From a virus (lineage: Duplodnaviria; Caudoviricetes): DNA of 64,000 nucleotides. The position numbers and the translations under genes were made by a program. Positions within the stretch are counted from its first letter, which is position 1, and the number at the start of each line of letters is the position of its first letter. The stretch lies in IMG/VR virus record IMGVR_UViG_3300031414_000005; one strand, 5' to 3'. This document shows positions 1 to 64,000 of this stretch, in pieces. The notes beneath the pieces are model-generated. The model saw only the letters and a list, made by a program, of their open reading frames with translations. It was not told where the DNA came from and made no database searches.

Positions 1-1
1 T

Positions 2-595
2 AAGGAAACCCTGAACACTATCGACACACTGCTGTCACTGGATGGTATCCGTAAAGCACGCAAATTGCCGGTGGTCATGTGTTACGCAGAAAACGAAGAG
101 TCGCGCACCTTCGCCGAAGTGGATCAGGAAGTCACCAAGTACATCACCGCACTGACCATGCTGTTCAACAACGTCAACACCGAAATGGACTTCAAAGACC
201 TACGGCACCTGGTGCAGTTCAATGACGTGGTGGATGTTGAAGCATCCCTGTGTACGCTGGACTTCTTCAGCCAGGATCAGCTGGAAGAGAACCGTGACAC
301 GCTGGGTAGCCCGGTGGCGGTTGCCTCACTGTACCGTACCCGTGATGACCGTAAGCCGCTGCGCCTCGGTCATGACTACAATGCGGTCGGGGTGTTGAGC
401 ACCGAGTTCTATGATAAGGACAACGTGAAACTTGACCAGGTGCACTACCTGATCAATACCGACACCATCGAACCGCTGTTCAAGCGTTTGAAATCTGTGC
501 AGGCAGAAAACAAATCGAAAGCAGACGCACGTACAACGCGTTCGGCAATCGCATCTGATGCAGATGGTGCCGATGACCTCGGCATGGTCATCTGA
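2..595 (+). CDS. phuZ: PhuZ tubulin, C-terminal part (5'-truncated by the window)
   Basis: Frame is open from base 2 (KETLNTIDTLLSLD...). The acidic C-terminal tail ends DDLGMVI, like the PhuZ tail. It lies upstream of the DNA polymerase/chimallin block, as in phiKZ. Confidence 0.8.
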   Translation, partial: KETLNTIDTLLSLDGIRKARKLPVVMCYAENEESRTFAEVDQEVTKYITALTMLFNNVNTEMDFKDLRHLVQFNDVVDVEASLCTLDFFSQDQLEENRDTLGSPVAVASLYRTRDDRKPLRLGHDYNAVGVLSTEFYDKDNVKLDQVHYLINTDTIEPLFKRLKSVQAENKSKADARTTRSAIASDADGADDLGMVI

Positions 596-622
596 TACGT
601 CTGAGGGCGTTTAAACACTATA

Positions 623-657
623 AGGCGAGGGGTAACACCCTCGCCTATTTTCGTTTT
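623..657 (+). terminator. Intrinsic terminator after phuZ
   Basis: AGGCGAGGG/CCCTCGCCT stem followed by a T-rich tract. Confidence 0.75.
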
Positions 658-716
658 TACATTTTTTGTCAATTATCTGTCACGAGGGGACATTGGGAAA
701 AAGGGTGAAATTAGCT

Positions 717-1019
717 ATGTTGATCATCGATATTCGAGAGCATGCGCACGACATCAATGCCGTCGCAACACGGTTATCGATTGACTCCGCTACGCTACAA
801 AGAGGGTTAGTGCTGAACGTCATCGAGTTGTTAGGGTTTCCCCTGATCGAACGGGCGCCACAGCTGGCTTATCCCAGAGAACTTTCTAATGTTATTACTG
901 TTATTCAAAGCCATCTGGAACCACAACTGTTTCGGGCTCTGCGTCAGGTTGATCTGCGCGTTGAGGATTTCCGGGTCAGTGTATTAGCAGACGGTGTTAT
1001 ACAGATAGAAGGGTTTTAA
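717..1019 (+). CDS. Hypothetical protein, small paralog family
   Basis: ORF; ATG at 717 chosen over the track start; N-terminal LIIDI motif. Confidence 0.75.
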   Translation: MLIIDIREHAHDINAVATRLSIDSATLQRGLVLNVIELLGFPLIERAPQLAYPRELSNVITVIQSHLEPQLFRALRQVDLRVEDFRVSVLADGVIQIEGF

Positions 1020-1021
1020 TC

Positions 1022-1777
1022 ATGTATGTGTTAGACATCTCCGAAGATGTAGCCGGGTTACACGCATCATGTCCACCGCCAACTCGCACGGGCCATGGTC
1101 CAGGCGAATGTTTCTCGCAACTGGTTGACCGTTGTGTCAGTCATGCGTTATCGGTGGTTGCGCCGTACAAACGTGAGGAAGACCGTATTCAGGAATGGTT
1201 CCAGCTGATGTATGCCGGGTCACCGTGGGAAACCGCCGAATGGTATCTGGCCATGGAAGCGGGTGTACTGCAACCGATGTTGTGCAAAATCAGTCAGTTC
1301 ATGTTCAGCATTATTCAGAAACACCCCAACCGGATTCTCGAAGTGGAAACCAGCCGCTATGAAGGCCGGGTCGGGCAGAACATGTATATCCAGGTACAGG
1401 CCAAAATCGAGTACAGTGAAGATGAGGTTGTCCCGGAATACGATTTACCCACATTGGATACACCCAATGATTTCAGTGCGGCTAACCGGGCGGCGTTAGA
1501 AGCGATTCAGTATTTCTCTGACCAGGGTTCGTTGATGTTGTCGCCAATCAAACTCAACCCTACATTATACAGTGTAAGTGAACCGACCACCCTGCCTGTT
1601 CCTACCGGTCACTGGTCTGATGAACCGCCAGAAGAAGAAGCGGCACGTCAGCAGATGGCGCAATACCGGGAAACCCTGGGGTGGGTCAAAGATCGGCTCA
1701 ATCAACGGGTGAAGGAAGACGCCAATTCCGGCTTCCGGGGAATGTATCAATCGTGGGTGAAATCCACCAATCAGTAA
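1022..1777 (+). CDS. Hypothetical protein (family-like N-terminus plus extension)
   Basis: 251-aa ORF starting 2 nt after the previous stop; begins YVLDI. Confidence 0.8.
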   Translation: MYVLDISEDVAGLHASCPPPTRTGHGPGECFSQLVDRCVSHALSVVAPYKREEDRIQEWFQLMYAGSPWETAEWYLAMEAGVLQPMLCKISQFMFSIIQKHPNRILEVETSRYEGRVGQNMYIQVQAKIEYSEDEVVPEYDLPTLDTPNDFSAANRAALEAIQYFSDQGSLMLSPIKLNPTLYSVSEPTTLPVPTGHWSDEPPEEEAARQQMAQYRETLGWVKDRLNQRVKEDANSGFRGMYQSWVKSTNQ

Positions 1778-1789
1778 AGGGTGACACAC

Positions 1790-2116
1790 ATGCATATCGT
1801 TTGTTTCATTGGTGAAGAGGTACAGGCATTGCGTCAGGAAGGTCACGGCGACTGTGATTTAAAGATCATCCTGGGGTATGTACGTGACTGTCTCTCAGAA
1901 AGCATGGAGCACATGATGGATCCGTGGGACCTGATGGGTGACTATCAGGTCGAACACGAGTACCAGGATTTGGTGGGGATGTTACTCCAGCGGGTTCAGG
2001 AAAAACTCTGGCGTCACAGCACGGATCGTTTTGGGTATTATCTGCGTTCCGGGTTTGTCTGTGAACAGATCGGGGACAACTTCTATTTGAGATTTCCAGA
2101 TGCTCCAACCAGATAA
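1790..2116 (+). CDS. Hypothetical protein
   Basis: ORF with AAAGGGTGA RBS-like sequence; part of a tightly packed operon. Confidence 0.75.
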   Translation: MHIVCFIGEEVQALRQEGHGDCDLKIILGYVRDCLSESMEHMMDPWDLMGDYQVEHEYQDLVGMLLQRVQEKLWRHSTDRFGYYLRSGFVCEQIGDNFYLRFPDAPTR

Positions 2117-2447
2117 CATCGTGTTTGATCTGAGCGAGGTGTCAGCAGAGGTCGTTACTGAACACCCGGATATCGAAGGCGATGACTTACATTTGTTTCT
2201 GACGTTGGGGATTGACACGGCGCTGTGTATTCGTACCAGTAGCTTTTTATTAGCGGACCGATATGCTTCGGAGGAAATCCTGGCGATCGTCCGCTACGTT
2301 TCCCAACATTTCGTCCGTATCTTGTGTCGTCACACCCGTTATGCTTATGACGAAGAGACACAAGAGCTGAAAACCGAATGGCGCTGGCTCGACGACAAGG
2401 CGGTACTGCTAACGTTCCGGGTCGTTGATTTGGTGAGCGAGGATTAA
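2100..2447 (+). CDS. Hypothetical protein, small paralog family
   Basis: 115-aa ORF overlapping the previous gene; IVFDL motif. Confidence 0.75.
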   Translation: MLQPDNIVFDLSEVSAEVVTEHPDIEGDDLHLFLTLGIDTALCIRTSSFLLADRYASEEILAIVRYVSQHFVRILCRHTRYAYDEETQELKTEWRWLDDKAVLLTFRVVDLVSED

Positions 2448-2450
2448 CCC

Positions 2451-2858
2451 ATGGTTATTGATACCCAAAGCTATATTTACCCAGATAACCTCTACCGTTA
2501 CTTTTCTTCTAATGCGGACTTCTTAACGTTGTTTGCAGAATGGTTTGTCGAGTCATCCCACTACGGTAATCCGGATGTGGCGATTCTCTATGACCATGCC
2601 TGTGCAGTGGCCGGCACGGAAAGTGCCGAAGACAACATGGGGGAAGAAGTGGAAGAAGTGGTACAGGTACTGTCAAAGATGATGAACGAGTTTGCTTTAC
2701 GCAACCGTCCATTAGCCGGCCAGCTCAGCGAAGTGGCCACCATCAAATTACGTCGTGGACGACCAGGGCAAGACGGGAACACCCCAATCCCCGAAACCCT
2801 GATTGTCAGTTCAATGGATTACATGTCCAACGGGGGGCGCTATGTCACAATCAATTAG
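2451..2858 (+). CDS. Hypothetical protein, paralog of 33829..34164
   Basis: 135-aa ORF, GAGGA RBS; N-terminus aligns by eye with the 33829 product. Confidence 0.8.
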   Translation: MVIDTQSYIYPDNLYRYFSSNADFLTLFAEWFVESSHYGNPDVAILYDHACAVAGTESAEDNMGEEVEEVVQVLSKMMNEFALRNRPLAGQLSEVATIKLRRGRPGQDGNTPIPETLIVSSMDYMSNGGRYVTIN

Positions 2859-3201
2859 CGCACGGATTGATCTGTGCAATTACCGGACCGAGATTGAGAA
2901 CATCTGTCAGTCGCTCAGTGTGGACAGCAGTTACTACATCCGCACGGTCGTCCACCATGTACTGGAGTCTATGTCCAATGGGCGAGCACAGGGTGATATC
3001 AATTCCGATGTCGCATTCCGGTTTGACTTCGAAGACGAGTTGAGTTTACGGGAACAATCCGGGCAAGTGGTGCGCTGGATCTCTGGGATTCTGCACCGCA
3101 CAATTCCGCCGGCCCGTGGGCTGGCTTATCTCACGCTTTCCAACGTGAGTAACAATAACCTGCTTTACTCGGTGGAAATCACATGCAAAATGGCCGCGTA
3201 A
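2842..3201 (+). CDS. Hypothetical protein, small paralog family
   Basis: ATG at 2842 after a GGGGGG RBS-like run; ARIDL motif. Confidence 0.75.
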   Translation: MSQSISARIDLCNYRTEIENICQSLSVDSSYYIRTVVHHVLESMSNGRAQGDINSDVAFRFDFEDELSLREQSGQVVRWISGILHRTIPPARGLAYLTLSNVSNNNLLYSVEITCKMAA

Positions 3202-3611
3202 CTGACAAGCAGCTGGTCATTGATCTTCGTGAAACCATCCACGACACCCGCAAGTGTTACGACCAATACGCCGTCTTGTGCGAACACATGTGCTACTACG
3301 ACTTCATGCGTGACTGTGTGATCGGGCCTGCGTTGGTGGAAATCACCAACCTTGGCGAAGGTGTCGACATGTTAAAAGAAATGATTGCGTCGTATATTCC
3401 CTCTGAACGTCCGGGGATCAATGAGCGCAAAGCCAACCAGCAACGGTTCACCCTGTTTAATGCAGTGGTGCCGTTTATGACCCACGTTTATAACCGGCTA
3501 TCGAGCGTAATGAATTCCCCCTCGTTCGATGTCAACCTTGAACGGTTTGATGAACAGCTGGGGTATTTGTACATCGTGGTGCCAGATTACAACTTACCAG
3601 GTGCAACATGA
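3183..3611 (+). CDS. Hypothetical protein, small paralog family
   Basis: 142-aa ORF; LVIDL motif; C-terminal beta-hairpin-like YLYIVV. Confidence 0.75.
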   Translation: MQNGRVTDKQLVIDLRETIHDTRKCYDQYAVLCEHMCYYDFMRDCVIGPALVEITNLGEGVDMLKEMIASYIPSERPGINERKANQQRFTLFNAVVPFMTHVYNRLSSVMNSPSFDVNLERFDEQLGYLYIVVPDYNLPGAT

Positions 3612-3928
3612 GCATAACGAATCTTGAGATTGGGTATCCAATGGGGATGCCACACAACCCGGCTGTTTACGAAGGTATGACACGTATTCTTAAACTGGCC
3701 ACCTGTTATCGTCTGTGTAAACCCAGTGACTACGGGTTCAACGATAACGACCTGATGGTGTCGCCAAAGCTGCAACAGCTGGCCGCTGAGTTCGTCCGTG
3801 TCCTGACACAGGTCCCATTGGATACCCCATGCAGGATTCAAACCGTCAATTATCTGAGTGACCGGATTTTGGTCATCATGGAAACCATTGGGGATTCCCA
3901 TGCATCAATTAATTCTCCCCGGCAGTGA
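3608..3928 (+). CDS. Hypothetical protein
   Basis: ATGA overlap with the previous stop; 106 aa. Confidence 0.75.
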   Translation: MSITNLEIGYPMGMPHNPAVYEGMTRILKLATCYRLCKPSDYGFNDNDLMVSPKLQQLAAEFVRVLTQVPLDTPCRIQTVNYLSDRILVIMETIGDSHASINSPRQ

Positions 3929-4307
3929 TCTGTACAACGAGTTGTTAGCGCGGGTTGATGAAGAGAGGTCTTCCTTCGGGGAGATCTCTGTTGACGAAAT
4001 TCTGATTGCCGCCACTTCCACTATTAATAACCCGGGGTTCAGTTCCGGTTATCGTACGGGACTAGAAGACCACCAACGCTATTACTTCGATATCCTGGCT
4101 GGGTATGCCCGTCAACAGATCGCCATGGGACTGGAACGTCTGCTGGGTCAACTGTTGGACCATGCCGGTCATCAGGTGCGTATCCTCGATGTACATGCAG
4201 ACAGATCTATGCACCTCTTATTGGCTCATCCGGAAATCGAACAGATTGACGAGCTAGGCCGTGAGTTCCACTTACAACAAGAAATCCGACAGGCGCTCAG
4301 GCTATGA
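3900..4307 (+). CDS. Hypothetical protein
   Basis: ATG at 3900 after a GGGGA RBS; 135 aa. Confidence 0.75.
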   Translation: MHQLILPGSDLYNELLARVDEERSSFGEISVDEILIAATSTINNPGFSSGYRTGLEDHQRYYFDILAGYARQQIAMGLERLLGQLLDHAGHQVRILDVHADRSMHLLLAHPEIEQIDELGREFHLQQEIRQALRL

Positions 4308-4681
4308 ACATTATCACCACCTCAGAAGAGCTCGACAACTATATTTTCCGTCGGTTGGCCGCGTCCAGTGACGCCAGCCTGGCTGATGAAGACGCGATCA
4401 TTGGCGTCAGTGAAGTTGATGAAGACAACGCCCCGATTGTATTTACCTTGCGTGAACTCAACGAATTGTTAGACAAGCATGTCGACCGTATCCTGACCGA
4501 CGGGTTTGGTATGGACAGCGAGCGGCAGATCGCCGTGGACGAGCACGGTGAACCCGATGTGGTGGCGAACCTGTTACTGGAACTGGAAGCCCGCAACGGG
4601 TTACCGCTGTACAACATCCAGAACCTGGTCTGCACCAGTATGGTCAATCTTACGGGTACTTATCTCCTTATCTACAGTTAA
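4304..4681 (+). CDS. Hypothetical acidic protein
   Basis: ATGA overlap; 125 aa. Confidence 0.75.
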   Translation: MNIITTSEELDNYIFRRLAASSDASLADEDAIIGVSEVDEDNAPIVFTLRELNELLDKHVDRILTDGFGMDSERQIAVDEHGEPDVVANLLLELEARNGLPLYNIQNLVCTSMVNLTGTYLLIYS

Positions 4682-4693
4682 CAAGGCAAACGC

Positions 4694-5119
4694 ATGAGCG
4701 CGAAAACCGATCTACTGGTCGCTAACCGCCGGGTGTCCTTCAGTGTGGCTGCACCGCAAGTGTTGGGGTCGGACTTTGGCAGTGTATTGGTCAACGCCCG
4801 ACTGAACTATGACCTGGCAAGTCGTCTGGGGTATTCACCGTCTCAGTTGCACAACCTGGTCTACCCGTACATCAAAAACAACCCCGGTGTCAGCAATGAC
4901 CCGCGGTCGTACGAGTACATCGAAGTCACCAAGCCCGGTGGGAGCACCACCTTACTGGGGTTGCCGTGGATTGTTGAGTCTTCTATCCTGACTGCCGAGT
5001 CCACGACCTGGCAGTACCAGATCAGCAACATGGGGATTGTGGAATCCCAATTGCTGGATGAGTGGCTAAAGACCAACGGCTTCAAAACGTTCACCAAAAT
5101 CGCACTGGATAATACCTGA
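4694..5119 (+). CDS. Conserved phiKZ-like hypothetical protein (about gp49 position)
   Basis: 141 aa with a Y-x-x-I...LGLPWI motif I recall from phiKZ-like phages; lies just before the DNA polymerase operon. Confidence 0.7.
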   Translation: MSAKTDLLVANRRVSFSVAAPQVLGSDFGSVLVNARLNYDLASRLGYSPSQLHNLVYPYIKNNPGVSNDPRSYEYIEVTKPGGSTTLLGLPWIVESSILTAESTTWQYQISNMGIVESQLLDEWLKTNGFKTFTKIALDNT

Positions 5120-5122
5120 CCT

Positions 5123-5151
5123 GAGAGGCTGCTTCGGCGGCCTCTCTTTTT
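5123..5151 (+). terminator. Intrinsic terminator
   Basis: GAGAGGCTGC-TTCG-GCGGCCTCTC followed by T5. Confidence 0.9.
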
Positions 5152-5182
5152 CAGCTGCTCATTTTTTCTTTACATTAAAACG

Positions 5183-5194
5183 AATTGATATAGC
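5183..5194 (+). promoter_or_regulatory. Candidate phage promoter motif B (AATTG(A)TATAGC)
   Basis: Intergenic motif that recurs at 16970 and 18259, with weaker copies at 21314 and 52043. Confidence 0.45.
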
Positions 5195-5222
5195 GACCGA
5201 ACTGTTTCCCTGGAGGATTATT

Positions 5223-5588
5223 GTGTCCGACAAAATTGAGATCATGTTACCCCCGGACTTGACCACCTCGACCGTGACGATCGAGAACATCAAAAATTTA
5301 AGTGTGGAGTACATCCACCTGCAACACCTGGAGTTTGAAGATCAGCAGGCAGAAACCCAGTTCGACCAGTTTCAACTGATGACCATCCACCAAATGATAC
5401 GGCGTTATATCGACCGTGACGGGTTGCCGGTTGACACCCCACAAGGTTACACCAGTTATTTCACGAACTTGCGTAACCTCCTGAACGAGAACAACAGCTT
5501 TCGTCATTATGCGGTTGAGCGCAGTAAGATCAAGTACCACCCGATCACCCGTGTGATGACCTTTCCACTCCGCAGTAAATTACATTAA
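5223..5588 (+). CDS. Hypothetical protein
   Basis: GTG start with a strong GGAGGA RBS; 121 aa. Confidence 0.8.
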   Translation: MSDKIEIMLPPDLTTSTVTIENIKNLSVEYIHLQHLEFEDQQAETQFDQFQLMTIHQMIRRYIDRDGLPVDTPQGYTSYFTNLRNLLNENNSFRHYAVERSKIKYHPITRVMTFPLRSKLH

Positions 5589-5598
5589 GTGACGTCCT

Positions 5599-7872
5599 AT
5601 GGATCCATTCATTAAAGACCCCAAGGAGTACACCCGTGACTTCTTGTTGCGGGAACGGTATTACAAAGACGCAGCACAATACCTGCATCTGCATACCGGT
5701 AAACCGCTAGACCAATGTGAAGCTTATGTCCGCCGGGAAACCGGGCCAGGGGGTAAGTTTGAAATGGTTGACCCGCGTGTTAAGGTGTTGATCAAAAACA
5801 AGGTGGGGGACAAGGAACTCAAGTACACCACGTTCAGTAAACTCATTGCCGCGGTAAAACGCCGTGGGGCGATTCTGTCACCGTCACTGGTGGCCTATGT
5901 CCCGCATGCGGAAGAAGAATCTCTTAATGCGATCGTGATGGACGCCAACATCAACGCCCGTAAAGTCGAGAAAGCCGCGAAGTTTAAAGCCAAAGCAGAA
6001 GGTAACCTGCTACTGGCGTCGATCAAAGACCTGCTGCAAAACGGGTTAAAGATCTTTAACAACGGACAATCGGGTGCCTACTCGTCATCAGGGACACCGC
6101 TGTACAACAAGTCAGCGCATACCTCACTGACGTCATGCTGTCGCACCATCACCAGTTCGACTAATGCATTTAACGAGAAATTCCTGGGGGGTAACCGCCA
6201 CTACCACAACCCAGAGATCGTGCGCACTAACTTCATGGTTATCATTAATAACGTTAACTTTGAACGTATCGAACAGGTCATGACGAAGTACGGCCTGGTG
6301 CACCCCACCGTGGATGCGGTGATGGAGATGTTACATCACTCAACTTACCGGTACTGGGAGCTCCCCAAAGAGTACCGTAAGCTGCGTGAAATGGTGGAAC
6401 GGCTATCCCCGATTCAACGGTCGGCGATCATGTACACCAGTGACATGTACAGCCTGCGTATGTCGAACCCGGATTTCGTGCGTCGCTTCTTAACCGAGCT
6501 TGCAGATATCCGTCAGGACTATGAAGTGGACCGTCTGCCTGACATCAAGATGAACTGCCCGGACTTGAAAACCCTGTCGGTGATGAAGGTGGCCAAGGAA
6601 TCGGTGGATTTATCGAAGTGGCAGGACAACACCTATGTCGAGGCGTACAAACGTCAGGGTGGTGACCCCAAAGACGAAAAGGCCTTTAAGAAGTGGGTGG
6701 GAAGTGTTGTTGACAAAGAACCAAAGGAACTCCGTGGTCTGAGTCACATGACCGAAGAGGAACGGGTGTACAACGCCAATCAAGAGAAGCACATCAAGCA
6801 TCTCCTGATTCGCAACTACCAGCATGTCCTGCAAGTTACTGAAAAGTATGCAGATTTCATCGAAACATTCTGGCGTACGGACCTGACTCCATCGTCAATT
6901 GCCTCGATCCTCGGGATTGAACGTGAGATTGTGTTAACCTCGGATACGGACTCCTCTATCTTTACCCAGGAAGGTTGGGTGAACTGGATGTACCCTGACC
7001 GTATTGATCGACCGAAGCGTATCGCGGTGAATGCCACGATGACGTACCTGATTCGTAAGCAGGACATCCATCTGCTGGCGATGATCTCGGCGAACATCGG
7101 GGTACCACTAAAACACCTGTTCCGCCTCACCATGAAGAACGAGTATTACTTTGGTTCGTTTGCGCTGACCAACATGTCCAAGCACTACTTTGCCTGGATG
7201 ATTGCACAGGAGGGAGCGTTCTTTAAAGAACGTGAGTTGGAACGTAAAGGGGTGCACTTGCGTTCCTCGAACCTACCGAAGTCAATCCTGGATCAGGGGA
7301 CCAAGTTCATCACGGACATCCTGGACCTGGTGGCTGACAACGGGTCGTTCTCCGCGGCAGAACAGCTGAACCGTATTGGTAATCTGGAACGTCAGATCAT
7401 CAACTCCGTGAAAGGCGGTGAATCGACGTACTTGTCAAAGGCACAGATTCGTCCAATCGAAACCTACAACAAGCCGATGAGCCAACCGTACTTCTACCAT
7501 GTCTTGTGGGATGAAGTCTTTGCGGACCGTTACGGTAAAGCACCACCGCCCCCGTACCTTGGGATTAAAGTCAACGTTGACCTTAACAACAAAACGAAAG
7601 TGTTGGCCTGGATTGAGAACATCGAAGACCACGGTGTGCGTGAACGCATGCGGGTGTTCTACGACACGTACTCGCGCACCAGCTTCAACTCCTTCATCGT
7701 CCCCATGGACATTGTCTCTAACATCGGCGGGATGCCACAGGAGATCATTGACTGTGCGGATATCCGGACCATGTTGCAAGAGAACCTGCACATGGTGTAC
7801 GCCCCACTGGAATCAACCGGTCTGTACTTCGCCAACCGGTACAACACCCGGTTAGTGTCTGATGAACACTAA
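5599..7872 (+). CDS. Family-B DNA polymerase, catalytic (fingers/palm/thumb) subunit, phiKZ gp50-like
   Basis: Motif B-like KIFNNGQSG and motif C SDTDS; no exonuclease motifs and no motif A; synteny. Confidence 0.9.
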   Translation: MDPFIKDPKEYTRDFLLRERYYKDAAQYLHLHTGKPLDQCEAYVRRETGPGGKFEMVDPRVKVLIKNKVGDKELKYTTFSKLIAAVKRRGAILSPSLVAYVPHAEEESLNAIVMDANINARKVEKAAKFKAKAEGNLLLASIKDLLQNGLKIFNNGQSGAYSSSGTPLYNKSAHTSLTSCCRTITSSTNAFNEKFLGGNRHYHNPEIVRTNFMVIINNVNFERIEQVMTKYGLVHPTVDAVMEMLHHSTYRYWELPKEYRKLREMVERLSPIQRSAIMYTSDMYSLRMSNPDFVRRFLTELADIRQDYEVDRLPDIKMNCPDLKTLSVMKVAKESVDLSKWQDNTYVEAYKRQGGDPKDEKAFKKWVGSVVDKEPKELRGLSHMTEEERVYNANQEKHIKHLLIRNYQHVLQVTEKYADFIETFWRTDLTPSSIASILGIEREIVLTSDTDSSIFTQEGWVNWMYPDRIDRPKRIAVNATMTYLIRKQDIHLLAMISANIGVPLKHLFRLTMKNEYYFGSFALTNMSKHYFAWMIAQEGAFFKERELERKGVHLRSSNLPKSILDQGTKFITDILDLVADNGSFSAAEQLNRIGNLERQIINSVKGGESTYLSKAQIRPIETYNKPMSQPYFYHVLWDEVFADRYGKAPPPPYLGIKVNVDLNNKTKVLAWIENIEDHGVRERMRVFYDTYSRTSFNSFIVPMDIVSNIGGMPQEIIDCADIRTMLQENLHMVYAPLESTGLYFANRYNTRLVSDEH

Positions 7873-7883
7873 AAGGAATCCTG

Positions 7884-8144
7884 ATGCGCTTAACGGAAGC
7901 ATTGCAGGGTAAACATCCAAAACTGGAGGGGTGTTCGCACCCCTCCTTACCACCGCGGTTTAAATATCATGTCCTGACAAAGGCCAATTTGGAAACCGGA
8001 TGGCAAGAATGGCAATGTGTGGTGAACCCCAGCTTACATGTGGGGTATGTTGATTGTGTCCTCCCGGAAGAAGGGTGGGAGATCGTTAACATTCGGGCAC
8101 ATGGCGAACTTTTAAAAGCGGCATTCAAAAAGAATAAGGATTAA
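7884..8144 (+). CDS. Hypothetical protein, possibly a highly degenerate Tad2/DUF2829-like domain
   Basis: Begins MRLTEAL and has D...GWEIV near the end, matching the two ends of the Tad2 pattern weakly. Confidence 0.55.
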   Translation: MRLTEALQGKHPKLEGCSHPSLPPRFKYHVLTKANLETGWQEWQCVVNPSLHVGYVDCVLPEEGWEIVNIRAHGELLKAAFKKNKD

Positions 8145-8147
8145 CAC

Positions 8148-8858
8148 ATGACCGACAAAGGTATTGAAGTTGTATACATTAGCAAAGATATCCGCGCTTA
8201 TCTGCTGGAAAGCGTCGAGGATGTGGAAGTCTTCAGTCGTCACCACCCCAGTGTAGCACTTCCGAAAGGGTGGACCACACTGGTTGTCGTGTTGTACTAC
8301 GCTAACGGTGAAGAATTCATTATCGATATAAAAAGCGATGAAGTCGCTGAGGACTTTATCGCGCGTAACCGGTCAACAGATGGTGCGTTGCAATCAGCCA
8401 ATAAAGTCCGCGCCCATAACGGGTTGGCGTTATTAAGTCCGGCGACATTCATCGCTTACCTGAACGAGGATGGTTATTCCATGGACGGTTACTTGGCAGC
8501 TGCTAACAATGAACGGCGGGTTAATGGAGAACCTGAATACACCATGGAGGAATTCATCGCCAGTCGGCGCGGTGCTGTTCGTCTGAACGTGGAGAAATTG
8601 GAGGGGTGTTTCCCACAACCTGACCATGGTTTCGGTAAAGCACTGGAAGCCCTGAGTCATGGCAAACGTGTCGCACGTCGGGGATGGAACGGCAAAGAGA
8701 TGTTTGTTGAAAGTGTCTCTGGTGCCGAAGCCAAACTCGCTAACGGTTGCACTGTGGCATTGGAAGCGTTCTTTGTACTGCGTTCACCTAACGGTCGTTA
8801 TAACACCTGGGTGCCGTCAGTCAGCGATCTCATGGCACACGACTGGTATGAACTCTAA
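8148..8858 (+). CDS. tad2: Two-domain protein with a C-terminal Tad2 (DUF2829) Thoeris anti-defence sponge domain
   Basis: FGKALEALSHGKRVARRGWNGKEMFV...WVPSVSDLMAHDW matches the Tad2 pattern FGEAL..LK.G..V.R.GWNGK.MF...W.PSQ.D.LAEDW; domain spans about 8622-8858. Confidence 0.85.
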   Translation: MTDKGIEVVYISKDIRAYLLESVEDVEVFSRHHPSVALPKGWTTLVVVLYYANGEEFIIDIKSDEVAEDFIARNRSTDGALQSANKVRAHNGLALLSPATFIAYLNEDGYSMDGYLAAANNERRVNGEPEYTMEEFIASRRGAVRLNVEKLEGCFPQPDHGFGKALEALSHGKRVARRGWNGKEMFVESVSGAEAKLANGCTVALEAFFVLRSPNGRYNTWVPSVSDLMAHDWYEL

Positions 8859-8868
8859 GGGGTTTTAA

Positions 8869-9552
8869 ATGAAATACTGGGATGCTATTGGGATGTTAAC
8901 GTGGGGTGATGAGCGCATGGCTGTGCAGGCGAGTACACCTCAGCGTGAAGAAGCTATAATGCGTCAGCCAGATGGTGAGATCAAACTCGTCAACTTACGC
9001 AACGCTACTCTGAGTGATTACAACCACGCAGGAATGAACAACGACAACTGGGCGCTGGCACATGTCAGTAACGATGCAGGGGTGATCCATTTCCGTCACC
9101 TTACGGTTAGTAGCAATCTTACCGATGCCATTAAGTGCCACCCCGACTCGAAGTTGTACCGTCGTCTGAGTTGGGACCTTGATGTTTGGCTCGACCCGGC
9201 AAAGGGTCTGCGCAGTGACGATTCGTTAATGGGTTGGGAACCTTACGACCTGACAAAGGGCGAGTCGCTTGCAGAAGACTGGGTGGCAAAGACCCAGTAC
9301 ACCTCCGAACACACACCTGGAATTGAATACACCGTGGGGCAACGGATGGTGGGGTTCCACAAAAAGACTGGATTGACCAACGACCAGCTGATTGGCAAAG
9401 AAAGGATTGCCAGTGTCATCACCGTGTTGCACGGTATGCGGGTTGCGAGCTCATCCCCTGAACAGTGTCGGTTGTTAAGTGTGGCCATCACCAAACTGGA
9501 AGAGGCTGACCTCTGGGTAACGAAAGCCCTGGGGGTGTTTGATGACGCTTGA
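8869..9552 (+). CDS. Fusion of two degenerate Tad2-like domains and a C-terminal Acb2/Tad1-like helical hairpin
   Basis: MKYWDAIGML..G...NDNW, then R..SW...WL...LAEDW, then RLLSVAITKLEEADLWVTKA (Tad1/Acb2-type T..EEA.MW helix). Confidence 0.65.
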   Translation: MKYWDAIGMLTWGDERMAVQASTPQREEAIMRQPDGEIKLVNLRNATLSDYNHAGMNNDNWALAHVSNDAGVIHFRHLTVSSNLTDAIKCHPDSKLYRRLSWDLDVWLDPAKGLRSDDSLMGWEPYDLTKGESLAEDWVAKTQYTSEHTPGIEYTVGQRMVGFHKKTGLTNDQLIGKERIASVITVLHGMRVASSSPEQCRLLSVAITKLEEADLWVTKALGVFDDA

Positions 9553-9748
9553 TGAGGCAGTGGCCAGTGCAGGCGGGTGTCACCGTTATGTGAGTCGTCG
9601 TTGCTGGGCACATCATCCCAACCCCTACCGGATTTCGTACCTGGGTTTATCGGTAGTCTATGTGGTGTGTCGTAACCCGTTTGGGCGTATCCGTCCCTGG
9701 GTGCCCAAGAAAGACGACGCGGTTGCAACCGACTGGTATGTTATGTAA
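9542..9748 (+). CDS. Small Tad2 (DUF2829)-like protein
   Basis: MTLDEAV...VSRRCW...WVPKKDDAVATDW, 68 aa. Confidence 0.7.
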   Translation: MTLDEAVASAGGCHRYVSRRCWAHHPNPYRISYLGLSVVYVVCRNPFGRIRPWVPKKDDAVATDWYVM

Positions 9749-9755
9749 ATCCATT

Positions 9756-9780
9756 AGGGAGGGCTTACGCCTTCCCTTTT
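9756..9780 (+). terminator. Intrinsic terminator
   Basis: AGGGAGGGC-TTAC-GCCTTCCCT followed by T run. Confidence 0.75.
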
Positions 9781-9797
9781 AACCGAACGAGGGTGTC

Positions 9798-10088
9798 ATG
9801 AGTAAAACGTCCCACCGTCTGCAAAAGCAGCGCTCAGAAGCCATGAGCTATGAAGAGGCCATGGTCAAGCTGAATGCCGGGTTTGCTATCACGCTGAAGA
9901 CCTGGGGTGATCAGGGGTTTTATATTGTCAAGGTAACCGAAGCTCGTCCAGTGCGGGGATATGAGCCGGGGGATATCGTGCGTAAGTGGCGTTATGGTCG
10001 CTTCTACAGTTTCCCGATGAGCATGTATGTGAACTCCCATAACTGGTTGCTGTATGACGAGACGAAAGACCGCCCTGCTTATTACTGA
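9798..10088 (+). CDS. Degenerate Tad2 (DUF2829)-like protein
   Basis: MSYEEAMVKLNAGFAITLKTWGDQGFYI...SHNWLL. Confidence 0.6.
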   Translation: MSKTSHRLQKQRSEAMSYEEAMVKLNAGFAITLKTWGDQGFYIVKVTEARPVRGYEPGDIVRKWRYGRFYSFPMSMYVNSHNWLLYDETKDRPAYY

Positions 10089-10395
10089 TCGTGCTAAAAT
10101 ACCGCTTCTATTTATTTTAAAACAAACTTCCCCTAGATTCTATGTCCCGTACAGCTTTTCGAAGTCGTCACGAACCGGGATCGGGGGAACCACTACAAAG
10201 GATGCGTCTGCGCCGCCTGTCTGTGTTTAAAAGTCACTATCATACTCTACCACATTAACAGATACACTCTGGGGGAAAGGGGGTAAACTTTATAAAGGGG
10301 TTTATCAGGAAGAGGGGGAGGCCCCAAGCCGGACACGCTGACGTATTTATTCTAATCATCCGGAGCGAAAGCTCTTTTTAAGGACTGCTGAAAAA

Positions 10396-11388
10396 ATGAA
10401 AAACAAAACGCCGATCTATGATCCAAAACGCGGTACGCAACCCTTTAGATTTGAAGACGTGTATTGTGCAAAGAATGCAGAAGCCCGTCCTGATGAGATC
10501 GACCAGATGTACGTTCTCATGGTGGGTGACATGGTCGTCGGTGATGTGTGCTGGTATGTACACGCAGTAGACCCGGAAACGTTCGAACCCACCCTGGTCC
10601 AAATATCCACGAAAGTAAAACCCGATACCCCACTCATAAGGAACAACGACCAACACGTGCTGGCCGCCGTGACGTATGACGACCTGGTGCTACATCATGA
10701 AACAGTGGTGGCGGCGCAGAACCATACGCGTCCACTGGGGGTGGACTTGGTCAAGGCGATGTATGAAGGTTACGGGTTGAAGTTTGATCAGTTTGAACTC
10801 ATCAATACCTTGTACCTGTGTATGGAAGGGGATCGTGATGGTGGGCCAGGGGCGGTATCACCGGACTGGCGGGTGAACGTGGTGGCTAACGTGGCGAACG
10901 GGGGCAATGTCGATAACATCCGCCAGGCCTTTGACACTTTATTGCTGTCAGCGCCGGACATGAAACACCCGCTGGAGGAACTGATTGAAAACGGGATGAG
11001 GATGTTCCATCGCCAGTGTGTGATTCAAAATACCCAGGAGTCGATCACTTCACTGTTAGGCACGTTCTTCAGTATGCAAACGACCCAACCTAACACCTCA
11101 CGCTCAATCCAACACCTTGGAAAACGTGTGGGCGTGTTTTGCACCTCCAAAGATGACCGGCGGAGCCTCCACCCGATTCTGGCCATGGTGTTGGATTTGG
11201 TGGACCTGTCCCTGTGGAACCGCAGCGGATCGATTTCGTATCTGCTGGGTGACCAAGCCAACAGCCCGGAGCAGTTGGGGTATTACTTTGAATACTTCGG
11301 CGAAACCGGTACGGTGGAATACCCGGCGGGGATTATCATGGGTGGTGACAAAGGTGTCATCTTACTGCACCCACCAACCCGTAACTAA
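10396..11388 (+). CDS. Hypothetical protein
   Basis: 330-aa ORF, AAGGA RBS; no motif recognised. Confidence 0.8.
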   Translation: MKNKTPIYDPKRGTQPFRFEDVYCAKNAEARPDEIDQMYVLMVGDMVVGDVCWYVHAVDPETFEPTLVQISTKVKPDTPLIRNNDQHVLAAVTYDDLVLHHETVVAAQNHTRPLGVDLVKAMYEGYGLKFDQFELINTLYLCMEGDRDGGPGAVSPDWRVNVVANVANGGNVDNIRQAFDTLLLSAPDMKHPLEELIENGMRMFHRQCVIQNTQESITSLLGTFFSMQTTQPNTSRSIQHLGKRVGVFCTSKDDRRSLHPILAMVLDLVDLSLWNRSGSISYLLGDQANSPEQLGYYFEYFGETGTVEYPAGIIMGGDKGVILLHPPTRN

Positions 11389-11394
11389 GGTAAG

Positions 11395-11425
11395 CATCAA
11401 AAGAGGAGGCCCCAGGGCCTCCTCT
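11395..11425. terminator. Terminator between convergent genes
   Basis: AGAGGAGGCC-CCAG-GGCCTCCTCT stem; short T tract on the minus strand. Confidence 0.75.
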
Positions 11426-11431
11426 ATGACG

Positions 11432-12523
11432 TTATCTTTCTACCAGGATACGAATGTCGCCCAGGGTGCTGAGAACCCAGGAGCGTACCGCAGGATCAAC
11501 ATTTCCCACCTCCATCAGCCGTCCGTTCTCCAGTTCAGTGATCGAACGTTTCACGGTGTTGAGGAGATCTGTTAATGCCCCGAAATGTAACTGTTGCATT
11601 TTCAAGGTGCACCAGATCAATGTCAGCTTGCTGGCTTCCCATGCCCAAGTAGTGGGTCGCACGTCAAGCACATCCGGGATTTTCACCGCCTGATACCCGT
11701 CGCCCCAGAGGGTGGGGTAGTACAACATGTGATGGCGGACGTTCTTGATTGTGGTGCCAGCCAGTGCATCCAGTTGGTACTCAATCAATTCATCCAGCAG
11801 GTTGTGGTTATCGGTGACCGCAATGGACGGTGTCACCAGTTGATCACCCCCTAACCCAAAGTATGCCGCATGCATCCGGTTGATCACCGCCTGGTTGTTA
11901 AAGGAGCGCAACAGGTTGACCAACGGGTACATCATCAGGAAGTGGGTGTACGTTTCTGCTTCCAGTTTGTTTTCTGCGACATAGTTCCGGTAAAGTATGT
12001 ACTGCAATGCCAGCAAGGGCACATCGACGGTATACACCACAGGGGATGTTTGTTTTTCAGGTACCGGGTCACGGCCATCAAACGGCAGGTATCGAAGACC
12101 TGTTTGCCCATGACGGATCACCTTTATCGGCTCCAGGTCACGCCAACCAATTAACCAATCCCGGATAAAAGGTTCGCCACCCAGCCCGATGATGACGTCC
12201 TGGTACCCATCCCCTGTGAAGTTGTGTCGACTCTTTGTCCCTGCTGCGCGTTGCTCACACGTGAAGTCCACGGCCGCGGCATACTTGAGATAGTTGTCTT
12301 TAATGAGGTAATAATAAGCGCGATAATCCTGACCGGTAAATGCCGGTAGCTGACGCAGTAACGTGACCAACGGGTGGTCCCCTTTGGTAAAGTAGGTGGT
12401 GTTGCGATAATGCTTTTGCACCTTCTCATAGTTCTGCTGTTCCAGCCGACGCAAGTTCTCCAGCCGCGGGTGCATCTTCACCGGATAACTCTGGGTGTTG
12501 TTAGACTCGTACAGTTGATACAT
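11432..12523 (-). CDS. Conserved phiKZ-like protein divergent from chimallin (gp52-like, probably virion-associated)
   Basis: 363-aa ORF; minus-strand position between the DNA polymerase and chimallin, as I recall in phiKZ-like genomes. Confidence 0.6.
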   Translation of the reverse strand: MYQLYESNNTQSYPVKMHPRLENLRRLEQQNYEKVQKHYRNTTYFTKGDHPLVTLLRQLPAFTGQDYRAYYYLIKDNYLKYAAAVDFTCEQRAAGTKSRHNFTGDGYQDVIIGLGGEPFIRDWLIGWRDLEPIKVIRHGQTGLRYLPFDGRDPVPEKQTSPVVYTVDVPLLALQYILYRNYVAENKLEAETYTHFLMMYPLVNLLRSFNNQAVINRMHAAYFGLGGDQLVTPSIAVTDNHNLLDELIEYQLDALAGTTIKNVRHHMLYYPTLWGDGYQAVKIPDVLDVRPTTWAWEASKLTLIWCTLKMQQLHFGALTDLLNTVKRSITELENGRLMEVGNVDPAVRSWVLSTLGDIRILVER

Positions 12524-12678
12524 ACCCGCACCTTATAAATGAATGTAATGAGGATTCGTTTTTCTATACGATTAATACGTTATTATATGTCGTGTGACAC
12601 AATCACATTACTCATAGCGCTGATCCCGCTATGGGTATAGGGTTATGATGCGAATATGTTGAGGTTTTGCGTAAAGCT

Positions 12679-12702
12679 AAAAAATCTCAAGTCGATATTA
12701 TC
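12679..12702 (+). promoter_or_regulatory. Candidate early promoter motif A upstream of chmA
   Basis: A-tract...GTCGATATTATC; same motif at 17123, 22170 and 27167. Confidence 0.6.
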
Positions 12703-12776
12703 ATAACGATGCAGTGCACTGTGTCATTTATACTTTGAGCTCAAGTAGTTTAACTTTTTATTTAAGGATTGTTCTA

Positions 12777-14756
12777 ATGCGTACACCTGAAGAAAACACC
12801 AACCAGTCTTCTAGCAACGATCTGGCTAACCAGCTGGACAACGCTCTCAACAACGATCGTCAGCAGTCTACCGCACGTCCTGCGGCAGATGAGTCTGAAG
12901 CCCGCCCAACGATCAGCCGTGCACGTCATCGTCGTGTGTCAGTTGATGAAGGCGGCGACAGCTTCCGCAGTAAACTGGCCGCGATCAACGAGCACATCAA
13001 AGCAGACCCTGCTGCTGATGGCTTCGGTCAGTCCTGGGACCTGGTACCAATCCTGGCCAGCCAGAACAGCCTGAACTTCGACGGCGCAGCGTACGTTGTT
13101 CTGTTCGATAACGTGAGCAATGGTCGCACCGATCAGATGGCGTATTTCTACACCATGATGTTCGAAGATGCCGGTGCCCTGCTGCAACCCCGCAGCGAGC
13201 GCAACCAGCTGACTGGCGAAGCCATGCAGATCCCGGTCATGGCAGGCAGCCAGTACGACGCGATCTACATCCGCGCCGTGATCAAAACGATTGCACGTAA
13301 GTTCAATCTGCCAGAGAAAAACGTGCGTAACGCCGGCGGCATGGCTGTCCCAAGCTTTACGCAGATGACCTCACTGGCCATCCGTGACCTGCTGCTGAAT
13401 GCCGATAACGCCGTCAGCGCACGTGCAAACATCGACTCTGGCTACCAGATGGAAGATGCGATCGGCATGGCGGACATCGGTCCTAAAGACCAGACGTTCC
13501 TGCGCTTTGACTTCAACCAGTCTCAGACCCTTCAGTTCGACAACGTACCAAACCGTACCGACGTGCAGGTGACACTCAGCAAACGTTCAGGCAGCCAGGG
13601 TCAGACCAGCCGCGATGAAACCATGCTGAAAGTCAACGCGATGCTGATCGCTCAGTATAACGAACCGAACAAACAGCCGCAGTATAACGAGTACAACCAG
13701 CCGGTCATGCCGTCTACTCAGGTTTACTCACCACTGCTGGTCATCACCGGTTCCGAATCTGGCCGTGCGCTGAACCACGTCGAAAGTCTGGAACAGCGTC
13801 TGCTGGCAATCGCCACTGCGATGTACCTGAACCGTAATGCGAACTGGATCAACATCCTGACGCCGAAGAAAGGTAAAGAAGATCTCACCGACATCGGTGC
13901 CTTCAATATCGACTTCGTTCGCAACATGAAAGGTCATCCGGCGTTCGCGCAGGCTGAGCAAGCTGGTAAGTTCAACCCGGAGAAAGTGGATACCCACGGT
14001 CCATCATTCGGCCAGGCTGAAGTGTTCCAGTACATCAGCAAGATGTTCTTCCCGAACCTGACCATCGCAATGGACGTGCTGCAAGGCGGTGAGAAATCCT
14101 GGATCGATAACCTGATCCTGCTGGCAAGCATGGCGCCAAACGCAACCATCGACATCACTGATGAAGATAACCCAGTTGCGCGTGCCAACCGCCAGATCAT
14201 CAGTTCCATGAACCTGACCTCTAAAGGCAAGTTCAAAGAGCTGCTGGAAGAAGGTTTCGGTAAGTTCCGTCTGGGTCAGCCGCTGGTCATCAACGACGGC
14301 ATCCTGTACCCTGCGGGTTACTACAACTTTGCCGATGAGCGTCGTGACATCCGTGACTTCAGCCTGCTGGAGATCCTGAACGTCGCCGGTAACGAGCAGT
14401 ACGAATGGGTTGAGCGCTGGAAACGTGCTACCTCTCCGAACTGGAATTATGACAATAACTTCCGTATCGTTGAGATGCTGACCATCCTGACCAAATTCGC
14501 ACCGGGCTTCAAACACACCGGTTACTACAGCCGTCCGATCATCAACCCGAATCTGCTGGCAACCTACATGGCCGCTCTGGCGCGTGCAGGCCTGGCACCG
14601 GGTCTGGGTAACTTCACCAGCACCTTCAACGAAAACAGCTATGGTCAGTCTACTGCGGCTCAGTTCTCTCTGGGTGCAGATATTTCTTACGGCCAGCAGC
14701 AGGGCTCTCCAGCCCAGGGCAACCAGCAGACCAGCAACTGGTTCTTCAGCAACTAA
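12777..14756 (+). CDS. chmA: Chimallin, major phage nuclear-shell protein
   Basis: 659 aa from ATG 12777 (AAGGA RBS). Motifs AMDV..GGEKSW and GYY....RRDIRD match chimallin. Disordered N- and C-terminal segments. Directly upstream of the nvRNAP beta'-N gene. Confidence 0.9.
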   Translation: MRTPEENTNQSSSNDLANQLDNALNNDRQQSTARPAADESEARPTISRARHRRVSVDEGGDSFRSKLAAINEHIKADPAADGFGQSWDLVPILASQNSLNFDGAAYVVLFDNVSNGRTDQMAYFYTMMFEDAGALLQPRSERNQLTGEAMQIPVMAGSQYDAIYIRAVIKTIARKFNLPEKNVRNAGGMAVPSFTQMTSLAIRDLLLNADNAVSARANIDSGYQMEDAIGMADIGPKDQTFLRFDFNQSQTLQFDNVPNRTDVQVTLSKRSGSQGQTSRDETMLKVNAMLIAQYNEPNKQPQYNEYNQPVMPSTQVYSPLLVITGSESGRALNHVESLEQRLLAIATAMYLNRNANWINILTPKKGKEDLTDIGAFNIDFVRNMKGHPAFAQAEQAGKFNPEKVDTHGPSFGQAEVFQYISKMFFPNLTIAMDVLQGGEKSWIDNLILLASMAPNATIDITDEDNPVARANRQIISSMNLTSKGKFKELLEEGFGKFRLGQPLVINDGILYPAGYYNFADERRDIRDFSLLEILNVAGNEQYEWVERWKRATSPNWNYDNNFRIVEMLTILTKFAPGFKHTGYYSRPIINPNLLATYMAALARAGLAPGLGNFTSTFNENSYGQSTAAQFSLGADISYGQQQGSPAQGNQQTSNWFFSN

Positions 14757-14784
14757 GTAGTTCGTCTGGCAGCCAACTGAAAAC

Positions 14785-14813
14785 GGGGAGAGCTTTCGGG
14801 CTCTCCCCCTTTC
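14785..14813 (+). terminator. Intrinsic terminator after chmA
   Basis: GGGGAGAGCT-TTCG-GGCTCTCCCC followed by T tract. Confidence 0.85.
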
Positions 14814-14841
14814 TATCGCTTTCATTTTTTGTAGGGGTTGT

Positions 14842-16314
14842 ATGGATACCACATATATCGATAGTAGCCTGTATCCGGCGATTACCGACCACGACGCCGT
14901 GTTCAATAACCTGCGGCTGAAACCGGTGATCATCAACCATTTCGACCCGCGGTTAGAAGAAGACCGTAAACAGATTCGTGAACTCACCACCTGCCATTAC
15001 AACAGCGACCAGATCTCGGTAACACCGAAATGCAGCTGTGGGCATATCCGTGGTGGGTACGCAGCTGATCTGAACCGACTGTGTCCGTTGTGCGGTACAC
15101 GTCCGGAGAAACTCACGGAAAGTAAAATCCAATCCAACGTTTGGATGGAAGTCCCGCCAGGGGTACTGGGGTTTATTGAACCTAATATCTGGACGGTGTT
15201 CTTTGATAAGTTCCGCTATAACAAAGGGGGGTTCAACCCATGGGAATGGTTAGCTGGCATGAGTTATGCGACTAACCAGGATGCCCTGATCAACTCTGCT
15301 GCATTGATTGAAGACCTGAAAGCCATGGGGCTTGATCGTAACCGCGGTATCAACAGTTTGATTACCAACTGTGATATGCTGGTGAACTATCTGCTTGATG
15401 ACTCGATGGTGAAGAAACTGCGCCAGAACAGCCGGGAACACCTGTATGAGTTCTATCAGGAAAACCGCCATCTGTTCTTCCCGAAACACCTGCCTGTTCC
15501 GAACCGTATTCTGTTTATCGTGGAAGACAACGCCACCGGCCGTTATGCAGACTACGATCAGAAAGCCGCCAAAGATGCTGTTCTCACGATCACATCTCAG
15601 CACCAAACGGATGATCCTCGCACACTAACCAGCAAACAGTTAGCGCACAACGAGAAAATCACGTATCGTGCTTCGCGGTATTTCCAGGAGTTCTATCTGG
15701 CGTATGAGAAGGAGAAACTCTGGCCGAAGTCCGCAATCATCCGTCAGAACGTCGTGGGCACCCGTGTGGCATTCAGTGGTCGTGGGGTCATCACCTCATT
15801 AACCCGTCCGCACCGTCACACTGACATTATTCTGCCGTGGTCGATTGTGATCCCGATGTTGCAACCGCACTTCCTGAACCGGTTGTATCGGCGTGGGTAT
15901 TCACCGATTGATGCCCTGAGCCTGATTAACTCCCACATCCATAAGTGGCACCCGGTGTTGGATGAGATCATCTCAGAATTTGAACAAAAGGGGATTCGTA
16001 TCACGATCGGGCGTAACCCGACCTTACAGTGGTTGTCAATTCGCGCTTTCATTTGTAAACATGTCAACCGCAACCCCGATGAGAAATCGATCCAGCTTTC
16101 CATCCTGACCGTAAAACCGTTTAACGCGGACTTTGACGGTGATGAGATGAGCATCATGTTCCACCCGGATAACATCATTTGGGCGGACATCCAGGGTCTG
16201 GCTTCTCACCAGTGTGTGCTTGACATGAACAAACCCTTCACGATCGGTGGGAACACCAACTTACCAACCGTGGCGATTGCGAACCTTAATCGCTGGAAAA
16301 TGTCTCACGATTAA
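14842..16314 (+). CDS. rpoC: Non-virion RNA polymerase beta' subunit, N-terminal part (phiKZ gp55-like)
   Basis: Zn-finger CSCG...CPLC; R..FSGRGVI; R.PTL; catalytic NADFDGD. Confidence 0.93.
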   Translation: MDTTYIDSSLYPAITDHDAVFNNLRLKPVIINHFDPRLEEDRKQIRELTTCHYNSDQISVTPKCSCGHIRGGYAADLNRLCPLCGTRPEKLTESKIQSNVWMEVPPGVLGFIEPNIWTVFFDKFRYNKGGFNPWEWLAGMSYATNQDALINSAALIEDLKAMGLDRNRGINSLITNCDMLVNYLLDDSMVKKLRQNSREHLYEFYQENRHLFFPKHLPVPNRILFIVEDNATGRYADYDQKAAKDAVLTITSQHQTDDPRTLTSKQLAHNEKITYRASRYFQEFYLAYEKEKLWPKSAIIRQNVVGTRVAFSGRGVITSLTRPHRHTDIILPWSIVIPMLQPHFLNRLYRRGYSPIDALSLINSHIHKWHPVLDEIISEFEQKGIRITIGRNPTLQWLSIRAFICKHVNRNPDEKSIQLSILTVKPFNADFDGDEMSIMFHPDNIIWADIQGLASHQCVLDMNKPFTIGGNTNLPTVAIANLNRWKMSHD

Positions 16315-16341
16315 GCACACTCCTCAACAGGGTAAAGTATC

Positions 16342-16965
16342 ATGTATGTAAATACCGGTTTGGATGATTTCGATTCAGCCATCTCTGCACCGCCTACGAA
16401 AGATGCGCTGAGTTTCTTTGCAGAACAAACCCAACGAATGATGAGTTCGGTCGGTGAAGTCTTCAATCCGTTCTATGAACAGATGGCGACATCATTGAAC
16501 CAGACCTATCAAAACTTTGTGACCAGTCGACCGTGGGAACTGGCACAAGCCCTCGAACGCCGTACCCGTCATTTGTTTGATCATGACGACATCCGTCGCT
16601 TAGCAGATTTGGGATCGGTGCAGCAAGCCAAATCCCATATGCAGCGTTGGATCATGGCGTGTCCGGAAGTTCGTGAGTTGTATCATGAACAGAAGCTCGA
16701 TGGCTATTCTGACACCTATGTGGATCAGGAACCAACTGTGATTGGCGGCTGGGCACAGTACGACTACCGTCGTCTGATGGATGGTGTGGTGTGTGTCGAA
16801 GATGAGAGCTGGGGTTATACCAACGTGTACGAAACGCTCCGGGAAGGGGACAAGCCACTCACCATCGGTGAAGTGTCGGATATCCTCGTCACCCATGAGA
16901 ACATCAAGCACTTGTTGGCAACCCAGGCATTTGACCCAACGAGCAAATACAATGCACGGCGTTAA
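16342..16965 (+). CDS. Conserved nucleus-block protein (phiKZ gp59-like, tentative)
   Basis: 207 aa directly after beta'-N; contains Y..DYRR.MDG and a C-terminal DPT; assignment by synteny. Confidence 0.55.
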   Translation: MYVNTGLDDFDSAISAPPTKDALSFFAEQTQRMMSSVGEVFNPFYEQMATSLNQTYQNFVTSRPWELAQALERRTRHLFDHDDIRRLADLGSVQQAKSHMQRWIMACPEVRELYHEQKLDGYSDTYVDQEPTVIGGWAQYDYRRLMDGVVCVEDESWGYTNVYETLREGDKPLTIGEVSDILVTHENIKHLLATQAFDPTSKYNARR

Positions 16966-17033
16966 TACCAATTGTATAGCTTGTTGGCGACGAATGAACA
17001 ATAACATCGTCCCGACCAGGTGAGGCGCATTTT

Positions 17034-17062
17034 AGGGAGAGCTTCGGCTCTCCCTCTTTTTT
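17034..17062 (+). terminator. Intrinsic terminator
   Basis: AGGGAGAGC-TTCG-GCTCTCCCT followed by T6. Confidence 0.9.
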
Positions 17063-17122
17063 CCATTTTCTTTTTTTTGATTAAACAGGCAATCGTTAAA
17101 ATTTAGATTACAGACTGCTTCA

Positions 17123-17135
17123 GACCGATATTATC
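17123..17135 (+). promoter_or_regulatory. Candidate early promoter motif A
   Basis: GACCGATATTATC, 55 nt upstream of ATG 17191. Confidence 0.6.
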
Positions 17136-17190
17136 CAGGTGAATAAGAAACAATGCTGTTTCTTCCCTATACAACACCGAGGTAATAATC

Positions 17191-17694
17191 ATGGCTGGAT
17201 CAATCAACTTCTCTGCTAACAACACCGTTAAACTGGCTGATGCTGACACCCTGCTGAAAGCAAACAAACGTAACATGCTGATCAGTAGCGCAGGTATGGT
17301 TGCCGGTTACATTGGTGGCCTGATGAGCGTAGACCCCGAGTCACACAAAGCGATTCGTAATGTCCAGGGCTTTGCCATCGGCCTCGGCGTAGTCGCCTGT
17401 GGCATGAGCATCTCTGATCGTTATTTCACTGTGGCTGATTACGCACGTCGCAGCAAAAATAGTCAACGTGAAATCGACATCGAAGGTCTGGCTCAGGAAG
17501 GCATGTTACCAACCGTGAAAAACATGGCCGGTAACTTTGCAAAGTATGCGCTGATCATGAGTGCACCTGCGGCAGTTATCCGTGGCGGCGCCGAAACCTA
17601 CAAACTGTACCAAGACGGTACCCTGGGTGACGCACTGCGCAGCTTCCGTGGCAATGTTGCTGACGTCGTTGACGACGTTGTTGAAGAAATCTAA
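17191..17694 (+). CDS. Hypothetical membrane protein
   Basis: 167 aa, GAGGT RBS; several Gly/Ala-rich hydrophobic segments. Confidence 0.75.
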   Translation: MAGSINFSANNTVKLADADTLLKANKRNMLISSAGMVAGYIGGLMSVDPESHKAIRNVQGFAIGLGVVACGMSISDRYFTVADYARRSKNSQREIDIEGLAQEGMLPTVKNMAGNFAKYALIMSAPAAVIRGGAETYKLYQDGTLGDALRSFRGNVADVVDDVVEEI

Positions 17695-17756
17695 TTTGGT
17701 GCGGGGGTATTCAGTATCCCCGCCTTAACCCCTATTTAATCAAAGGAATTTAACCC

Positions 17757-18197
17757 ATGTCCCCGATCACTTTAGCTTTGTTGGCACTGTTCTTTTTTGT
17801 GACTGTAGGCGTACGTGAAATGCATAACCGTAATACCGTTCATTATGCTTTCCGCTGCGCCTACGGCTATCTGATTTTTCAGATGCCAATTGGTGAAGGC
17901 GAGAACGGTATATGGCGTCAGTTCCACAAAAACATCCTGGAAGTCAACAAGCCCTCTGAGCGCTTGGAAGACAGCATCTGGGGTGCGGCACATTACCTGA
18001 ACGATCTGGCTATCAACCGTTCACTGAACCCACGTCAGCAAGCCTTTGTGTTTGCCAGCGTGCTCGGCATGAAGGAATACGAAAACGTGATTCCAAAAAT
18101 CCGTACCCGTAAAACCGTGCGTGAGGTGATCTACCTGGCCGAGAAAGCCATGGCAGAAACCGATGCTACCAAACGCTTTATGACATTAGTAGGGTAA
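17757..18197 (+). CDS. Hypothetical protein with an N-terminal membrane anchor
   Basis: MSPITLALLALFFFVTVGV; AAGGA RBS. Confidence 0.75.
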   Translation: MSPITLALLALFFFVTVGVREMHNRNTVHYAFRCAYGYLIFQMPIGEGENGIWRQFHKNILEVNKPSERLEDSIWGAAHYLNDLAINRSLNPRQQAFVFASVLGMKEYENVIPKIRTRKTVREVIYLAEKAMAETDATKRFMTLVG

Positions 18198-18203
18198 TGA
18201 CCA

Positions 18204-18229
18204 GGGGATGAGGCGAAAGCTTCATCCCC
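18204..18229 (+). terminator. Terminator-like hairpin
   Basis: GGGGATGAGGC-GAAA-GCTTCATCCCC; T8 tract a short distance downstream. Confidence 0.7.
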
Positions 18230-18291
18230 ACCTACTTGCTTCATTTTTTTTGCCTTGAAATTGTATAGCCCTTTTACCTGGAGACTTTCCT

Positions 18292-18702
18292 ATGTCTGAC
18301 GCCGATTACACCACCACCGTGGGAACCATGAGCACCCTGGGATGGGTGACGGACCCTGCTTTAAAGATTGACCGGTTGTTCTCTTACTGGTTGGCCTCCG
18401 AAGACAGCCAGTCCTACATCTATTACGGTAAGATCTTTAACTTCCAGCGGTTGATCGTGAAATATGACGGTCAACCAGAGTTACTTGCTTCTGCTGTTGC
18501 CCAACAGCTAACCGAAATGCTGGATGGTCATTTCCCGGGCCAGGTATCGGTGACCGCTGACCCCAAAGACCTGGCAGAATACGGCGGACGTTACCATTTA
18601 AATATAAACGTATCGTTGTCATTGAATGATAAACTTTATGACGTGCCGAAAACCTTAGAGGTCGATGGGACGTTGTGGAAACAACTTAATATTCGAGATT
18701 AA
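18292..18702 (+). CDS. Conserved phiKZ-like core protein
   Basis: 136 aa with a TMST.GWV.D motif; first gene of the SbcD operon. Confidence 0.7.
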   Translation: MSDADYTTTVGTMSTLGWVTDPALKIDRLFSYWLASEDSQSYIYYGKIFNFQRLIVKYDGQPELLASAVAQQLTEMLDGHFPGQVSVTADPKDLAEYGGRYHLNINVSLSLNDKLYDVPKTLEVDGTLWKQLNIRD

Positions 18703-18707
18703 TTATT

Positions 18708-19343
18708 ATGGATCAACAACACAATCCAGATATCGAACCGGCGTTAGAAGAAATGCAGCAGCTGTTAAAAGACAGCCGTGAAGTGGGGCTGGGTCGGATG
18801 CAGTTGGATGAAGCCACATTCAGACGGGAGTGGCTGGGTGCGTTTGCAGGTGGGGAAGGTTACCTGAATGCCAACAAGTGGGTGTTCGAAGTGGCCGGTA
18901 GCTATTACACCCCGGTTGATGTGATGAAGAACGGGGAAGTGGTCTTTACGATTCCGCCGATCACCACCCCGGTGTTACCGACGGAAGAAAACGGGGCGTG
19001 GAACCGTGCGAGCAATGAACTGGATGTGCAACGCCAGAACAATCGTCGCTCACAAACGTTCAGTCAAATGGTGGAACAGTTCACCCCGGAAACCCGTGAC
19101 AACCCGACTGCACTGTCCTTAATGTTGAACAAAGTGTTCGATTACTATGAGCTGGATGTTGTGGCTTATCGTGCCGGTCTGCATTGTCGCGACCAGTTGG
19201 GTATTGATCCGGAATCTGAAGCAGGCCAGGCGTACATCGCCGAGGTGAAACGTCAGGTAAAGAATCCGTCTTCTGCAACGAATCAGGTGCAATCCAGCAC
19301 CAGTGATGGTGAAGACGGCGGTTGGGACGAAGAGGTATTGTAA
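18708..19343 (+). CDS. Conserved hypothetical protein
   Basis: 211 aa with a W..EVAG..Y.PVDV......V.F.IPP motif; acidic C-terminus. Confidence 0.75.
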   Translation: MDQQHNPDIEPALEEMQQLLKDSREVGLGRMQLDEATFRREWLGAFAGGEGYLNANKWVFEVAGSYYTPVDVMKNGEVVFTIPPITTPVLPTEENGAWNRASNELDVQRQNNRRSQTFSQMVEQFTPETRDNPTALSLMLNKVFDYYELDVVAYRAGLHCRDQLGIDPESEAGQAYIAEVKRQVKNPSSATNQVQSSTSDGEDGGWDEEVL

Positions 19344-20497
19344 TGTCTGAAGAGTTGAAACACACCCCGGTTGCAAAGCGCGTAGGGGCAGCAATACGCG
19401 GGTTGGAGTTTTCTGACTCTCATCTATTACATCGCCGCACCCCAGCAAAGAACACCTTGCTGGGGTTGGACAAAGCAATCTACCAGGATAACCAGTTAGC
19501 CAATATTGACATTATCTTTATTGCCGGGGATTTCTGGGACCGTGCTGTGGGTTTTCCTGACCGTGATTTGTTTGATGTGCAACAATGGGTGCGTCGCTTT
19601 GTGCGGGCCTGTGCAGAGAACAACGTTATCCTGCGGGTGTTGGAAGGCACCAGTTATCATGATTGGCGTCAGTCCAAAGAGTTCCTGGTCGACACCAGTG
19701 GGTGTGATGTTCGCCATGTCACTGAACTCAGTATCGAACACATTGAAGCGCTGGACATCACGGTTCTTTATCTGCCGGATGAGCACAAGACCAACCCCGA
19801 AGAAACCTGGCAGGATGTTTTACACCTGCTGGCCCAGCACAAGCTGGAGAAAGTTGACTTCGTGGTGATGCACGGCGGTTTCCATTATCAGTTCCCTCCC
19901 ATGCAAAGGCAGACCACCCACGATGAAAACCGGTACAACGGTATTACCCGGTATGGGTGTTTCTCCGGCCACATCCACCAAGCGTCCAACTGGAAAAACA
20001 TTTACGTGGCGGGGTCTTTTGACCGCACTGGGCACGGGCACGAGGAACGCAAAGGCTACTATACGTTCACCCTCGATAAAGCGCACGATTCTTTTAAATG
20101 CACTTGGCGGGAAAACACCCTAGCCCTGCATTACGGCACCATCGATTGTGAAGGCATGGATGCAGACGCAGTGTTACTGGCGATTGAAAAATACATTGCG
20201 AAACATAAAGTCAAACCGGCCAGTTATCTCCGCCTTAAAAATGGTGAAGCCGATATTATCAATGGGATGTTGAGCGTTATTAAAAGCATGTACCCGCTTT
20301 TAAAGTTTGACGTCTTGAATAAAAGTCATGTGGAAGAAGTCACCACAGAAAAACGTTACGACGAATCACTGTACCAGGGTTACAATATTGATCGACACAA
20401 CATCGAACAAGCATTGCTGGATTACATGTGTCGCCGCGACATGGTGACTGACGACCAGATTCCATTAATCAGAAGTTTGGTTGAGGAACTACGATGA
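19343..20497 (+). CDS. sbcD: SbcD/Mre11-family nuclease
   Basis: Metallophosphoesterase motifs SDSH, GDFWD, GTSYHD, HGGF and GHIH. Confidence 0.88.
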   Translation: MSEELKHTPVAKRVGAAIRGLEFSDSHLLHRRTPAKNTLLGLDKAIYQDNQLANIDIIFIAGDFWDRAVGFPDRDLFDVQQWVRRFVRACAENNVILRVLEGTSYHDWRQSKEFLVDTSGCDVRHVTELSIEHIEALDITVLYLPDEHKTNPEETWQDVLHLLAQHKLEKVDFVVMHGGFHYQFPPMQRQTTHDENRYNGITRYGCFSGHIHQASNWKNIYVAGSFDRTGHGHEERKGYYTFTLDKAHDSFKCTWRENTLALHYGTIDCEGMDADAVLLAIEKYIAKHKVKPASYLRLKNGEADIINGMLSVIKSMYPLLKFDVLNKSHVEEVTTEKRYDESLYQGYNIDRHNIEQALLDYMCRRDMVTDDQIPLIRSLVEELR

Positions 20498-21294
20498 GCG
20501 GACGTACGCTTGGGTTGTTACCGATTTCGGTCGGGACATCCCTGGCGTTTGAGACGTTGATGGCCAGTCCCGGTGAACCGATTGAAGCCTTGTACTTTAA
20601 TCTGCGCACGCTGTTTCGTAATGCTTATCAGGCGTATGAGACAGACGACCGGGAACGGGTCAAACCTCAGCAGTTGTATGAGGATGTGATCCGTGATTTG
20701 CAGGAGGTGGATCGCGTGAAGGGGCAACTGGGTAAGAACCCGAACCCGGAGATGTTGATCTATTATCCGAGCTACAAAGGCCTGGAGCGGCGTTTCAGAC
20801 ACGCCAGGGTGTGGAAGCCCACCACTGAGCTGCAACTCAAATACGCACAGCTGGAAGCCAATGTGTGCGGGGATATTGCCAAAGCGTTAAAAGACCATGT
20901 CAAAGAAACCGATGTTGCTTTACCCATGACCACCAAGAAGACCTACCTGTTGACCCATCATCCGGTAGACCTGATTGTGAAGTCTGGGTTTGGTGAAATC
21001 AAACTACTCGAATCACATACAGGGGCAGTTAAGAGCCGAAAGCTGTGGCACACCAAACTTACCAATGGTAAGAACCTGGAAGCCATGCCGTTCAACTCAC
21101 TGACCTTGCAAGTGTTCGGGGACAACTCCACCAATTTCAAAGCCATGTCATTAAAACTCAAGCAGACCCTGTTAAAGTTATCCGCCGATAACAACTGGTC
21201 CTCACTGACTACCAATGATAGGGTGCGATATTGTTTACCGCAGGTGGCAGATCACCCCTTGCGTAACATGTTCATTGACATGCTGCGCGATTAA
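20494..21294 (+). CDS. Conserved phiKZ-like protein (possibly a 5'-nuclease/PIN-like fold)
   Basis: 266 aa with PISVGT.LA, FNLRTL.RN and LLESHTG motifs; coupled to sbcD by an ATGA overlap. Confidence 0.6.
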   Translation: MSGRTLGLLPISVGTSLAFETLMASPGEPIEALYFNLRTLFRNAYQAYETDDRERVKPQQLYEDVIRDLQEVDRVKGQLGKNPNPEMLIYYPSYKGLERRFRHARVWKPTTELQLKYAQLEANVCGDIAKALKDHVKETDVALPMTTKKTYLLTHHPVDLIVKSGFGEIKLLESHTGAVKSRKLWHTKLTNGKNLEAMPFNSLTLQVFGDNSTNFKAMSLKLKQTLLKLSADNNWSSLTTNDRVRYCLPQVADHPLRNMFIDMLRD

Positions 21295-21359
21295 TTTCTG
21301 ACATAACTGCTTTATTGTTTGTAGCGTACTAAGTTTATTCTAATGGAGTGATAACCCCA

Positions 21360-22121
21360 ATGAGCGATTTTAAAGGTAAGAACCAGAACGCCCGTCCGCG
21401 TACGCCGATGAGCGATTACCGCAACCAGCTCGCCGGCCCGATTCAAAACGGTGCGACCTTACCGTCCAACTTTTTCATGACCCTCAACGGTTCTAACCAG
21501 ATTGCGATCTGTGTGAACACCAACGTAAAAGAAGATGAGAACTACGGTCGCTTCGATATCGTTATGCCGTTGAGCGCTGCTTATCAGGTATTGGCTACCC
21601 TGCGTTACCTGATGGAAAACCCAACCCAAACCAAACTGGGTTATGCCGTGAAAGATTACGGTTTCATCCGTGAAGGCGGCAAAGGTAAACGTACCGATCA
21701 GCCGATTGTGAAAGGCCGGGTGATTTGTGGTCGTGATGACAACGGCCAGCTGTACATCGGTCTGGCACTGAAAAACAAACAGAACATCAAGTTCGGTTTT
21801 GTGATGGCCAACTTCAACGAAGTGGTCGGTGCTGACGGTCAGGCCATGGGTCTGGATATCCAGTCTCATATCGCGTGCTCTGCTTTCGTGGTTCAATACG
21901 AACACATGCTTCCTCATATCCTGAACAAGTTCTGGAAAGAAGAAGAGAAGAAAGAAGGCAACACTGGCGGTGGTAACGGCGGTGGCTACAACAACAACCG
22001 CGGTGGTAACAATGGCGGCGGTGGCGGTTATAACAATAACCGTGGTGGCAACTCGGGTGGCGGTAATGGCGGCGGCAAGCCGAGCAATGATTTCGACGAC
22101 GATCTGCCGGACGATTTCTAA
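21360..22121 (+). CDS. chmC: ChmC-like nucleus-associated RNA-binding protein (phiKZ gp67-like)
   Basis: Beta-rich domain plus a Gly/Asn-rich disordered tail; immediately upstream of the sigma-like nvRNAP subunit and PicA. Confidence 0.7.
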   Translation: MSDFKGKNQNARPRTPMSDYRNQLAGPIQNGATLPSNFFMTLNGSNQIAICVNTNVKEDENYGRFDIVMPLSAAYQVLATLRYLMENPTQTKLGYAVKDYGFIREGGKGKRTDQPIVKGRVICGRDDNGQLYIGLALKNKQNIKFGFVMANFNEVVGADGQAMGLDIQSHIACSAFVVQYEHMLPHILNKFWKEEEKKEGNTGGGNGGGYNNNRGGNNGGGGGYNNNRGGNSGGGNGGGKPSNDFDDDLPDDF

Positions 22122-22133
22122 TCACCTAAACCA

Positions 22134-22159
22134 GGAGAGGGCTGCGGCCCTCTCTTATT
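22134..22159 (+). terminator. Intrinsic terminator
   Basis: GAGAGGGC-TGCG-GCCCTCTC stem. Confidence 0.7.
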
Positions 22160-22169
22160 GCGCGACCTC

Positions 22170-22193
22170 AAAAATATACGGACCTATATTACC
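22170..22193 (+). promoter_or_regulatory. Candidate early promoter motif A
   Basis: AAAAATATACGGACCTATATTACC; contains the phiKZ-type early TATTAC element. Confidence 0.65.
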
Positions 22194-22233
22194 TACGTGT
22201 TATGCAATAGTTAATGTCATCGTGGAGATTAAG

Positions 22234-23766
22234 ATGCAACTTGAATATACCTTGAGCGGCCGTAATGCGCTCGATAAATTCATCGCGGTTAGCGATAATG
22301 GCGAGCGTGTCGAGTTCGAGGTGGGTAATTTTCATAAGACCAAGCCACTGGACTATGAAGGCACGTTTGATGAGATCAACCTTTACCTGCGCGTGATCCC
22401 ACAGCAGGACAAAAATAAGCTCTTCCATTTCTTTAAACAAGGTAACGACATTCTGAACCAGTCTTTACCTAACCCAAAGTACCTGCTCCCAAAACTGTTA
22501 CCTCTGGTGACCCAGATGTATCAGGTGTTTGACCTGGAGCGGTTTTCAATGTTTAACCGTAATAAACGAATTATTGAAATTCCCCCGAACCTGTCGGGTG
22601 AAGAAGACGCCTATTATCCGGCGGCCACGACGTATAACGACACCGAGTATTATCACTTGGTGGAATTTGCGATCGCGGTACATCTGATCTCGCCGATTGT
22701 GGGTGAGTTCATTAAAAAGGTACGCCAAGTCACCGGTACCGATTTCAAAGAGCTGGCAGCCTATCCGCTGTTTGCGAACACCCCACTGGCGACCATGATG
22801 GGTTGGCAGAAACTGAACCACTACACCAAAGCTCAGGCGGCCCGTCAGCCGGAGTCGATTGGTCCGGCCTTAGAAGGGTTAGGTCCATCGGGGTACATTC
22901 AGTATCTGGTTGCACAAACCGTGGTACGGCGTCTGTGTATCAACAAAACGCAGTACGGCCCGGATCAGAAAAAGAACCTGGTCAGTGTGGTCTACGGTAC
23001 GGTGAACCGCAACAGCAGTAGCAGCAGTGTTGGCGGGATTGTCAGGAAGAAGTCAGATTACACCCACCGCGGTGATGACGACAAAGACCGGGCATTCACC
23101 GAAACGTACAAAATGAAACAGGAGGTTCTGGAGTCCGCAATCATCGGCAGTGAAGAGTTCTTCCTGTTCGACTTGTTTGACATCAACGGGGAGCAACGGC
23201 CTACTCCGTTTGAGATCTCTGCCCGTACCGTGCACCCGGATCTGGATCCTGCACTGGTGCGTAAATGTTTCTATGCGATTCCGGAAGGCTGGACGTATGA
23301 CCTGATGACCCATGCGCTCATCATCATGCAGGTGGCCAACGGCACCCGTCTGTCACCGGAAGCGATCATCAATTTCAGTTACATTGGTTTAATGAGTGTG
23401 GTTGCCCATACTCAGGCTGATCTGATTCGTCGTGGTTATGAATACCTGCCGGCGTTGGTGAGTTCGATCATCGACACCGAAGGGGACGTCACCGACTATG
23501 ACGATGAAATGCAGTTGTTCAGTGATGAGAAAAAGTTGCTCGCCGAGCGCTATCACGTCACGTTACCGCCGCATGATCGTGCCAACAACATCGGGATCCG
23601 GAGCATGGAAATGTTCTTGGACTCTGTGAAGAAGCACCCGTTAGTATCCACATTACCTTCACCGTTTACCGCGGGTACTCACGTATCCAACGGCGACCTC
23701 ATTTCAGTTGAGATAAACGGTGCTGTCAAAAAAGAAATGTTAGCCTTAGTCTTGGGAGTTAAATAA
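22234..23766 (+). CDS. Non-virion RNAP promoter-specificity (sigma-like) subunit, phiKZ gp68-like
   Basis: 510 aa from ATG 22234 (GGAG RBS; the track start is read-through of the ChmC region). Size and position fit gp68. Confidence 0.7.
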   Translation: MQLEYTLSGRNALDKFIAVSDNGERVEFEVGNFHKTKPLDYEGTFDEINLYLRVIPQQDKNKLFHFFKQGNDILNQSLPNPKYLLPKLLPLVTQMYQVFDLERFSMFNRNKRIIEIPPNLSGEEDAYYPAATTYNDTEYYHLVEFAIAVHLISPIVGEFIKKVRQVTGTDFKELAAYPLFANTPLATMMGWQKLNHYTKAQAARQPESIGPALEGLGPSGYIQYLVAQTVVRRLCINKTQYGPDQKKNLVSVVYGTVNRNSSSSSVGGIVRKKSDYTHRGDDDKDRAFTETYKMKQEVLESAIIGSEEFFLFDLFDINGEQRPTPFEISARTVHPDLDPALVRKCFYAIPEGWTYDLMTHALIIMQVANGTRLSPEAIINFSYIGLMSVVAHTQADLIRRGYEYLPALVSSIIDTEGDVTDYDDEMQLFSDEKKLLAERYHVTLPPHDRANNIGIRSMEMFLDSVKKHPLVSTLPSPFTAGTHVSNGDLISVEINGAVKKEMLALVLGVK

Positions 23767-23767
23767 A

Positions 23768-25192
23768 ATGTTGAAGCCTATCCTCGAAAAAATGAATTTC
23801 GCCCGCACCCCACGCTATCATGAAATGCACCGTCGTCCTTGGGCTGCGTACCGTGATGGCCAGGTGATGGATTGGATTGGTAGTGCGACAAACAACATGA
23901 GTTCTTTGCCTGACGAAGGCGGGTTAAGTCAGTTGGCCGCCAACATGATTCGTCCGTCGGCGCAGAGTGAGGGTGCTGCGATGATTGACAACGGCTGGGA
24001 TCAGGACCGTGCCGTCTGGATGGCGAAAGTGGTTCTGATGCAAACGCAGAACTCCCGTACAGTGAAATACCTGAGCGGTTACACCAACCACTTTGGTTTC
24101 AAGGGTACACCAACCCGCTGGAACAGCGACCCGGAAATGCGTCTGTATGTGAACAAGGTCTTTACGTTCCAGGAACGCATGATCATGATCAACGGCGTGC
24201 CAAGCAAACAGCTGATCATGCTGGACAACAACCAGGTGTTGGTTGGTCGTCACGGTCGTGTGGATAATCCCCGCAATGACATGACGATTCGTCCGTCTGA
24301 CATCTATTCCCAGATGCACAACAACTATCTGGCGTCACAGGCCAGCCAGTTTGGCAGCGGGGGTCAGATCAATCTGGATACCCGTATCGCATTCGGTGAT
24401 TCCATTAAACTCAGCAATACCCACAACACGTCACAGACCGGTTACCTGGCCCGTCTGTTGGGTGCGGGCATCGCGTCTAACCAGAGCATCGATACCGGGG
24501 CGGGTGGTTATGACGTCAATGTGCTGCGTACTGGCGAGCATGTGCACGAACGTCTGGTCAGTCAGGACCCGGTGCTGAACAACTTCAAGATGCAATCTGA
24601 CTTCATGAATGACGGCTTCGTCACCATGCGTGAGATGAGCGAGATGTTCAGCAATATGCATCAGGTTATGGCGACACCGTCAGGTCTGGATAAGCAGGCT
24701 ATTAACCTGGCGCTGAACAACCCAGGCTTTGGTGGTGCGGGTAACGAACTGATTCAGGCATTGACCATCCACGGTATTGTTTCTGAACTGATGATGGACA
24801 ATATGTTGACGACGATGACGTTTACGGCGTCTAATCAGACGCAGAATGGTCAGATGAAGTTCGAGGTGCCGTTGATGAAGAGCTTCATCGATGGTCGCAA
24901 CCCACGTGAAGATGCTGAGACGTTCCGTCGCCGACTGGAAACCCTGTACTTCCTGCCACTGCGTACCCCGTATGGTCTGAAGCCTGTGACCTTCAGTATG
25001 AACACCGGCTTGACTTCTTCTACTGAGATTCGTATCTCGCTCGATGGCGGACCGGTGCATACGTATCACTTCCCGACGTTTGCTGACTCGTCCTTTACGC
25101 CGGTTATGACCAGCGACCAGAAAGCCGTGCAAGGTGTTGCAAGCACCATCAGTGACGTACTGTCTAATTTTAACCGTAACTTAGTGCATTAA
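23768..25192 (+). CDS. picA: PicA/Imp1 protein-import factor (phiKZ gp69-like)
   Basis: 474 aa directly after the gp68-like gene; I..GW...R..W and P.F.DS..TP motifs; mainly synteny. Confidence 0.68.
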   Translation: MLKPILEKMNFARTPRYHEMHRRPWAAYRDGQVMDWIGSATNNMSSLPDEGGLSQLAANMIRPSAQSEGAAMIDNGWDQDRAVWMAKVVLMQTQNSRTVKYLSGYTNHFGFKGTPTRWNSDPEMRLYVNKVFTFQERMIMINGVPSKQLIMLDNNQVLVGRHGRVDNPRNDMTIRPSDIYSQMHNNYLASQASQFGSGGQINLDTRIAFGDSIKLSNTHNTSQTGYLARLLGAGIASNQSIDTGAGGYDVNVLRTGEHVHERLVSQDPVLNNFKMQSDFMNDGFVTMREMSEMFSNMHQVMATPSGLDKQAINLALNNPGFGGAGNELIQALTIHGIVSELMMDNMLTTMTFTASNQTQNGQMKFEVPLMKSFIDGRNPREDAETFRRRLETLYFLPLRTPYGLKPVTFSMNTGLTSSTEIRISLDGGPVHTYHFPTFADSSFTPVMTSDQKAVQGVASTISDVLSNFNRNLVH

Positions 25193-25204
25193 TAAGGGCC
25201 TGTC

Positions 25205-26761
25205 ATGAAACTGGTTGATCAATATATCAGCATCCTGGAATCTCTGGGTGGGACTGTCGCCGAAGACGGTCGTGTTACCCTCAATACCGCCGGGACTGAG
25301 ATCCCGGTACTGGTGCGCAACGCCGGTGACCGTGCGTTGTATGTTCCTACTCGCACACAGCTGGACAACCCGGACTGGGAGCACCGTGCTTACTTCCATC
25401 CGCTGGCCGAGTCTTATGTGGGGGGTGAATCTGAAATCATTCAAACCCTGCGTGAACTGATCCTGGTGCGTATCACTGAGCAGGTTTATCTGCACGGTGA
25501 AAACCTGCTGCTGTTGGCGATTGATGATAAACGTCAGGCGAAACTCAAAGACAACCAACTGGATGTCATGAAACGCCTGGCGGAAACCGATGAAACCACC
25601 ATCAGTCATTTCCGTTCCATTATCTCTGCATCCACCATTAACTATGAAGGCGGTGAAGATCGTCGTCTGGTGGCGATGTACCTGAAACGTGGCGGTAACT
25701 ATAAAGGTCGCGGTGTGACTCGTCTGTGCACCACGTTCTTCCCGGTGTATGACCAGCTGCGCAAACTCGAAGGCCGTAAAGCCAAAGACTGTAAAGTCTT
25801 CGGCGTGGACCTGCGTCTGAAGGATGTGAAAATCCTGACAGCGCTGTTCGAAATCCTGTTCCCGAACATCGAAGACGACAACGAGTTTTACTCGGACGGT
25901 ACGGAGTCGCGCACCGCGCCATACTTCACCTGTCTGATGAACTCGTTCCTGAAAATCGCTGGGGCGTTGAACCAGAACGCGATGCTGTTCTCCCGTGCCT
26001 GTAAAGAGCTGGAGAAAATCCAGATCAAATGGGGTGAACACATGGACAGCCTGACCAAGTTCAATGGCGAGATCCCTTCCCTGCCTTATAACCTCGGCAC
26101 TGATGATGAGGTCAATGCAGTGAAAGATGATACCCCACCGTGGGATACCAAAGCACAAACGCAACATGTTGCACCGACCAGTCAGCCGGTCAGCAAAGAG
26201 AAACCCAGCAACCTGATGAGCAGTATTCGCAGCCACTTCCTGTCAACGGGAAATGACGTGAACACCGCACCGCGTCCGGTTAACGTACCGCAACACACCG
26301 ACGGGGGTAATGTCACAGTGGGTGGTTGGGGTGCGCCAGCAGTGCCACAACAACAGGCACCGCAGCAGCAATCCTCCGGGGGTTGGTGGCAGTCAAATGC
26401 ACCGGCGCAGGCAGCACCGCAGCAACAACCCGCAAACAACGGTTGGGGCACACCTCCGCAGCAAGCGAATACCACCCAGCGTGTGATTCAGCAGAATGGC
26501 GTGGAAGTGTTACTGACTATTGATGCAAACGGTACTGTGATTGGTAGCCAGCAGTTAGGTCAGAGTGCAGCTGCGGCAGCACCGGCTAATAACGGCTGGG
26601 GTACACCACCACCACAGAACAACGGTTGGAATGCGGCACCTGCTCAAGCAGCACCACAGCAAAGCACCGGCGGTTGGGGTACAGCAGCCAGTAATGGTTG
26701 GGGTGCGCCTGCGCAAAACAACAATGGTTGGGGTGGTAATTCATCTGGCGGTTGGGTGTAG
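25205..26761 (+). CDS. Conserved nucleus-block protein (phiKZ gp70-like) with a GW-repeat disordered C-terminus
   Basis: Folded N-terminal ~300 aa (FHPLAES...GES; AP.F..L); Q/N/G/A/P-rich tail with 9 GW motifs. Confidence 0.7.
   Translation: MKLVDQYISILESLGGTVAEDGRVTLNTAGTEIPVLVRNAGDRALYVPTRTQLDNPDWEHRAYFHPLAESYVGGESEIIQTLRELILVRITEQVYLHGENLLLLAIDDKRQAKLKDNQLDVMKRLAETDETTISHFRSIISASTINYEGGEDRRLVAMYLKRGGNYKGRGVTRLCTTFFPVYDQLRKLEGRKAKDCKVFGVDLRLKDVKILTALFEILFPNIEDDNEFYSDGTESRTAPYFTCLMNSFLKIAGALNQNAMLFSRACKELEKIQIKWGEHMDSLTKFNGEIPSLPYNLGTDDEVNAVKDDTPPWDTKAQTQHVAPTSQPVSKEKPSNLMSSIRSHFLSTGNDVNTAPRPVNVPQHTDGGNVTVGGWGAPAVPQQQAPQQQSSGGWWQSNAPAQAAPQQQPANNGWGTPPQQANTTQRVIQQNGVEVLLTIDANGTVIGSQQLGQSAAAAAPANNGWGTPPPQNNGWNAAPAQAAPQQSTGGWGTAASNGWGAPAQNNNGWGGNSSGGWV
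26323..26758 (+). repeat. Degenerate coding repeats (NNGWG/GGWG)
   Basis: Nine GW motifs separated by Q/A/P-rich spacers. Confidence 0.9.
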
Positions 26762-26771
26762 TCACTTAAAT

Positions 26772-26793
26772 GGGGAGAGCTTGCGCTCTCCCC
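26772..26793. terminator. Bidirectional terminator
   Basis: GGGGAGAGC-TTGC-GCTCTCCCC flanked by AAA and TTT, between convergent genes. Confidence 0.8.
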
Positions 26794-26816
26794 TTTAACA
26801 TGGCCTTTGTTTTTTC

Positions 26817-27152
26817 TTACTGTTTGCGTAATTGATACAATTCCTTAATTTCGGACAGATCGTCATCTTTTATAATGAGGATCGATTTTCCGGGCTTCAC
26901 TTCCTCGAAAGGATTTGTCACCTCATTAATGCGGGTAATGATCCAATGCAAATCAGGGCTGATGGCCATGGCTTGCAACACCCGATAGAAATTGTAGCGG
27001 TTCGCGTTGGCCTCTTGCAATGGAGGGACTTGCTCAAGTTGGGCCTTGGCTTTCAGCAGATCCAGATGTTCACGCAACACCTCACGAAAGGTGGCATCAA
27101 ACATCAGGGGATCGCCGACCGGTGGTTTACTGGTGCTCAGAATAATGCTCAT
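26817..27152 (-). CDS. Small protein resembling T4 gp53/LysM-like baseplate proteins
   Basis: DLHWIITRINEVTNPF..VKPG..I resembles the gp53/tail-X pattern; AAGGGA RBS 8 nt upstream of ATG 27152. Confidence 0.5.
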   Translation of the reverse strand: MSIILSTSKPPVGDPLMFDATFREVLREHLDLLKAKAQLEQVPPLQEANANRYNFYRVLQAMAISPDLHWIITRINEVTNPFEEVKPGKSILIIKDDDLSEIKELYQLRKQ

Positions 27153-27166
27153 CGAACGCATCCCTT

Positions 27167-27190
27167 AAAAGTATAAAGACCTATATCATC
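27167..27190 (+). promoter_or_regulatory. Candidate early promoter motif A
   Basis: AAAAGTATAAAGACCTATATCATC upstream of the nvRNAP beta gene. Confidence 0.6.
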
Positions 27191-27224
27191 AGTGTGACAC
27201 CCCGAACAATTTAGGATTATTCCA

Positions 27225-29315
27225 ATGGCGATTGATTACTTCAAAAAGAAAAACCAACACAGTGCAGAGTTGCTGGGTAACATCATTTGTTTGCACCCGT
27301 TCACCCAGAACACCTCTTCACCGCGTCTGGTTATGTTTTCCGGACACCTGATACAGCGTCTGTGTGTAAAAGGTGCAACCCCCCGCAAAATAAAGACGGG
27401 AATGGAGTATCAGTACGGCGAAGGCACATTCGACATTTCAGCCCCGTGCGACTTGCGGGTGTTGAAAGTCATCCCTAAGTTTACCCGTGGTTACGGTGAT
27501 GCCGGTATCCGCGAAAACCCAATGTGGTATGTGTTGTATGAAGATAAAGAGCGCCGCAACATCGGGGTGTTTGAAATCTCCAAGTATCACGTGATGAACC
27601 ACACGTTGGGGTTTGAGTACATCCGCAACCCGCGCACCTTTGAGCGGCTGTTCAATGAAACCAACCCCGAGTTCCAGGAAGGGGAATGGTTCTGTCGCAG
27701 TCCTGACCTGACCGAAACCGGCGACTGGAAATACGGTGTCGAACTGAACGTGGCGGCAATGTCGATTCCGGAGGTCGAGGAGGACGGCATGGTCATCACT
27801 GAGGAAGCAGCAGACATGCTGACCACCCTTGGGTTTGAAGACCGTATCGCTTCCTGGGACGGTAACAAGATCCCCCTGAATTTGTACGGTACTCCGGACC
27901 GGTATAAAGCGTTTCCTGAAGTCGGTGAGAAAATCCGTGATGACGGGGTACTGATGGCCTTGCGTCGTCTGGAACCGGGCATTGCCCTCACCAACATGAG
28001 TCCGGAAGCGTTGATGCAGATTGATCCCATCTTTGATGATGTGATCTATGCGGAGAAAAACGCCACGGTGGTAAACGTGACGGTGATGAGTGATCGGAAC
28101 CGGGATAAACGTTCGAAGTTCCAGTCGCAGAAACACACTGACCAGTTTGAGAAATACGCCAACGCCACAGCGGAGTTTGCGCGCGAACTGGCGGAGTTCT
28201 ATCATTACCACAAACGCCGCAACAATAACCAGGAACCACCGTTTACTCACCGCCTGAATTTCATGGTGGCGGATGCGTTGGCCGAACTGGGTGGGATTAA
28301 CTACAAATTCAAAAAGGATAACATCAAACGCACTCACCGCAAAAACGACATCGGTGAGTGGCGCGCCGTCTTTACTTATCGTCGTGTGTTAGTCCCGGGT
28401 GTGCGTAACAAGATCACTGATACCTCAGGCGGTAAAGGTGTTATTGTCAGCGTGATCCCAACCGCAGACGCCCCGGTGGATGCGTACGGTAACCGGGCCC
28501 ATGTCATCTGTCACAACATCGCGGAAATCAAACGTCTGATCTTTGGCCGTCCGATGGAGCAGTATTTCAACTTCATCAATGCCAGTGTCACACGTGAGAT
28601 CCAGGCGTATCGCAGTGTGGGTGATTATGAAATGGCAGCAGCTACCCTGATGCGGTTCTATGAGGCGGTGTCAGTGGATTTCTATCACTGGATGCTGGAA
28701 GACCTGGCTGACCCAGCACAGATGCGCGATCACATCGATCACATGTGTGAAGTAGGGTTTGCAGAGTTGATCATGCCAAGTGACCGTGAGATCTTTGGTG
28801 CTGAGCAGGTGCGTCGTGTCCGTAACGCATATCCCGATGTGAAACCAACCCCGGTGACTTATCGTGCTGCTAACGGTGAAATGACCACCACCCGTGAACC
28901 GGTGATGATCTCCAGTATCTACATGATGCTGTTGGAGAAAACCGGTGACTATTGGGCCGCGTGTTCGGTACCGAAGTTCAGTCACTTTGGTACACTGTCG
29001 ACATTGAGCTCCCATGACAAGTACGGTAGTCCTTATCGTATTCAGCCCATCAAAGGCATCGGCGAGGCGGAAACACGTCTGGCGCTGGCCGCAGTGGGAC
29101 CGGAGGGTACCGCCCGTATGAACCGACTGTCCAACAGTCCGGTGTTGTTACAGAACGCCCAACGGAAAATCATCCGTGCTGAAGACCCCATGGACATCGA
29201 TGACATCATCGGGCCAGAGGGCGCAACCGAATCCAGTCGCATGAAGAGCTTTGCTTTGCATATGCTGGAGAACGGTGGCAAAACCATCGTGGATAAAGAA
29301 ACGAAGAACAAGTGA
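27225..29315 (+). CDS. rpoB: Non-virion RNAP beta subunit, C-terminal part (phiKZ gp71-73-like)
   Basis: SSPR..M; G.N..VA; ED...I; KITD.SGGKGVI; Y.M.LEK; GEAETR. Confidence 0.9.
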   Translation: MAIDYFKKKNQHSAELLGNIICLHPFTQNTSSPRLVMFSGHLIQRLCVKGATPRKIKTGMEYQYGEGTFDISAPCDLRVLKVIPKFTRGYGDAGIRENPMWYVLYEDKERRNIGVFEISKYHVMNHTLGFEYIRNPRTFERLFNETNPEFQEGEWFCRSPDLTETGDWKYGVELNVAAMSIPEVEEDGMVITEEAADMLTTLGFEDRIASWDGNKIPLNLYGTPDRYKAFPEVGEKIRDDGVLMALRRLEPGIALTNMSPEALMQIDPIFDDVIYAEKNATVVNVTVMSDRNRDKRSKFQSQKHTDQFEKYANATAEFARELAEFYHYHKRRNNNQEPPFTHRLNFMVADALAELGGINYKFKKDNIKRTHRKNDIGEWRAVFTYRRVLVPGVRNKITDTSGGKGVIVSVIPTADAPVDAYGNRAHVICHNIAEIKRLIFGRPMEQYFNFINASVTREIQAYRSVGDYEMAAATLMRFYEAVSVDFYHWMLEDLADPAQMRDHIDHMCEVGFAELIMPSDREIFGAEQVRRVRNAYPDVKPTPVTYRAANGEMTTTREPVMISSIYMMLLEKTGDYWAACSVPKFSHFGTLSTLSSHDKYGSPYRIQPIKGIGEAETRLALAAVGPEGTARMNRLSNSPVLLQNAQRKIIRAEDPMDIDDIIGPEGATESSRMKSFALHMLENGGKTIVDKETKNK

Positions 29316-29329
29316 CCGAGGAACTTCCA

Positions 29330-31327
29330 ATGACCGAAGCTGTGGACAAATTACACGCCCGCCAATTGTTAACCCTGCCAAGTGCTCAGTTGTGGGCGAT
29401 GGACCGGGGCAACAACCAGACCGTTGAACTGGTCATGGACGATGGCAGCGTGACCACGGATATTCGCAGTGTGATCATCAGTCATTACGGCTGGGCATTG
29501 CACCGTGAGTATCCGGAAGTACCGTTACTGAAAGACCACATCGTGCCAAGCGGTTTTATCAGCGACCGTGATTTCCACAAAGCGATGAACTTCGTGCAGC
29601 AAACCATTGGTTACGGGCGGCACACCACCGCCCGGGAAATCCGCCACTGGAAAGACGTGGCACAGAACGTCCTGAATGATCTGTACAATGACACGGTGAT
29701 GAATCTGGGGGCGTATGTCACCACCACCGATGTGATGGACAACATCGACCTGATTGATGACCCGGTGATCAAGGAGATCCGCAGCAACCTGAAACCGACC
29801 TCGGATTCAATTGCCGATGCGTATCAACGCACACTGGAACGCCTGCTCGATCCCAACGCCCTGAAGACAAACCGTGTGGCCTGGCTGATCAAAGCTAAGT
29901 TGGTCAGTCCGGGGCAGTTGTTGCAGGGTATCGTGGCACGTGGGTTTGTGAAAGACCTGAACAAACAGATCTTCCCGAACGCCATCCTGGACGGCTACAT
30001 TGAAGGTATCGGGCAAATCCTCGACAGTTTGCAGGAATCACGTTCAGCTTCTTTTGCGGCGACTGCCAACGGCAAACCGCTGGAAGACTCCGAGTGGTTC
30101 CACCGCAAGATCCAGTTGGCCAGTGCGGTGATTCAGCGTTCCCACTTCAATACGGATTGTGGTAGCACCCGTGCGGTGCCGTATCGCATCCCGTCGAAAG
30201 GGGTATTGAATAACCTGCTGGGTAAGTATTACATCAACAGCCAGGGGCAGACATGCATCCTGACCGAAGAATCCAAAGGGTTGTTCAAACCAGGTGACGT
30301 GATTCGGTTACGCAGTCCGATGTTCTGTCAGCATCCTGATCCTTCAGGTGTCTGTGAGGCCTGTTTTGGTGCCCTGACGAAATCGATCCCGTACAACACA
30401 GAAACTGACCGGCAGGGTAACGTCGGCCATGCTTGTGCGGTGGAGATCATCAGTCGTATCTCACAAATGATGCTGTCCACCAAACACGAGGATGCTTCTT
30501 CTACAGCGTCTCAGTTTGAAATTCGTATGATCGATACCCCTTATATCGTGACCGGGCGAGAAGGTATTATCAAACTCAATCCCAAGCTCAAGGAGAAAAT
30601 CAAAGTCGAGATCCTGTTCCCAGGTTCGGTGAAAGCCTTCCTGTCTAACACCCTCGACGTGGAAGACCCGGAAATGCTGGACATGTCAAACATGGCCGGT
30701 ATCGAGTTTATCGACATCGTGGTGACGGAGAAAGACCCTATCACAGGAGATGAGGTACAAAGTTACAACAACGTTCAGGTGTCCATTGAATCTCGTCGTG
30801 CGATATTCACGAAAGAATTCATTGAACATGTGCGCAAGGTGAACTGGACGGTGCAGGTCGGTGATCGTATCTGTGTTGACCTCGATGCGTTTGATTTTAA
30901 TGATGAATTCCTGTCATTACCCTTTATGTATGAGGACATGATGGTTTATCAATCGAACGTGGAGAAGTTCCTGAAGTTCTCTGACCGCAATGATCGCTGG
31001 CTAGAAACGGAAGTCGACGAGGAGTTCGCTGGCCGTGTGCTGGAAGAATTCTTTGGTTTGTTGGTGAGCAAGATGAAAGACCTCAACATCGTCCATGCTG
31101 AGATCCTCCTCTACACCTGCATGTGTCGTGACCCGAACAGCCTGGACTTCCGATTGCCAAAAGCCCACGATTCGCACTATTTCCGCTCGTTTGAAAAGTG
31201 CATTGAATGGCGCAGTATCTCGGCACTCATGGCGTACCAGGGTCAGACACCGGTCTTTAAGAACCCAGCCACCTATCTCGTTCGTAACCGTCAACCTCAT
31301 CCGATGGACTCTCTCTGGAAGTCATAA
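29330..31327 (+). CDS. rpoC: Non-virion RNAP beta' subunit, C-terminal part (phiKZ gp74-like)
   Basis: TDCGS; LRSP..C...DP.GVC..CFG; Q.MLSTKH; GAGGA RBS before ATG 29330. Confidence 0.88.
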   Translation: MTEAVDKLHARQLLTLPSAQLWAMDRGNNQTVELVMDDGSVTTDIRSVIISHYGWALHREYPEVPLLKDHIVPSGFISDRDFHKAMNFVQQTIGYGRHTTAREIRHWKDVAQNVLNDLYNDTVMNLGAYVTTTDVMDNIDLIDDPVIKEIRSNLKPTSDSIADAYQRTLERLLDPNALKTNRVAWLIKAKLVSPGQLLQGIVARGFVKDLNKQIFPNAILDGYIEGIGQILDSLQESRSASFAATANGKPLEDSEWFHRKIQLASAVIQRSHFNTDCGSTRAVPYRIPSKGVLNNLLGKYYINSQGQTCILTEESKGLFKPGDVIRLRSPMFCQHPDPSGVCEACFGALTKSIPYNTETDRQGNVGHACAVEIISRISQMMLSTKHEDASSTASQFEIRMIDTPYIVTGREGIIKLNPKLKEKIKVEILFPGSVKAFLSNTLDVEDPEMLDMSNMAGIEFIDIVVTEKDPITGDEVQSYNNVQVSIESRRAIFTKEFIEHVRKVNWTVQVGDRICVDLDAFDFNDEFLSLPFMYEDMMVYQSNVEKFLKFSDRNDRWLETEVDEEFAGRVLEEFFGLLVSKMKDLNIVHAEILLYTCMCRDPNSLDFRLPKAHDSHYFRSFEKCIEWRSISALMAYQGQTPVFKNPATYLVRNRQPHPMDSLWKS

Positions 31328-31348
31328 TCCGTTAAAGGTTGAATCGTC

Positions 31349-32872
31349 ATGAGACGTACCGCAAAAATAGAAGTGGGTACGCAGTCAATGCGCATCTACG
31401 ACTACAACGACGAATTCTACTATCACGTTCGTCGGTTTTTAAGCAAGGAGTTGTCAAAGCATGAGTTAGTCCCGGTTGAACGTAGTAACAAAATGGAAAA
31501 GAAGATCACGGCTGTGTTCGCATCCAAAACGAAAGACAACCGTGAACTTCGTATTACAGTGAATGTCATGAAGGAGTTCCTTGCGTTCATGCGCTATGCC
31601 GGGTACAACCCGTCGCGTATTGAAGTAGTGGAACTCCCGATCAGTCCGGGGGTGAATGTCAACTTTGCTTTCAAGGAACCGTGGGGCGACCCACAGGAAC
31701 ACCAAGTTCCCTGGGTGCAATACCAGAACGCCCCCGGCTCGATCAAGATCAACACACTCCAGACCGGTAAAGGGAAAACCTTCTGCGCCTTAAAGACCAT
31801 GGTCGACATGGGGAAACGCACCATCATTACGCTCTCACCGAAATACTTGCAGACGTGGCTCAATGCGTTTGACAAGTTCTTTGATTTCGAAATGGGGGAC
31901 GTGGTGATTGTGCAGGGCACGGAGGGGGTGATCAAAACCCTGGGGTTAATCGAGCAGGGGAAAATCAATCCCAAGATCATCGTACTGTCTCTTCAGACGT
32001 TACAGTTCTTCATGAAGGCCTATGAACACCTGGAAGAGTTGCCGTACAACGTCGACGACATGTGGCGGATCTTTGACTGTGGTTTGCGTATTCAGGACGA
32101 AGGGCACGAAGCCATTCATGCGATCTATAAGACGCTGATGTACGGTAACGTGGCCAAGACCTTGATACTCTCTGCCACACTGGAAGGGGACACGCAGTTC
32201 ATTAACCGTATCTATGAACTGACCTACCCGATGAAAGACCGGTTCTCCGGTACGGGCTACGACAAGTACATTGAGGCGATCGCCTATCTGTACGGCATGG
32301 ACTGTCAAGCCAACCAGGTGAAGTGGAAAGGACGCATGGGGTATTCGCACATCAAGCTGGAGCAATCCATCCTGAAGCGTAAGGATACCTTGGAACGTTA
32401 CCTGGAGTTAATCGATAGCGCATTGAAGTATTACTACCTGAAAGTCAGAGAACCCGGCATGAAATGCCTGATCTTTTGCTCCACGGTGGAGATGTGTTTG
32501 GTGTTAACGATGTACCTGAAAAACCGGTATCCACAGCTGCACATCGATAAGTACACTTCGATTGATCCGCCCGAGAACTACATGGATCCGGACATCGTAT
32601 GTTCTACGCCGAAATCTTGCGGTACCGGGGTGGATATCCCGGGGTTACGGACCACGTTGACGCCGGTCGCGGTGGGTGCCAGCCAGTTGAATAATCAGAT
32701 GTTGGGTCGTCTGCGCAAAATGTCCGGTCCCTGGGCAGGCGTGACACCGACCTTTGTTTACTTCGTCTGCGAAGACATCAAACCGCACGTCCAGTATCAT
32801 CGGAAACGTATGGAGATTTTCGAGAACAAAACAGTCTCAATGAAAACGGTGCGTAGCGGTGTGTCCTTTTGA
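31349..32872 (+). CDS. SF2 DExH helicase (phiKZ gp75-like)
   Basis: Walker A TGKGKT, DEGH, LSAT, GTGVDIPGL and Q.LGRLR. Confidence 0.9.
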   Translation: MRRTAKIEVGTQSMRIYDYNDEFYYHVRRFLSKELSKHELVPVERSNKMEKKITAVFASKTKDNRELRITVNVMKEFLAFMRYAGYNPSRIEVVELPISPGVNVNFAFKEPWGDPQEHQVPWVQYQNAPGSIKINTLQTGKGKTFCALKTMVDMGKRTIITLSPKYLQTWLNAFDKFFDFEMGDVVIVQGTEGVIKTLGLIEQGKINPKIIVLSLQTLQFFMKAYEHLEELPYNVDDMWRIFDCGLRIQDEGHEAIHAIYKTLMYGNVAKTLILSATLEGDTQFINRIYELTYPMKDRFSGTGYDKYIEAIAYLYGMDCQANQVKWKGRMGYSHIKLEQSILKRKDTLERYLELIDSALKYYYLKVREPGMKCLIFCSTVEMCLVLTMYLKNRYPQLHIDKYTSIDPPENYMDPDIVCSTPKSCGTGVDIPGLRTTLTPVAVGASQLNNQMLGRLRKMSGPWAGVTPTFVYFVCEDIKPHVQYHRKRMEIFENKTVSMKTVRSGVSF

Positions 32873-32954
32873 GTAAAAGGTAAGACACCTGATTACCCCA
32901 GTATCCGGGGGCGGCAACGCCCCCAACTCGCTGACTCTTGTCTAAAGGACAATT

Positions 32955-33638
32955 ATGAAAAACCATGTGATGACCGCGTTGTTAATTGCCGGTCTGTTCT
33001 TTGCTAACCTCGCTTTTGGTGGTGAGCAATTTGTTACTCCCCCTTCGCTTACTCAGGAAGATGTGGCGGCCCTTAATCCCCAACCTTCGGCGGAAGCCAC
33101 GGAACTGGTCCAGCGTCTGCGTGACCGTGATGTGGAATTCGTGACGGCCGATAACCGACTCCCTACCAGTGAGATCATCCCTGCGGAAGAGGTGGTCAGG
33201 CTGTCTCAGGCGAACCCTAACCAACCGGTCCAACGGGGCCAGGCGGTGAACAATAACAAGGAACAAAAGGTCGGTAACTGGACGGTGACCCACACCAATG
33301 AATCCAGTCTCTACACCATCAGAAACAGTAACGGCGATTCGCTGGCTTTGATCTGTAAGGACGGAGTGCTACTCTCCACCGCCCGATTGGGACGGAAGAC
33401 TTATCAGTCAGGTAATCCGCAACAACAAATCGTGGTCCAGTTTAACAACGACCCTGACCGGGTATTGTTGCAATCGGATTGGGAGCAGTCACCCAAGATT
33501 CTGTGGATCGCGTTTCGTATCAACACTGTCTTTAGCATTTCCAGCCTGGATGACCCGGCACAATACAAGTTTGACAACGTTGGTGGCCGTCGTGTTGCCA
33601 GCCTGGCGCAAGCCGACCCCGAATGTATTCAGCAATAA
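32955..33638 (+). CDS. Secreted/periplasmic hypothetical protein
   Basis: Signal-peptide-like MKNHVMTALLIAGLFFANLAFG; beta-rich C-terminal domain with 2 Cys. Confidence 0.7.
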   Translation: MKNHVMTALLIAGLFFANLAFGGEQFVTPPSLTQEDVAALNPQPSAEATELVQRLRDRDVEFVTADNRLPTSEIIPAEEVVRLSQANPNQPVQRGQAVNNNKEQKVGNWTVTHTNESSLYTIRNSNGDSLALICKDGVLLSTARLGRKTYQSGNPQQQIVVQFNNDPDRVLLQSDWEQSPKILWIAFRINTVFSISSLDDPAQYKFDNVGGRRVASLAQADPECIQQ

Positions 33639-33640
33639 AC

Positions 33641-33665
33641 AGAGGCCTCCTTGCGGGGGCCTCTT
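33641..33665 (+). terminator. Intrinsic terminator
   Basis: AGAGGCCTCC-TTGC-GGGGGCCTCT. Confidence 0.7.
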
Positions 33666-33739
33666 CAAGCGACTCGACAGGGTGATGTAAAAACGTGCGA
33701 ATTAAAGTAATCCTAGTAGATTCCAAAGGTACTGCTACG

Positions 33740-33826
33740 GTGCAGCAGGAAACCCCGAAGCGCGTCAGTGAAATGTCTGATGCGGAATTTATTAAACTGT
33801 TAAATAAAGAAAAGGCCTTGGCGTAA
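33740..33826 (+). CDS. Possible 28-aa micro-protein (not in the ORF track)
   Basis: GTG start 9 nt after AAAGGT; (M)QQETPKRVSEMSDAEFIKLLNKEKALA; stop 2 nt before the next ATG. Confidence 0.45.
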   Translation: MQQETPKRVSEMSDAEFIKLLNKEKALA

Positions 33827-33828
33827 TT

Positions 33829-34164
33829 ATGTCAATGATCCTCGATACCGAAAACGTGATATGGCCACGTAACCTGCAAGAGTACTACAACGACCAGTTC
33901 AGTTTCTTGGCAGCGTTCGTGGAATGGTACCCCCAATCCACTGTGGATCACGTTTACGAACACATTGAAATTTTGGGTATCGATCCAGAATCATGCGACA
34001 ACGCATACAGCAGCATCATGCAGCTGTTTGATGACTTCATGGAAATGAATCCGACCTTCGTCGGCATTCTTGTGCCCTCTTTCAAGATTCTCAACCTTGA
34101 TAGTGAAAACTATCGGGAAAGTCAACGGGGTGACCTCGAATGGGTGTTACTCGATTACCAATAA
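33829..34164 (+). CDS. Hypothetical protein, paralog of 2451..2858
   Basis: ILDTENVIWPRNLQEYY...FLAAFVEWY versus VIDTQSYIYPDNLYRYF...FLTLFAEWF. Confidence 0.75.
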   Translation: MSMILDTENVIWPRNLQEYYNDQFSFLAAFVEWYPQSTVDHVYEHIEILGIDPESCDNAYSSIMQLFDDFMEMNPTFVGILVPSFKILNLDSENYRESQRGDLEWVLLDYQ

Positions 34165-34173
34165 GGTGTCATT

Positions 34174-34902
34174 ATGCAAGACTTCGTAAAACCTGCCGAC
34201 TTACCGCCCGTGCTGACGGCCTCGCCCGAGTTCCTGAGCAAGGTGATCAACCTGGTGGCCAACCTCCGCCCGGCTGATCGTCTGTCGCGTTACAAAATCA
34301 TCATCGACTGTGAAACCCTGTCACTGGCGAACAACGCGGCGATCCTGCAAGTCGGCGCGGTGCTGATCGACCTGTATGCGGACGAGTTTGCGATCATCGA
34401 CCGTTTCGTCATGAACGTCGACCCGAAAGAACAGATCGAGTCTGGCAAGTTCAATGTGAACCAACAGACCGAAATCTGGTGGGAAGCGCGACCGGATGAT
34501 GTCAAAGCCTCGGTGTTCTCCAATCAGGTCAGCATCAAAGTGGTGATGGCGGCCCTGATTGATAAAGTCAATGAGTGGATGGCGCGTGACACCGAAGCCC
34601 AGGTGAAGATCTATCACCGTGGCTACGACTTTGACGGTCCGATTCTGCGCAATGCCTGCCGCTACATTGGTGCTATGCCGCTGATGAAGTTTAACCGCCT
34701 GGGCTGTGTGCGCAACTTTATCAACGAACGCATGGGGTTAAGCTGCGGCTTTATTCCGGGGGTGGGTCCGATTGATGAACGCCGTCACAACGCGCTGGCG
34801 GATTGCACCAATGACGCCTACCAGATGTGGCTGGCGGAAAAGATTCAGGCCCGCACCATGGGCGCTAAAATCACCCACGACCTGAACATCCAGGATTTCT
34901 AA
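34174..34902 (+). CDS. DEDDh 3'-5' exonuclease (Rv2179c-like exoribonuclease family)
   Basis: IDCETL, RGYDFDGPIL and HNALADC motifs. Confidence 0.85.
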   Translation: MQDFVKPADLPPVLTASPEFLSKVINLVANLRPADRLSRYKIIIDCETLSLANNAAILQVGAVLIDLYADEFAIIDRFVMNVDPKEQIESGKFNVNQQTEIWWEARPDDVKASVFSNQVSIKVVMAALIDKVNEWMARDTEAQVKIYHRGYDFDGPILRNACRYIGAMPLMKFNRLGCVRNFINERMGLSCGFIPGVGPIDERRHNALADCTNDAYQMWLAEKIQARTMGAKITHDLNIQDF

Positions 34903-34908
34903 CCCACA

Positions 34909-34937
34909 GGGGAGTTGCTGCGGCAGCTCTCCTTTTT
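34909..34937 (+). terminator. Intrinsic terminator
   Basis: GGGGAGTTGC-TGCG-GCAGCTCTCC followed by T5. Confidence 0.8.
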
Positions 34938-34951
34938 AAGGAGAAACACCA

Positions 34952-35614
34952 ATGAGTAAATCCATGGCCGTCAATGATTTGGCCGCATGGCTACGGCAGG
35001 TTGCGAACAACGAAGGAGAGAGCCGTCAACAGCTCTGGGAGCTCACGGAAGCAATCCCTGTGCTCAATGGGTTGGACCTGCATGTCAACTCGTTACAGCG
35101 CTTCCAGCGTAAGTTGGCTGAACACCCCGAGAAAGCGTTTATTCGCTACGATCTACCGGACTACCACGAACTGTTCCGTAAACAACACGATGCCCCGGAT
35201 GGGATGGACTACAGCAACGATACCACCGCGGCATTGATCCGCATGACGTTAGCCACGGTGTTTACCCGGGCGACCATCGGACAGGCTGCCAGTGCGCCAG
35301 TGCAGATTGTGGCCTCGATGCCGGACTACTTTAATTACGACCAGTTGGCCAACGTCCGGAACAGTTACTACATGTATCACTGGCATGTCATGCGCGGTGC
35401 GGTGAAAGATTGGCACCGTTATGAAGGGGTGTTCTTAAAGGACATCAAACGGTTGATCCAGGTGCGCAACGGCGAACGCACCCCAAGGACGATGGATGAG
35501 CAGGTGATGTGGGATGTGGACTTGTTCTACTGTCATTACCTGCGCCGCAATCCCGCCTGGGATGGCCGGGCCCCCTTTACCGCATTGGGTAAAGCGATCT
35601 TGCAATTAGAGTAG
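34952..35614 (+). CDS. Hypothetical protein
   Basis: 220 aa, AAGGAG RBS. Confidence 0.8.
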   Translation: MSKSMAVNDLAAWLRQVANNEGESRQQLWELTEAIPVLNGLDLHVNSLQRFQRKLAEHPEKAFIRYDLPDYHELFRKQHDAPDGMDYSNDTTAALIRMTLATVFTRATIGQAASAPVQIVASMPDYFNYDQLANVRNSYYMYHWHVMRGAVKDWHRYEGVFLKDIKRLIQVRNGERTPRTMDEQVMWDVDLFYCHYLRRNPAWDGRAPFTALGKAILQLE

Positions 35615-35626
35615 AGGTATCTCGCC

Positions 35627-36220
35627 ATGTCGAGAAACAGCTTGATTCCAAAGGAGTTATCGACAGGGTTGTTGCGGTTGTACCGGAAACCCACCGGGAA
35701 TAATGATTTACGGGATGCGTTGGAATACCGGGTCAACATGAACGTGTACTCCAAATCCGAGAAACGGTTTGTGGTACCGATGCCACGTATCCACAATCAT
35801 AAACATTACTTGCACACTATCCGGGCGACGCGTCAAGAGGCGGTCGCCTGGTTAGAGCAGTTTTACATTGATGTCTTGCGGCAACAGGCAGAAATCCCGG
35901 AAGCAGCTTTGGCTTATTTACGGGAGCAACTCAAACTCTCTTCCAATGATCACATTATCACCCATTGCCTGGTTTACCGTGGGTACGTCCAGGTCACTTA
36001 CATTGATGTTCGCAAAGCCAAGCGTAAAAAGGCCAAGGTCTTTAAAACCCGGCTGCCTGGCGAGATCAATTTGATCACCCGAAAGATGGCGATGTTTAAT
36101 GCCAAATGTTTTGGGTATGAATTAATGCTGGAAGACTTTATCCCGTTGAGTGGCGATACCACTTTCATTTTGGATGAGGCTCATCTGGTTTATTACAGTG
36201 ATTGTTTCTTCGTCATGTAA
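35627..36220 (+). CDS. Basic hypothetical protein (possible AP2-like DNA-binding repeats)
   Basis: 197 aa, GAGGT RBS; K/R-rich beta-strand-plus-helix segments. Confidence 0.65.
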   Translation: MSRNSLIPKELSTGLLRLYRKPTGNNDLRDALEYRVNMNVYSKSEKRFVVPMPRIHNHKHYLHTIRATRQEAVAWLEQFYIDVLRQQAEIPEAALAYLREQLKLSSNDHIITHCLVYRGYVQVTYIDVRKAKRKKAKVFKTRLPGEINLITRKMAMFNAKCFGYELMLEDFIPLSGDTTFILDEAHLVYYSDCFFVM

Positions 36221-36359
36221 ACTTGTAGATACGGTAGCATGGTATAGAGTGAACCCTCTCCCTCTATATAACTCTGTTTACTAAGCGAGCTAACGCTAAC
36301 GTGAACAAAGACCGTAGGTCTATGATGCTTATATGAAATTAAACATTATAGAGGTCATT

Positions 36360-36683
36360 ATGATACAAGGTGAATTAATCATTGATCTGAGTCATTTAAC
36401 CAGTCGTTATGGTGATCGTTTAATGACCCGTGATGGCCACAACTATTTCTCCCGTTTCCAGTGCTCTATCAGTATTCAAGAAAACCAGTTGGCTAAAGAA
36501 CTCGACAAGTTAGCCAATCTGATCTATTCCATTAAATACACCGGTGTACGTGCGGTACGTTTAGGTAAAGAGATCCAGGAGATTGTGGAGTCCCTCCGCT
36601 GCACCTCTTCCCCTGAGTCGTTAATTGGGTGTGCTCGCGCACTCAACCGCACCAGCACCTACTTCAAAATTGATATTAAGTGA
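36360..36683 (+). CDS. Hypothetical protein
   Basis: ATG 36360 with GAGGT RBS; LIIDL motif. Confidence 0.7.
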   Translation: MIQGELIIDLSHLTSRYGDRLMTRDGHNYFSRFQCSISIQENQLAKELDKLANLIYSIKYTGVRAVRLGKEIQEIVESLRCTSSPESLIGCARALNRTSTYFKIDIK

Positions 36684-36690
36684 GATTCCA

Positions 36691-37128
36691 ATGCCCAATA
36701 ACAATTCCCACGATTTCGGCTTCAGCTATTTAAAACCTGTGTATTACGGTACGCAAACTGGTGTGCTGGAAGGTAACCCGGTGGGTATCCAGGTCACCTT
36801 GCACGGCATGGCACTGATCGCAGCCAACAGCCCGTATGGCAGCAATGAGCTGACCGTGCGCTTTGAAGAGAGTCAGCGGCCGTTGAGTAAGGTCCTGTCG
36901 GTACTGGAGAACATCATCACCAGTGTGGAAAGTATCTACGACAACAACGAGCCGGACTGTAAAGATCTGAGCGGGTTTACCTATCGTCTGATCAAGCAGC
37001 TGGGGATCAATGTCAATGAGTTCATCAATGACAACAAAACCTACAGCCTCCACGATGTCGAACAGATCATTGAAAGCTTCCCGGTCAACCTGATCAAGGT
37101 CACAGTGATTGCACCTGTTGCACATTAA
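36691..37128 (+). CDS. Hypothetical protein
   Basis: 145 aa from ATG 36691. Confidence 0.75.
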   Translation: MPNNNSHDFGFSYLKPVYYGTQTGVLEGNPVGIQVTLHGMALIAANSPYGSNELTVRFEESQRPLSKVLSVLENIITSVESIYDNNEPDCKDLSGFTYRLIKQLGINVNEFINDNKTYSLHDVEQIIESFPVNLIKVTVIAPVAH

Positions 37129-37136
37129 TATCCCTC

Positions 37137-37157
37137 AGGAGGCTTCGGCCTCCTTTT
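37137..37157 (+). terminator. Intrinsic terminator
   Basis: AGGAGGC-TTCG-GCCTCCT followed by T run. Confidence 0.85.
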
Positions 37158-37182
37158 CCAGTGTTTTATTTTTTGGTGACGT

Positions 37183-37560
37183 ATGACAAAGACAATTACC
37201 CGTGACGAGTTCTCCGTGTTGTACACGCCGGATTTCGGCCCAGAACAAACCCGCTTCTTCGAACGCCTGCAACCCAACGAACTCAACGTGGGTATGAAAG
37301 TGGTTATCCTGTTCTATGAGCAGCCGGATGGGTCATCGAAGTATGAGTTCTGGCGGGCCAAGCGAGTGGCCACATTCAGTAAACGCAGCACTGATAACTT
37401 CGAGACGTTCCTCCCGGCTTTCCTCGGTACTCATCACCCTCGTGGGGCCAGTCATGGTTTGTATGCCATGATTGTTGCGGTGGCGAAGGATACCCAACAA
37501 ATCCACATCACCGGCGTCAAAGACAGCTGGCAGTTTAATTTCCCAGTGACAGGTTTGTAG
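37183..37560 (+). CDS. Hypothetical protein
   Basis: 125-aa ORF. Confidence 0.7.
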   Translation: MTKTITRDEFSVLYTPDFGPEQTRFFERLQPNELNVGMKVVILFYEQPDGSSKYEFWRAKRVATFSKRSTDNFETFLPAFLGTHHPRGASHGLYAMIVAVAKDTQQIHITGVKDSWQFNFPVTGL

Positions 37561-37614
37561 TACCAAACATAACTCCATAATCTCATGTTATTCACAAATG
37601 AGGCGAACAGGCAA

Positions 37615-37929
37615 ATGAAAGCATTAAAACTGAAGTTTGATGGGAAAGGTGAAGTGTCGATGAACCTGGGGGGTTGCTGGGTGAACCAATTTGAAACCGA
37701 CGTGGCCATCATGAGCGGAGACAAAGTCGCGGCACAGAGCATCCATAACCTGCTGAACAAGCACGTGGAGTTTGTCCCCTACGAGAACATGGGGTCACGC
37801 GAAGCGGATTATTACCAGGCCACTCAACAACTTAACGCGGCACTGATGACCACTAACAAACACGACTTAACGGCGGTACAAGCCATGGTCAATAACTGCC
37901 CGTATCTGGAACTGGTGGTCGTGAATTAA
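37615..37929 (+). CDS. Hypothetical protein
   Basis: ORF; ATG 37615 after GAGGCG (alternative start 37585). Confidence 0.7.
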   Translation: MKALKLKFDGKGEVSMNLGGCWVNQFETDVAIMSGDKVAAQSIHNLLNKHVEFVPYENMGSREADYYQATQQLNAALMTTNKHDLTAVQAMVNNCPYLELVVVN

Positions 37930-38007
37930 TGTAAGCGCCGGTGGGTTGACTCTATCTGATTGTATGAATTAACCCACCACTTTTCTAACTGAATAGGACG
38001 TAATGTA

Positions 38008-38181
38008 ATGAGCAACAAACCTGCTGATAATCTGGACGGTGAAATGAATTTCGATTCACTGGACGAACTGAACTTCGAAGCGGCTGCCGAGCGCAACGAC
38101 GCAAAGATTGATGAACTGGATGCAGAAGCTGCGGCTATCCCGGTCGACAACGGTTGTGGAGCCGGCGGTTGCATTATCTAA
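38008..38181 (+). CDS. 57-aa acidic protein with an NrdA-like C-terminal CxxxxC tail (not in the ORF track)
   Basis: AGGA RBS; MSNKPADNLDGEMNFDSLDELNFEAAAERNDAKIDELDAEAAAIPVDNGCGAGGCII*; fills the gap between genes. Confidence 0.75.
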   Translation: MSNKPADNLDGEMNFDSLDELNFEAAAERNDAKIDELDAEAAAIPVDNGCGAGGCII

Positions 38182-38198
38182 TTTCCAAAGGGTAGAAC

Positions 38199-38591
38199 AT
38201 GACCGAGCTCACAACTGACGAGCATTTCACACAGTTATACACCGATGCAGAAGTGTTGTTAGCCGCTAAAGCTGCGCACTGTGCGGTGCAGGCCATCAAC
38301 GAAGCATTTGGGTTATACAAGCTCCCCCAGTGGATGCTGTGTAACGATTGGTATAAGGCCTCGTTTACCCGCAATGTGGAAGCTTACCTGTACCACGCGT
38401 ATCCGGTACGTAAAGTGCATGCGCATTGGGTCAGGCGGATGGAAAGTCAGGGATGGGTAGTTGGTGAAACTCGTTGCCGTGAGCAGAAGACCCACCCGAT
38501 GTTAGTTTCTTTTAATGATTTACCGATAGAAGAAAAACTTAAACTGAAACAGATGCGGGCGGTGGTCATGGCGTTCCGTAAAACGAACTGA
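38199..38591 (+). CDS. RyR (ryanodine-receptor repeat) domain protein
   Basis: H..W.......GWVVGE.R....KTHP.LV.F.DLP..EK matches the RyR domain pattern. Confidence 0.8.
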   Translation: MTELTTDEHFTQLYTDAEVLLAAKAAHCAVQAINEAFGLYKLPQWMLCNDWYKASFTRNVEAYLYHAYPVRKVHAHWVRRMESQGWVVGETRCREQKTHPMLVSFNDLPIEEKLKLKQMRAVVMAFRKTN

Positions 38592-38632
38592 CCCAAGCGG
38601 GGGTTGTGCCCCCGCCTACCGAGGACTTTGCC

Positions 38633-39151
38633 ATGTTAAAAGTATTTGCAGGTGCACGTCAGAGTGGGCGCACAACCCAGTTGATTGACCACACCATAAA
38701 GTATCTGCGAGACAGTCGCAAAGTGTCACTGATGTTTAGCAGTGAAGCCGAAGCGCACGATTTCTGTCGCATGTTGTTGATCACCTTGCTGGGTAAGCCG
38801 GTAGGGCACGATGTCCAAACTCAACATGTGGTAAAATTGCTGGAAAGCCTGGGTTATCAGGTTAATGTATTTTTGTTGTACAGCTTGCGTAATGTGTTAC
38901 GGAACAGTGCTCGCGACGAATTGGTCGTTTATGACGGCTGGCGTTGTTTGGGTGACGGGGAATTCAGAGAGATCGATCAATTGGCGAAAAGCCGGCGTGT
39001 GCTGACCGCGATTGATTTACCCTCCTACCGCAGCCTTAGCACCACCTATCGGACCCACAGCGCAGTGACGCTGCTTGCCCTAGAGGGGAAATATGATGAT
39101 TCAAGTAATGGCCCTGTACCGGCCGTGGATATCCCCCACGCTCATCAATAA
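38633..39151 (+). CDS. P-loop-like hypothetical protein
   Basis: N-terminal GARQSGRTT and a later hhhhD (LVVYD); GAGGA RBS. Confidence 0.65.
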   Translation: MLKVFAGARQSGRTTQLIDHTIKYLRDSRKVSLMFSSEAEAHDFCRMLLITLLGKPVGHDVQTQHVVKLLESLGYQVNVFLLYSLRNVLRNSARDELVVYDGWRCLGDGEFREIDQLAKSRRVLTAIDLPSYRSLSTTYRTHSAVTLLALEGKYDDSSNGPVPAVDIPHAHQ

Positions 39152-39500
39152 ACTGCGTGCGGCATACGGGTCGAAATTCTATGATCTGACTGAGGTTGAG
39201 AACCCTGAACAATTCCGTGTGTGTTTGCGTTCAGCCTCGATCTCAGCAAAGGCGATCTTGACGGTGAACACCGCGTTGACTCGCCGGATCATGAAAGAAG
39301 AGGGGTTCGAGTACTTACTGGTGTACCCTTTCATAAACACCGAGTTTGAGAAAGTGCCGTCCAAAGACAGCTACATGACCCGTCAGGTTTATGACTGTCG
39401 TAATGAAGCGGGGGCATACCACCAGGAGATTCGCAACCGTAACCATATGGTCATCGAGTATGATCACCATCAAGGTTGGGTTGTGGAGGAGGTTGCATGA
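39093..39500 (+). CDS. Hypothetical protein
   Basis: 135 aa, GAGGGG RBS. Confidence 0.7.
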   Translation: MMIQVMALYRPWISPTLINKLRAAYGSKFYDLTEVENPEQFRVCLRSASISAKAILTVNTALTRRIMKEEGFEYLLVYPFINTEFEKVPSKDSYMTRQVYDCRNEAGAYHQEIRNRNHMVIEYDHHQGWVVEEVA

Positions 39501-39991
39501 CTAACTGGGAAATACTCAGTGTGATTTGCACACTGTCGATTATAGTGAATGGGGTGTTTCTACGACGTTTATGGCGTCGGCGCAGGGCTCAGGGGAATCA
39601 GGCGCAGACGGTCTATAAACTGAAACAAACCATTTCCTATAACGAGCGTCGCATAGCAGACACCACTGCGAAACTGCTGACCCTGGAGGGTGAGATCCAC
39701 CAACTCCGTGATCAGCTGCTGCGAACAAGTATCCTCACCATCGGACTAGAAACAGCCAGGAACCATGAATTGGTCCATGGCTGCCCGATCGAGGAGATCG
39801 AACTGTATCACCAGATAGTTACATGCATAATGGGAAGCCGTCAGCCATCGCTACAAAAAGAGATGCTGGCAATGTTGGACATGGACGCCACCGACCGTAT
39901 TTTCATTAGCGGTTATGGTCATTTGCTTACGACCAAAGAAGAATGTGAACAGACAGAACTGTGCTGTCAACCCACTTCTGCAAAAATGTAA
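39497..39991 (+). CDS. Membrane-anchored coiled-coil protein
   Basis: ATGA overlap; N-terminal TM segment, then an Arg cluster, then a heptad region. Confidence 0.7.
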   Translation: MTNWEILSVICTLSIIVNGVFLRRLWRRRRAQGNQAQTVYKLKQTISYNERRIADTTAKLLTLEGEIHQLRDQLLRTSILTIGLETARNHELVHGCPIEEIELYHQIVTCIMGSRQPSLQKEMLAMLDMDATDRIFISGYGHLLTTKEECEQTELCCQPTSAKM

Positions 39992-40012
39992 CTTTCTAAT
40001 TAAAGGCTTACC

Positions 40013-40510
40013 ATGAGAAACATTTTACAGCGATTCAAACTTTGCAAACTTAATGGGGTTAAAGTTGTGAACAAGTCTTCTATGTTTACAACCATTGACG
40101 TAAAACTTAATATCCCTCATCGTCGCAGTCAACGTGTGGCGGTGAAAGTCAACATGGAAATTGAAGAGTGCCGTAACTGGTGGAACCCCCATGCGTTCTA
40201 CCGGGTGAATGTTAACACCACGCTCAACAATACCAGCAAGAAAATCCTGGCGCGTTACCCGTCGCTGCGAACCTTCCGTTCGTTCGACATCCAGGAACAA
40301 CATGTGCTGGGTCAGCGGATGAATGAGCATGAGATCCATGTTCTTGCCGATAAAATGGCAGCACGCTTTGTTTCCCATCTGGAGCGTCTGATGTTCAACA
40401 AAGCGGCACTTCCTTACGGTGACGGTACCGGACGGATTGATGGCTGTACGGCGGCGGGTGAACTACCACTGCCAAAACGTGTTACAGTCGCTGCGGCTCA
40501 CGCGGCATAA
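40013..40510 (+). CDS. Hypothetical protein
   Basis: 165-aa basic ORF. Confidence 0.7.
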   Translation: MRNILQRFKLCKLNGVKVVNKSSMFTTIDVKLNIPHRRSQRVAVKVNMEIEECRNWWNPHAFYRVNVNTTLNNTSKKILARYPSLRTFRSFDIQEQHVLGQRMNEHEIHVLADKMAARFVSHLERLMFNKAALPYGDGTGRIDGCTAAGELPLPKRVTVAAAHAA

Positions 40511-40514
40511 TCCT

Positions 40515-40539
40515 GAGGCTCCCGCAAGGGGGCCTCTTT
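40515..40539 (+). terminator. Intrinsic terminator (+ strand)
   Basis: GAGGCTCCC-GCAA-GGGGGCCTC followed by TTT. Confidence 0.75.
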
Positions 40540-40561
40540 GAGGCAGTGTTTTTTTTTGCTT

Positions 40562-40587
40562 AAAAGAGGAGGCCCAAAGGCCCCCTC
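40562..40587 (-). terminator. Intrinsic terminator (- strand)
   Basis: Hairpin GAGGAGGCC/GGCCCCCTC with AAAA on its left, after the vRNAP gene. Confidence 0.6.
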
Positions 40588-40591
40588 AGGA

Positions 40592-41890
40592 TTAATAGAA
40601 CACGCTGTCCAGTTTGTACTCCCGCACCTTCAGGGATGACACGTGCATTTTCTTCATGCGCAGCAGCATCCACTTGGTTCCCATTTTCACTACCCCGGCT
40701 GACATCCCCACCTTGTTCTGGGCGTTGTGCGCACCGGCACAATACTGACAGATATCGGTGAAACCGTGGTTGCAAAAGTCAGGACTGCGAATCATTACCC
40801 GCTGCCCAATCAAGCTGGCTTTGTTGTCAGACGTGATGAGGTGAGTCTGTTTCTTGGCGTCGAAGTAATAGCTGCTGATGAACCGGTCGATGTTGTCGTC
40901 GGTCAGGGTTTCCCAGAAGCCTACTTCGGTACCGCAGTCTTCGTCCAGGATCTGTACGTTCTGGGTGATACGGATCAACTCTTTTACAGCAGCCCCGCCT
41001 TCCGCTGTTGACTTACCACGGTCATAAGAACCATCGATCGCGGAGTTGGCCAGCGGTGGCAAGTCTTTGGGGTCCCACCCTTCCAGCAGGGAGTTCTTGA
41101 CCACCCGGCCTTCACCGGCACTGTTGAAGTCGGGTTCCAGGCCAAAGGAGATAAACATCTTCTTACGGGCAGTTGAGAAGAATTTCTCAGAGATAAAGAA
41201 GTCTTCGGCCACATCCCCTTTGAAGTCGGCTTTGTCCATCGCCACCAATTCATCCTGGATCTTGGCCATGGTCACCGGGTCGTTGAGCTGCTCTTTGTGT
41301 TCCTCAAACAACTCGTCGCGGCGTTTGATGATCGCCGGGTTGATCGTCAACGCTTTACGTGATGTCGTGGGTACACAGAGCGCCGTTAAGCCACCCAGGA
41401 AGTACCCGTTCTTCACTGACTGCAACATCTCAGTGGGTGTAAAGAAACCTTTCTCCGTGCGTCTGGCGTCGTCATCCGTGGGCAGACATCCTTTCTTGTA
41501 TACTCCTTTCAGTAACCCACCGCTGAAGGTCTGGTTGTAAAACCCAATCCGACCTTTAAACGGATCAATGAAGGACAGGTAGTTCCAGATCACAATCCCG
41601 ACATGGGTGTCAATCGGGCTGAGTACCGTGATAACGTCATCCGGGGTAACATGGATCGGGTCTTTGAATCGGAGTAATGGCTGGTCGGTGGACGTACCCT
41701 CAGCCACACGTACCGCCAACCCGTCTTCCAGGTAAAAGAACCCGTCCTTATCTTTGCGCAACAGATAGGGAATGTCCTCAGTGACGCCGGTGCTTTCAGA
41801 GATCGAGAACACCGAGATAAACCACTCTTTGCGGGTGTATGCTTCCGCTTTCATGGCTTTCAGGAAATACTGCTGTGCTGTTAACATCAC
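40592..41890 (-). CDS. rpoC: Virion RNA polymerase beta' subunit, C-terminal piece (phiKZ gp80-like)
   Basis: S..GSYDRG.STA.GG; EDCGT; RSP.FC...C.YC; C-terminal MK.MH. Confidence 0.85.
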   Translation of the reverse strand: MMLTAQQYFLKAMKAEAYTRKEWFISVFSISESTGVTEDIPYLLRKDKDGFFYLEDGLAVRVAEGTSTDQPLLRFKDPIHVTPDDVITVLSPIDTHVGIVIWNYLSFIDPFKGRIGFYNQTFSGGLLKGVYKKGCLPTDDDARRTEKGFFTPTEMLQSVKNGYFLGGLTALCVPTTSRKALTINPAIIKRRDELFEEHKEQLNDPVTMAKIQDELVAMDKADFKGDVAEDFFISEKFFSTARKKMFISFGLEPDFNSAGEGRVVKNSLLEGWDPKDLPPLANSAIDGSYDRGKSTAEGGAAVKELIRITQNVQILDEDCGTEVGFWETLTDDNIDRFISSYYFDAKKQTHLITSDNKASLIGQRVMIRSPDFCNHGFTDICQYCAGAHNAQNKVGMSAGVVKMGTKWMLLRMKKMHVSSLKVREYKLDSVFY

Positions 41891-42726
41891 ACGACCTCGA
41901 ATTTAATGTGCTCAACATGGCCGAGCAGATGACGTTGATCGGCCAGCTCCTGATACTGCTCATCGATCAGACCGATCAGGGTGGGGGTCACTTTGTCATT
42001 GGGGATATTGGAAATCAACACCAATCCTTTCATGCTCTCGTACCACAGGTTTTGGTCCTCCTCAGCCTGTTTACGCAGTTCTACCTGGTTGACCTTTAAC
42101 AGCGATTCCAGATCCACCCCGAGTTCACCCTGGGCCATCAGGTAACGCATCCCAAGCGATGTTTCCATGTTGGGTTCCAGGTTTAGCCGTAACCGACTCA
42201 CGATATACTGGTTCAGCGCCGCCGGCTCTTCCGGGGTAAACAAACCCTGCTGAATACCGGACAGGAACAACGGATTCACCCAGTTGATTTTATCAATCAG
42301 GTCATCGTGTTGTTTGCAGGTAATGACATCGACCAACGCCACCACTTTCTCAGCATCCGTGAGTTCGTCATCACTGAAGATCGCGGCTAAGTCACCCGGG
42401 TCTTCCACCCCGACTGTCATGAGCATGGTGTTCAGGACATCGTTCAGTGTTGACAGATCAGCAATGGTCACTTCGTTCTTGTCTAGGATCACGCCGGCTT
42501 GGGTGATGTAACTACACAGGTATTCCAGGTACAAGTTATTCAGGTCATTGAGGAACGCCTGGGTGTTTCCTTCTTCTGTCATTGACACCAGGGCGTTGAT
42601 ATCGGAAACGAAATTACTGTCGGGATCAACCAGTAAAATGTTGTCGCCAATCTCCATGTAAAGCTGTCTCAGCTCTTCCTGGATAAAACCCTGTAGGTAG
42701 GTATATAAAAATGATAACGTCTCCAT
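41887..42726 (-). CDS. Conserved hypothetical (probably virion) protein
   Basis: 279 aa, GAGG RBS; translationally coupled to the vRNAP gene. Confidence 0.7.
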   Translation of the reverse strand: METLSFLYTYLQGFIQEELRQLYMEIGDNILLVDPDSNFVSDINALVSMTEEGNTQAFLNDLNNLYLEYLCSYITQAGVILDKNEVTIADLSTLNDVLNTMLMTVGVEDPGDLAAIFSDDELTDAEKVVALVDVITCKQHDDLIDKINWVNPLFLSGIQQGLFTPEEPAALNQYIVSRLRLNLEPNMETSLGMRYLMAQGELGVDLESLLKVNQVELRKQAEEDQNLWYESMKGLVLISNIPNDKVTPTLIGLIDEQYQELADQRHLLGHVEHIKFEVV

Positions 42727-42816
42727 AGAGGCCTCTGTTCCTGTTTTTTACGACATATGTGTATTAACTATATGAGATGATAATTAGTTACGATTTATAT
42801 TTGAAGGATTCCCACC

Positions 42817-43242
42817 ATGCCTGCCAATGCCAAAACCCGAAAGAAAAAACCGGCGACGCCTGTGCGCCATGAAATCCCGCGCACTGAATGTTGGGAATAC
42901 CTCGACGACCAGCGTGACACCCTTTTACAAACCGTGGTCAGCTACCGTGAACTGTTGCGGACCGCGATCAGTAAGCAAGTGCAAGAGCACCTGCCGGAAG
43001 CAGACCGCGCTGAAAGCATGCGTTTGATCGGCGAAGCAGTGCCGCGACTGGAGGCGGTTGTCAACACGACAAATCATCTCTACTCACAACATCAGGGTAA
43101 AACCGGTGATGCGCTGCGCACCAGCCAGATCGAATTCCTTCAGTTCAGCGAAAACTACATGGTGGTGAACCATGAAGTGATCGACATCAACATCGAACTT
43201 ATTGGTCCATTAAAAGAGATCATGGATCGCAGTTTCCAATAG
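42817..43242 (+). CDS. Hypothetical helical protein
   Basis: 141 aa, GAAGGA RBS. Confidence 0.75.
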   Translation: MPANAKTRKKKPATPVRHEIPRTECWEYLDDQRDTLLQTVVSYRELLRTAISKQVQEHLPEADRAESMRLIGEAVPRLEAVVNTTNHLYSQHQGKTGDALRTSQIEFLQFSENYMVVNHEVIDINIELIGPLKEIMDRSFQ

Positions 43243-43252
43243 GAGTCCAGTA

Positions 43253-44962
43253 ATGGATAAGAAGCAAGACTTACCTTCCAATGACCTGACCCAAGGTTTA
43301 GATGTTCCGCAGACGGCCGACGACGATTCCAACTGGGGGGCAGAACCCATTGAGAGTCAGACCCCGACCGTCACCGAACCTATCCCCGCTGAAGTCGCGA
43401 AACCACCGGCAGCGAAAACACCCGACGCTGACGAAGGGGACGGTGAGGACGATCAACCCAGCATCGAGATCACTCTGCTGGAAAACCTCAGCGATGAATC
43501 AAAGAATGTCCAAGTTTTCCTGGACACAAAATTTGATAAAAGCTGGCAGGATTTTGTCTGGATGCTGGCCCCGTATAAGCAGGATGACATTGTCGCCTTG
43601 CTGGGTCGCCTGAATCCTGAGGTGGAAACCTACGACGAAGCTTTCTTCAACAAGATCTTCGCGAACCGCACCCAGGAAGAGATCACCAACTTCTTCTTGA
43701 ACATGGCGCAGGCAATCAATTTCGTGTATCCGGGTAAAGGCCTGGAGGGCCTGGTTGCTGATCCTGAGGCGGCCTTCGCCAACGGGGTGGTATATAAAGG
43801 CAAGATAAAAGAACCGTCTGCTGCCGGTACCCTGTTTGACGAAACGAAAGACGAGAACAAACCGGGGGCGTATCTGTCTGCCCTGGCGGCGGTGGCGCGT
43901 TATCGTCAGCTGACCGAGAAAGGTGAGTTTCAGGATATCTGGCTTCCCCTGACCGGTTGTCAAATCCGTATGTCCATTGCAGGTGATGACGAACACATCA
44001 CGCTGAACGAAACGATCTCCAAAGAGATTGCCACGATCGGCCGTCGTACCACCGGTGCGGTGTTCTCGAACACCAATATCCTGGTTGAACGTGCGTGTGT
44101 GGATTTCATCCTGAGCCGGGTTACCCGTACGTCGCTGTCGTGCGGGCCGAATAAAGATAAGCTCAAAGAGCTGATCGCGGCACCGGACATTGACTTCTTG
44201 CTGACCAAGTACGCGGCTGGCCGGTTCTCGCGCGGTTACCCACTGCGGGTGATCTGTAACGCCAGTGATGCTTGCCATCATGAAGAAGAGCACGCGGTTG
44301 ACCTGAACAAGTTCATCTGGGTGGCTAACGGTCGCTTAACGGAAACACAGCGTGCCATGGCGTTCCGTAAACCGTCAGAGATCAAAGATGGCGATGTGAC
44401 GTACTACCAGAAAGAACACCGCTGGCACCAGTACAAACAAGTCACACTGTCCACGGGCTTGATCATCCACCTCAAAGTTCCAACCTATACCGAGAAAGAA
44501 AAAGGCGGTATCGAGTGGATCGAGAAGCTGGAGAACATGGCCCAGATGGCGCTGGACAACAGCTACAATGCCAAACAGCGTGAAGACTTCATCAAACGCC
44601 AGGCCGCTGCCACGTCACTGTATCAGTACCTGCCGTGGATCGAGAAGCTGGAAATCCCATCCGGTGCCGAAGGTTCAGAAGGCTATTACGTGGAAGGCGA
44701 TGCGATGCGTCAGACCCTGGTGGAGCTTAACCAGGAACCCGTGGAACGTAATGAACTGTTTGACAAAATCAACGAGTTCATCAACAACGCCCTGGTGGGG
44801 GTCATCGGTTATCCACGTTGGGCCTGTGGCGAGTGCAAAGGTTTGCAGCCTGAGCGCAGTGAAGTGATCCCGGCGATTTGGCCGATCAATGCGCTTCACA
44901 CTTTTTTTACCCTGATTACCAATGGGATCCGAAGGAATCTGCGGGACGCCGACATCTACTGA
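43253..44962 (+). CDS. Conserved phiKZ-like protein; C-terminal half resembles T4 gp26/tail-assembly-chaperone-like hub proteins
   Basis: Acidic disordered N-terminus; L..Y..G.PL...C....C.H, LKVPT and IGYP...C..C motifs. Confidence 0.55.
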   Translation: MDKKQDLPSNDLTQGLDVPQTADDDSNWGAEPIESQTPTVTEPIPAEVAKPPAAKTPDADEGDGEDDQPSIEITLLENLSDESKNVQVFLDTKFDKSWQDFVWMLAPYKQDDIVALLGRLNPEVETYDEAFFNKIFANRTQEEITNFFLNMAQAINFVYPGKGLEGLVADPEAAFANGVVYKGKIKEPSAAGTLFDETKDENKPGAYLSALAAVARYRQLTEKGEFQDIWLPLTGCQIRMSIAGDDEHITLNETISKEIATIGRRTTGAVFSNTNILVERACVDFILSRVTRTSLSCGPNKDKLKELIAAPDIDFLLTKYAAGRFSRGYPLRVICNASDACHHEEEHAVDLNKFIWVANGRLTETQRAMAFRKPSEIKDGDVTYYQKEHRWHQYKQVTLSTGLIIHLKVPTYTEKEKGGIEWIEKLENMAQMALDNSYNAKQREDFIKRQAAATSLYQYLPWIEKLEIPSGAEGSEGYYVEGDAMRQTLVELNQEPVERNELFDKINEFINNALVGVIGYPRWACGECKGLQPERSEVIPAIWPINALHTFFTLITNGIRRNLRDADIY

Positions 44963-45405
44963 CCCCGGGCTTCGGGACGGTAGCAGAAGACGTTAACCGC
45001 AATGCGTGGGACCGCACGCTGAACAAACGGCGTGTGTTCCATGATCCACGGGATGCGGGTGTGATCATGAGCGAGTTGTACGACGAGCTGTATCGGTTCG
45101 TCGACTATGACAGTGAAGATGCCCACATTCTGTCGTCTGTTGGTTACAACCCCGCAGAGCACACACCCAATGGATTGGGGTACAGTGACCTGGCTGCGCT
45201 TTGGGCAGAAAAGGGGATTCACAACTATGGTATCCAGTGGGAAACCTGGATCGCCATGACACCGGGTCGTCGTGCAGAGTTCATGGACGGCATCAACCGC
45301 GGGGTGCGTAACTCAGCAGCGTCACAGGCTGCTGCTAAAGCTGCCGAGGATTTACGTCGTCAGGAAGAAGCGTTACGTCGCGCCGCAGAGCAAGGTGGTA
45401 AGTGA
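44878..45405 (+). CDS. Conserved protein resembling the T4 gp51/TAC 'T' segment; possibly expressed by -1 frameshift
   Basis: YGIQWETWIAMTPGRRAEFMD; only a weak TTG start; lies in the -1 frame across T7 at 44902-44908. Confidence 0.6.
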   Translation: MADQCASHFFYPDYQWDPKESAGRRHLLTPGFGTVAEDVNRNAWDRTLNKRRVFHDPRDAGVIMSELYDELYRFVDYDSEDAHILSSVGYNPAEHTPNGLGYSDLAALWAEKGIHNYGIQWETWIAMTPGRRAEFMDGINRGVRNSAASQAAAKAAEDLRRQEEALRRAAEQGGK

Positions 45406-45413
45406 TCAGATTG

Positions 45414-45438
45414 GGAGGGTTTCGGCCCTCCTAATTTT
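45414..45438 (+). terminator. Intrinsic terminator
   Basis: GGAGGGT-TTCG-GCCCTCC followed by TAATTTT. Confidence 0.7.
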
Positions 45439-45473
45439 ATGCTCTCTTACACATCTTCTAATGGATACCTCTC

Positions 45474-45677
45474 ATGTCAGATAAACAACCCACTGTAATT
45501 TATGGCGGGAAACTGCCTCACTATTTGGCCCGTCCCGTTGAAGTGAACGGGGTGCGTTATGACGACGTCGTGGGAGCGTCGATTGCCATGGGGTCGACGA
45601 TTAAGCAGACCCTTAGCGATTTGTATTCCCATGCTATACCAGGCGTGCATTTTATTCAGAGTACGTCACCGCAGTAA
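45474..45677 (+). CDS. Small hypothetical protein
   Basis: 67-aa ORF; ATGGA RBS-like sequence. Confidence 0.6.
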   Translation: MSDKQPTVIYGGKLPHYLARPVEVNGVRYDDVVGASIAMGSTIKQTLSDLYSHAIPGVHFIQSTSPQ

Positions 45678-45799
45678 CTTTGGCTGTGTTTGCAGCCGGA
45701 TAACTCTTCAGGCCACACACAGGAACCAGTTTGATGCATCCGCATCAAAAGAGGTGATCAATACCACCTCGCACCCATAACCTGTAAGAGGATATCCTT

Positions 45800-46360
45800 A
45801 TGAGTCAGAAGAACGTGTTGAACGAAAACAAAGAGCCAGCTTCAGCTGATCCGGAAAAAACTCAGAACGAAACACCGCCTGAGTTCCGTGGTAAATCCGA
45901 AGCAGACCGCCGTGAGAGCGATCTGCATTCTGATTCCATCAGCGAAGAGCAAGCTCGTCAGCTGAATGCTTCTGCTACTGGCGCCGCAGCTCCAGCTGCT
46001 TCAGGTGCCGGCCGTCCAGACATCACCAACGTGACCCCGGATACCTCCGGTTCGATCGACCGTGGTGCCCTGAACGCCGATGCCGCAGGTGTGCCGTGTG
46101 ACGCCTCTCAGGACAACCGTACTGATGAGGAAAAACGCCGTGACATCAATCAGGAAAACTACGAAGGCCGCAATGCCGACGTCCACCCTGATTCGCCCGT
46201 GCAGCCCGGTAGCCGTGACCGCATCGACGAAGCCCAGCGTGACGCTGAACACCCGGATCACTCCGATGAACAGCAACGTGCTGCGCAGACCCAGCAGACT
46301 GACGAACCGGCTCAGTCCGAAAACGCTCAGAACCATAACGAGCAGAACAAAGACCAATAA
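45800..46360 (+). CDS. Fully disordered acidic/hydrophilic protein
   Basis: 186 aa rich in D/E/Q/N/A/S with almost no aromatics; GAGGA RBS. Confidence 0.8.
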   Translation: MSQKNVLNENKEPASADPEKTQNETPPEFRGKSEADRRESDLHSDSISEEQARQLNASATGAAAPAASGAGRPDITNVTPDTSGSIDRGALNADAAGVPCDASQDNRTDEEKRRDINQENYEGRNADVHPDSPVQPGSRDRIDEAQRDAEHPDHSDEQQRAAQTQQTDEPAQSENAQNHNEQNKDQ

Positions 46361-46411
46361 TAGTGGTTTGGGCTAGGAGTGTCTGAACCCGTAACCCAAT
46401 GAGGAATGATC

Positions 46412-47260
46412 ATGGCTGATAAAGACGCATCCAAACAGTCTAACGACAATGGTGACGTAACTAAGCAGGAAAACGCGAGCGCTGGCGACGTACAGAAGTC
46501 AGTGAGCGATGGCAAAGAAACGTCATCAATCAACGTGGACCCGAACGCTGCGCTGGAAACGTCCAAGGACAATAAAACGGCTCAGTCTGCTTCCACGGCA
46601 GACCAGACGTCACCGGCTAAAGGTGGTAACACCAACGCCGGTACCGGGCAGGACTACGTCGCACCGGACTCCGATGACAAATCCAAAACCGCAGACGAGA
46701 AAAAGCGTGCTGCGTCTGGAGATGACACTCCGAATGCCGCTCCAGCGGATTCGGAAGAAGGTGGTGATGAAGAGCCCCCGACAGTGATTGAGCTGACCAA
46801 ACTGGTTGCGGATTCCTCTTCGGTTTCAGACACCCTGGTGAAAAGTTTCGAAGAGCGTCTGGATAAGTACATCACCGAGATGGCGCCGCGTAAACCGATT
46901 TCAATGGAAGATGCAGCGCGTAACCAGGTTTACCTGTGGGACACGTTGTCACTGATGTTGGATCTGTCACCGCAGGCGTTTGGCAAAGTGATGGACATGA
47001 CGTTGGCGAAAATCAAAGAGAACGCTAAGGGTGCCTTTGGCGCGACGTACATTCGTCGTGGCTTTGAGCGTATGGATGCTGCCTTAACCGGTAAACGTCG
47101 TCTGGCGTTTGATCTGTACCTCAACCTGCTGACTCAGTATGCCACGTTGGAAAACAAATCCCGTCTGAACAAGTTTGTTGACTTGCCTCGCACGGCAGAA
47201 GCGTTTTCTGATCCCAAGCATCAACAGCGTGTCCTGACGTACTTCGGTTCATTCCGCTAA
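46412..47260 (+). CDS. Protein with an acidic disordered N-terminus and a helical C-terminal domain
   Basis: GAGGA RBS; low-complexity first ~120 aa; L..Y...M.P.KP motif. Confidence 0.8.
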   Translation: MADKDASKQSNDNGDVTKQENASAGDVQKSVSDGKETSSINVDPNAALETSKDNKTAQSASTADQTSPAKGGNTNAGTGQDYVAPDSDDKSKTADEKKRAASGDDTPNAAPADSEEGGDEEPPTVIELTKLVADSSSVSDTLVKSFEERLDKYITEMAPRKPISMEDAARNQVYLWDTLSLMLDLSPQAFGKVMDMTLAKIKENAKGAFGATYIRRGFERMDAALTGKRRLAFDLYLNLLTQYATLENKSRLNKFVDLPRTAEAFSDPKHQQRVLTYFGSFR

Positions 47261-47263
47261 GCC

Positions 47264-47295
47264 AAAAAAAGGGAGAGGCGCAAGCCTCTCCCTAT
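47264..47295. terminator. Bidirectional terminator
   Basis: A7-GGGAGAGGC-GCAA-GCCTCTCCC between convergent genes. Confidence 0.85.
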
Positions 47296-48513
47296 TCAGG
47301 CATTTATGTTGACTTGACGAGCATACTCCTCCAGACAACCGGCATCCTGCGCCAGTAGCTTGGCCACCCCATCGGTCAGTTGCCCAAAGATGTAGAGCAC
47401 ATTGCTCAACGCCTGGAACTTGACATTGATAATCGCCAGCTCGTCGTTGAACACCCGGAACGCCGCATCGTTAATTCGCCCAGTGTTGGCATCGGCACGG
47501 ATTTGGTTGTTCAGTGTGATGAACTTGCTTTGCAGCTTGTCAAAGCTCTTGCGCATCTCGGTCATGTCCTGCACCGCTGGGAACACGGCGGTGATGTCGG
47601 TCGTCAGCACCGTAGAGCGCCGCAACGCCCCCAGGAACTCACCGTCCGGCAAATGGGTTGGTGTACTGATCAATCCACTCACACCATCCTTTAATGCCCG
47701 CAAGACGTCGTTGGGGTCCTTCAGGAATTCAGCTTGGGTAAAGGTGACGTTTCGCCCGGCGGTGTTGATCCCCCGTGGCAAACTCTTCACCAGATCCCAG
47801 AACGCCGCAGAATCCTGAAGCGGATAAATCCGCAGGTTCCCGACCAACGCATTGTCCGTGTACGCCTGGAACAACGTGGTGTACTCGTAATGCAATTCGG
47901 CAATCACCCGTGGGAACGCCATTTTCACCGCGTTGCTGTCAAGGTTGTATTCCTTGGCATTGCCGGTCAGCAGGGCCAGGAAGAAATCCCCACCCCGTCG
48001 TGCTGCTTGAAACCGGGGAGATTTAAAGAACACGTCATTAATCCGCTGTTGTTTCTCCGCACTCATGGTTTCCGTGAGATTGGCGATTTGCCGTTCCAGG
48101 TTAACGACTTGCGTGCTCAGCGTGCGTTTGGACTGACGCAGTTCATTGATACGGTTGTCATAACCTTTGAACTTGGCCAGGATCCAACTCACCAGTTTAT
48201 AGAGAATACCAAGCACCCCTGTGATGATGGTGACCAACACCCCTGCCCGGGTTTTATCAATGGCTTCCAGTGCGTAGTTCACCCCCATTTGTGACGGGGC
48301 CGAAGGGAACATCGCCGGTTGCCAACTGAGGTCATTGAGGGTGGCCTCAATTGACTCCATGGTGCCGCGACTGACCCCATTCTTTTTGATAGCGTCAATA
48401 GACTCTAACGCAAACGTGTACTTGTCCCACAAGGCGGGTTCTGCCCTGGCCAGGAGTTCGTGTTCACGCAGGATAGACTCTAAAGACGCCACCGGTGTTA
48501 CCGTGGCGTCCAT
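47296..48513 (-). CDS. Putative internal head/ejection protein
   Basis: 405 aa; SLE, ALE, TME and ALE sites in the N-terminal ~85 aa, then a hydrophobic helix. Confidence 0.65.
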   Translation of the reverse strand: MDATVTPVASLESILREHELLARAEPALWDKYTFALESIDAIKKNGVSRGTMESIEATLNDLSWQPAMFPSAPSQMGVNYALEAIDKTRAGVLVTIITGVLGILYKLVSWILAKFKGYDNRINELRQSKRTLSTQVVNLERQIANLTETMSAEKQQRINDVFFKSPRFQAARRGGDFFLALLTGNAKEYNLDSNAVKMAFPRVIAELHYEYTTLFQAYTDNALVGNLRIYPLQDSAAFWDLVKSLPRGINTAGRNVTFTQAEFLKDPNDVLRALKDGVSGLISTPTHLPDGEFLGALRRSTVLTTDITAVFPAVQDMTEMRKSFDKLQSKFITLNNQIRADANTGRINDAAFRVFNDELAIINVKFQALSNVLYIFGQLTDGVAKLLAQDAGCLEEYARQVNINA

Positions 48514-48522
48514 AGGGGTTCC

Positions 48523-50073
48523 TTAGATTGTGCGCAGGCTGAGGCTGCGCAACAGGTTGTTGGTTCGGGTTTTGATTTTACCCACATCCGCATTCAGCAG
48601 TGCCTGCACACCCATGCCAGTGACGGTGTCCCATTTGAAATCGTCCAGGGACTCGTTGTACTTCGTGAGTTCCCAGTCCGGCTTCCCGTCGTCACCCCGT
48701 GTGATCGCGATGCTACCATCGGCCACGGCCGGGTGATTACTGATGAACGTCTGGTACTGGTCCAGGTTGCTCACCATGTTGGCGGTGATGATCGCACTCA
48801 CCCGCTGATGCCACAGACCCAGCGTCGAGATGTTGGTGCGTACCGCTTTGACCAGGTTGTTCAGGGCCATCACAAATGCCGTGATGTTCTGGACACTGGA
48901 GACATAACGGACGTAGACATTGGCAAAGGCCGGGCTGTTCAGCGACTGTGCGAGCTTGGCATCGTCAGTTGACAAGTTGTCGTTTTTCAACAGCTCGTTT
49001 AACACCGACACATCAATGCTGGCCATGTTAGTCACACTGCCTTTCATGAAGGTGGCCAGGCGGGTGTTTAACGCCACCAGGTTCTCATCACTTTTCAACA
49101 TGTCTTTGAACTCGGTTTTCACCGCACGGGCGATACTCCCCAGTTCATTGAACTGCTCAGACATGCTGGTCAGTTCATTGCCTTTGTCACTTCCCAGCAA
49201 CACCAACAGACGGTTCAGTTCCGTGCCCAGACGACCGGTGTTCTCCGTGAAGTTACTGGCCAGTTCAATTCGGGTGGCGTAATCGTTCAGCTCGGACTTG
49301 CTCAGCATCGGATTGCGGGAGACACTGCGACGCAGGTCATTCATTACCCGTTTCACTTCGCTGCGAGAGCGAGTCACTTGTGCGGTCAGTTTCGGGATCT
49401 CTTTGCTGATGCTTTGCAGCACCGGCGTCATTTCTTCCGCCTGATCCACTAAGGACTTCAAACTCCCTACCCGTTCCCCCACGTAGGCCAACTGTACCGC
49501 ATTGTTAGCGTCTTTCGGGATTTGGCTGAAGTAGTTAGCCAGTTCCACGTTAGAAGCCACACCAACCGCTTTGGTGACGCGTGCGAGGTCATCCTGAATG
49601 GCGGTGGCCACGTATTCACGACGGGTCAGCATATCAGCCGTGGATTTAAAGCCCGTCCACTCCAGCACCTTCCCTTTCAGGAACTGCCAGGCCTGCTTGA
49701 TATACTCAATGACTTTCTTAACGAAAGCCACGATGGTGTCTTTGATTGCACCGAACACCGATTCCATGGAACTGCGGAAGTTCACACGGGAAGGCACATC
49801 CGTGAAATGCTCCAACCCCATGCCGGGCTTGGCCAGGTGCGGGCACTTACGGTACAGTGCAGCCATGACCGGACGGGAGATCCCTTCATCAATCGTCAAG
49901 GCTTCCAGCGCAGCAACCATGGCAGAGATCTGGTCTTCGGTCCCCGCAGCGGTTTTGTACGTTTCGGTCAGGGTGATCTGTCCTTCGTTGGTCAGCGGGT
50001 GTGCAACGTGGTACGCCACATCCGGGGCAAACCCATCGAGTTGCAACCCACTATCAATGATTGCGTCTGTCAT
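48523..50073 (-). CDS. Putative internal head/ejection protein (paralogous architecture)
   Basis: 516 aa; ALE, GLE and SME sites followed by a ...FVKKVIEYIKQAW amphipathic helix. Confidence 0.65.
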   Translation of the reverse strand: MTDAIIDSGLQLDGFAPDVAYHVAHPLTNEGQITLTETYKTAAGTEDQISAMVAALEALTIDEGISRPVMAALYRKCPHLAKPGMGLEHFTDVPSRVNFRSSMESVFGAIKDTIVAFVKKVIEYIKQAWQFLKGKVLEWTGFKSTADMLTRREYVATAIQDDLARVTKAVGVASNVELANYFSQIPKDANNAVQLAYVGERVGSLKSLVDQAEEMTPVLQSISKEIPKLTAQVTRSRSEVKRVMNDLRRSVSRNPMLSKSELNDYATRIELASNFTENTGRLGTELNRLLVLLGSDKGNELTSMSEQFNELGSIARAVKTEFKDMLKSDENLVALNTRLATFMKGSVTNMASIDVSVLNELLKNDNLSTDDAKLAQSLNSPAFANVYVRYVSSVQNITAFVMALNNLVKAVRTNISTLGLWHQRVSAIITANMVSNLDQYQTFISNHPAVADGSIAITRGDDGKPDWELTKYNESLDDFKWDTVTGMGVQALLNADVGKIKTRTNNLLRSLSLRTI

Positions 50074-50561
50074 ACCACACCATCCTCACGTGCCGCCACT
50101 ACCAGGTTGCCAGTGAAGCAATGACCCACACGGGTGATGCCCCGCATGATCTCACCGTTAGCCGGGTCTTCTTCACCCACCACCAGGGATTCAAACGCCG
50201 GGTTCATCTGCTTGCCGACACTGATCATGGCACGGGTCAGCACATCTGACTCAATGCTGTTTGGCATGTGCACCATGTTAAAGCGGGCGCTCCACAGCTC
50301 ATAAGTCAGTGCATAGACACGTTGCACGTCATACGACGCCGCTTCGTTCACGGTACTCAGGGCTTCTTTAACGATCGGGGCCAGTTCATTGTTGAAGTAA
50401 CCGGTTGGAATGATGTTACCGTCTGCCGGGACCGGTAGGTTGTATGCGACACCGCGTGCGATCGCCAGTTCCGCTGCTGCGGTGCGTTGACTCACGGTCA
50501 GTGAAGCATTGTTACGAATGGCCGCCAGTGCACTCACCAGAGCATCAATTTTAATAGACAT
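50070..50561 (-). CDS. Conserved virion-region protein
   Basis: 163 aa, coupled to its neighbours. Confidence 0.7.
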   Translation of the reverse strand: MSIKIDALVSALAAIRNNASLTVSQRTAAAELAIARGVAYNLPVPADGNIIPTGYFNNELAPIVKEALSTVNEAASYDVQRVYALTYELWSARFNMVHMPNSIESDVLTRAMISVGKQMNPAFESLVVGEEDPANGEIMRGITRVGHCFTGNLVVAAREDGVV

Positions 50562-50563
50562 TA

Positions 50564-52009
50564 TCAGGTATCCTCACGCAGTAATTCAAATCTGTTAGCT
50601 TGTGAATAGAGACTGTTGTTAACCAACGACTCTAAGGTGACTTGCATCTGTTTGATGTTGAGCTCATTACGGGCCGCGGCATTAAACAGCTGCACAAAAC
50701 TTTTGGCCAAGGCGTTATCTTTACCGATGTTCGCCAGGGCTTTCTTACCGTTATCAATATCAAGCTGCAACAGCTGACGTTCATCGCGGGTCAGACCCGG
50801 GTTCTTCAACTGCGCATACATCTCACGCAACGCACGTTCTGCTCGACCGCGATAGTCGTCGTACATCTTACCGACATAGTTGTCGTTCAGTGACGAGGTG
50901 GAAATCAGATTGACCACTGCAATAACTGACCCCATCATCCCGCCCACGGTGGCACCCAGTAACAGACCGAGGCCTGCACTGCCGAACCACAGCGCGGTCG
51001 CGGTCAACGCAAACCCAGCACCGGCTAGATTACGGGCGAGGCGTTCTGCACTGCGCTGCTTTTGGAATGTAGCGTATTCATCCCCAAACATGCTGATGAC
51101 TTCAATCCCGGCACGTCCGGCACCAAAACGGGTGGCAAAGATATCCGCACCATTTTCGTTATTGATATCATCGTAACCGTAGGCCTGGTAAATGCTAATA
51201 CGTTGCTGTTGGGCGCGCCCCTGGAGTGAGACATAGTAAAGCGGGCCGTCATTCTTCTTCGCCAGTTCGTTCTTATCCGGCAGTGGCGTGTTGATTTCAT
51301 TTTCCAAGTCCACCAAAATCTGACGACGCTTACTTTCATCAGGCTCGGCGACCAGACAGCAAATCGCCGCGTTGATGACCAGGTTGGTGCGCACACCGTA
51401 CACCATGTACTCAAAGACGTCCCAGACATGTCCCAGTTCGTGCAGGAACGTAAACACAATGTGTTCCCCTTTCAGGGTCTTATTGCTTTTCTGTGACTGC
51501 TGCTTGGCTTTCAGGATGAAGTCATCCGAGATCCCCACTTCAAAAGGAATCCGGGTGAAGTCACCGGTCAGCTGTGCGGTCTTTAAGTCCACCCCGCCTT
51601 TTAACACCCCTTTGCTCTGGGTGTAGAGTTTCCCCAGTACCGCTTTATCAAAGTTGCGCCCTGTGTACGCTTTCCAGTTCTCAAAGATCTGGTGATTCAG
51701 GATATGGCCGGAACCGGGATCCGCCATGTTGGTGTACATGTTGAAACTCAACTCGGGTCGGAGTTTGGTATCCACCACGATCATCTCTTTTAAGAACATG
51801 CCGCGTTGTGCTCGCACCAGTTTTACCAGAGATGTCCCATCGATCATTTTCTGGGTGATCAAACCGTCGGCGGTGGTTGCTGTTTGGTCAATGATTGACT
51901 GGAAGATATTGCACAGCAGTTTGTAAAACCCCGGCGGTTGAAAATCAATGGCCTCTAAACCAAATCCGGTGACCGGGAGATCGGGTTCAAGCCGAGTGAG
52001 CGAAAGCAT
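50564..52009 (-). CDS. Putative virion Zn-metalloprotease with a transmembrane hairpin
   Basis: GLE site at the N-terminus; HELGH (51428-51442); downstream ENGADIFA; Gly-rich hydrophobic stretch of ~40 aa. Confidence 0.7.
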   Translation of the reverse strand: MLSLTRLEPDLPVTGFGLEAIDFQPPGFYKLLCNIFQSIIDQTATTADGLITQKMIDGTSLVKLVRAQRGMFLKEMIVVDTKLRPELSFNMYTNMADPGSGHILNHQIFENWKAYTGRNFDKAVLGKLYTQSKGVLKGGVDLKTAQLTGDFTRIPFEVGISDDFILKAKQQSQKSNKTLKGEHIVFTFLHELGHVWDVFEYMVYGVRTNLVINAAICCLVAEPDESKRRQILVDLENEINTPLPDKNELAKKNDGPLYYVSLQGRAQQQRISIYQAYGYDDINNENGADIFATRFGAGRAGIEVISMFGDEYATFQKQRSAERLARNLAGAGFALTATALWFGSAGLGLLLGATVGGMMGSVIAVVNLISTSSLNDNYVGKMYDDYRGRAERALREMYAQLKNPGLTRDERQLLQLDIDNGKKALANIGKDNALAKSFVQLFNAAARNELNIKQMQVTLESLVNNSLYSQANRFELLREDT

Positions 52010-52081
52010 GCATGTTCCTTATTTACAGACATGAGAAGGCCGATGTTATAGTCGAGCATAAAATGAACGAGTCTGAGCCTT

Positions 52082-53791
52082 ATGACAACTGCCAATACTG
52101 ATATTCAATATGATTGCAAGCATGTTTTTTACACCGAATCATCTCGCAGTCGTTCCGACCTTCTATTGATTAAAGAACACGAAGTCCATCCGGACGGCAC
52201 CCGTAAACCAACACTGCGCCGGATCAAAGATTACAAACGTCCTTTTTACATCGTGCGGGAAGGGTTCCGCAATTTTAACGATAAGAAGGATTACATCCCG
52301 AAGAAAATGGTGCAGGAGTTCAAGTCCACCCATTGTGACCTGGTGAACGCCATCAGCCGTGCGTTGTATGGTCGTAATAGCACCAACGGTAACTTGCGAC
52401 AGATGTGTCGTAGCCCGTATGTCTATGGTTGTGACTTAGAACCACCAGTGTACATCAAGAACCGCTACCGCATGCGTTACCCGGATGCCCAGTCTGTCTC
52501 CACGGTGTCGGTGTTCGATATCGAAACCAACGTGGTTGATGGTTCAGGTGATATCCTGATGGCCACCCTGTCATTCAAAGAACGGATCTTTACGTTCGTG
52601 GTACGCAGCTTCTTAGGTCGGATGCCTGACGAAGTGATGCTGGAGAAACTGCGGGAAGTCGAACAAAAGTATCTGCGGGAACACCTCGATCCCCGTAATG
52701 CCACGGTTGAGTACCTGTTGGTTGATACCCCACTGGAAGGGATTCAGGCCTTGTTCGCCAAAGCACACGAATGGAAACCCGATTTCATCACGGGCTGGAA
52801 CTTGTTTGACTTTGATATCCCCAAAGTACTGGATCTGATTCAGCGTGCCGGTTTGCACCCCGAAGACATTTTCTGTGCCCCGGAAGTCCCGGAAGAATAC
52901 CGCAGCATGGTGTTCAACAAAGGCAAGACTCACAAGTTCAAAGAGGACGGTACGAAGACCCCACTCAAGAACTATGAGAAGTGGCCCTACATCCTGGCCC
53001 CAGCCTCGTTCCAGTGGGCAGACAGCATGTGTATCTATCATGGCCTGCGCATCGCGAAGGGTAAGGAACTGAAATACACCCTGGACTACATCGCTGAGAA
53101 AAACATCAAAATCGGTAAGATGAAGTTTGAGGAAGCAGACGGCTTTGTTTCCAGCAGTCTGGAATGGCACGATTACATGCAGGCTAACTACCCGTTTGAA
53201 TACGTGGCATACAACATCTTCGACTGCGTGGTTGTCGAACTGCTGGACGAGAAAATCATGGACCTGTGCATGACCGTTCCGTTCTTCTGTAAAGACTCAC
53301 AGTACAAAGACTTTAACTCACAACCGCGTCGTATTTCTGAGGCCATGGAGTTTGAAGCCCAGGACCGTGGGTTTGTCTGGGGGACCACCTCAGATAAAAT
53401 GAAACATGAACTGGATGAGCATTTACCGTCCTTGTCGAAATGGATTGCGATCTTGCACACGGAGATGGTGGCCTTGAATGGGCGACCGATGTACAGCGAG
53501 TTCCCGAACCTCTGTTCCAACATCCATGAAGAAACCAACGACATCGATGTGGAGGGGGCATATCCCACCGGTACGTTAGCCATGAACGTGGGTAAAACCA
53601 CCACATGGATTGAAACCTGTGAGATCGACGGGTTGGACTTCTGGCAGTTCCGTGAAGTGGCAGTGAACCTGGCAGCCAGTCATATCAGCAACGCGTCTGA
53701 GATCGTCCAGATGGTGCACAAGGCCCCAGGCTTTGATACCTTACTGTCTGATTTCATGACCGAGTCTGAATCTGTTGAACAAGCGGCATAA
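52082..53791 (+). CDS. Family-B DNA polymerase, 3'-5' exonuclease + motif A subunit (phiKZ gp82-like)
   Basis: ExoI FDIET, ExoII GWNLFDFD, ExoIII YNIFD and motif A DVEGAYP. Confidence 0.9.
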   Translation: MTTANTDIQYDCKHVFYTESSRSRSDLLLIKEHEVHPDGTRKPTLRRIKDYKRPFYIVREGFRNFNDKKDYIPKKMVQEFKSTHCDLVNAISRALYGRNSTNGNLRQMCRSPYVYGCDLEPPVYIKNRYRMRYPDAQSVSTVSVFDIETNVVDGSGDILMATLSFKERIFTFVVRSFLGRMPDEVMLEKLREVEQKYLREHLDPRNATVEYLLVDTPLEGIQALFAKAHEWKPDFITGWNLFDFDIPKVLDLIQRAGLHPEDIFCAPEVPEEYRSMVFNKGKTHKFKEDGTKTPLKNYEKWPYILAPASFQWADSMCIYHGLRIAKGKELKYTLDYIAEKNIKIGKMKFEEADGFVSSSLEWHDYMQANYPFEYVAYNIFDCVVVELLDEKIMDLCMTVPFFCKDSQYKDFNSQPRRISEAMEFEAQDRGFVWGTTSDKMKHELDEHLPSLSKWIAILHTEMVALNGRPMYSEFPNLCSNIHEETNDIDVEGAYPTGTLAMNVGKTTTWIETCEIDGLDFWQFREVAVNLAASHISNASEIVQMVHKAPGFDTLLSDFMTESESVEQAA

Positions 53792-53797
53792 TCCATC

Positions 53798-53830
53798 AAA
53801 GGGGAGAGGCGCAAGCCTCTCCCTCTTTTT
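53798..53830. terminator. Bidirectional terminator
   Basis: GGGAGAGGC-GCAA-GCCTCTCCC with T tracts; same hairpin as 47271. Confidence 0.85.
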
Positions 53831-53840
53831 AGGTTTTTTT

Positions 53841-56786
53841 TTATTCGCTGCGGTGACGCAGGAAGTTAACCGTGACGTCTTCCTGAACTGTCAGGTCTTT
53901 GTTCGCTGCAATGATCAGCTTCTTCTTCAGTGCAAAGCGCAGGGTTTCGTCATCCACGGTCGCCACGTCGATGTTTTGTGCATCGCCGAAGCCTTCCACT
54001 TTGATGTCCACCACGTCATCCGTAACAATCTCACGCAATGCGCCAATGATGTCGCTGACCGCCACCCGTTGAGACTTCAGGCAAGCATTGAGCACCGTTG
54101 GGGTGCTGGTGCGCAGCGAGGCTTTCAGGTTGTCGTTAGCGTAACCCACTTTCGTGAGGTAGTAACTCACCGTGAAACTCAGTGCTGCATCCATCCGGTC
54201 AACCAGATCTGCATTGACCGTGACTTCCAGTTCACCCAATGTGCGTTTCGGCTGGTAGTTGATCCAGGTGCGTTCCAGCAACAGCGATTGCAGATAAGCG
54301 ATGTCAGACACCACCCAATTAATCAACTGTTGTTTTACCGCCGCCATGTAATCTTTATCCAGCGAGGCGGTGGCAAAGTAGTAGATGCCGTCCAGGGTCA
54401 CGATATCGAACTGGCGCAGGATATCCCGATCGTCCAGGGGAATCGGTTGTCCGTTGTTGTCCAACATCACAGTGCCTTTGGCGTACTTGATCAACGGGGT
54501 CGTGCCGTCACTGTCGTACTCAACATCCCCTTTGGCGTGCTCAAGGATAGCCTTACCATCGTCACCCAACACCAGCCGGCCATCACCATCCCGTTTGAAG
54601 ACATCCGCGGGGTACGTCACATAGACATCCTGCGGGTGTTTCTTGTACTCCACCACCGAGGCTACTGAACGGGATTTACGCCACAGGCCAGACAGGTTGG
54701 TTTTGTCCGCAGTGGTTCCGTTTAACGACGTGCCAAACTGGATACGGAAACCTTCCTCAATAATTGCCACCATGGGAACCGGCAGGTAATCATTGTTGAT
54801 ACGCTGGTCTGTTTCGCTCGTCACCGCATTCGGTCGCAGGCTCTTGTCGATGCACGTGATAAACCGGAAGTCCTGCTTCAGCAATGCTTTGGTTGCCGCA
54901 GGGGCGTTACCGTACATGCCGAACGAGTCAAAGATGAGGTTGTCGTTGTCATCGATGTCCAGGTTGCTGGTGATGTCGAATTGGTAGATCCGTTCACGGT
55001 TCTCATCCCGTCCGGCCAACACCCCGGTCATGTAGGCATAGTTGAACTCACCTTGTGGGGTGAACAACATCTGCATTGCCACTGCGTCGTCTTCCAGCGC
55101 TTTGTACTCGTCGCTGCTTTTGGTGGTGACCATCACCCGATAGCCAGTTGCGGTTTTGGCAATCCCGTAACTGCCGATGTTAACCGCCAGGCTCACAGAG
55201 TTGTTCTCGTAATAGAACACCCGGTCAGTGATCTCGGGTTCGTTCATGTCATAGATCCGCACGTTCAACTGATCGTCGCTGGTATCGATAACGTAATAGA
55301 ACGGACTGAAGAGATACTGTTGGTTAGCGATGGCATCGCACAGGTCTTCTGCCGACATACCGAACAAGGCTTGACGGGTTGCTTCAGGCACAATGCTGAA
55401 CACACCGTCCAACACCATGTACAACGTTTCAGGGGTGATCGTCACCCGCTCGCCGTTGTTTTTCACCGTGGGCATAGCCGCCAACGATTTCATGGTGGTT
55501 AACATCGATCCGGTAAAAGTCCCGACACTGGAACCAAACCCTTTGTTGTCCTGCACCGGCATATCAGAGGTAGCGCAGTACAGTCGTGCCGTGGGGACAT
55601 CGATGGTCTTCAGGACGTCGAAGCCACGGTCCCGGACTTTCTGACTGATCTGGGCGGGAGTGATTGGAATCTCGGTTTTCCGTGAGTCGTAGATCACCCC
55701 TTGCTTCAGTGACGCAAACGACCGTGCCGCCGTACCCCCGTTGATGAGCGTGGTGGCCGCCCAACCCTGGTTATGGATCAACCGGATAGGTTCGCTGTAA
55801 ATACTCAACGCTTCGCCGGTGTAATCAAAGTCACGGTAGGTGGCAAGGAAGTTATCCCCCTTTAACGAACCGTAGTCTTTGTTGTACACGCCTTTGGTGT
55901 AGTAAATGAAGATTTGCAACTTACCCACACCCAACCCGTTGCTGACGTAGATCTCCGGCATGCTGAGATCAATGCTCCCCGTGTCGAGTGACGCAGACAG
56001 GGTCAGTGTGGCCGGGTCAAAGGTTTGTTTAGAGAACGACACCGTGACTTCATTCCAGCTGGTTGCATTGTTCGGACGGAAGAATGCTCGCACCGCATAA
56101 AACGAATCACTGAAGCTGTAGCTCTCATTGAAGCCTGACGAGGTGGTCACACTCGCCGTGTACTGGGCAATGTCATACTGACGCACCGGCACCTGGATGA
56201 TCAGGATTTCATCGTTGTTGATGTAACGGCTTTCCCACTCCAGGTAATTGGTGGTGAGGTTGGTTAAGGTGTTGGTTACGTTGGCATCATAAACAATCTG
56301 GAAACCCCCGTGTTGCATGATGCGGATTTCAAAGGCGTAATCCACACAGAACGGCACATCCAGGATATTGATGACGGTGTCTTTGGGAATCACCAGTTTT
56401 TTATAACTGTTCCCCAACCCGTCATCTGACTCGGTAAAGGTCACGGCACGGTTACGGACTTCCGCTGCACTGATTGCATAAGCTAACACAGTACTGGCTG
56501 GAGTTGCACCAATACCGACGCGGTCTTCATCCGACATCCAGCGCCCGAGGTCGGCCATGCTGCGGGCGTGCACCGGGTAATACTCGCTGATCAGGTCTTG
56601 GTGTTGTGCCATGATCATTGCCGCATTGACCGCCGAGACTTCCAGGCCGTAAATAAACGGACTGTTGGCATCCACAATCTGGAAACCCACCCCCATGGCT
56701 TGCTGGAGTTTGTCCAATGCAATGTCCTGGATGGCAGCTGGGTTAGTACGCACCGCGTACAGATCACTAACTGTAAGAGAGGTCAT
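53841..56786 (-). CDS. Large virion structural protein, probable baseplate wedge (phiKZ gp87-like)
   Basis: 981 aa from ATG 56786 (AGGTGG RBS); beta-rich; GG...SF..LK..VI resembles the baseplate-J/gp6 motif. Confidence 0.65.
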   Translation of the reverse strand: MTSLTVSDLYAVRTNPAAIQDIALDKLQQAMGVGFQIVDANSPFIYGLEVSAVNAAMIMAQHQDLISEYYPVHARSMADLGRWMSDEDRVGIGATPASTVLAYAISAAEVRNRAVTFTESDDGLGNSYKKLVIPKDTVINILDVPFCVDYAFEIRIMQHGGFQIVYDANVTNTLTNLTTNYLEWESRYINNDEILIIQVPVRQYDIAQYTASVTTSSGFNESYSFSDSFYAVRAFFRPNNATSWNEVTVSFSKQTFDPATLTLSASLDTGSIDLSMPEIYVSNGLGVGKLQIFIYYTKGVYNKDYGSLKGDNFLATYRDFDYTGEALSIYSEPIRLIHNQGWAATTLINGGTAARSFASLKQGVIYDSRKTEIPITPAQISQKVRDRGFDVLKTIDVPTARLYCATSDMPVQDNKGFGSSVGTFTGSMLTTMKSLAAMPTVKNNGERVTITPETLYMVLDGVFSIVPEATRQALFGMSAEDLCDAIANQQYLFSPFYYVIDTSDDQLNVRIYDMNEPEITDRVFYYENNSVSLAVNIGSYGIAKTATGYRVMVTTKSSDEYKALEDDAVAMQMLFTPQGEFNYAYMTGVLAGRDENRERIYQFDITSNLDIDDNDNLIFDSFGMYGNAPAATKALLKQDFRFITCIDKSLRPNAVTSETDQRINNDYLPVPMVAIIEEGFRIQFGTSLNGTTADKTNLSGLWRKSRSVASVVEYKKHPQDVYVTYPADVFKRDGDGRLVLGDDGKAILEHAKGDVEYDSDGTTPLIKYAKGTVMLDNNGQPIPLDDRDILRQFDIVTLDGIYYFATASLDKDYMAAVKQQLINWVVSDIAYLQSLLLERTWINYQPKRTLGELEVTVNADLVDRMDAALSFTVSYYLTKVGYANDNLKASLRTSTPTVLNACLKSQRVAVSDIIGALREIVTDDVVDIKVEGFGDAQNIDVATVDDETLRFALKKKLIIAANKDLTVQEDVTVNFLRHRSE

Positions 56787-56800
56787 AATTCCACCTGTGA

Positions 56801-57811
56801 TTAACGCTCGATGTACCATTCCAGTTCATGGCTGGCTTCATCTATATACGGATAGCCAAAGAAGTTGAACTCCACCAGTTTACCCCGGGGAATTTTCACG
56901 TAGTGTGATTTGCGGACTTTGGGATCCATTAATTTATTGAACATGATAACCGTTCTATTGAAATCGCGCACCAGAACACTTTCATTGTAACGGAAGCCGG
57001 TGAAGTCAAACTGGACGTCGATGGTTTGGTTGTCCGCGTTTAAGCGACTGTTCTCCACCCGCTTATAGTTGAACATGTTGCCAGACGGGAACGAGGTCGG
57101 GTAACCGGCAATGCACGACGAGATCTTGTTCACCTTACGGTACTGATCGTCCAGCACCAAACGGTAAACCCGCGTCTCGTAATCTTTGTAGTCGTCAAGC
57201 ATCGCTGCCATACGGGCCTGAATACCCCGATCCCCCACCGAGACTTCAGCCTGGTAAGTCAGCCAGATATCAAACAGTAAGGACACCGGGTCACCAATGA
57301 TGTTGTCAAAGGTGGCACTCACCGGGTAGTTCCCGTTGATCTCGTAGATATCATCCGGCTTTGACCAGGTTTCCTTACGCATGCCTTCTGGCGAGGTGTA
57401 CGACCGGATAGTGGCATCAGGCATACCCCCCAGGGTTTGGATGGTATTGGTCAGAATTGGGATGAACGCCTGGCGATTATCGAACAGCGCAGATTTGAGT
57501 CCCAGGTCGTTTGTACCCTGCGGATCCAACATCATACGGACAGCAGAAGGAATGCTATTGGGTTGTTTATCCAGCAGGACTTCGAACTTCGGATGCCGCG
57601 TGAGATTATTGTATGTTAAATTGAGAAGCGGCCTGGTAAACAGGACGAGTCCCATATCGTCTCGGTTTGCCGGGAGGAGCGTACCCTTAGTTGCGAACTT
57701 GTTCAAGCCCCAGTAGTTAAGTGAAATGGCCGACCGAAGATCACCGTTACCCTGTCGCGCAACGGCACGATTGATAAGGTCGTCCAATGAAACTGAAGAA
57801 TCGTCAGCCAT
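56801..57811 (-). CDS. Virion structural protein (phiKZ gp88-like; tail-tube/hub-like fold possible)
   Basis: 336 aa; G..LFTRP.LNL, PIL.N and YETR.YRL.LD motifs. Confidence 0.65.
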   Translation of the reverse strand: MADDSSVSLDDLINRAVARQGNGDLRSAISLNYWGLNKFATKGTLLPANRDDMGLVLFTRPLLNLTYNNLTRHPKFEVLLDKQPNSIPSAVRMMLDPQGTNDLGLKSALFDNRQAFIPILTNTIQTLGGMPDATIRSYTSPEGMRKETWSKPDDIYEINGNYPVSATFDNIIGDPVSLLFDIWLTYQAEVSVGDRGIQARMAAMLDDYKDYETRVYRLVLDDQYRKVNKISSCIAGYPTSFPSGNMFNYKRVENSRLNADNQTIDVQFDFTGFRYNESVLVRDFNRTVIMFNKLMDPKVRKSHYVKIPRGKLVEFNFFGYPYIDEASHELEWYIER

Positions 57812-57854
57812 CTTTTACATCCTCAAGAATTACCTGAATAGCCAGGAGTAATAC

Positions 57855-59078
57855 ATGTTAATCACAACAGGTGTCTCTTTGCTTTCGTCTTTGTCCACGC
57901 TCGCAGACGTGTTCAACCGAAACAAAGATAAGATCGACAATGTCGTCGGGGCAGGTCGCGATATCGCCGGCCGCACCTCAAGCGTACTAAATTCGCTGTC
58001 CGCCGGATCAGTGGAAGAAATCACCAAAGCCACACGCATCGAACCGATGGTGTTGATTGATGAAGTCATCGTCAATGACCCCATTGTTACTGATGTGCTG
58101 AAAGTCACCACCAGTCGTGAAGCCGCGTATTTTGCGCAAGCCCTCGCACTGCTGGGGAATGTATCGGGTATGTCCGTAATCGGTACCCTGGACCGTCTGA
58201 ACCCCAACCGGACAGGCTATGGCCTGAATGAGCTGGATGGTGCCCCTGAAGCGTCAGAGACATTCGGCCTGGAAGAGTTGTCAGCGGGTCTGATGACCAA
58301 CCGCGATGTGCGTTACACCGGTTATCTGAAAACCTCCTTCCGTGACGCAGAATACCGCGCCGGTCTGGAAGCGCAGCAGCAAGCAACCAAGAGCCCGGAC
58401 GGCATAGTATTCGGTAAGAACCAGATGACCGACATCTATGACGTGCCAAACCTGGCTGTGGGTAAACACTTCGAAGTGACCGTAACCAACAACGGTGACA
58501 GCCGAGTGATTCCAATGACTGTCCGTCTGCTGCCGGTGCAAACCGACAGTGAGTCGATTGTGCGTATCCTGGCCATGAGCCAGAGTCAGCAGACCATCAA
58601 AGAACGTTGGCACCTGTACAAAGCCGGTGAGCTGTCGTTCTCCCAGTTGTGGGATGCCACCGACCTGATTGAAAACCAGACGCGTACGTTGATCCGTGAC
58701 AAATCAGGCTTCTATAAAGAAGCACTGCGCCGCATGGAAAACAACCGCAAGAAAGGTTTTGTAACGGGCACCCCTTCTCTGAACACCATGGCCAACGTGA
58801 TTGTCATTCCTGACACCACTGCTCGCCGTGTTGAGCAGGAGATCGGTGGCACATTTGCCAACGCAGCAACCCGTAAGAAAATCTTTGATTCCTGTGCGGC
58901 TGCTATGATCGTTGTGATTGACAACGACTACGGCACCGTGACGTTCTACACCCGTGGTGATCGTCAGCCAGCCAACTACAGCTTCAATGCCCTGAAAGGT
59001 AAAGCCGGTAAGTCGAACGACGCTGACCTGATGGAAATCTTTAAAGCTCTGGCGGGCAGCCGTAGCAGCGCGTTTTAA
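57855..59078 (+). CDS. Internal head protein (phiKZ gp89-like)
   Basis: 407 aa; RIEP, GLE sites and NLAVGK...V motifs; divergent from the baseplate genes. Confidence 0.65.
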   Translation: MLITTGVSLLSSLSTLADVFNRNKDKIDNVVGAGRDIAGRTSSVLNSLSAGSVEEITKATRIEPMVLIDEVIVNDPIVTDVLKVTTSREAAYFAQALALLGNVSGMSVIGTLDRLNPNRTGYGLNELDGAPEASETFGLEELSAGLMTNRDVRYTGYLKTSFRDAEYRAGLEAQQQATKSPDGIVFGKNQMTDIYDVPNLAVGKHFEVTVTNNGDSRVIPMTVRLLPVQTDSESIVRILAMSQSQQTIKERWHLYKAGELSFSQLWDATDLIENQTRTLIRDKSGFYKEALRRMENNRKKGFVTGTPSLNTMANVIVIPDTTARRVEQEIGGTFANAATRKKIFDSCAAAMIVVIDNDYGTVTFYTRGDRQPANYSFNALKGKAGKSNDADLMEIFKALAGSRSSAF

Positions 59079-59093
59079 TAAGGAACACTTCCC

Positions 59094-60011
59094 ATGAGCG
59101 GTATTTTAGATTACCTCAAAGGGTATGTCGGCAATGCGATCGAAAAGAACGCCTTGCTGGAAGACCTGGCGGAACTGGCGAAAGAAAACGCCCTGAACGA
59201 AGCCACCTATAACAACATGATTGCGACGGATGTGGACCTGCCCCGTAACAATTACTTTGTGAAGATGGTGGCAGCCCGTGCGAAGTCTTTTGCGCAACGC
59301 AACACTTACATTGGCATCAACTCTGACGACACCCTGGCAATCATTGTCAACGGCGTGGTGAGTGCGGACACCGTGATTCAGTGGTTACGTGATGAAATCG
59401 GCAAGAGCTTTAAGTCGCTGGATGCCGCAGAAGGCATGAGCTACCGTAAAGCGGTGTTACTGCAATATGTGGACGGCCTGCGCTTCTTTGAGCGTTACGC
59501 TTCGTCCCTGGGTCTGATCCTGACCATGATCGCGTCTGATAAAGACAGTGACCGGGTTAAACTGGAAAGCCTGGTGACCCAGGCAGAAGCCCGGTTCCTT
59601 GTGGACACCATGGATTTCTTCTTCCAGTTGCTGGGTCTGGTATCCCGTCCGCTGAGCAAGTTCCAGTCGATTGTGCGCGATGTACCGGATGTGGTCGTCG
59701 ATGACACGAATGACGCGGTGTTCTCAGCATCCGCCGCTGGCTTCACCCGTATTGATCCGTTGCAGATGAACTTTGCCCTGCATAACCTCAACCCGGGTTA
59801 TTACCACAAAATGCGCAAAGCCCGTAAATTGGTCGAGGCGTATGAAGCAGCGAAAGAAGCGGCAGTGGGTGTGGAGCTCCACCTGGAACGTCTGCGCAAC
59901 AAACGTTCAGGTACCGGTGATGCGTCTATCGACAAAGCCATCGATTACCATGAAGATCGCCTGATCACCCTGCGTAAGAAAATCGCAGACGTGGAGGAAC
60001 GGTATGCCTGA
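59094..60011 (+). CDS. Virion head protein (phiKZ gp90-like)
   Basis: 305 aa; C-terminal coiled coil; synteny. Confidence 0.6.
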   Translation: MSGILDYLKGYVGNAIEKNALLEDLAELAKENALNEATYNNMIATDVDLPRNNYFVKMVAARAKSFAQRNTYIGINSDDTLAIIVNGVVSADTVIQWLRDEIGKSFKSLDAAEGMSYRKAVLLQYVDGLRFFERYASSLGLILTMIASDKDSDRVKLESLVTQAEARFLVDTMDFFFQLLGLVSRPLSKFQSIVRDVPDVVVDDTNDAVFSASAAGFTRIDPLQMNFALHNLNPGYYHKMRKARKLVEAYEAAKEAAVGVELHLERLRNKRSGTGDASIDKAIDYHEDRLITLRKKIADVEERYA

Positions 60012-60549
60012 TAAGAAAGTCGCTGTCTTTGGCAGTGGCTTCCTGGGTTTTGTCAGTGAACACGAAGCAAACCGGATCCCGAGTGATCCGGCTGTGTCAC
60101 AGATTGTCCAGAAGCTGCACACCAAACCCGCTGCCCAGATGTTGTGGCCCAACCACCGCACGGTGCTGAAATCGGCCCTGCGTCTGATGTCCCCGATTAG
60201 CAACTGGGTGGAGATCAATGCCCATAACCAGATGCTGAATCGTCAGGCGTTGATGTTCATTCGTGACGTCCTGCTGGCGATGAACGGGAAAGACCGCTCG
60301 ATGTCGCTGTTCACCCGTGCTGAAATGTTCACTCCGGGGTTTAACGACCGCAACTCGTTCTTTGTCTCTGAAGAAGCGCGTGCGGCAATCTTTGAACCCG
60401 ACCTGCTCAAATCTATCCAGTTGACCGACGACGCAGAACTGTTGCGCACCTGGGTAGAGAAAGAAGGCATCGTCAAAGTGGCCGAAACATTATATGTTTT
60501 GTTTGGCCGCAGCGAAGACGTCAAACGTTTAAGTCCAATTATCGAATAG
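60004..60549 (+). CDS. Conserved hypothetical (virion-region) protein
   Basis: 181 aa overlapping the previous stop. Confidence 0.65.
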   Translation: MPDKKVAVFGSGFLGFVSEHEANRIPSDPAVSQIVQKLHTKPAAQMLWPNHRTVLKSALRLMSPISNWVEINAHNQMLNRQALMFIRDVLLAMNGKDRSMSLFTRAEMFTPGFNDRNSFFVSEEARAAIFEPDLLKSIQLTDDAELLRTWVEKEGIVKVAETLYVLFGRSEDVKRLSPIIE

Positions 60550-60567
60550 TCTCACTCGGAGTGAATT

Positions 60568-62028
60568 ATGAGTTATCTAAATATTTGGGGTTCTGGCCTG
60601 GAAGACCTCGAACCGGTTGTTGATGACAACCCGGCTGAAGTCGTTGACCTGCCCGAAGCAGAAACCGACGTGCTGGTTGCAGCAGCAGAAGCGGACGATG
60701 CCGTGGCCGACCTGATCGACGCAGAGATTGTCTCTGACACTGCTGATGAAGCTGCGGCAACCAACTTCAGCGTCCTGTCTGCGAGTAATGACGTGGCAGC
60801 GGCCCTGGAAGAACTGCGTGACGTACCAATGACCCGTGCGGTGGCTCGTCATGCGGTGTACAACGCTGTGCGCCAGGCAACCCGTGGCATGTACGACGTC
60901 TCCGGTAAAATGGGTTCCATGGAATCGTTTGGTGACGAAGCCCCGTCTTCTGTCCTGATCGGTCATGGCCTGGAAGGTCTGGATGGTTTCATTAAGAAAC
61001 TGAAAGAGCGTCTGCAAGTCAATCTGAAGCAGAGCACCCTGAGCCTGTCCGAATTCCTGGAAGCATTCACTGTCTCCACGAAGTCGGTAAGCAAGCGTGC
61101 GCAAGCGGTACTGGATCTGGCGAAGACCGTGAGCCGTGAGCCGTCGACCTCGTCTATCCAACTGGAATTCAAACACGCAGTGAAAATGTCACTGGGTGGT
61201 CGTCTGGCAACCGGTATCCCAGGCGAGATCTCCAAGATCTCTAAACTGTCAAAAGTGGTGTTCCAGGATCACACCAAGCGTGTGAACGAATCGATCGATG
61301 ATGTGTCGGCTTACTTCGGTAAGTTCACCGGCATGGATTTCGATCAGGCCAACAAGCATTACGAAAAGTTGACCTCACTGGCACCGGTGCAGTTCATTGA
61401 GTGCAAAACCAAAGAGCAATCGAAGTCTGGCCCGACGGTCAACGTCAGCCGGTCTTACGAACTGCTGGGCGGTAAGTGCTTTGTGTCCGAAACCTACCTG
61501 CCGAAGTCAACCGGTAATGCGTGCCAGGATGCGTTTGATTACGCGACCGTGGCAGTACCGAACTCGCGCAACAGCATCCAGGATCTGTCTAACCGTGTCA
61601 ACACCAACATGGACCTGTCCATGAAGACGTTGAAGCCGGCCGAGATCATCCGTATCGCGGAAGAAGTCGTTTCGCTGATGAAGGAACTGGAAAACAACAC
61701 CATCAAGAAAACCATCTTTGCGGAACTCATGGAACGCCTGGATGTGAACGACGGTGGTTACGGCGTGAGCCAGGTACTGGTTAAAGGCACCGATGGCGGC
61801 GAAGACACCAAAGTGCCTGACGCGGAGTTTGCTCGCTTCCTCGGCAGCATCGAAGACGCCATGTACGGTTTCATCACCATGTACACCAACGCGTTGACCA
61901 GTCTGCCAAAAGACTACATCTCTTATGCCACCAGTGAAGCGAATGCCGCACTGGCTGTCTGTGAGCGTAGCCTGGCGTGTTACCCAGAACTCGTGGGTAG
62001 CAAGATCGGTGAGAACCAACCGGCTTAA
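60568..62028 (+). CDS. Internal head protein of the expanded phiKZ paralog family (gp93/95/97-like)
   Basis: Acidic propeptide with GLE, ALE, SME and GLE sites; LGG..F motif. Confidence 0.7.
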   Translation: MSYLNIWGSGLEDLEPVVDDNPAEVVDLPEAETDVLVAAAEADDAVADLIDAEIVSDTADEAAATNFSVLSASNDVAAALEELRDVPMTRAVARHAVYNAVRQATRGMYDVSGKMGSMESFGDEAPSSVLIGHGLEGLDGFIKKLKERLQVNLKQSTLSLSEFLEAFTVSTKSVSKRAQAVLDLAKTVSREPSTSSIQLEFKHAVKMSLGGRLATGIPGEISKISKLSKVVFQDHTKRVNESIDDVSAYFGKFTGMDFDQANKHYEKLTSLAPVQFIECKTKEQSKSGPTVNVSRSYELLGGKCFVSETYLPKSTGNACQDAFDYATVAVPNSRNSIQDLSNRVNTNMDLSMKTLKPAEIIRIAEEVVSLMKELENNTIKKTIFAELMERLDVNDGGYGVSQVLVKGTDGGEDTKVPDAEFARFLGSIEDAMYGFITMYTNALTSLPKDYISYATSEANAALAVCERSLACYPELVGSKIGENQPA

Positions 62029-62036
62029 CACCCTCT

Positions 62037-62068
62037 GGGGAGTCCGCTGCGGCGGGCTCTCCTATTTT
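62037..62068 (+). terminator. Intrinsic terminator
   Basis: GGGGAGTCCGC-TGCG-GCGGGCTCTCC followed by TATTTT. Confidence 0.75.
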
Positions 62069-62101
62069 ATGCCCTTCTGCTAACCCTGTTGAGATAACCC
62101 C

Positions 62102-63352
62102 ATGCGGTCAATGAAAATGGACATGGTGGCGCTGGGGCTGGAAACCATAGACTTCGACCAACCGATCGACCTCGCCCAGTTACAACTGAATACGGCGCTG
62201 GCTACCGGCAATGAAGAACTCGGAGACACCCAGCTTCAGCTCCACAGCTTGCAACACCTGGCAAACCAACAAGCCAGTCAAATCCGTGATAACATCGAAG
62301 TGCTGCTTGTCATGGCAAAAGAGAACTACAGCTTTGGTCTGGAAGCACTGGATATCCCGCAAGACACGGTCAGCGGGGTGGAGTCTGCCCGGGCGATGGT
62401 GTTTGAGAAAGTCAAAGCCCTGTTCAAAAGTTTCAGAGCAACCCTGGTTAAGTTACGTGAAGCCCTGCGCAGTTTCTACATCGGCTTTCGTAATGTGTTC
62501 CGCACCCATCAGCGGATCTATGACAACGTGATGCGTAAGTACAACCGTAACACGTTCTGCCGTACCCTGGACCTCCCACACACCGTAGGTTCCATTTTCT
62601 CGCAAGATGACAGTGACTATGTCACGAATCTCGCCAGCCAGTCTATGGAGCGTTTAGAGGCCTATACGGTCACGTTGTTAAAAGCAGCAGACCAAACCCG
62701 TGACGACCTCTACAGTACCTTTGACAGTTTTGCCCGAGCAACCCGTTATGAACAACTCGCCCCGATCTACAAAAAGGTGGGTGAAATCCGCTTGCCGGTG
62801 ATTTCGGGTATGAAGGTGGTGGGTGATTACCGGGGTGGGAAACGGTATAAGGATGCCGCGGGGGTGGGTAACATGTTCGGGCTGGACATCACCCAGTACC
62901 TGAAACAGTTTACCACTGTGAAAGACCCTGAAGCGCAATTGGTCAGTGCGATCTTTGCATTGGAAGACAGCCGTATTGTGGTTGAGCAAGGTAACTGGAA
63001 CAACATCGCTGAACTCAACAATGCTAACTGTGCTGCCTGGTTGGGTGTTGCCACCAAACTCATGGCCTGGCATGACCGCTTCAATCCTGTCTATGAAGAG
63101 ATGGTTAAACAGGGCGTAGATGAGGAAGGGTTTGATTACTACATCAGTTACACCGACCAGACGTTGGAACGTATCTGGAACTCCCCGGTGAACATGTCTA
63201 ATCAGCAACTCACCCTCATTATGGATTACGTGAAGCAGTCCTCCTGGTACCTGGACAATGTCTACAGCAATGTCCTGTCACGCTGCGGTTGGGCCGCACA
63301 ACGCTTCCTGGGTCATCTCCTGACTTCCCTGGATAAAGGCCTGAAAGGTTGA
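62102..63352 (+). CDS. Internal head protein paralog
   Basis: 416 aa; GLE sites twice, then a ...FEKVKALFK helix. Confidence 0.7.
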   Translation: MRSMKMDMVALGLETIDFDQPIDLAQLQLNTALATGNEELGDTQLQLHSLQHLANQQASQIRDNIEVLLVMAKENYSFGLEALDIPQDTVSGVESARAMVFEKVKALFKSFRATLVKLREALRSFYIGFRNVFRTHQRIYDNVMRKYNRNTFCRTLDLPHTVGSIFSQDDSDYVTNLASQSMERLEAYTVTLLKAADQTRDDLYSTFDSFARATRYEQLAPIYKKVGEIRLPVISGMKVVGDYRGGKRYKDAAGVGNMFGLDITQYLKQFTTVKDPEAQLVSAIFALEDSRIVVEQGNWNNIAELNNANCAAWLGVATKLMAWHDRFNPVYEEMVKQGVDEEGFDYYISYTDQTLERIWNSPVNMSNQQLTLIMDYVKQSSWYLDNVYSNVLSRCGWAAQRFLGHLLTSLDKGLKG

Positions 63353-63370
63353 TCCTGTATTCTATGTCCG

Positions 63371-63398
63371 AGCGGTGGGGGCAACCTCGCCGCTTTTT
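63371..63398 (+). terminator. Intrinsic terminator
   Basis: AGCGGTGGGG-GCAA-CCTCGCCGCT followed by T run. Confidence 0.75.
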
Positions 63399-63423
63399 CT
63401 GCTTTCTTGTGTAGGTATAAACC

Positions 63424-64000
63424 ATGAGTCAACAAGAACCTGAAGTCGCACCCGGACATGGCCTTGAGGGGATCATGTTTGAAATCCCTGTCGAGCTGCC
63501 CGATCCCACGGTGCTGACCGACGAGGAGAAAGCAGCGCTGTCCATCGCTTTACAGAAATCAGCAGAAACCATGGGGGTGCGTCAAACCTCTGATATCCTG
63601 CTGATGGCCAGCCACACCCCGAATGAAGCTATCCGTGAACTCAAACGGTTGGCCCAGGATAAAGTGTACGATGCCAAAGCGTTAACCCGCTATGAAGCCG
63701 GTGTGGAAGCCTTGGGGGAGATCTCCGAGCAACAACGCGCATTGGACTACCTGAGCGAAGTGGAATTCAAAGTGGTCCGGTTACGGGACAGCGTTGATCT
63801 GAATGCTCCGCCTACCGACGATGTATTAAAGGTGGTGCGGTTGGTTGTCCCTGACGGGGATGTGGAGTGTTATGCCACGTCACTTGAAGCCTTAGAGGGC
63901 GTCACGAACACCATCAAAGTGCTGGCTAAAACCTCGATTGAGAACATCGCCAAGTACAGCAGCAATTTGTACGACACTCTGCTGGATGCGTTGGGGGCAA
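63424..64000 (+). CDS. Internal head protein paralog, 3'-truncated (not in the ORF track)
   Basis: ATG 63424, open to the window end: MSQQEPEVAPGHGLEGIMFEIP...TSLEALEGV. Confidence 0.75.
   Translation, partial: MSQQEPEVAPGHGLEGIMFEIPVELPDPTVLTDEEKAALSIALQKSAETMGVRQTSDILLMASHTPNEAIRELKRLAQDKVYDAKALTRYEAGVEALGEISEQQRALDYLSEVEFKVVRLRDSVDLNAPPTDDVLKVVRLVVPDGDVECYATSLEALEGVTNTIKVLAKTSIENIAKYSSNLYDTLLDALGA

Follow-up and report, generated by a model that had tools for sequence, protein, structure and literature searches.

A Clade-Specific Island of Putative Nucleotide-Sponge Genes behind the DNA Polymerase of a Nucleus-Forming Phage

An accessory island that follows the DNA polymerase gene of a nucleus-forming phage encodes at least two proteins, o2 and o3, which on sequence homology carry genuine nucleotide-sponge domains. 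The island was analysed in a window of 64,000 nt, the whole stretch of viral DNA under study, in which five consecutive plus-strand open reading frames, o1 to o5, occupy positions 7884–10,088. The source phage is a nucleus-forming member of the Chimalliviridae, from metagenomes of phyllosphere and soil. An enterobacterium or pseudomonad that lives with plants is its likely host. The phage nucleus shields DNA; nucleus-forming jumbo phages remain exposed to small-nucleotide signalling defences. We consider it probable that the island encodes nucleotide sponges acting against signalling immunity, namely the Tad2 domain of o2, the Acb2-type domain of o3 and the divergent proteins o4 and o5.

Genomic Setting and Transcription

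The five genes are the front of a clade-specific island of ~3.5 kb (7884–11,388), which lies between the DNA polymerase gene on one side and a conserved minus-strand gene with the chimallin block on the other. Its upstream anchor is a divergent family B DNA polymerase (5599–7872, plus strand; PF20286, E 3.5e-238). The last island gene, o6 (10,396–11,388, plus strand), is a 330-aa ORFan conserved in 4/4 relatives, with 50% identity in contig L027, and has no match in Pfam or among 50,697 phage records. It is preceded by an ultra-conserved intergenic element (10,110–10,380, plus strand) that ends in a terminator-like hairpin and is a candidate leader or non-coding RNA. Related phages of the Chimalliviridae lack the island; it is absent in Agricanvirus and Proteus phage 10, in both of which the flanking genes are conserved. 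As judged by these sequence comparisons, it is an accessory insertion specific to its phage clade.

The five consecutive genes named in the preliminary description are present at 7884–10,088 and recur in relatives. Three close relatives of the window phage possess the complete set. The more divergent fourth relative, L027, carries o1, o3 and o5 only and lacks o2 and o4, and relative L025 has an extra Tad2-like gene, so that the gene content of the island varies. All five genes are under purifying selection (dN/dS 0.05–0.34 across four related phage contigs), and the island genes evolve faster than the DNA polymerase gene. In the 233-kb genome, all three PF11195 matches and the sole PF24729 match fall within the o1–o5 cluster. 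The locus does gather the sponge-family domains, which fits an anti-signalling role. A megablast search against the 50,697 phage records gave zero matches, and a PADLOC scan detected nothing, the outcome expected for anti-defence genes.

A terminator-like hairpin was read from the sequence behind o4 (9757–9780, plus strand), where the preliminary description had placed a terminator at 9756. The hairpin proper (9757–9776) has 8 bp and a TTAC loop and is followed by four T; L027 has it too, one G.U pair there being replaced by G-C. A consensus terminator scan missed it because there are only four T. A strong terminator is located upstream of the polymerase gene at 5123–5146, and no strong plus-strand one occurs from there until 9757. 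Gene spacing and the flanking hairpins predict that the DNA polymerase probably shares a transcription unit with o1–o4.

Sponge-Family Domains of o2 and o3

Domain matches were judged against the curated Pfam cut-offs (25 bits for PF11195, 27 bits for PF24729) and by hhalign against an 18-sequence Tad2 reference alignment, with z expressing the score relative to a shuffled-column null. In the window copy, o4, o5, the Tad2-like module of o3 and the Acb2 domain of o3 are all below the Pfam cut-offs.

The canonical Tad2 copy previously assigned to 8622–8858 was found in o2 (8148–8858, plus strand). Residues 161–235 (8628–8852, plus strand) match PF11195 with 72.8 bits (E 3.4e-20), above the 25-bit cut-off, and bear the full pocket motif. 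The best solved match is MoTad2 (9eib, E 2.4e-13), and SPO1 gp34.65 is matched with E 1.5e-8. The pocket motifs of o2 are W180-N181-G182 and W221-V-P-S224-V-S226-D227; the gcADPR-pocket residues of HgmTad2 are W21/N22/G23 and W87/L88/S90/T92/D93. By this motif comparison o2 keeps every residue type that lines the gcADPR/His-ADPR pocket, and it is the only island copy to do so.

Fused to this Tad2 domain is an N-terminal domain, residues 1–155 (8148–8612, plus strand), which is fast-evolving and mosaic, with dN of 0.22–0.50 and dS well over the level of the flanking genes. Searched alone, it has no Pfam match and no PHROG match under E 0.09. In this N-terminal part of o2, alignment with extensions of PHROG_872 is limited to residues 115–160.

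The o3 gene (8869–9552, plus strand, 227 aa) ends in a complete Acb2-type domain, residues 150–227 (9316–9552, plus strand), marked by Y154, K177, R201 and T208. The Acb2/Tad1-like hairpin proposed earlier is therefore borne out and is larger than claimed. PF24729 scores 23.4 bits in the window copy and 25.5 bits in the L026 copy, both below the cut-off of 27. An exhaustive HMMER search with this region returned small proteins only. Ten of these proteins were scanned and all ten match PF24729 (E 3e-6 to 8e-4), nine passing the cut-off and the remaining one scoring 26.1 bits. Over 75 residues, the ESM structure of the o3 C-terminus matches a 76-aa Acb2/Tad1 cluster with a TM of 0.88, and its top PDB sequence matches are Tad1 (8kbb) and T4 Vs.4 (7uq2). 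AF2, run with a 14-row alignment, is confident for residues 150–224 alone and predicts helices 171–193 and 197–226 (pLDDT 70–88) in a two-helix hairpin fold. A Foldseek comparison of the o3 model with the PDB gave nothing under E 0.1; for a bare hairpin, the PDB fold searches did not discriminate.

In PaMx33 Acb2, the cyclic-trinucleotide site involves R67/T74 and the cyclic-dinucleotide site Y11/K26. R201 and T208 of o3 are invariant in the family alignment, and weak alignments (E 0.04–0.14) place them opposite D61/T68 of T4 Vs.4 and opposite the R..T pair of CmTad1. The o3 domain appears to keep the Arg/Thr pair of the PaMx33 cyclic-trinucleotide site, the mapping running through the weak T4 Vs.4 alignment (E 0.14). 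It also has a conserved aromatic residue, Y154, and an invariant K177, spaced by 23 residues as against 15 for Y11/K26 of PaMx33. The exact o3 protein is an entry in the Acb2 homologue list of Hadary et al. (Table S1), and its Acb2 sub-clade includes a protein that inhibited a CBASS when assayed (Table S2, no. 15).

The preliminary description had also seen two degenerate Tad2 copies in o3, one of which tentatively stands. Residues 84–141 (9118–9291, plus strand) have R99 and W102 in register and a C-terminal motif Y126..T129..E132..D137-W138. The window copy of this segment has no Pfam match; its L027 orthologue matches PF11195 at E 1e-3 (20.0 bits, profile positions 16–71). In hhalign it reaches a local z of 6.5 and a global z of just 2.0 against Tad2, and a local z of 6.3 against the extra gene of L025. 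These scores point weakly to a degenerate Tad2-like module. The other proposed copy, residues 1–72 (8869–9084, plus strand), was not supported: it has no Pfam match, its hhalign z reaches 0.2 in local and −0.2 in global mode, and homologues were found only within the phage's own clade among 1.84 billion representatives searched. The AF2 pLDDT of the N-terminal region is below 50, and the PHROG scan of this region gave nothing under E 0.09.

Divergent Tad2-like Proteins and Copy Number

The clear Tad2 copy described at 9542–9748 is confirmed by its sequence matches as o4 (plus strand, 68 aa), a full-length short Tad2-like protein whose start overlaps the end of o3 by 11 nt. PHROG_643 covers its full length, PF11195 scores 24.6 bits, just under the cut-off of 25, and hhalign against Tad2 gives a probability of 94% with z of 11.5–13.9. 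Its pocket motifs are altered to W22-A-H and W53-V-P-K-K-D-D. A Kringle-like match of o4 (E 0.07) was taken as a chance C-R-N-P..R-P-W motif.

The 96-aa product of o5 (9798–10,088, plus strand), likewise described as a degenerate Tad2 copy, appears to be a divergent Tad2-fold protein, a view supported by weak Pfam and PHROG matches, profile–profile scores and the ESM Atlas model. The PF11195 match has E 0.009 (16.9 bits), improving to E 4.4e-4 (21.2 bits) in the L027 orthologue; matches to PHROG_1048 are at 6e-5 and 9e-6, and hhalign z is ~5. In the ESM Atlas it has a feature score of 0.91 and TM values of 0.59–0.68 to Tad2 clusters. A sequence search of the PDB with the o5 profile gave zero matches. 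The protein retains the N-terminal helix and W36 but not the C-terminal pocket motif: the motif positions read W-G-D and S-F-P-M-S-M-Y in o5, and W-D-L and Y-D-L-T-K-G-E in the o3 module.

Most of the gcADPR-pocket residues are thus replaced in these three (o4, o5 and the o3 module); the pocket site is reported to be conserved in ~99% of Tad2 proteins. Given these replaced pockets, the three may have other ligands or a non-sponge function. The earlier suggestion that degenerate copies may bind different signals agrees with this, and a loss of sponge function would agree with it just as well.

The first gene, o1 (7884–8144, plus strand), is a conserved 86-aa ORFan with orthologues that are 64–98% identical (dN/dS 0.09–0.28). 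Its description as a degenerate Tad2 copy could not be upheld. It has no match in Pfam, in PHROG or, searched with the o1 profile, in the PDB, and its orthologues gave nothing under E 0.09 in the PHROG scan. The hhalign z against Tad2 is 2.3 over 7 columns, and the models are of low confidence (ESM pLDDT 0.42; AF2 pLDDT 44.8 with a 5-row alignment). Word-based homologue searches with o1, o3 and o5 each recovered the phage's own clade alone.

The count of about six Tad2 copies turned out to be overstated: three are solid (o2, o4, o5), one is weak (the o3 module) and two are unsupported. Divergence among the copies is too great for an origin by duplication on the spot to be demonstrated, and a recent tandem duplication was rejected as unshown since most module pairs have no significant similarity. 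The significant pairs are the o2 Tad2 domain with o4, the o3 module with the extra gene of L025, and o4 with that same extra gene. Within the window, the o2 Tad2 domain and o4 are the only mutually similar modules, with a match (z 13, 48% identity) that takes in just the last 27 residues of the o2 domain. The o2 domain matches the Tad2 of unrelated phages over its whole length, with up to 44% identity over 73 residues. What stands of the sponge repertoire first described is a cluster of sponge-family domains in an accessory insertion, less the six copies and the duplication.

Proposed Role and Alternative Explanations

The island proteins would be translated in the cytoplasm and would then assemble, Tad2 into tetramers and Acb2 into hexamers. 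By sequestering signalling nucleotides such as those of Thoeris, CBASS, Pycsar or type III CRISPR systems, the oligomers would keep the abortive-infection effectors off. The phage nucleus itself would be unable to block such signalling-nucleotide immunity. The analysis establishes homology, synteny, selection and motif conservation; the oligomeric state and ligands of the proteins, the time at which they are expressed and any activity against defence are predictions. Several points count against a sponge island: anti-defence genes are typically expressed early, and co-transcription with a replication gene is atypical; the Pfam scores of o4, o5 and both o3 domains are low; most pocket residues of the divergent copies are replaced; the AF2 models of o1 and of the o3 N-terminal region are unusable; and the R201/T208 mapping depends on a weak alignment. 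The island may go further and form a diversified battery, in which o4, o5, the o3 module and the fused domains (the o2 N-terminal domain and o3 residues 1–72), perhaps with o1, bind immune signals matched to no known sponge, alone or as mixed oligomers. We regard this extension as possible, if doubtful.

A narrower role is conceivable, with o2 and o3 as the only sponges and the DUF2829 scaffold of o4, o5 and the o3 module serving otherwise, in protein binding, in regulation or as adaptors. The replacement of pocket residues in these three would agree with it, as would the label of transcriptional regulator on the nearest PHROG of o4. An anti-CRISPR role once reported for a DUF2829 protein was later disputed, and in published tests 19 of 84 sponge homologues failed to inhibit any of seven systems. 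We nevertheless judge this restriction unlikely, since the divergent Tad2-like proteins are under strong purifying selection (dN/dS 0.05–0.08) and adjoin genuine sponges, and known Tad2 homologues have retargeted their pockets to cUMP, N7-cADPR and cyclic dinucleotides.

Tad2 pockets sit at protomer interfaces, and the Tad2-like proteins might combine into hetero-oligomers (e.g., of o2 and either o4 or the o3 module) that form composite pockets and act as one multi-subunit sponge. The C-terminal interface and pocket motif shared by the o2 Tad2 domain and o4 (z 13), the joint presence or absence of these two genes, and the translational coupling of o3 and o4 through their overlap all speak for such an assembly; a precedent was not found in the literature searched, and we hold it to be very unlikely. 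It is highly improbable that the genes serve the polymerase operon as accessories in replication or nucleotide metabolism and resemble sponges only incidentally. While o1–o4 are packed tightly behind the polymerase gene with no strong terminator in between, the island is absent in related nucleus-forming phages with the same flanking genes, its content differs between close relatives, and the o2 domain retains a complete Tad2 ligand pocket. We know of no replication role for the Tad2 and Acb2 families. An accessory island of nucleotide sponges is the reading that we prefer.

Significance

The locus would be a second and richer sponge arrangement in jumbo phages beside phiKZ Tad1, with domains of both the Tad2 and the Acb2 family close together in a single variable island. 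In the field, fusions to known sponges have served to uncover new sponge families, and divergent sponge homologues new immune signals, which makes the fused domains and the pocket-remodelled Tad2-like proteins of the island concrete and cheap candidates for binding screens. If the island does form a diversified battery, it would be a source of new ligand specificities in nucleus-forming phages and, through guilt by fusion, of new sponge folds. The gain is incremental, as the families, the sponge principle and sponge–sponge fusions are already established.

Comparison with Known Systems

Residues 161–235 of o2 resemble the known Tad2 proteins SPO1 gp34.65, MoTad2 (9EIB) and HgmTad2 (8KBI) with E 1e-8 to 1e-13 and share WNG and W-[VL]-x-S-x-[ST]-D; unlike them, o2 has an additional 155-aa N-terminal domain. 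The N-terminal helix, the first-motif Trp and the terminal D/N-W of the Tad2 scaffold are common to o4, o5 and the o3 module, which differ from known Tad2 in having W-A-H, W-G-D and W-D-L, respectively, and in the changes at S90/T92.

With Acb2/Tad1 proteins (PaMx33 Acb2, T4 Vs.4 7UQ2 and CmTad1 8KBB), residues 150–227 of o3 share the two-helix hairpin, the aromatic-Gly N-terminal strand, the invariant Lys and the R..7..T pair in register with R67/T74. Among the closest known systems is also the Acb2 sub-clade of Hadary et al. whose members have a G-x-K-x-V-G..FNP motif in common. Stand-alone Acb2 has 65–95 aa, whereas the o3 domain is the C-terminus of a 227-aa protein with a 150-aa extension. 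Sponge–sponge fusions are known in Acb4-Tad2 of Pasteurella phage Pm86 and in Tad2-Sequestin (PF21825), where two unrelated modules in one polypeptide make two kinds of signal blockable. In o3 the partners would be a degenerate and weakly supported Tad2-like module and an Acb2 domain, a pairing unreported in the literature searched.

According to a 2026 review, phiKZ Tad1 is the only anti-defence protein so far reported in jumbo phages. That phage is likewise a nucleus-forming jumbo phage, with a nucleotide sponge against CBASS and Thoeris. In phiKZ the sponge is one stand-alone protein that comes in with the injected virion contents, whereas here a multi-gene island holds Tad2 and Acb2 domains. 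A search for arrays near Tad2 genes in other jumbo phages (HRDY3 and Pantoea phage Survivor) found single Tad2 genes only. Neighbouring Tad2-family genes also occur in the Bacillus/Staphylococcus phages phi4J1, SpaA1 and BceA1 (P60/P61). Those pairs are annotated, recognisable DUF2829 genes of small temperate phages, whereas the island described here combines three to four strongly diverged modules with an Acb2 domain in a jumbo phage.

Phage and Variable Island

The IMG/VR virus record containing the window is 232,948 bp long and carries direct terminal repeats. Its source is a nucleus-forming phage of the Chimalliviridae, since its genes include those for a divergent family B DNA polymerase (5599-7872, + strand; PF20286, E 3.5e-238) and, downstream of it in the window, chimallin. 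Among isolated phages, no polymerase shares more than 45% identity with it; Proteus phage 10 and the Erwinia Agricanvirus group come closest. Phyllosphere, leaf, soil and viral metagenomes contain near-identical DNA; none of the RNA runs searched does.

Behind the polymerase come five + strand ORFs, o1 (7884-8144), o2 (8148-8858), o3 (8869-9552), o4 (9542-9748) and o5 (9798-10088); the first three gaps measure 11, 3 and 10 nt, and o3 overlaps o4 by 11 nt. The preliminary description was right to treat them as consecutive genes: all five recur in three Logan contigs of related phages (L024, L025, L026), and their pairwise dN/dS is 0.05-0.34, as compared to 0.01-0.07 in the polymerase. A more divergent relative, L027 (polymerase 88% identical), has o1, o3 and o5 and lacks o2 and o4. 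Agricanvirus and Proteus phage 10 have a minus-strand gene right behind the polymerase, and chimallin after it; the homologues of these two genes in the window lie at 11432-12523 and 12714-14756. Because the flanking genes adjoin directly there, 7884-11388 is, judged by gene order, a clade-specific insertion. The island gains and loses genes, since one slot, between the conserved intergenic element (10110-10380) and ORF o6, is being refilled: L025 holds an extra 101-aa Tad2-like gene there (x25, L025:5304-5609; PF11195 E 4.4e-4), and L024 an unrelated 133-aa gene (L024:7552-7953).

The ORF o6 itself (10396-11388, 330 aa) belongs to the same insertion and is kept in all relatives, sharing 50% identity with its L027 counterpart; neither Pfam nor 50,697 phage records gave a match. 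Directly upstream of the polymerase, a 121-aa gene (5223-5588) lacks an equivalent in the loci of Agricanvirus and Proteus phage 10, where the SH3DP gene preceding it (4694-5119) is conserved.

Tad2 Modules

About six copies of Tad2 (PF11195) had been proposed. Three are solid (o2, o4, o5), one is weak (o3 residues 84-141), and two, o1 and o3 residues 1-72, find no support. All PF11195 matches in the genome lie inside this cluster. Residues 161-235 of o2 form a canonical domain (72.8 bits), matching MoTad2 9eib and Tad2 8v3e at E 2.4e-13 and SPO1 gp34.65 at E 1.5e-8. The o4 product scores 24.6 bits against a cut-off of 25, and can be aligned over its full length with both PHROG_643 and an 18-sequence Tad2 reference alignment (hhalign probability 94%; z, the score relative to column-shuffled nulls, 11.5 local and 13.9 global). 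Signals from o5 are weak and concordant: PF11195 E 0.009 (4.4e-4 in the L027 orthologue), PHROG_1048 E 6e-5 and 9e-6, z about 5, an ESM Atlas feature score of 0.91 with 206 features in common, and an Atlas model matching Tad2 clusters at TM 0.59-0.68 across 72-79 residues. The o3 module has no Pfam match in the window copy; its L027 orthologue (28% identical) matches PF11195 positions 16-71 at E 1e-3, and z is 6.5 local and 2.0 global. Neither o1 (z 2.3 over 7 columns) nor o3 residues 1-72 (z 0.2) gave a signal in any test or a match in Pfam, PHROG or PDB, and confidence is low for their ESM and AF2 models alike.

In HgmTad2 structures, gcADPR sits between W21/N22/G23 and W87/L88/S90/T92/D93, a site reported to be conserved in ~99% of Tad2 proteins. 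With motif windows anchored per module, the entire pocket is kept in o2 only, among the four modules (W-N-G and W-V-P-S-V-S-D). The corresponding motifs are W-A-H and W-V-P-K-K-D-D in o4, W-G-D and S-F-P-M-S-M-Y in o5, and W-D-L and Y-D-L-T-K-G-E in the o3 module. The last two keep the scaffold in register: an N-terminal aromatic..Ala helix, Arg before Trp, and a terminal D/N-W. With their pocket residues replaced, the divergent copies would either bind another ligand or have lost the sponge role. Precedents exist for retargeted Tad2 pockets, which take up cUMP, N7-cADPR or, in an insertion domain, cyclic dinucleotides.

Sequence comparison does not establish the suggested duplication of the array. 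Only three module pairs are significantly similar, namely the o2 domain with o4 (z 13), the o3 module with x25 (z 6.3) and o4 with x25 (z 4.4), and the blastp match of the o2 domain with o4 is limited to the last 27 residues. From unrelated phages, Tad2 proteins align with the entire o2 domain, the best of them sharing 44% identity across 73 residues. On these sequences, duplication with divergence and separate acquisitions cannot be told apart.

The N-terminal domain of o2 (8148-8612) is much more diverged than its neighbours between otherwise near-identical phages. The domain is mosaic: its dS to L026, 0.65 vs. 0.08 in the polymerase, suggests module exchange by recombination.

Acb2-Type Domain of o3

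What had been described as an Acb2/Tad1-like hairpin is a full Acb2-type domain at the o3 C-terminus. The window copy reaches 23.4 bits against the PF24729 cut-off of 27. When 1.84 billion representatives were searched exhaustively by profile, no homologues of the N-terminal 150 residues turned up beyond this phage clade; residues 147-226 retrieved proteins of 74-273 aa at E 3e-6 to 8e-4, and all ten homologues scanned match PF24729, nine above cut-off. The ESM structure for residues 150-224 fits a 76-aa Acb2/Tad1 cluster with a TM of 0.88, AF2 gives the two-helix hairpin a pLDDT of 70-88, and the best two PDB sequence matches are Tad1 8kbb and T4 Vs.4 (= Acb2). K177, R191, E198, R201, S204, T208, A213 and A220 are invariant in the alignment of this family. 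By a weak alignment through Vs.4, R201 and T208 map onto R67 and T74 of PaMx33 Acb2, which bind cA3. Hadary et al. (bioRxiv 10.1101/2025.08.24.671296) list the exact 227-aa protein among sponge homologues (Table S1; two IMG/VR phyllosphere records), outside their 84 tested proteins; a tested member of its Acb2 sub-clade (Table S2, no. 15) was active as an inhibitor against one CBASS.

Transcription Signals and Intergenic Element

A strong terminator lies at 5123-5146. The proposed terminator after o4 is present as a hairpin (9757-9776) followed by T4, and L027 keeps it 3' of its o3 with a G.U pair changed to G-C. Since no comparable + strand terminator occurs between 5146 and 9757, the sequence fits one transcription unit from polymerase to o4; o5 would then depend on read-through or on an unseen promoter.

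All five genomes share the block between o5 and o6, 10110-10380, at almost 100% identity, L027 among them, where dS of the flanking genes is >1. This element, which occurs once in the genome, comprises an AT-rich motif, a long imperfect hairpin (~10128-10189), a second domain and, immediately ahead of o6, a terminator-like hairpin. It has no Rfam match and, being invariant, no covariation; it is a candidate ncRNA or leader. The motif, TTA[CT][AT]TTAAAAC[GA]AA, occurs at its start (10112-10126) and at 5170-5184, just past the 5123-5146 terminator and before the polymerase unit. It could serve as a phage promoter, its three matches vs. 1.5 expected not being significant alone.

Comparison with Known Systems

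Outside the window, a 393-aa ORF (L030:597-1778, minus strand; G000:C1:190996-192177) has a sub-threshold N-terminal match to PF13876, the Acb4 sponge family (22-25 bits vs. a cut-off of 27; positions 1-78 of 82), and could be a further sponge-type domain joined to a larger protein. A GNAT acetyltransferase gene lies upstream of it, past a 157-aa ORF.

Sponge families with diversified specificities are established, as are the sponge-sponge fusions Acb4-Tad2 and Tad2-Sequestin, and among nucleus-forming phages phiKZ already has an established sponge, Tad1. Single Tad2 genes are present in further jumbo phages, Erwinia phages pEa_SNUABM_37 and 48 among them, and some Bacillus phages carry DUF2829 genes as adjacent pairs. 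The novelty here lies in one variable island bringing together three to four strongly diverged Tad2-fold modules and an Acb2 domain, and in the probable Tad2-like-Acb2 fusion in o3.

Follow-up and report, generated by a model that had tools for sequence, protein, structure and literature searches.

A probable multi-domain anti-defence sponge combining an Acb2-family domain with a remote Tad2-like domain in a divergent nucleus-forming jumbo phage

Sponge proteins are one of the main means by which phages silence CBASS, Thoeris and Pycsar signalling. Acb2 and Tad1 assemble as hexamers, each a trimer of dimers, and Tad2 as a homotetramer whose pockets lie at the interfaces between protomers. HgmTad2 grips gcADPR with W21-N22-G23 and with W87/L88/S90/T92/D93, the diphosphate being bound by N22 and G23. 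Specificity varies widely among Acb2-family proteins: the ligand of some is not a CBASS signal but 3'cADPR. Unrelated sponges may also be joined in a single chain: Tad2-Sequestin and Sequestin-Acb4 fusions are common, and the Tad2-Acb4 fusion of Pasteurella phage Pm86 blocks Thoeris as well as CBASS (10.1101/2025.07.12.664507). Such fusions have also led to the discovery of new sponge families.

In this study we analysed a stretch of viral DNA of 64,000 nucleotides (Caudoviricetes; IMG/VR record IMGVR_UViG_3300031414_000005; hereafter the window), which encodes a 227-aa protein, P0001, in which two unrelated sponge folds are likely to be fused. The open reading frame is intact and lies exactly where a preceding sequence-only reading had placed it (8869..9552, + strand; start ATG at 8869, stop TGA at 9550-9552), with a Shine-Dalgarno-like site, AAGGGG, 6 nt 5' of the start codon. 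Comparison with the orthologue from a 73% identical relative (L006) gave a dN/dS ratio (Nei-Gojobori) of 0.16 for the whole gene and of 0.20, 0.32 and 0.05 for the parts encoding aa 1-72, 73-146 and 147-227, respectively. P0001 is therefore the product of a real gene, all three parts of which are coding and under purifying selection. The source genome is represented by a viral record of 233 kb that is complete and has terminal repeats, and the sequencing runs containing the stretch come from phyllosphere and soil metagenomes. Since its chimallin is ~30% identical to those of Erwinia, Salmonella and Proteus jumbo phages, the virus is a divergent nucleus-forming jumbo phage.

The C-terminal third of P0001 (domain 3, aa 147-227; 9307..9549, + strand) is, by sequence homology, a complete Acb2-family protomer carrying the Acb2/Tad1 hairpin, with a Pfam score just under the cut-off. 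PF24729 was the sole Pfam family reported for the protein; it scored 23.4 bits (E 6.7e-5) with the whole chain and 25.6 bits (E 1.4e-5) with aa 146-227, against a curated gathering score of 27 bits, and none of the domains of P0001 reached the gathering score of a Pfam family. The same family scored 21.9 bits with the homologue P0004 and 17.3-19.7 bits with P0005. A stand-alone protein of 92 aa (P0007), itself matched by PF24729 at 37.1 bits, aligns with aa 154-221 at E 2.1e-4, and another protein, P0008, matches domain 3 at E 3.2e-4 (both in 1.8e9 proteins). A profile built from these sequences found 80 viral and 50 bacterial-genome loci, the matches extending over aa 153-221 and thus almost the entire domain, and PF24729 was matched by 57 of the 58 relatives that were aligned (alignment A4; best E 8e-12). 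Among solved structures, the best sequence match of P0001 was CmTad1 (8kbb), over SPEQCRLLSVAITKLEEADLWVTK, and the family profile of domain 3 retrieved Tad1 8kbb at E 8.7e-4 and T4 Vs.4 (Acb2) at E 0.15. The recognition of an Acb2/Tad1 hairpin pattern in this segment by the sequence-only reading is thus corroborated by the PF24729 match, the Tad1 structure and the link through P0007.

Residues 153-221 can be aligned with the full length of the protomer in the Acb2 family (PaMx33 Acb2, T4 Vs.4), in particular in a subfamily of stand-alone proteins of ~75-90 aa (TFGQKAVGL...AITEAQTAQMWAVKALTW), the identity being 30-40%. Unlike these relatives, most of which are encoded by stand-alone genes (75-90 aa among the Acb2-like ones), the domain forms only one third of a longer chain. 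A column-by-column comparison revealed that ~20 positions which are near-invariant in the stand-alone proteins are retained in the fusion family, the kept hairpin residues being R201, S204, A206, I207, T208, A213, W216, K219, A220 and L221. R201 and T208 are invariant and align with an Asp and a Thr of T4 Vs.4, the counterparts of the cA3-binding residues R67 and T74 of PaMx33 (PMC10312549); through this equivalence, they correspond to the cyclic-trinucleotide (cA3/cAAG) pocket of Acb2. In contrast to the stand-alone relatives, 49 of 52 of which have F or Y before the first helix, the fusion family has V at this position, and P0005 has A. Because specificities vary so much within the Acb2 family, the ligand of domain 3 cannot be named from homology. 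An AlphaFold2 (AF2) model of the full-length protein, built on the five-sequence family alignment, was poor (pLDDT 41). It places helices at 156-162, 175-193 and 197-220 with low confidence (pLDDT 56-66), and its Foldseek matches were set aside as meaningless.

The preceding domain (domain 2, aa 76-146; 9094..9306, + strand), in which RRLSW-D-L replaces the RxGW-N-G of Tad2, is reasonably supported by profile comparison and structural models as a remote Tad2-like domain that is not filed as a member of PF11195. This family (gathering score 25 bits) gave no match with P0001 and stayed below threshold in the homologues P0003 (15.5 bits, E 0.025) and P0005 (14.1-18.1 bits, E 0.004-0.07), for which it was the only family to appear over the segment. 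When domain 2 was compared by hhalign with a reference alignment of 65 Tad2 domains from viral contigs, the two aligned end-to-end with a score of 24.2 (P 3.5e-4), which was reached by none of 680 column shuffles; the neighbouring genes orf69 and orf96 served as positive controls (93% and 87% probability). The block ending in LAEDW (aa 76-146), which the sequence-only reading had taken to be Tad2-like, hence resembles Tad2 beyond chance. None of the most conserved Tad2 columns is missing (A88, R99, W102, W123, D137 and W138; alignment A8), and these six hallmark residues are kept across homologues of only 30% identity. The nearest structures of the ESM Atlas model of domain 2, which was made without an alignment, were four PF11195 clusters (TM 0.58-0.68). 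Tad2 was also the best structural match of a separate AF2 model of domain 2, a result that is partly circular, the underlying alignment having been enriched in Tad2 sequences. The small family profile of domain 2 returned chance-level matches, and no Tad2 chain, from the PDB. Two composite alignments were made to deepen the input for modelling, in which MAFFT put Tad2 onto the Acb2 domain (A5) or split it over domains 1 and 2 (A6); neither was folded.

Domain 2 thus resembles the Tad2 proteins (SPO1 gp34.65, ModTad2, HgmTad2/AcrIIA7; PF11195/DUF2829) in its N-terminal helix motif, R-x-x-W, second W and closing (L)AEDW. Unlike them, it has a much shorter stretch separating its two tryptophans (20 residues), an insertion of three residues ahead of LAEDW and D-L instead of N-G, so that N22 and G23 of HgmTad2 are replaced by D103 and L104 of a W102-D103-L104 motif lying within an invariant RRLSWD. 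The second tryptophan of the pocket is kept (W123), and S90 and D93 of HgmTad2 align with T129 and E132. These substitutions suggest that the signal bound by domain 2, if any, need not be canonical gcADPR.

The assignment of the N-terminal domain (domain 1, aa 1-72; 8869..9084, + strand), possibly a degenerate Tad2-like domain of uncertain fold, is evenly balanced. The sequence-only reading had recognised a first Tad2 repeat in the block ending in NNDNW (YWDAIGMLTWG...NNDNW), which in our comparisons performed at chance level: against two Tad2 alignments hhalign gave P 0.14-0.15, and 30 of 80 shuffles were as good. Both central Tad2 tryptophans are missing, hhalign detected no similarity between domains 1 and 2, none of the five homologues has a Pfam or PHROG Tad2 match in domain 1, and its small family profile returned from the PDB chance-level matches and no Tad2 chain. 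PHROG scans of the separate domains of P0001 were uninformative. The one observation that points to Tad2 is the ESM Atlas model, which resembles a 66-aa cluster (49% PF11195) with TM 0.68/0.72. Language-model feature matches (0.81) fall below the trust level of the tool and serve as leads only, and the AF2 confidence over this region was 32-53. A complex prediction with two copies of aa 1-150 gave an ipSAE of 0.08, which speaks neither for oligomerisation nor against it. A phmmer match between aa 19-65 and ribosomal protein uL2 (E 0.087) was lost when the family profile was used and was attributed to chance.

The proposed order Tad2-Tad2-Acb2/Tad1 therefore stands for its C-terminal domain and is reasonably supported for one Tad2-like domain (aa 76-146), whereas its first Tad2 repeat is left with the ESM Atlas match. 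When 1.8e9 representative proteins were searched exhaustively with phmmer, and two word-indexed searches were added, we obtained four full-length homologues of 224-229 aa (95, 89, 73 and 30% identity), which brings the number of proteins found with this architecture to only five, P0001 included. A further search with the family profile added no new member, megablast and tblastn comparisons with 50,697 phage records produced no match, and among IMG/VR contigs the full-length family was found on no contig besides its own. Of the 130 sampled relatives of domain 3 (80 viral, 50 genomic), none is fused in frame to a Tad2 domain. A separate Tad2 gene was found within 1.5 kb of the Acb2-like gene in six of the 80 viral loci and in one of the 50 genomic ones. 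Since Acb2-like and Tad2 genes adjoin in this manner, an origin of P0001 by fusion of neighbouring sponge genes is plausible.

The sequence-only reading knew of no description of this architecture. In the literature searched we came across no Tad2-Acb2/Tad1 fusion, and a large survey of Acb2, Tad1 and Tad2 reports none, but the concept of sponge-sponge fusion has already been published (10.1101/2025.07.12.664507); the pairing of a Tad2-like with an Acb2-type domain is thus best viewed as a rare variant of established fusions. Like Tad2-Acb4, Tad2-Sequestin and Sequestin-Acb4, which are thought to block several signals, P0001 would combine two unrelated sponge folds per chain. Its Acb2/Tad1-type partner, however, is absent from the fusions of that report. 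Since the partners in those fusions form tetramers or dimers, and Acb2 and Tad1 form hexamers, the geometry of the assembly must differ. In this respect P0001 comes closer to Tad1 (CmTad1 8KBB, CbTad1 7UAV), with which it shares the hairpin motif SPxxCR..AITKLxE..MW and the arrangement of a ligand-binding part, here predicted, at the N-terminus ahead of a hexamer-building hairpin; Tad1 shows that such an N-terminal domain is compatible with a hairpin hexamer. Unlike P0001, Tad1 has at its N-terminus just one small beta domain, which bears no relation to Tad2, and the region of P0001 that precedes the hairpin matches Acb2-like proteins and not Tad1. Domain 2 differs from the tetrameric Tad2 proteins in standing in tandem with another small domain and in being fused to a member of a hexamer-forming family.

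The gene for P0001 is part of a tight co-directional run situated between the genes for DNA polymerase and chimallin. The gene directly upstream (8148..8858, + strand) encodes 236 aa, of which the N-terminal part has no family and aa 162-235 form a canonical Tad2 domain (RRGWNGK...TWVPSVSDLMAHDW; PF11195, 72.8 bits); a protein search with this domain returned one protein. Downstream lie a gene for a divergent Tad2-like protein of 68 aa (9542..9748, + strand; PF11195 24.6 bits, hhalign probability 93% to the Tad2 alignment) and one for a second such protein of 96 aa (9798..10088, + strand; PF11195 E 0.009, phrog_1048 E 6e-5, hhalign probability 87%). The upstream gene stops 10 nt before the ATG of P0001 and the ATG of the 68-aa gene (9542) overlaps the last codons of P0001 by 11 nt; P0001 and the three Tad2-like genes thus form a translationally coupled array. 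Neither a sigma-70-type promoter nor a convincing terminator was found on the + strand within the array.

The entire array is syntenic in L006. In the most distant relative (L005, 30% identity) the order is DNA polymerase, a 90-aa gene, the P0001 orthologue, a 95-aa Tad2-like gene and the chimallin region; here the 236-aa and 68-aa Tad2 genes are missing, and the counterpart of the 96-aa gene still adjoins the P0001 orthologue, as it does in L006. In Proteus phage 10 (L087) there is nothing between the DNA polymerase gene and the gene preceding that for chimallin. Because the same position is empty in this phage, the array is an accessory island, and it behaves as an accessory hotspot in chimalliviruses.

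Taking these data together, we consider it probable that P0001 is a multi-domain anti-defence sponge in which an Acb2-family domain is joined to one or more remote Tad2-like domains. If it behaves like Acb2 and Tad1, domain 3 would assemble into an interlocked hexamer which may sequester cyclic oligonucleotide alarm signals. Fused to its N-terminus would be the Tad2-like domain formed by aa 76-146, to which aa 1-72 may add another, more degenerate one. The layout would resemble that of Tad1, in which a hairpin hexamer core bears peripheral ligand-binding domains, the periphery being derived here from a different module. As the island also includes three Tad2 genes, one canonical and two divergent, it is probable that the phage deals with several nucleotide signals simultaneously. 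As a natural fusion between a Tad2-like domain and a hexamer core of the Acb2 type, P0001 would extend the range of described architectures, and the ligands of its two diverged pockets may not be the canonical ones. It also poses the structural question of how modules of the tetramer type and of the hexamer type are combined. The island as a whole would be a compact anti-defence locus with four or five sponge-type domains, carried by an uncultivated clade of nucleus-forming jumbo phages.

The distribution of constraint along the chain invites another interpretation, namely that P0001 is an Acb2-family sponge whose residues 1-146 are a lineage-specific extension with a structural, solubility, oligomer-capping or localisation role and no signal binding, the Tad2 ancestry of aa 76-146 being vestigial. 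Constraint is far stronger in domain 3 (dN/dS 0.05) than in the other two parts (0.20 and 0.32), domain 2 has lost the N and G of the gcADPR pocket, domain 1 has no detectable family, and other Acb2-like proteins, such as P0008 (273 aa), carry unrelated extensions. However, purifying selection acts on the N-terminal part as well, the six Tad2 hallmarks persist in homologues as distant as 30% identity, and the gene sits among Tad2 genes; we therefore regard a non-binding extension as unlikely, though deserving of serious attention. At the opposite extreme, all three domains might be functional, with two Tad2 domains and an Acb2/Tad1 domain of canonical specificities neutralising Thoeris gcADPR and CBASS cGAMP/cA3 together, as the sequence-only reading had suggested. 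The ESM Atlas matches of aa 1-72 and aa 76-146 to Tad2-like clusters, the conserved R/T pair of the trinucleotide pocket and the dual activity of the published Tad2-Acb4 fusion (10.1101/2025.07.12.664507) are in line with this suggestion. Arguing against it are domain 1, which lacks both central tryptophans and fits Tad2 profiles no better than shuffled sequence, and the wide variation of Acb2-family specificities. The pocket residues do not support it either, domain 2 being without the N-G of W-N-G and domain 3 without its near-universal aromatic residue. Moreover, the presence of a canonical Tad2 next door (72.8 bits) makes a second, redundant gcADPR site in P0001 less necessary. A simultaneous block of both systems with canonical specificities thus appears distinctly improbable.

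A further reading treats domains 1 and 2 as a tandem degenerate Tad2 pair which associates within the chain into a pseudo-dimer. At every two-fold axis of the Acb2-type hexamer, a pair of chains would thereby recreate a Tad2-like "tetramer", the W-D-L pocket capturing a signal beyond those of known Tad2 proteins and the hexamer core capturing cyclic trinucleotides. This is a rather improbable model, but if true, it would reconcile tetramer and hexamer symmetries in one particle. The location of the gene between core replication and nuclear-shell genes, where it is syntenic even in a relative of only 30% identity, might indicate instead that the protein is no anti-defence sponge at all and that its Acb2/Tad1 hairpin is solely an oligomerisation scaffold for some other early-infection function of a nucleus-forming phage. 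Against this stand the lack of the island at the same position in another chimallivirus, the fact that every recognisable neighbour is a sponge-family gene, and the retention in domain 3 of ligand-pocket residues and not of core residues only. We consider such a function very unlikely.

Several observations made in the course of this analysis concern other proteins and the surroundings of the array. P0008, a metagenomic protein, is of non-standard architecture: its N-terminal Acb2-like domain is followed by ~180 low-complexity-looking residues without a known family. P0006 (2445 aa), which had appeared as a relative at E 1e-7, was rejected as an adhesin-like repeat protein whose score is inflated by its repeats. 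A 30-residue motif that occurs 19 times in this protein resembles the linker between domains 1 and 2 (window 9031-9120, aa 55-84, GMNNDNWALAHVSNDAGVIHFRHLTVSSN); we judged this to be a chance beta-hairpin match.

Directly upstream of the array lies an 86-aa gene (7884..8144, + strand) for which no match was obtained with Pfam and PHROG family profiles. Together with its orthologues (L005:2139-2411; L006:4021-4287) it constitutes a group of 86-90-aa proteins with conserved Cys and His (EGC.HPSLPPRFKYHV...W.C...YVDCVLPE.GWEIVNI), and it keeps this position in relatives that have diverged to 30% identity. The ~160 N-terminal residues of the 236-aa protein (window 8148-8621), which precede its canonical Tad2 domain, are likewise without a family match, and hhalign gave no support to their being a further Tad2-like domain. 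On the 3' side, a gap of ~300 nt separates the array from a 330-aa gene (10396-11388), which is conserved in L005 and L006 and has a weak PHROG match to a virion structural protein (E 0.02). The block missing in Proteus phage 10 corresponds to positions 7873-11431 of the window, from the divergent DNA polymerase gene to a minus-strand 363-aa gene before that for chimallin.

Finally, stand-alone Acb2-like genes directly beside a Tad2 gene, on either side of it, were seen on the viral contigs L096 (1726-1950), L122, L154, L114 and L113. The neighbour at L096 encodes a minimal Tad2 of 66 aa (RQVWKGEK...EWTPLQEDILADDW), close in size to domain 2 of P0001.

What the first reader, a model, noticed from the sequence alone, without database searches (positions are those of the whole stretch)
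26323..26761. Nucleoporin-like GW-repeat disordered tail on the gene adjacent to the nuclear importer PicA
Seen: the last ~145 aa of the gp70-like protein are Q/N/G/A/P-rich with nine GW motifs (mostly NNGWG/GGWG), nearly uncharged, and interrupted by one short beta-rich insert (VEVLLTIDANGTVIG). Known: aromatic-sticker/polar-spacer repeats drive FG-nucleoporin permeability barriers and condensates. The gene follows the sigma-like subunit and PicA in one operon. Inference: the tail may form a selective gel at the shell or import site, or a transcription/export condensate with ChmC. This would be convergence on eukaryotic nuclear-pore logic.
Basis: partly seen in the sequence, partly recalled or inferred. 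Interest (0 to 1): 0.72.

Follow-up and report, generated by a model that had tools for sequence, protein, structure and literature searches.

The report
Trp-Gly sticky tail, phage-nucleus protein
The last 146 residues of a conserved jumbo-phage protein, whose relatives sit on the phage "nucleus", form a real, nearly charge-free, floppy tail with nine evenly spaced Gly-Trp "stickers". Nearly all relatives carry such a tail but with other sticky residues, so it more likely holds a hub together at the shell than copies a nuclear pore.

Summary
ORF 25205-26761 (518 aa) is the orthologue of phiKZ gp70 / PhiPA3 gp64. It is the last gene of a gp68-like / PicA / gp70-like unit.

Residues 373-518 hold 9 GW motifs (0 of 100,000 shuffles reach this) and only 3 charged residues. 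AlphaFold2 predicts the tail as disordered, except for a confident three-stranded beta insert at 423-450.

The tail is not a local oddity. Of 155 representative homologues, 153 carry an uncharged Q/N/P/G-rich tail of 110-232 aa behind a well-folded N-domain with no known fold. The sticky residue differs between lineages (Tyr 64, Met 46, Phe 26, Trp 17) and flips about 67 times on the tree. Within this Trp lineage, 9 of 10 tail Trp are conserved against 55% of the other tail columns.

Published work puts the PhiPA3 orthologue on the nuclear shell. phiKZ gp70 did not co-purify with Imp1/PicA, and the gene is almost free of transposon insertions.

Measured against published Nup98 FG-domain features, the tail matches only in charge depletion and roughly in motif spacing. 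Its length, FG/GLFG content and Trp avoidance do not match.

Best reading: a cohesive sticker-spacer tail that builds a multivalent hub at the phage nucleus. An NPC-like selective gel is possible but unsupported. This scan found the same family's tails earlier on other DNA.

The parts
25205..26761 (+). gp70-like gene (518 aa, P0001), orthologue of phiKZ gp70 / PhiPA3 gp64, phrog_3520
   Evidence: AAGGG Shine-Dalgarno-like element 9 nt upstream of the ATG
25205..26098 (+). Folded N-terminal domain (aa 1-298), alpha/beta, with no known fold or Pfam family; conserved in 1578 homologue clusters
   Evidence: AF2 pLDDT 89.7, pTM 0.85; no PDB match by sequence or fold; only jumbo-phage proteins match in BFVD
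26099..26320 (+). Disordered linker (aa 299-372) holding a short amphipathic helix at aa 336-347 (nt 26210-26245). The helix sits where most relatives have a conserved short motif (consensus GGGLDWNSVMRANPQL).
   Evidence: helix, pLDDT 52-59; motif found in 75 of 155 relatives at E<0.01, not detected in this protein
26321..26464 (+). Low-complexity segment 1 (aa 373-420): three GW motifs (one is GGWW), Q/A/P-rich, no charged residue
   Evidence: pLDDT <50
26465..26560 (+). Lineage-specific insert (aa 421-452) predicted as a three-stranded beta element
   Evidence: pLDDT 82-89, strands 424-430, 433-439, 445-450; core conserved in the 71%-identical relative P0003; similar hairpins in only 5 of 155 tails
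26561..26758 (+). Low-complexity segment 2 (aa 453-518): six GW motifs about every 11 residues, ending in GGWV
26772..26793 (.). GC-rich 9-bp hairpin directly after the stop codon. It lies between this gene and the convergent 114-aa gene (26817-27161, minus strand) and is a likely terminator for both.
   Evidence: dG -23.8 kcal/mol, z -4.08, 0 of 200 shuffles fold as well
23768..25192 (+). PicA/Imp1 orthologue (474 aa), no low-complexity tail in this phage
   Evidence: BLASTP to phiKZ gp69 2e-36; phrog_3141; translation
22231..23766 (+). gp68-like non-virion RNA polymerase subunit
   Evidence: BLASTP to phiKZ gp68 3e-14; phrog_3209
22181..22193 (+). Promoter-like motif GACCTATATTACC ahead of the three-gene unit
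   Evidence: 3 exact copies of GACCKATATYAYC in the window against 0.01 expected
21348..22121 (+). ChmC/Imp6 orthologue with an N/G/Y/R-rich tail and an acidic tip; it lies upstream of the promoter motif
   Evidence: BLASTP to phiKZ gp67 6e-8; phrog_3284

Best explanation
The gene encodes this phage's member of the gp70/gp64 family, a near-essential, early, shell-associated protein of nucleus-forming phages. A folded N-domain of unknown fold carries the specific function. The C-terminal 146 residues are a disordered, charge-free sticker-spacer domain. In it, evenly spaced Trp residues held on flexible Gly/Asn act as stickers, and the Q/A/P/N stretches act as spacers. I infer that the tail makes many weak, cohesive contacts, with itself and with other polar low-complexity tails at the shell (the N/G-rich ChmC tail, the Q/G/S/Y tail of ChmA). 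This would concentrate the protein in a multivalent hub or small condensate at the nuclear periphery, where transcription, mRNA hand-off and import take place. The chemistry of the sticker is free to drift (Trp here; Tyr, Met or Phe elsewhere), which fits a physical rather than a lock-and-key role. Shown here: the sequence features, predicted disorder, family-wide retention of the tail, and sticker conservation within the lineage. Shown in the literature for orthologues: shell localisation, near-essentiality, and condensate formation by the ChmC tail. Inferred: cohesion, the partners and the hub function.
For: GW enrichment and charge depletion. Tail disorder with pLDDT <50. 153 of 155 representative homologues keep a tail of 110-232 aa, on average 66% Q/N/P/G/A/S/T, with about 10% aromatic residues in the last 100 aa. 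The dominant sticker is Y in 64, M in 46, F in 26 and W in 17; it changes about 67 times on the N-domain tree, and Trp dominance needs at least 11 origins. Within the lineage, 9 of 10 tail Trp are conserved against 59 of 107 other low-complexity columns. In the 98%-identical relative, 7 of 10 substitutions fall in the tail and none hits a Trp. Trp spacing is more even than chance. PhiPA3 gp64 localises to the shell, appears in the ChmB pulldown and is expressed early (PMC10643120). PHIKZ070 has 1 transposon site after trimming and 5 untrimmed in 1302 bp (PMC9 supplement of PMC12676376). The ChmC N/G-rich tail forms condensates with RNA (PMC11077065). Engineered YG and Leu-only repeats still form cohesive selective phases, so the sticker identity can be exchanged in principle (PMC9918544).
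Against: There is no direct evidence that any gp70-family tail self-associates or phase-separates. The tail is short (114 aa of low complexity) with only 10 stickers. No other protein in this genome shares the GW motif, and PicA here has no tail, so any hetero-typic partner is undefined. phiKZ gp70 is listed as a nuclear (interior) protein and did not bind Imp1 in E. coli. Two of 155 relatives differ: one has a highly charged R/D/E tail and one is truncated. The orthologue in L002 also has a charged tail. An uncharged cohesive tail is therefore not strictly required.
Confidence: 0.45

Rival explanations
1. Pocket-binding tether. The tail is an entropic leash whose Gly-flanked Trp residues, and the hydrophobic C-terminal residue, each insert into hydrophobic pockets of a folded partner such as the ChmA lattice, the nvRNAP or the protein's own N-domain. 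This would work like the GW182 W-motifs on Argonaute/CNOT9, or like FG motifs on transport receptors. The result is avid but reversible docking, not a condensate.
For: Every Trp sits in the same G/N-G-W context. The family's last residue is hydrophobic in 115 of 155 proteins (I 53, V 23, L 19, F 12, W 5, Y 3). A conserved short motif or helix precedes the tail. The beta insert is predicted with confidence, and extra beta bridges appear at N-domain residues 148 and 151 only in the full-length model, hinting at intramolecular docking.
Against: The sticker residue flips freely between W, Y, F and M among relatives whose N-domains are conserved. That is hard to reconcile with shaped pockets unless the partner co-varies. 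No partner has been identified.
Confidence: 0.2
2. NPC-like selective phase. Tails of many gp70 copies fill a gap or pore in the ChmA lattice, or coat the import site. They form a cohesive gel that excludes inert proteins but admits cargo licensed by PicA, or mRNPs carried by ChmC.
For: Charge depletion is extreme (2 acidic and 1 basic residue in 146 aa) and aromatic-Gly motif spacing is 1 per 11-16 residues. Orthologues localise to the shell. The gene lies in the PicA unit. One relative, P0004, carries LFGQPQQQ repeats including a GLFG. FG identity is not strictly needed for selective phases (PMC9918544).
Against: The tail fails the length, FG density, GLFG prevalence and Trp-avoidance criteria of Nup98 domains. 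None of 153 family tails reaches 1 FG per 12 residues, and the longest tail is 232 aa. phiKZ gp70 did not co-purify with Imp1. No pore has been described in the shell. An earlier check within this scan (e1-220103) also found that pore-like composition is not the rule in the family.
Confidence: 0.1
3. SSB-linker-like nucleic-acid hub. The tail copies the composition of the bacterial SSB intrinsically disordered linker. It lets the protein co-assemble with host SSB or with the SSB-like tail of ChmC on single-stranded nucleic acid inside or at the nucleus.
For: The composition cosine between the GW tail and the E. coli SSB linker (aa 113-168, which contains GGWGQPQQPQGGNQF) is 0.88, the highest of the comparisons made. 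The ChmC orthologues end in an SSB-tip-like motif. One of them (L002) has a GGWG/PQQ-type linker.
Against: The gp70 tail lacks the acidic DFDDDIPF tip. No OB fold turned up for the N-domain (which does not settle it). Trp density is five-fold higher than in SSB. Most relatives have Tyr- or Met-rich tails unlike SSB linkers.
Confidence: 0.1
4. Functionless low-complexity drift. The tail is a tolerated, compositionally biased appendix or simple spacer with no sequence-dependent role.
For: The tail evolves several-fold faster than the N-domain. The sticker type is close to random on the tree: 67 changes against a shuffled mean of 75. In phiKZ, 4 of the 5 transposon insertion sites fall in the trimmed gene ends. 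Which end they hit is unknown.
Against: The tail is retained in 153 of 155 representatives across very deep divergence, with a narrow range of length and composition. Trp is conserved 9 of 10 within the lineage despite being the rarest residue. Trp has a fixed G/N-G context and even spacing.
Confidence: 0.1
5. Argonaute-hook mimic. The GW repeats bind a host prokaryotic Argonaute as a decoy, as some plant-virus suppressors do.
For: There are multiple GW motifs in a disordered region.
Against: Orthologues replace Trp by Tyr, Met or Phe. The protein is a core, near-essential replication-cycle gene rather than an accessory anti-defence gene. No Argonaute link was examined.
Confidence: 0.02

Closest known systems
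PhiPA3 gp64 / phiKZ gp70 (PHIKZ070, NP_803636.1) family, phrog_3520
   Same: Homologous N-domain (27% identity, E 2e-30 to phiKZ gp70; phrog_3520 at 1.3e-79). Same gene order ChmC - gp68 - PicA - gp70 - nvRNAP beta. Same architecture: folded N-domain, linker, then an uncharged low-complexity tail.
   Different: The phiKZ tail is Met/Gln-rich with no Trp. This one uses only Trp as sticker and carries an extra, confidently predicted beta insert that splits the tail. The usual mid-tail motif was not detected here.
Cohesive FG domains of Nup98/Nup100/Nup116 (GLFG type)
   Same: Disordered and almost free of charge, with N/Q/G/A/P/S/T spacers and an aromatic-Gly motif roughly every 11-16 residues. 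Attached to a folded anchor domain. Orthologues sit at a compartment boundary.
   Different: 146 aa against 500-700. No FG or GLFG. Rich in Trp, which Nup98 domains avoid. No known transport receptors (criteria from PMC9918544). Not homologous.
ChmC (PhiPA3 gp61 / phiKZ gp67 / Imp6) N/G-rich C-terminal region
   Same: A phage-nucleus-associated protein encoded two genes upstream, with a disordered polar tail. For ChmC the tail was shown to drive condensates with RNA (PMC11077065).
   Different: The ChmC tail is N/G/Y/R-rich, ends in an acidic tip, and follows a Whirly RNA-binding fold. The gp70-like tail is Q/A/P/N/G plus Trp, has no acidic tip and follows an unknown fold. The composition cosine is only 0.58.
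E. coli SSB intrinsically disordered linker (aa 113-168)
   Same: G/Q/P/A-rich and uncharged, and contains GGWGQPQQ. Composition cosine 0.88.
   Different: SSB has one Trp in its linker and ends in DFDDDIPF after an OB fold. The gp70-like tail has 10 Trp, no acidic tip and a different N-domain.
GW182/TNRC6 W-motif regions (Argonaute and CCR4-NOT hooks)
   Same: Repeated Gly-flanked Trp in a polar disordered region (the description of GW182 rests on established knowledge, not on a test here).
   Different: Trp is not conserved across the phage family. No Argonaute context. Bacterial-virus setting.

Membership tests
phiKZ gp70 / PhiPA3 gp64 family (phrog_3520) | Sequence homology of the ~300-aa N-domain | tested here: met
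   phrog_3520 at E 1.3e-79; BLASTP to phiKZ gp70 2e-30; 1578 homologue clusters found; 206 phage records by tblastn
phiKZ gp70 / PhiPA3 gp64 family (phrog_3520) | Conserved position after the gp68-like subunit and PicA and before the nvRNAP beta genes | tested here: met
phiKZ gp70 / PhiPA3 gp64 family (phrog_3520) | Long, mostly uncharged low-complexity C-terminal tail | tested here: met
   153 of 155 representatives carry one; this protein has a 220-aa post-domain region, 146 aa of it GW-rich
phiKZ gp70 / PhiPA3 gp64 family (phrog_3520) | Localisation to the phage nuclear shell during infection | not testable with these tools
   Shown for PhiPA3 gp64-GFP only (PMC10643120)
Nup98-type cohesive FG domain (features listed in PMC9918544) | Overall length about 500-700 residues | tested here: not met
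   146 aa, of which 114 aa are low complexity; the longest family tail is 232 aa
Nup98-type cohesive FG domain (features listed in PMC9918544) | Extreme depletion of charged, especially acidic, residues | tested here: met
   3 charged residues in 146
Nup98-type cohesive FG domain (features listed in PMC9918544) | Selection against Trp, Tyr, His, Cys, Val and Ile | tested here: not met
   10 Trp; these six residues make up 12.5% of the last 120 aa
Nup98-type cohesive FG domain (features listed in PMC9918544) | [quoted passage not shown] | tested here: not met
   No FG and no GLFG. GW occurs once per ~16 residues overall and once per ~11 in segment 2.
Nup98-type cohesive FG domain (features listed in PMC9918544) | Forms a selective phase that admits transport receptors | not testable with these tools
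   Needs purified protein
SSB-type tail (disordered linker plus acidic tip) | G/Q/P-rich uncharged linker | tested here: met
   Composition cosine 0.88 to E. coli SSB aa 113-168
SSB-type tail (disordered linker plus acidic tip) | Acidic C-terminal tip (DFDDDIPF type) | tested here: not met
   The protein ends in SSGGWV
SSB-type tail (disordered linker plus acidic tip) | OB-fold DNA-binding domain | tested here: inconclusive
   No OB-fold chain among the best structural matches (best Z 6.1, to a designed helical protein). A missing match does not exclude the fold.
GW182-type Argonaute hook | Several GW/WG motifs in a disordered region | tested here: met
GW182-type Argonaute hook | Trp is the conserved, indispensable residue across orthologues, binding Argonaute pockets | tested here: not met
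   Trp dominates only 17 of 153 tails, and the sticker type flips about 67 times on the tree. Binding itself was not tested.

The most novel reading that the evidence does not exclude
The tails of the gp70 family, here in a Trp-Gly form, assemble into a small cohesive phase at discrete sites of the chimallin shell. PicA-licensed proteins and/or ChmC-bound mRNAs would pass through it. That would be a minimal, independently evolved counterpart of the nuclear-pore permeability barrier, with interchangeable stickers (W, Y, F, M).
Probability: 0.08. Interest if true: 0.9.

Novelty: new member of a known kind. Interest (0 to 1): 0.5.

Why it matters
How proteins and mRNA cross the closed chimallin lattice is the main open question for nucleus-forming phages. 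The gp70/gp64 family is core, early, shell-associated and almost intolerant of transposon insertions, yet it has no assigned function. In the papers I could search, its tail is not discussed.

Three findings here make a clean experiment possible. Nearly every member keeps an uncharged sticker-spacer tail. The sticker chemistry is interchangeable between lineages. Within a lineage the stickers are the best-conserved tail residues. The experiment is to delete the tail, mutate the stickers, and swap tails between lineages.

This Trp-only version, split by a small folded insert, is a useful natural variant. Trp is a strong sticker and an intrinsic fluorophore. If the tail proves cohesive, it would join ChmC as a second condensate-type component at the phage nucleus. 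If it proves selective, the parallel with nuclear pores would be real. As it stands, that parallel is only compositional and partial.

Tried and rejected
- Megablast of the gene against the phage collection found nothing.
- The first word-indexed homologue search was swamped by low-complexity words and gave 5 hits. The exhaustive HMMER search with aa 1-340 solved this.
- Pfam gave no family for this protein or its four neighbours.
- A PDB profile search gave no hit.
- Foldseek against the PDB gave nothing at E<=0.001.
- The VIA-align wide search gave a best Z of 6.1, to a designed helical protein, which is within noise for helical models.
- The ESM Atlas search with the tail gave no usable feature hit, and structural rows had TM<0.3.
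- A homodimer prediction of the N-domain returned 'no answer' (score 0.00). This is not evidence for or against oligomerisation.
- The tandem-repeat finder found no DNA repeat in the tail.
- The consensus terminator scan missed the hairpin after the stop codon because the T-run is not adjacent. Folding showed the hairpin.
- The viral-contig scan for close relatives returned only one distant locus.
- The word-indexed search for ChmC relatives returned only two near-identical proteins. Conservation of the SSB-like tip therefore rests on three phages only.
- I did not test across genomes the idea that gp70 and PicA tails always share a dialect within one phage (earlier scan notes). It does not hold in this genome: PicA has no tail, and no other ORF is GW-rich.
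- The Listeria-type GW cell-wall module was rejected: no Pfam hit, and the region is disordered.
Full report
OBSERVATION. The finding lies in the 3' third of ORF 25205-26761 (+ strand, 518 aa). Nucleotides 26323-26761 encode aa 373-518.

In these 146 residues I count nine GW motifs, at aa 374, 393, 413, 464, 474, 490, 498, 508 and 516. Five are NGW and four are GGW. There are ten Trp in all, and only three charged residues. No composition-preserving shuffle out of 100,000 reaches nine GW.

Trp makes up 6.8% of the tail. It makes up 0.8% of the rest of the protein and 1.26% of the phage's long ORFs. Every Trp has G or N at position -2, and nine have G at -1. Their spacing is more even than chance: the coefficient of variation is 0.49 against 0.82 in shuffles, and 3.7% of shuffles are as even. 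There is no tandem repeat at the DNA level. The ORF is the only GW-rich one in the whole 232,948-bp genome.

IDENTITY AND CONTEXT. The window comes from a complete virus record with direct terminal repeats. The four collinear genes match phiKZ genes by direct BLASTP:
- 21348-22121 matches gp67 (ChmC/Imp6), E 6e-8.
- 22231-23766 matches gp68 (nvRNAP subunit), E 3e-14.
- 23768-25192 matches gp69 (PicA/Imp1), E 2e-36.
- 25205-26761 matches gp70, E 2e-30.

PHROG assignments agree and Pfam has nothing.

A promoter-like motif recurs three times in the window against 0.01 expected. One copy sits at 22181, just ahead of the gp68-like gene, and another at 27178, ahead of the nvRNAP beta gene. Gene spacing inside the unit is 1 and 12 nt. 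A 9-bp GC hairpin (dG -23.8 kcal/mol, z -4.08) follows the stop codon.

The transcription unit is therefore gp68-like / PicA / gp70-like. ChmC lies upstream of the motif, and a small convergent gene (26817-27161) lies beyond the hairpin.

ARCHITECTURE. With a 64-sequence alignment, AlphaFold2 folds aa 1-300 with high confidence (mean pLDDT 89.7, pTM 0.85). This alpha/beta domain has no detectable relative in the PDB, by profile search, by Foldseek or by the exhaustive aligner (best Z 6.1, within noise). In BFVD it matches only uncharacterised jumbo-phage proteins.

The full-length model shows:
- a disordered linker;
- a weak helix at aa 336-347;
- disorder at aa 348-420;
- a three-stranded beta element at aa 424-450, with pLDDT 82-89;
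- disorder again from aa 453 to the end.

Extra beta bridges at N-domain residues 148 and 151 appear only in the full-length model (compare). The insert may therefore dock back on the N-domain. I could not inspect contacts, so this is only a hint.

THE TAIL IS A FAMILY TRAIT; THE TRP IS NOT. An exhaustive HMMER search with aa 1-340 finds 1578 homologue clusters. Among the best 155 proteins, 153 have a post-domain region of 110-232 aa. On average it is 66% Q/N/P/G/A/S/T and about 10% charged. The last 100 residues average about 10 aromatic residues and 7 charged ones.

The dominant sticky residue in the last 100 aa is Tyr in 64, Met in 46, Phe in 26 and Trp in 17. On a tree of the N-domains this label changes about 67 times, against a shuffled mean of 75. 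Trp dominance needs at least 11 origins. The nearest lineages outside this one are Met-rich, as is phiKZ gp70 itself.

Exceptions exist: one truncated protein and one with an R/D/E-rich tail, plus another charged tail in locus L002.

Many relatives (75 of 155 at E<0.01) have a short conserved motif about 70 residues into the tail. The family's last residue is hydrophobic in 115 of 155.

Within the Trp lineage the stickers are the constrained part. Against a relative whose N-domain is 84% identical, 9 of 10 tail Trp are conserved against 59 of 107 other low-complexity columns, and whole GW units are gained or lost as indels. Against a 98%-identical relative, 7 of the 10 substitutions lie in the tail and none touches a Trp.

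COMPARISON WITH KNOWN SYSTEMS. Ng et al. (PMC9918544) list four conserved features of Nup98 FG domains:
1. A length of 500-700 residues.
2. Extreme depletion of charge, and also of Tyr, His, Cys, Trp, Val and Ile.
3. [quoted passage not shown]
4. Prevalence of GLFG.

This tail meets only the charge criterion and comes near the spacing criterion. It fails on length, FG/GLFG and Trp avoidance. Across 153 family tails, none reaches one FG per 12 residues. Two reach half that density, one contains a GLFG, and the longest is 232 aa. So the tail is not a nucleoporin-type domain in the defined sense.

The same paper shows that YG and Leu-only repeats can still form cohesive, selective phases. 'Works like' therefore stays open.

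By composition the closest thing I could verify is the E. coli SSB disordered linker (cosine 0.88; it contains GGWGQPQQ). The gp70-like tail lacks the SSB acidic tip, however. GW182-type hooks share the Gly-flanked Trp, but the family-wide loss of Trp argues against a Trp-specific receptor.

WHAT THE LITERATURE ADDS.
- PhiPA3 gp64 is the orthologue; Goslar YP_009820858.1 is listed as a homologue. It localises to the nuclear shell as a GFP fusion, is expressed early, was recovered with ChmB, and has no known homology (PMC10643120).
- phiKZ gp70 is listed among nuclear proteins. It did not co-purify with Imp1 in E. coli, whereas gp67/Imp6 did (bioRxiv 10.1101/2024.03.27.586873).
- In phiKZ transposon sequencing, PHIKZ070 has one insertion site after end-trimming and five without trimming in 1302 bp. 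Its neighbours gp68, gp69 and gp71 have none after trimming (PMC12676376 supplements).
- ChmC's N/G-rich tail drives condensates with RNA (PMC11077065).
- I found no paper that discusses the gp70 tail. That covers this library only.

MECHANISM. I commit to a cohesive sticker-spacer tail that builds a multivalent hub at the phage nucleus periphery (confidence 0.45).
- Shown here: composition, disorder, retention of the tail, and sticker conservation.
- Shown in the literature, for orthologues only: localisation and near-essentiality.
- Inferred: cohesion and the partners.

The rivals are:
- a pocket-binding tether (0.2);
- an SSB-linker-like nucleic-acid hub (0.1);
- neutral drift (0.1);
- an Argonaute decoy (0.02).

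DEAD ENDS. The homodimer prediction gave no answer. The Atlas search gave nothing usable. Close relatives are scarce in the collections that I was allowed to see.

EARLIER SCAN NOTES. This scan found the same family's tails before on other DNA, in FG-, Met- and Gly/Leu-rich versions.
- I verified the orthologue names and the shell localisation they cite.
- I verified independently that pore-like composition is not the rule in the family.
- Their claim that PicA and gp70 tails always match within a phage does not hold here. PicA has no tail, and no other ORF is GW-rich.

VERDICT. This is a real, non-random feature. It is a Trp-flavoured member of a family-wide class of low-complexity tails on a known but uncharacterised shell-associated protein. 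The nucleoporin analogy is partial and compositional. The finding is mainly valuable as a sharply testable lead.

Noticed in passing
window 21348-22121 (C-terminal ~15 codons, about 22077-22118); L002:1915-2694; L003:12160-12900: The ChmC/Imp6 orthologue ends in DFDDDLPDDF, which closely resembles the E. coli SSB C-terminal protein-docking tip DFDDDIPF. A distant chimallivirus ChmC-like protein ends in DFDSDIPF after a GGWG/PQQ-type linker, and phiKZ gp67 ends in AFDEDMPSF. The ChmC paper describes an S/D/E-rich end but does not mention SSB. This may be mimicry of the SSB tip to recruit host SSB-binding enzymes.
   Followed up: partly
window 26465-26560 (aa 421-452): The hydrophobic insert that splits the GW tail is predicted as a three-stranded beta element at pLDDT 82-89, although only three sequences cover it. 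Beta bridges at N-domain residues 148 and 151 appear only in the full-length model, so the insert may dock back on the N-domain. Comparable hairpins occur in only 5 of 155 tails.
   Followed up: partly
family proteins P0006-P0155 (tails); window aa 336-347 = 26210-26245: A short conserved motif (consensus GGGLDWNSVMRANPQL) lies about 50-100 residues after the N-domain in 75 of 155 relatives. This phage has a weakly predicted amphipathic helix at the equivalent place instead.
   Followed up: partly
family proteins (C-termini), window 26750-26758: The very last residue of the family is hydrophobic in 115 of 155 proteins, often after Gly-Gly or Arg (..GGI..GRI; here ..GGWV). This suggests a C-terminal docking tip.
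   Followed up: no
L002:5965-7323 and protein P0021: A minority of gp70 orthologues carry a highly charged Arg/Asp/Glu-rich tail instead of the uncharged one. In L002, the ChmC-like neighbour is the protein that carries the GW/Q-type linker.
   Followed up: no
window 12714-14757 (chmA), last ~50 codons: The chimallin C-terminal tail is itself Q/G/S/N-rich, with two SYGQ motifs, and ends in NWFFSN. Its composition cosine to the GW tail is 0.84.
   Followed up: no
window 17123, 22181, 27178: Three exact copies of GACCKATATYAYC, all on the + strand and ahead of gene blocks, against 0.01 expected by chance.
   Followed up: partly
window 26817-27161 (minus strand): A small 114-aa gene (phrog_3455, unknown function) converges on the gp70-like gene and shares the hairpin at 26772-26793.
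   Followed up: no

What the first reader, a model, noticed from the sequence alone, without database searches (positions are those of the whole stretch)
38008..38181. Unannotated 57-aa acidic protein that looks like a free-standing ribonucleotide-reductase redox tail
Seen: an ORF below the track cutoff with an AGGA RBS. It has about 15 D/E residues and ends VDNGCGAGGCII-COOH. Known: E. coli NrdA ends ...DDGCESGACKI; this CxxxxC pair on a flexible acidic tail carries electrons from thioredoxin/glutaredoxin to the active site. Inference: the peptide could act in trans as an RNR re-reduction shuttle, complement a tail-less phage NrdA, or act as a decoy that captures host Trx/Grx or redirects dNTP synthesis.
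Basis: partly seen in the sequence, partly recalled or inferred. Interest (0 to 1): 0.78.

Follow-up and report, generated by a model that had tools for sequence, protein, structure and literature searches.

The report
Phage peptide mimicking ribonucleotide-reductase tails
A jumbo phage that has no ribonucleotide reductase of its own encodes a conserved 57-residue acidic protein whose end nearly copies the flexible two-cysteine tail that recharges the host's DNA-precursor enzyme; it belongs to a widespread, unstudied phage family that probably plugs into that host enzyme.

Summary
The ORF at 38008-38181 is real and is under strong purifying selection (dN/dS about 0.06; the last 16 codons have only synonymous changes). 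I found 24 distinct homologues. They occur in jumbo phages, in Chaseviridae coliphages (the phiEcoM-GJ1 group), in N4-like G7C and on metagenomic contigs. All end in C-x3/4-C-x-Ile-COOH, the geometry of the NrdA redox tail of Enterobacterales (...DDGCESGACKI).

One member, Erwinia phage pEa_SNUABM_7 gp040, ends ...EVVEASDECEGGACKI, almost identical to NrdA tails. A profile that includes it finds the end of nrdA as the best hit in four whole host-type genomes.

All seven complete carrier genomes lack an RNR large subunit. The two tested for NrdB, NrdD, Trx and Grx lack those as well. This refutes the "tail-less phage NrdA" idea; any target must be a host protein.

Some sub-lineages start with a heptapeptide that matches the NrdB C-terminal alpha-binding motif. 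A co-fold docks the peptide on NrdA (ipSAE 0.67, best control 0.02) at what I map as the beta-tail groove.

Best reading: a docking, trans-acting redox tail aimed at host class Ia RNR. Whether it boosts or inhibits the enzyme is unresolved. No paper describing it was found. This scan noted the same family earlier on other DNA.

The parts
37940..37978 (+). Conserved stem-loop (GGTGGGTTGA...TTAACCCACC), followed by ACTTTTCT. It lies between the upstream 114-aa gene and the peptide gene and looks like a terminator or regulatory element.
   Evidence: -17.2 kcal/mol, z = -3.3, 0 of 200 shuffles fold as well; stem and loop are conserved in L001 and L002, with changes that keep pairing. The consensus terminator scan did not call it because the loop is too long.
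37995..37998 (+). Shine-Dalgarno AGGA, 9 nt upstream of the start codon.
   Evidence: ATAGGAC is conserved in all three close relatives.
38008..38181 (+). Gene for the 57-aa acidic protein (P0001), stop codon included.
   Evidence: (dN/dS 0.06).
38044..38076 (+). Residues 13-23 (MNFDSLDELNF): acidic-hydrophobic N-terminal motif. It corresponds to the N-termini of the shorter homologues.
   Evidence: Alignments. In the co-fold model these residues contact NrdA 347-350, 394-397 and 710-716. In other sub-lineages this motif matches the NrdB tail consensus (p about 1e-4 to 4e-3), but it does not do so significantly in this protein.
38074..38136 (+). Residues 23-43: the single predicted amphipathic helix.
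   Evidence: AlphaFold2 helix 23-43, block pLDDT 75-80; contacts with i/i+3-4 periodicity to NrdA 314-328 and 394-404.
38137..38178 (+). Residues 44-57 (IPVDNGCGAGGCII): flexible tail with Cys50 (38155-38157) and Cys55 (38170-38172). This is the NrdA-tail mimic.
   Evidence: The last 16 residues are invariant in the three close homologues. C, G, C and I are invariant across 19 aligned members. Block pLDDT is 49-54 with no regular structure. Comparison with NrdA tails.

Best explanation
The ORF encodes a small, mostly disordered acidic phage protein built from two short mimicry elements joined by a helix.

Shown: it is a real, selected gene. It belongs to a family present in several unrelated groups of phages that infect Enterobacterales. 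Its conserved C-terminus has the sequence pattern and exact end geometry of the NrdA (class Ia RNR alpha) redox tail. The phage encodes thymidylate synthase but no RNR, thioredoxin or glutaredoxin.

Modelled: the N-terminal motif plus the helix dock on host NrdA at the groove that normally holds the C-terminal tail of the beta subunit.

Inferred: docking tethers the flexible dithiol tail near the catalytic site. There it can exchange with the C225/C462 disulfide formed at each turnover and is then re-reduced by host Trx/Grx. The protein would thus act as a docking, trans-acting electron shuttle that lets RNR-less phages raise or sustain host dNDP output. The direction of the effect (boost or block) is the least certain step.
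For: 1. Gene reality. dN/dS is 0.06, the tail has 0 non-synonymous against 6-7 synonymous changes, and indels are in frame.

2. Family. There are 24 distinct sequences with invariant C...C-x-I-COOH.

3. Tail likeness.
- NrdA tails in the 80 closest E. coli-like NrdA loci in Enterobacterales genomes read DD[GD]C[EA][SG]GACKI.
- A wider sample gives C[EAD][SGD][GD][AG]CKI, including CAGGGCKI.
- gp040 of Erwinia phage pEa_SNUABM_7 ends EVVEASDECEGGACKI, against Photorhabdus/Providencia NrdA EVVESADSDCEGGACKI. Its last 24 nt match Pantoea nrdA at 23 of 24.
- Family profile A3, searched in six frames of the E. coli K-12, Erwinia, Pantoea and Photorhabdus genomes, gives the last codons of nrdA as the top hit in all four (E 0.02-0.96 per genome).
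- The PSSM gives p = 6e-9.
- The 950-aa NrdA type found in other Gammaproteobacteria ends ...CSIDDPDCEACQ and scores -16.5 bits.

4. No RNR large subunit in 7 of 7 complete carrier genomes. No NrdB, NrdD, Grx or Trx in the two genomes tested. ThyA is present in this genome. ThyA or dCMP deaminase lies 2-4 genes away in SA91KD, Faunus and pEa_SNUABM_7.

5. Beta-tail likeness. An 8-mer PSSM from 25 distinct NrdB tails (consensus DD[LF]x[DN]F[EQD]L) scores P0016 at 16.4 bits, P0022 at 14.7 and P0019 at 11.9. By composition-preserving shuffles, p = 1e-4 to 4e-3.

6. Co-fold of Pantoea NrdA 1-737 with P0001. The score is 0.67 against a best control of 0.02. That mark was reached by 58 of 80 solved complexes and 2 of 110 mismatched pairs; these counts hold only roughly because my own alignments were used. 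The runs agree in at least 69% of contacts, and partner pLDDT is at least 60. The interface is NrdA 314-328, 347-350, 394-404 and 710-723 with peptide residues 13-42. These three segments correspond, by conserved-residue numbering recalled from memory, to the yeast R1 site that binds the R2 C-terminal peptide (V342, E343, Q386, W389, L393, M721-F729; PMC3483043). Complexes of NrdA with the NrdB tail are solved, so this pass may reflect likeness to them.

7. In E. coli the last ~24 alpha residues with C754/C759 are disordered, and beta 360-375 binds alpha (PMC4728125). Such tails re-reduce the active site by disulfide exchange (PMC9531940).

8. AlphaFold2 gives one helix (23-43) flanked by low-confidence ends.
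Against: - No experiment exists, and there is no expression evidence for this ORF.
- The profile built without gp040 (A4) does not find NrdA. The statistical bridge to NrdA therefore runs through one sub-lineage plus a short motif.
- In this protein the tail is CGAGGCII. It lacks the Lys that is invariant in the NrdA tails read here (KI in 22 full-length sequences; 1 of ~70 ends KL).
- The NrdB-like motif is not significant in P0001 or in the P0007-type members (p 0.17-0.78). It sits at the N-terminus, whereas the real beta tail ends in a free carboxylate.
- The co-fold did not place the Cys tail, used an alignment that contains the NrdB-like members, and may work from memory of solved alpha/beta-tail complexes.
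- Occupying the beta groove would by itself inhibit the enzyme.
- NrdA already has its own tail in cis, so the gain from a trans tail is not obvious.
- Absence of RNR in carriers is weak evidence, because most phages lack RNR.
- A later check of this scan's earlier report on a family member put its bold reading at 12/100.
Confidence: 0.38

Rival explanations
1. Inhibitor of host RNR. The peptide occupies the beta-tail groove of NrdA and blocks alpha-beta pairing. Its Cys pair also competes with, or forms a disulfide with, the active-site or native-tail cysteines. The result would be to shut down host dNTP synthesis, for example to stop host replication or to starve competing phages.
For: The co-fold interface lies at the beta-tail site. 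Some sub-lineages carry an NrdB-like heptapeptide. C-terminal R2 peptides are classical competitive RNR inhibitors (PMC3483043). From my own knowledge, all known small disordered RNR regulators (Sml1, Spd1, Dif1, Hug1) are inhibitors.
Against: Carriers have ThyA or dCMP deaminase but no RNR, so they appear to depend on host RNR flux; blocking it would starve the phage. The most conserved part is the complete two-Cys tail with native spacing, which a pure groove blocker would not need. The beta-like motif is weak in many members, including this one.
Confidence: 0.24
2. Decoy or sink for thioredoxin/glutaredoxin that does not need NrdA docking. The tail would act as a pseudo-substrate that captures or diverts host Trx/Grx, altering the cell's thiol redox budget or recruiting a redoxin for another phage process.
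For: The tail keeps the features of the natural Trx/Grx substrate: an acidic context and C-x3/4-C two residues from the C-terminus. The two carrier genomes tested encode no redoxin.
Against: A dithiol peptide needs an oxidant to cycle, and the only specific one known is the RNR active site. The conserved N-terminal motif and helix, and the modelled NrdA interface, would be left unexplained. No co-fold with Trx or Grx could be run.
Confidence: 0.1
3. The likeness to RNR tails is coincidental. The family could be something else: an acidic DNA-mimic or anti-defence protein whose terminal cysteines dimerise or bind metal, or a RiPP precursor (acidic leader plus Gly/Cys core). The D-x-G-C-G-x-G-G stretch also resembles SAM-methyltransferase motif I.
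For: The only PDB sequence hit was methyltransferase motif I, at E = 1.8. The profile without gp040 does not reach NrdA. Strongly acidic small phage proteins are often DNA mimics (my own knowledge). The acidic leader with Gly-Cys core looks RiPP-like.
Against: No conserved neighbouring gene appears in eight different contexts. The genome has no radical-SAM or YcaO enzyme. The protein ends 6 residues after the 'motif I', so no Rossmann fold can follow. The end geometry, the gp040/NrdA near-identity, the NrdB-like N-termini and the co-fold all point to RNR.
Confidence: 0.15

Closest known systems
C-terminal redox tail of class Ia RNR alpha (E. coli NrdA residues ~737-761, Cys754/Cys759)
   Same: An acidic, Gly-rich, disordered segment with two Cys spaced x4 (x3 in some members), the second Cys two residues from an Ile C-terminus. 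Some phage members are near-identical over 16 residues.
   Different: It is free-standing, on a 42-58-aa protein (one 163-aa fusion), in phages with no RNR catalytic subunit. The Lys before the last Ile, invariant in the NrdA tails read here, is often I, V, T or A.
C-terminal alpha-binding tail of NrdB (E. coli beta 360-375) and the synthetic R2 C-terminal peptide inhibitors (E. coli 20-mer, mouse AcFTLDADF; herpesvirus nonapeptide from my own knowledge)
   Same: Some family members begin with D-L-D-N-F-E-L, D-L-D-N-F-D-I or E-L-D-D-F-D-I, against the NrdB consensus D-[LF]-x-[DN]-F-[EQD]-L. The co-fold docks the peptide at the corresponding groove.
   Different: The motif is N-terminal or internal, not at a free C-terminus. 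It is degenerate in this window's protein. It is encoded naturally by a phage and is joined to a redox tail.
Small disordered RNR regulators of eukaryotes (Sml1, Spd1, Dif1, Hug1). From my own knowledge, Sml1 competes with the R1 C-terminal CX2C domain.
   Same: A small, intrinsically disordered protein aimed at the large subunit and at the tail-dependent regeneration step.
   Different: There is no sequence relation. Those proteins carry no redox cysteine pair. They are cellular, not viral, and are known inhibitors.
Autonomous 'spare-part' modules of radical enzymes (E. coli GrcA/YfiD, phage T4 Y06I)
   Same: The functional C-terminal piece of a large enzyme is encoded as a separate small protein, also by phages, and acts in trans on the host enzyme.
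   Different: Those modules replace a glycyl-radical domain of pyruvate formate-lyase. Here the piece is a thiol tail of class Ia RNR, and the carrier phage lacks the enzyme body.

Membership tests
NrdA (class Ia RNR alpha) C-terminal redox tail | Two cysteines spaced C-x4-C, the second two residues from the C-terminus, ending in Ile/Leu | tested here: met
   Cys50 and Cys55 of 57, ending C-I-I. NrdA reads C754-x4-C759-K-I761. The family keeps C-x3/4-C-x-I in all members.
NrdA (class Ia RNR alpha) C-terminal redox tail | Sequence pattern of the tail (DD[GD]C[EA][SG]G[AG]CKI) above chance | tested here: inconclusive
   PSSM p = 6e-9, and profile A3 has nrdA's end as top hit in 4 of 4 genomes. 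Profile A4, without gp040, finds nothing. Lys760 is not kept in this protein.
NrdA (class Ia RNR alpha) C-terminal redox tail | Covalently attached to the RNR catalytic barrel | tested here: not met
   The protein is a 57-aa stand-alone gene. The complete genome has no PF02867 hit.
NrdA (class Ia RNR alpha) C-terminal redox tail | Shuttles electrons from Trx/Grx to the active-site disulfide | not testable with these tools
   Needs enzymology.
NrdB C-terminal alpha-binding tail | Heptapeptide D-[LF]-x-[DN]-F-[EQD]-[LI] | tested here: not met
   P0001 scores -1.5 bits, p = 0.53. The feature is met in relatives P0016/17, P0019-21 and P0022 (p 1e-4 to 4e-3).
NrdB C-terminal alpha-binding tail | Located at the extreme C-terminus with a free carboxylate | tested here: not met
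   The motif is at or near the N-terminus in every member.
NrdB C-terminal alpha-binding tail | Binds the groove on alpha that holds beta 360-375 | tested here: inconclusive
   The co-fold scores 0.67 against a best control of 0.02, with interface 347-350, 394-404 and 710-723. Mapping to the groove goes through yeast residues in PMC3483043 and numbering recalled from memory. This is a model, not a measurement.
RiPP precursor peptide | A modifying enzyme (YcaO, radical SAM, LanB/C/M...) encoded nearby and co-conserved | tested here: not met
   No shared neighbour across contexts. The genome has no PF04055 or PF02624 hit.
Class I SAM methyltransferase (motif I, VLDxGCGxG) | Motif I followed by the rest of the Rossmann fold | tested here: not met
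   The protein ends 6 residues after the motif. There is no Pfam hit, and the only PDB match has E = 1.8.

The most novel reading that the evidence does not exclude
The family is a natural 'two-tail chimera'. A beta-subunit-like docking motif and an alpha-subunit-like dithiol tail sit on one 40-60-residue peptide. It binds the host NrdA beta-tail groove after each turnover and re-reduces the active site in trans. Phages that carry no RNR (N4-like, phiEcoM-GJ1-like, several jumbo groups) would use it to overclock the host's rate-limiting re-reduction step and secure dNTPs. This would be a new class of viral metabolic effector and the first natural peptide ligand of the RNR subunit interface.
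Probability: 0.27. Interest if true: 0.9.

Novelty: new variant of a known kind. Interest (0 to 1): 0.76.

Why it matters
RNR is the only de novo source of DNA precursors and a classical drug target. How the many lytic phages without an RNR secure dNTPs is poorly understood.

A phage-encoded peptide that copies the enzyme's own regulatory and redox tails would be a new kind of host take-over factor. It would be a ready-made natural ligand for the alpha-beta interface and for the regeneration step of bacterial class Ia RNR. It would also give a direct test of whether the redox tail can work in trans.

The family occurs in tractable coliphages (G7C, phiEcoM-GJ1 and its relatives). The E. coli enzyme is the best-studied RNR, so the question can be tested immediately.

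Tried and rejected
- tblastn of P0001 against phages gave only E >= 0.2, though Faunus and pSb-1 later proved plausible members. tblastn of P0008 gave nothing.
- The 'longer' protein search for fused forms found none at E <= 10.
- phmmer of the whole protein and of residues 34-57 against PDB sequences gave no NrdA or tail-peptide hit, only methyltransferase motif I at E = 1.8.
- P0001 alone against the E. coli K-12 genome produced no candidates.
- The search for related loci in viral contigs found none confirmed.
- Profile A4, without gp040, against four genomes gave no NrdA hit.
- The NrdB-tail PSSM on P0001 and the P0007-type members was not significant.
- Conserved neighbour or partner gene: none.
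- PHROGs gives only 'unknown function' families (phrog_10239 and others) for gp040 and SA002. There is nothing for P0001, and Pfam gives nothing.
- Expression: the first run search listed no RNA holder. In the second, one metatranscriptome contig and one possible RNA contig cover only 38174-38368 and 38405-38600, not the ORF. This gives no evidence either way.
- The sigma-70 and terminator scan showed nothing on the + strand near the gene.
- The co-fold did not place residues 43-57, so it says nothing about the Cys tail reaching the active site.
- Strict host-matching of tails is not seen. E. coli phages have CSSGACAI and CTSGGCTI, Erwinia phages have CEGGACKI, CDGGGCII and CGDACKI, while both hosts have CESGACKI.
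- Four literature searches found no description of such a phage protein.

Full report
**The observation**

The window's + strand carries an ATG ORF at 38008..38181 encoding 57 residues. AGGA lies 9 nt upstream. The product has 14 D/E against 3 K/R and ends ...IPVDNGCGAGGCII.

I read the E. coli K-12 nrdA 3' end from the genome. NrdA ends ...VPSIQDDGCESGACKI. Both sequences therefore have C-x4-C-x-I at the very C-terminus, preceded by D-[DN]-G.

**The genome**

The window is part of a complete 232,948-bp virus record with direct terminal repeats. A split RNA-polymerase beta' gene at 40592-41890 (-) is 39% identical to those of Erwinia jumbo phages. The DNA occurs in phyllosphere, soil and viral-metagenome runs. 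The host is not known.

The genome has no hit to the RNR large subunit, RNR small subunit, NrdD, glutaredoxin or thioredoxin families. It does encode a thymidylate synthase.

**Is it a gene?**

- Two close homologues (86% and 79% identity) lie at the same place on related contigs. They keep the reading frame through 9- and 12-nt indels, and their last 16 residues are identical.
- dN/dS is 0.06. The last 16 codons carry 6-7 synonymous and no non-synonymous differences.
- A 98.5%-identical contig from another run differs within the tail only at three third-codon positions.
- The RBS and an upstream stem-loop are conserved.
- AlphaFold2 predicts one helix (23-43) with low-confidence, irregular ends.

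**The family**

An exhaustive profile search and a word-indexed profile search found more distant members of 42-50 residues. tblastn then found it in cultured phages:

- Erwinia jumbo phages pEa_SNUABM_7 (gp040) and pEa_SNUABM_54 (gp212);
- Salmonella jumbo phage SA002, where it is the C-terminus of a 163-aa protein;
- Chaseviridae: the Carltongylesvirus coliphages and Yersinia phages, including phiEcoM-GJ1, and Erwinia phage Faunus;
- an unannotated ORF of the N4-like coliphage G7C.

All 24 distinct sequences share three parts: an acidic-hydrophobic N-terminal motif, a charged helix, and a tail [DNS]-[NDE]-x-C-x(3,4)-C-x-I-COOH. C, G, C and I are invariant in the 19-member alignment.

Neighbouring genes differ in every context. 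The genome has no radical-SAM or YcaO enzyme, so a RiPP precursor is unlikely. Pfam has no model. PHROGs has only 'unknown function' families.

**Likeness to the NrdA tail**

- In the 80 closest E. coli-like NrdA loci in Enterobacterales genomes the tail is DD[GD]C[EA][SG]GACKI.
- A broader sample of the GTDB order adds CAGGACKI, CADGACKI and CAGGGCKI.
- The 950-residue NrdA type of other Gammaproteobacteria ends ...CSIDDPDCEACQ, which is quite different.
- gp040 ends EVVEASDECEGGACKI, against EVVESADSDCEGGACKI in Photorhabdus/Providencia NrdA. Its last 24 nt match Pantoea nrdA at 23 of 24 positions.
- The 19-member profile, searched in six frames of four whole genomes, gave the final codons of nrdA as the top hit in each, with per-genome E of 0.02-0.96.

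Without gp040 the profile no longer reaches NrdA. It does recover gp040 at E = 0.025. The sequence bridge is therefore real but thin.

A C-terminus-anchored PSSM from six other lineages scores NrdA tails at 21-27 bits. That is p about 1e-8 to 4e-10, or fewer than 1e-4 expected among a host proteome's C-termini. A DNA pattern for the motif found essentially only nrdA in 301 genomes.

**A second likeness**

NrdB tails of the same hosts end DD[LF]x[DN]F[EQD]L. Several peptides begin MDLDNFEL, MDLDNFDI or NELDDFDI. Against composition-preserving shuffles these score p = 1e-4 to 4e-3. The window's own protein (MNFDSLDELNFE) and the P0007-type members do not reach significance.

**Co-fold**

I co-folded Pantoea NrdA 1-737 (22-row alignment) with P0001 (18-row alignment).

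- The score was 0.67 against a best control of 0.02.
- That mark was reached by 58 of 80 solved complexes and 2 of 110 mismatched pairs. The counts hold only roughly, because my own alignments were used.
- The runs agree in at least 69% of contacts, and partner pLDDT is at least 60.
- Peptide residues 13-42 contact NrdA 314-328, 347-350, 394-404 and 710-723. The Cys tail was not placed.

The yeast R1 site for the R2 C-terminal peptide comprises V342, E343, Q386, W389, L393 and M721-F729 (PMC3483043). Using offsets from conserved catalytic residues, recalled from memory, these map onto the same three E. coli segments. I therefore read the modelled site as the beta-tail groove.

Alpha/beta-tail complexes have been solved. 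The pass may therefore show likeness to them rather than prove that this protein binds.

**Mechanism**

In E. coli RNR the last ~24 alpha residues with C754/C759 are disordered, and beta 360-375 binds alpha (PMC4728125). The tail cysteines re-reduce the active site by disulfide exchange (PMC9531940).

The peptide combines a conserved, complete dithiol tail with a docking element for NrdA. It sits in phages that have ThyA or dCMP deaminase but no RNR. Such phages appear to depend on host RNR flux.

I therefore favour a docking, trans-acting redox tail that supports host RNR regeneration (0.38). The alternatives are a groove-blocking inhibitor (0.24), a Trx/Grx decoy (0.10) and an unrelated function (0.15). 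The sign of the effect cannot be settled by sequence.

**Novelty**

Four full-text searches found no description of such a phage protein.

This scan has reported the same family on other DNA (e1-128314, e1-136077, e1-261423, e1-5368559). It has also reported naturally detached RNR tails in some bacteria (e1-5245331, e1-2745091). Those are unchecked AI notes and I use them only as leads. One of them was later rated 90/100 for the observation and 12/100 for its bold reading, which tempers my confidence.

As far as I can tell, the NrdB-like N-terminal motif and the modelled NrdA interface are new here.

Noticed in passing
window 38199-38591 (+): The gene directly downstream is a stand-alone 130-aa RyR-domain protein (PF02026, E = 2.4e-8). 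It is present in relative L001 but missing in L002, where the peptide gene is followed directly by the 172-aa gene.
   Followed up: partly
window 37940-37990 (+): A conserved stem-loop with a strongly conserved 20-nt loop (TCTATCTGATTGTATG...) lies upstream of the peptide gene in all three close relatives. It could be a terminator or a phage promoter/regulatory element.
   Followed up: partly
L183 2501-2638 (+) (Escherichia phage G7C, HQ259105.1 35689-35826); also phiEcoM-GJ1, PO103-1, Bp7: Family members are unannotated in several GenBank phage records ('none' under the match). The G7C ORF has a GAGG RBS and ends NNDCTSGGCTI.
   Followed up: partly
L181 2123-2614 (+) (Salmonella phage SA002 gp95): Here the module is the last ~50 residues of a 163-aa protein with an unrecognised 113-aa N-terminal part. 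No RBS precedes the internal GTG, so this is probably a true fusion.
   Followed up: partly
L100-L127 (NrdA of other Gammaproteobacteria): The ~950-aa NrdA type ends in a three-cysteine tail, ...AC-S-I-D-D-P-D-C-E-A-C-Q. This differs from the Enterobacterales C-x4-C-K-I tail. No phage peptide of that type was looked for.
   Followed up: no
L093 6001-6132 (+): In a small Prim-Pol phage contig the peptide gene sits immediately upstream of the small and large terminase genes. The family is therefore not tied to one genome module.
   Followed up: no
window 38003-38010 (+): A minimal ATG-TAA start-stop overlaps the peptide's start codon (ATGTAATG). It is not conserved in L001.
   Followed up: no
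P0006 (1423 aa): A long protein matched the acidic middle of the profile in 7 stretches (E = 8e-7). This is probably a low-complexity acidic repeat and not a relative.
   Followed up: no
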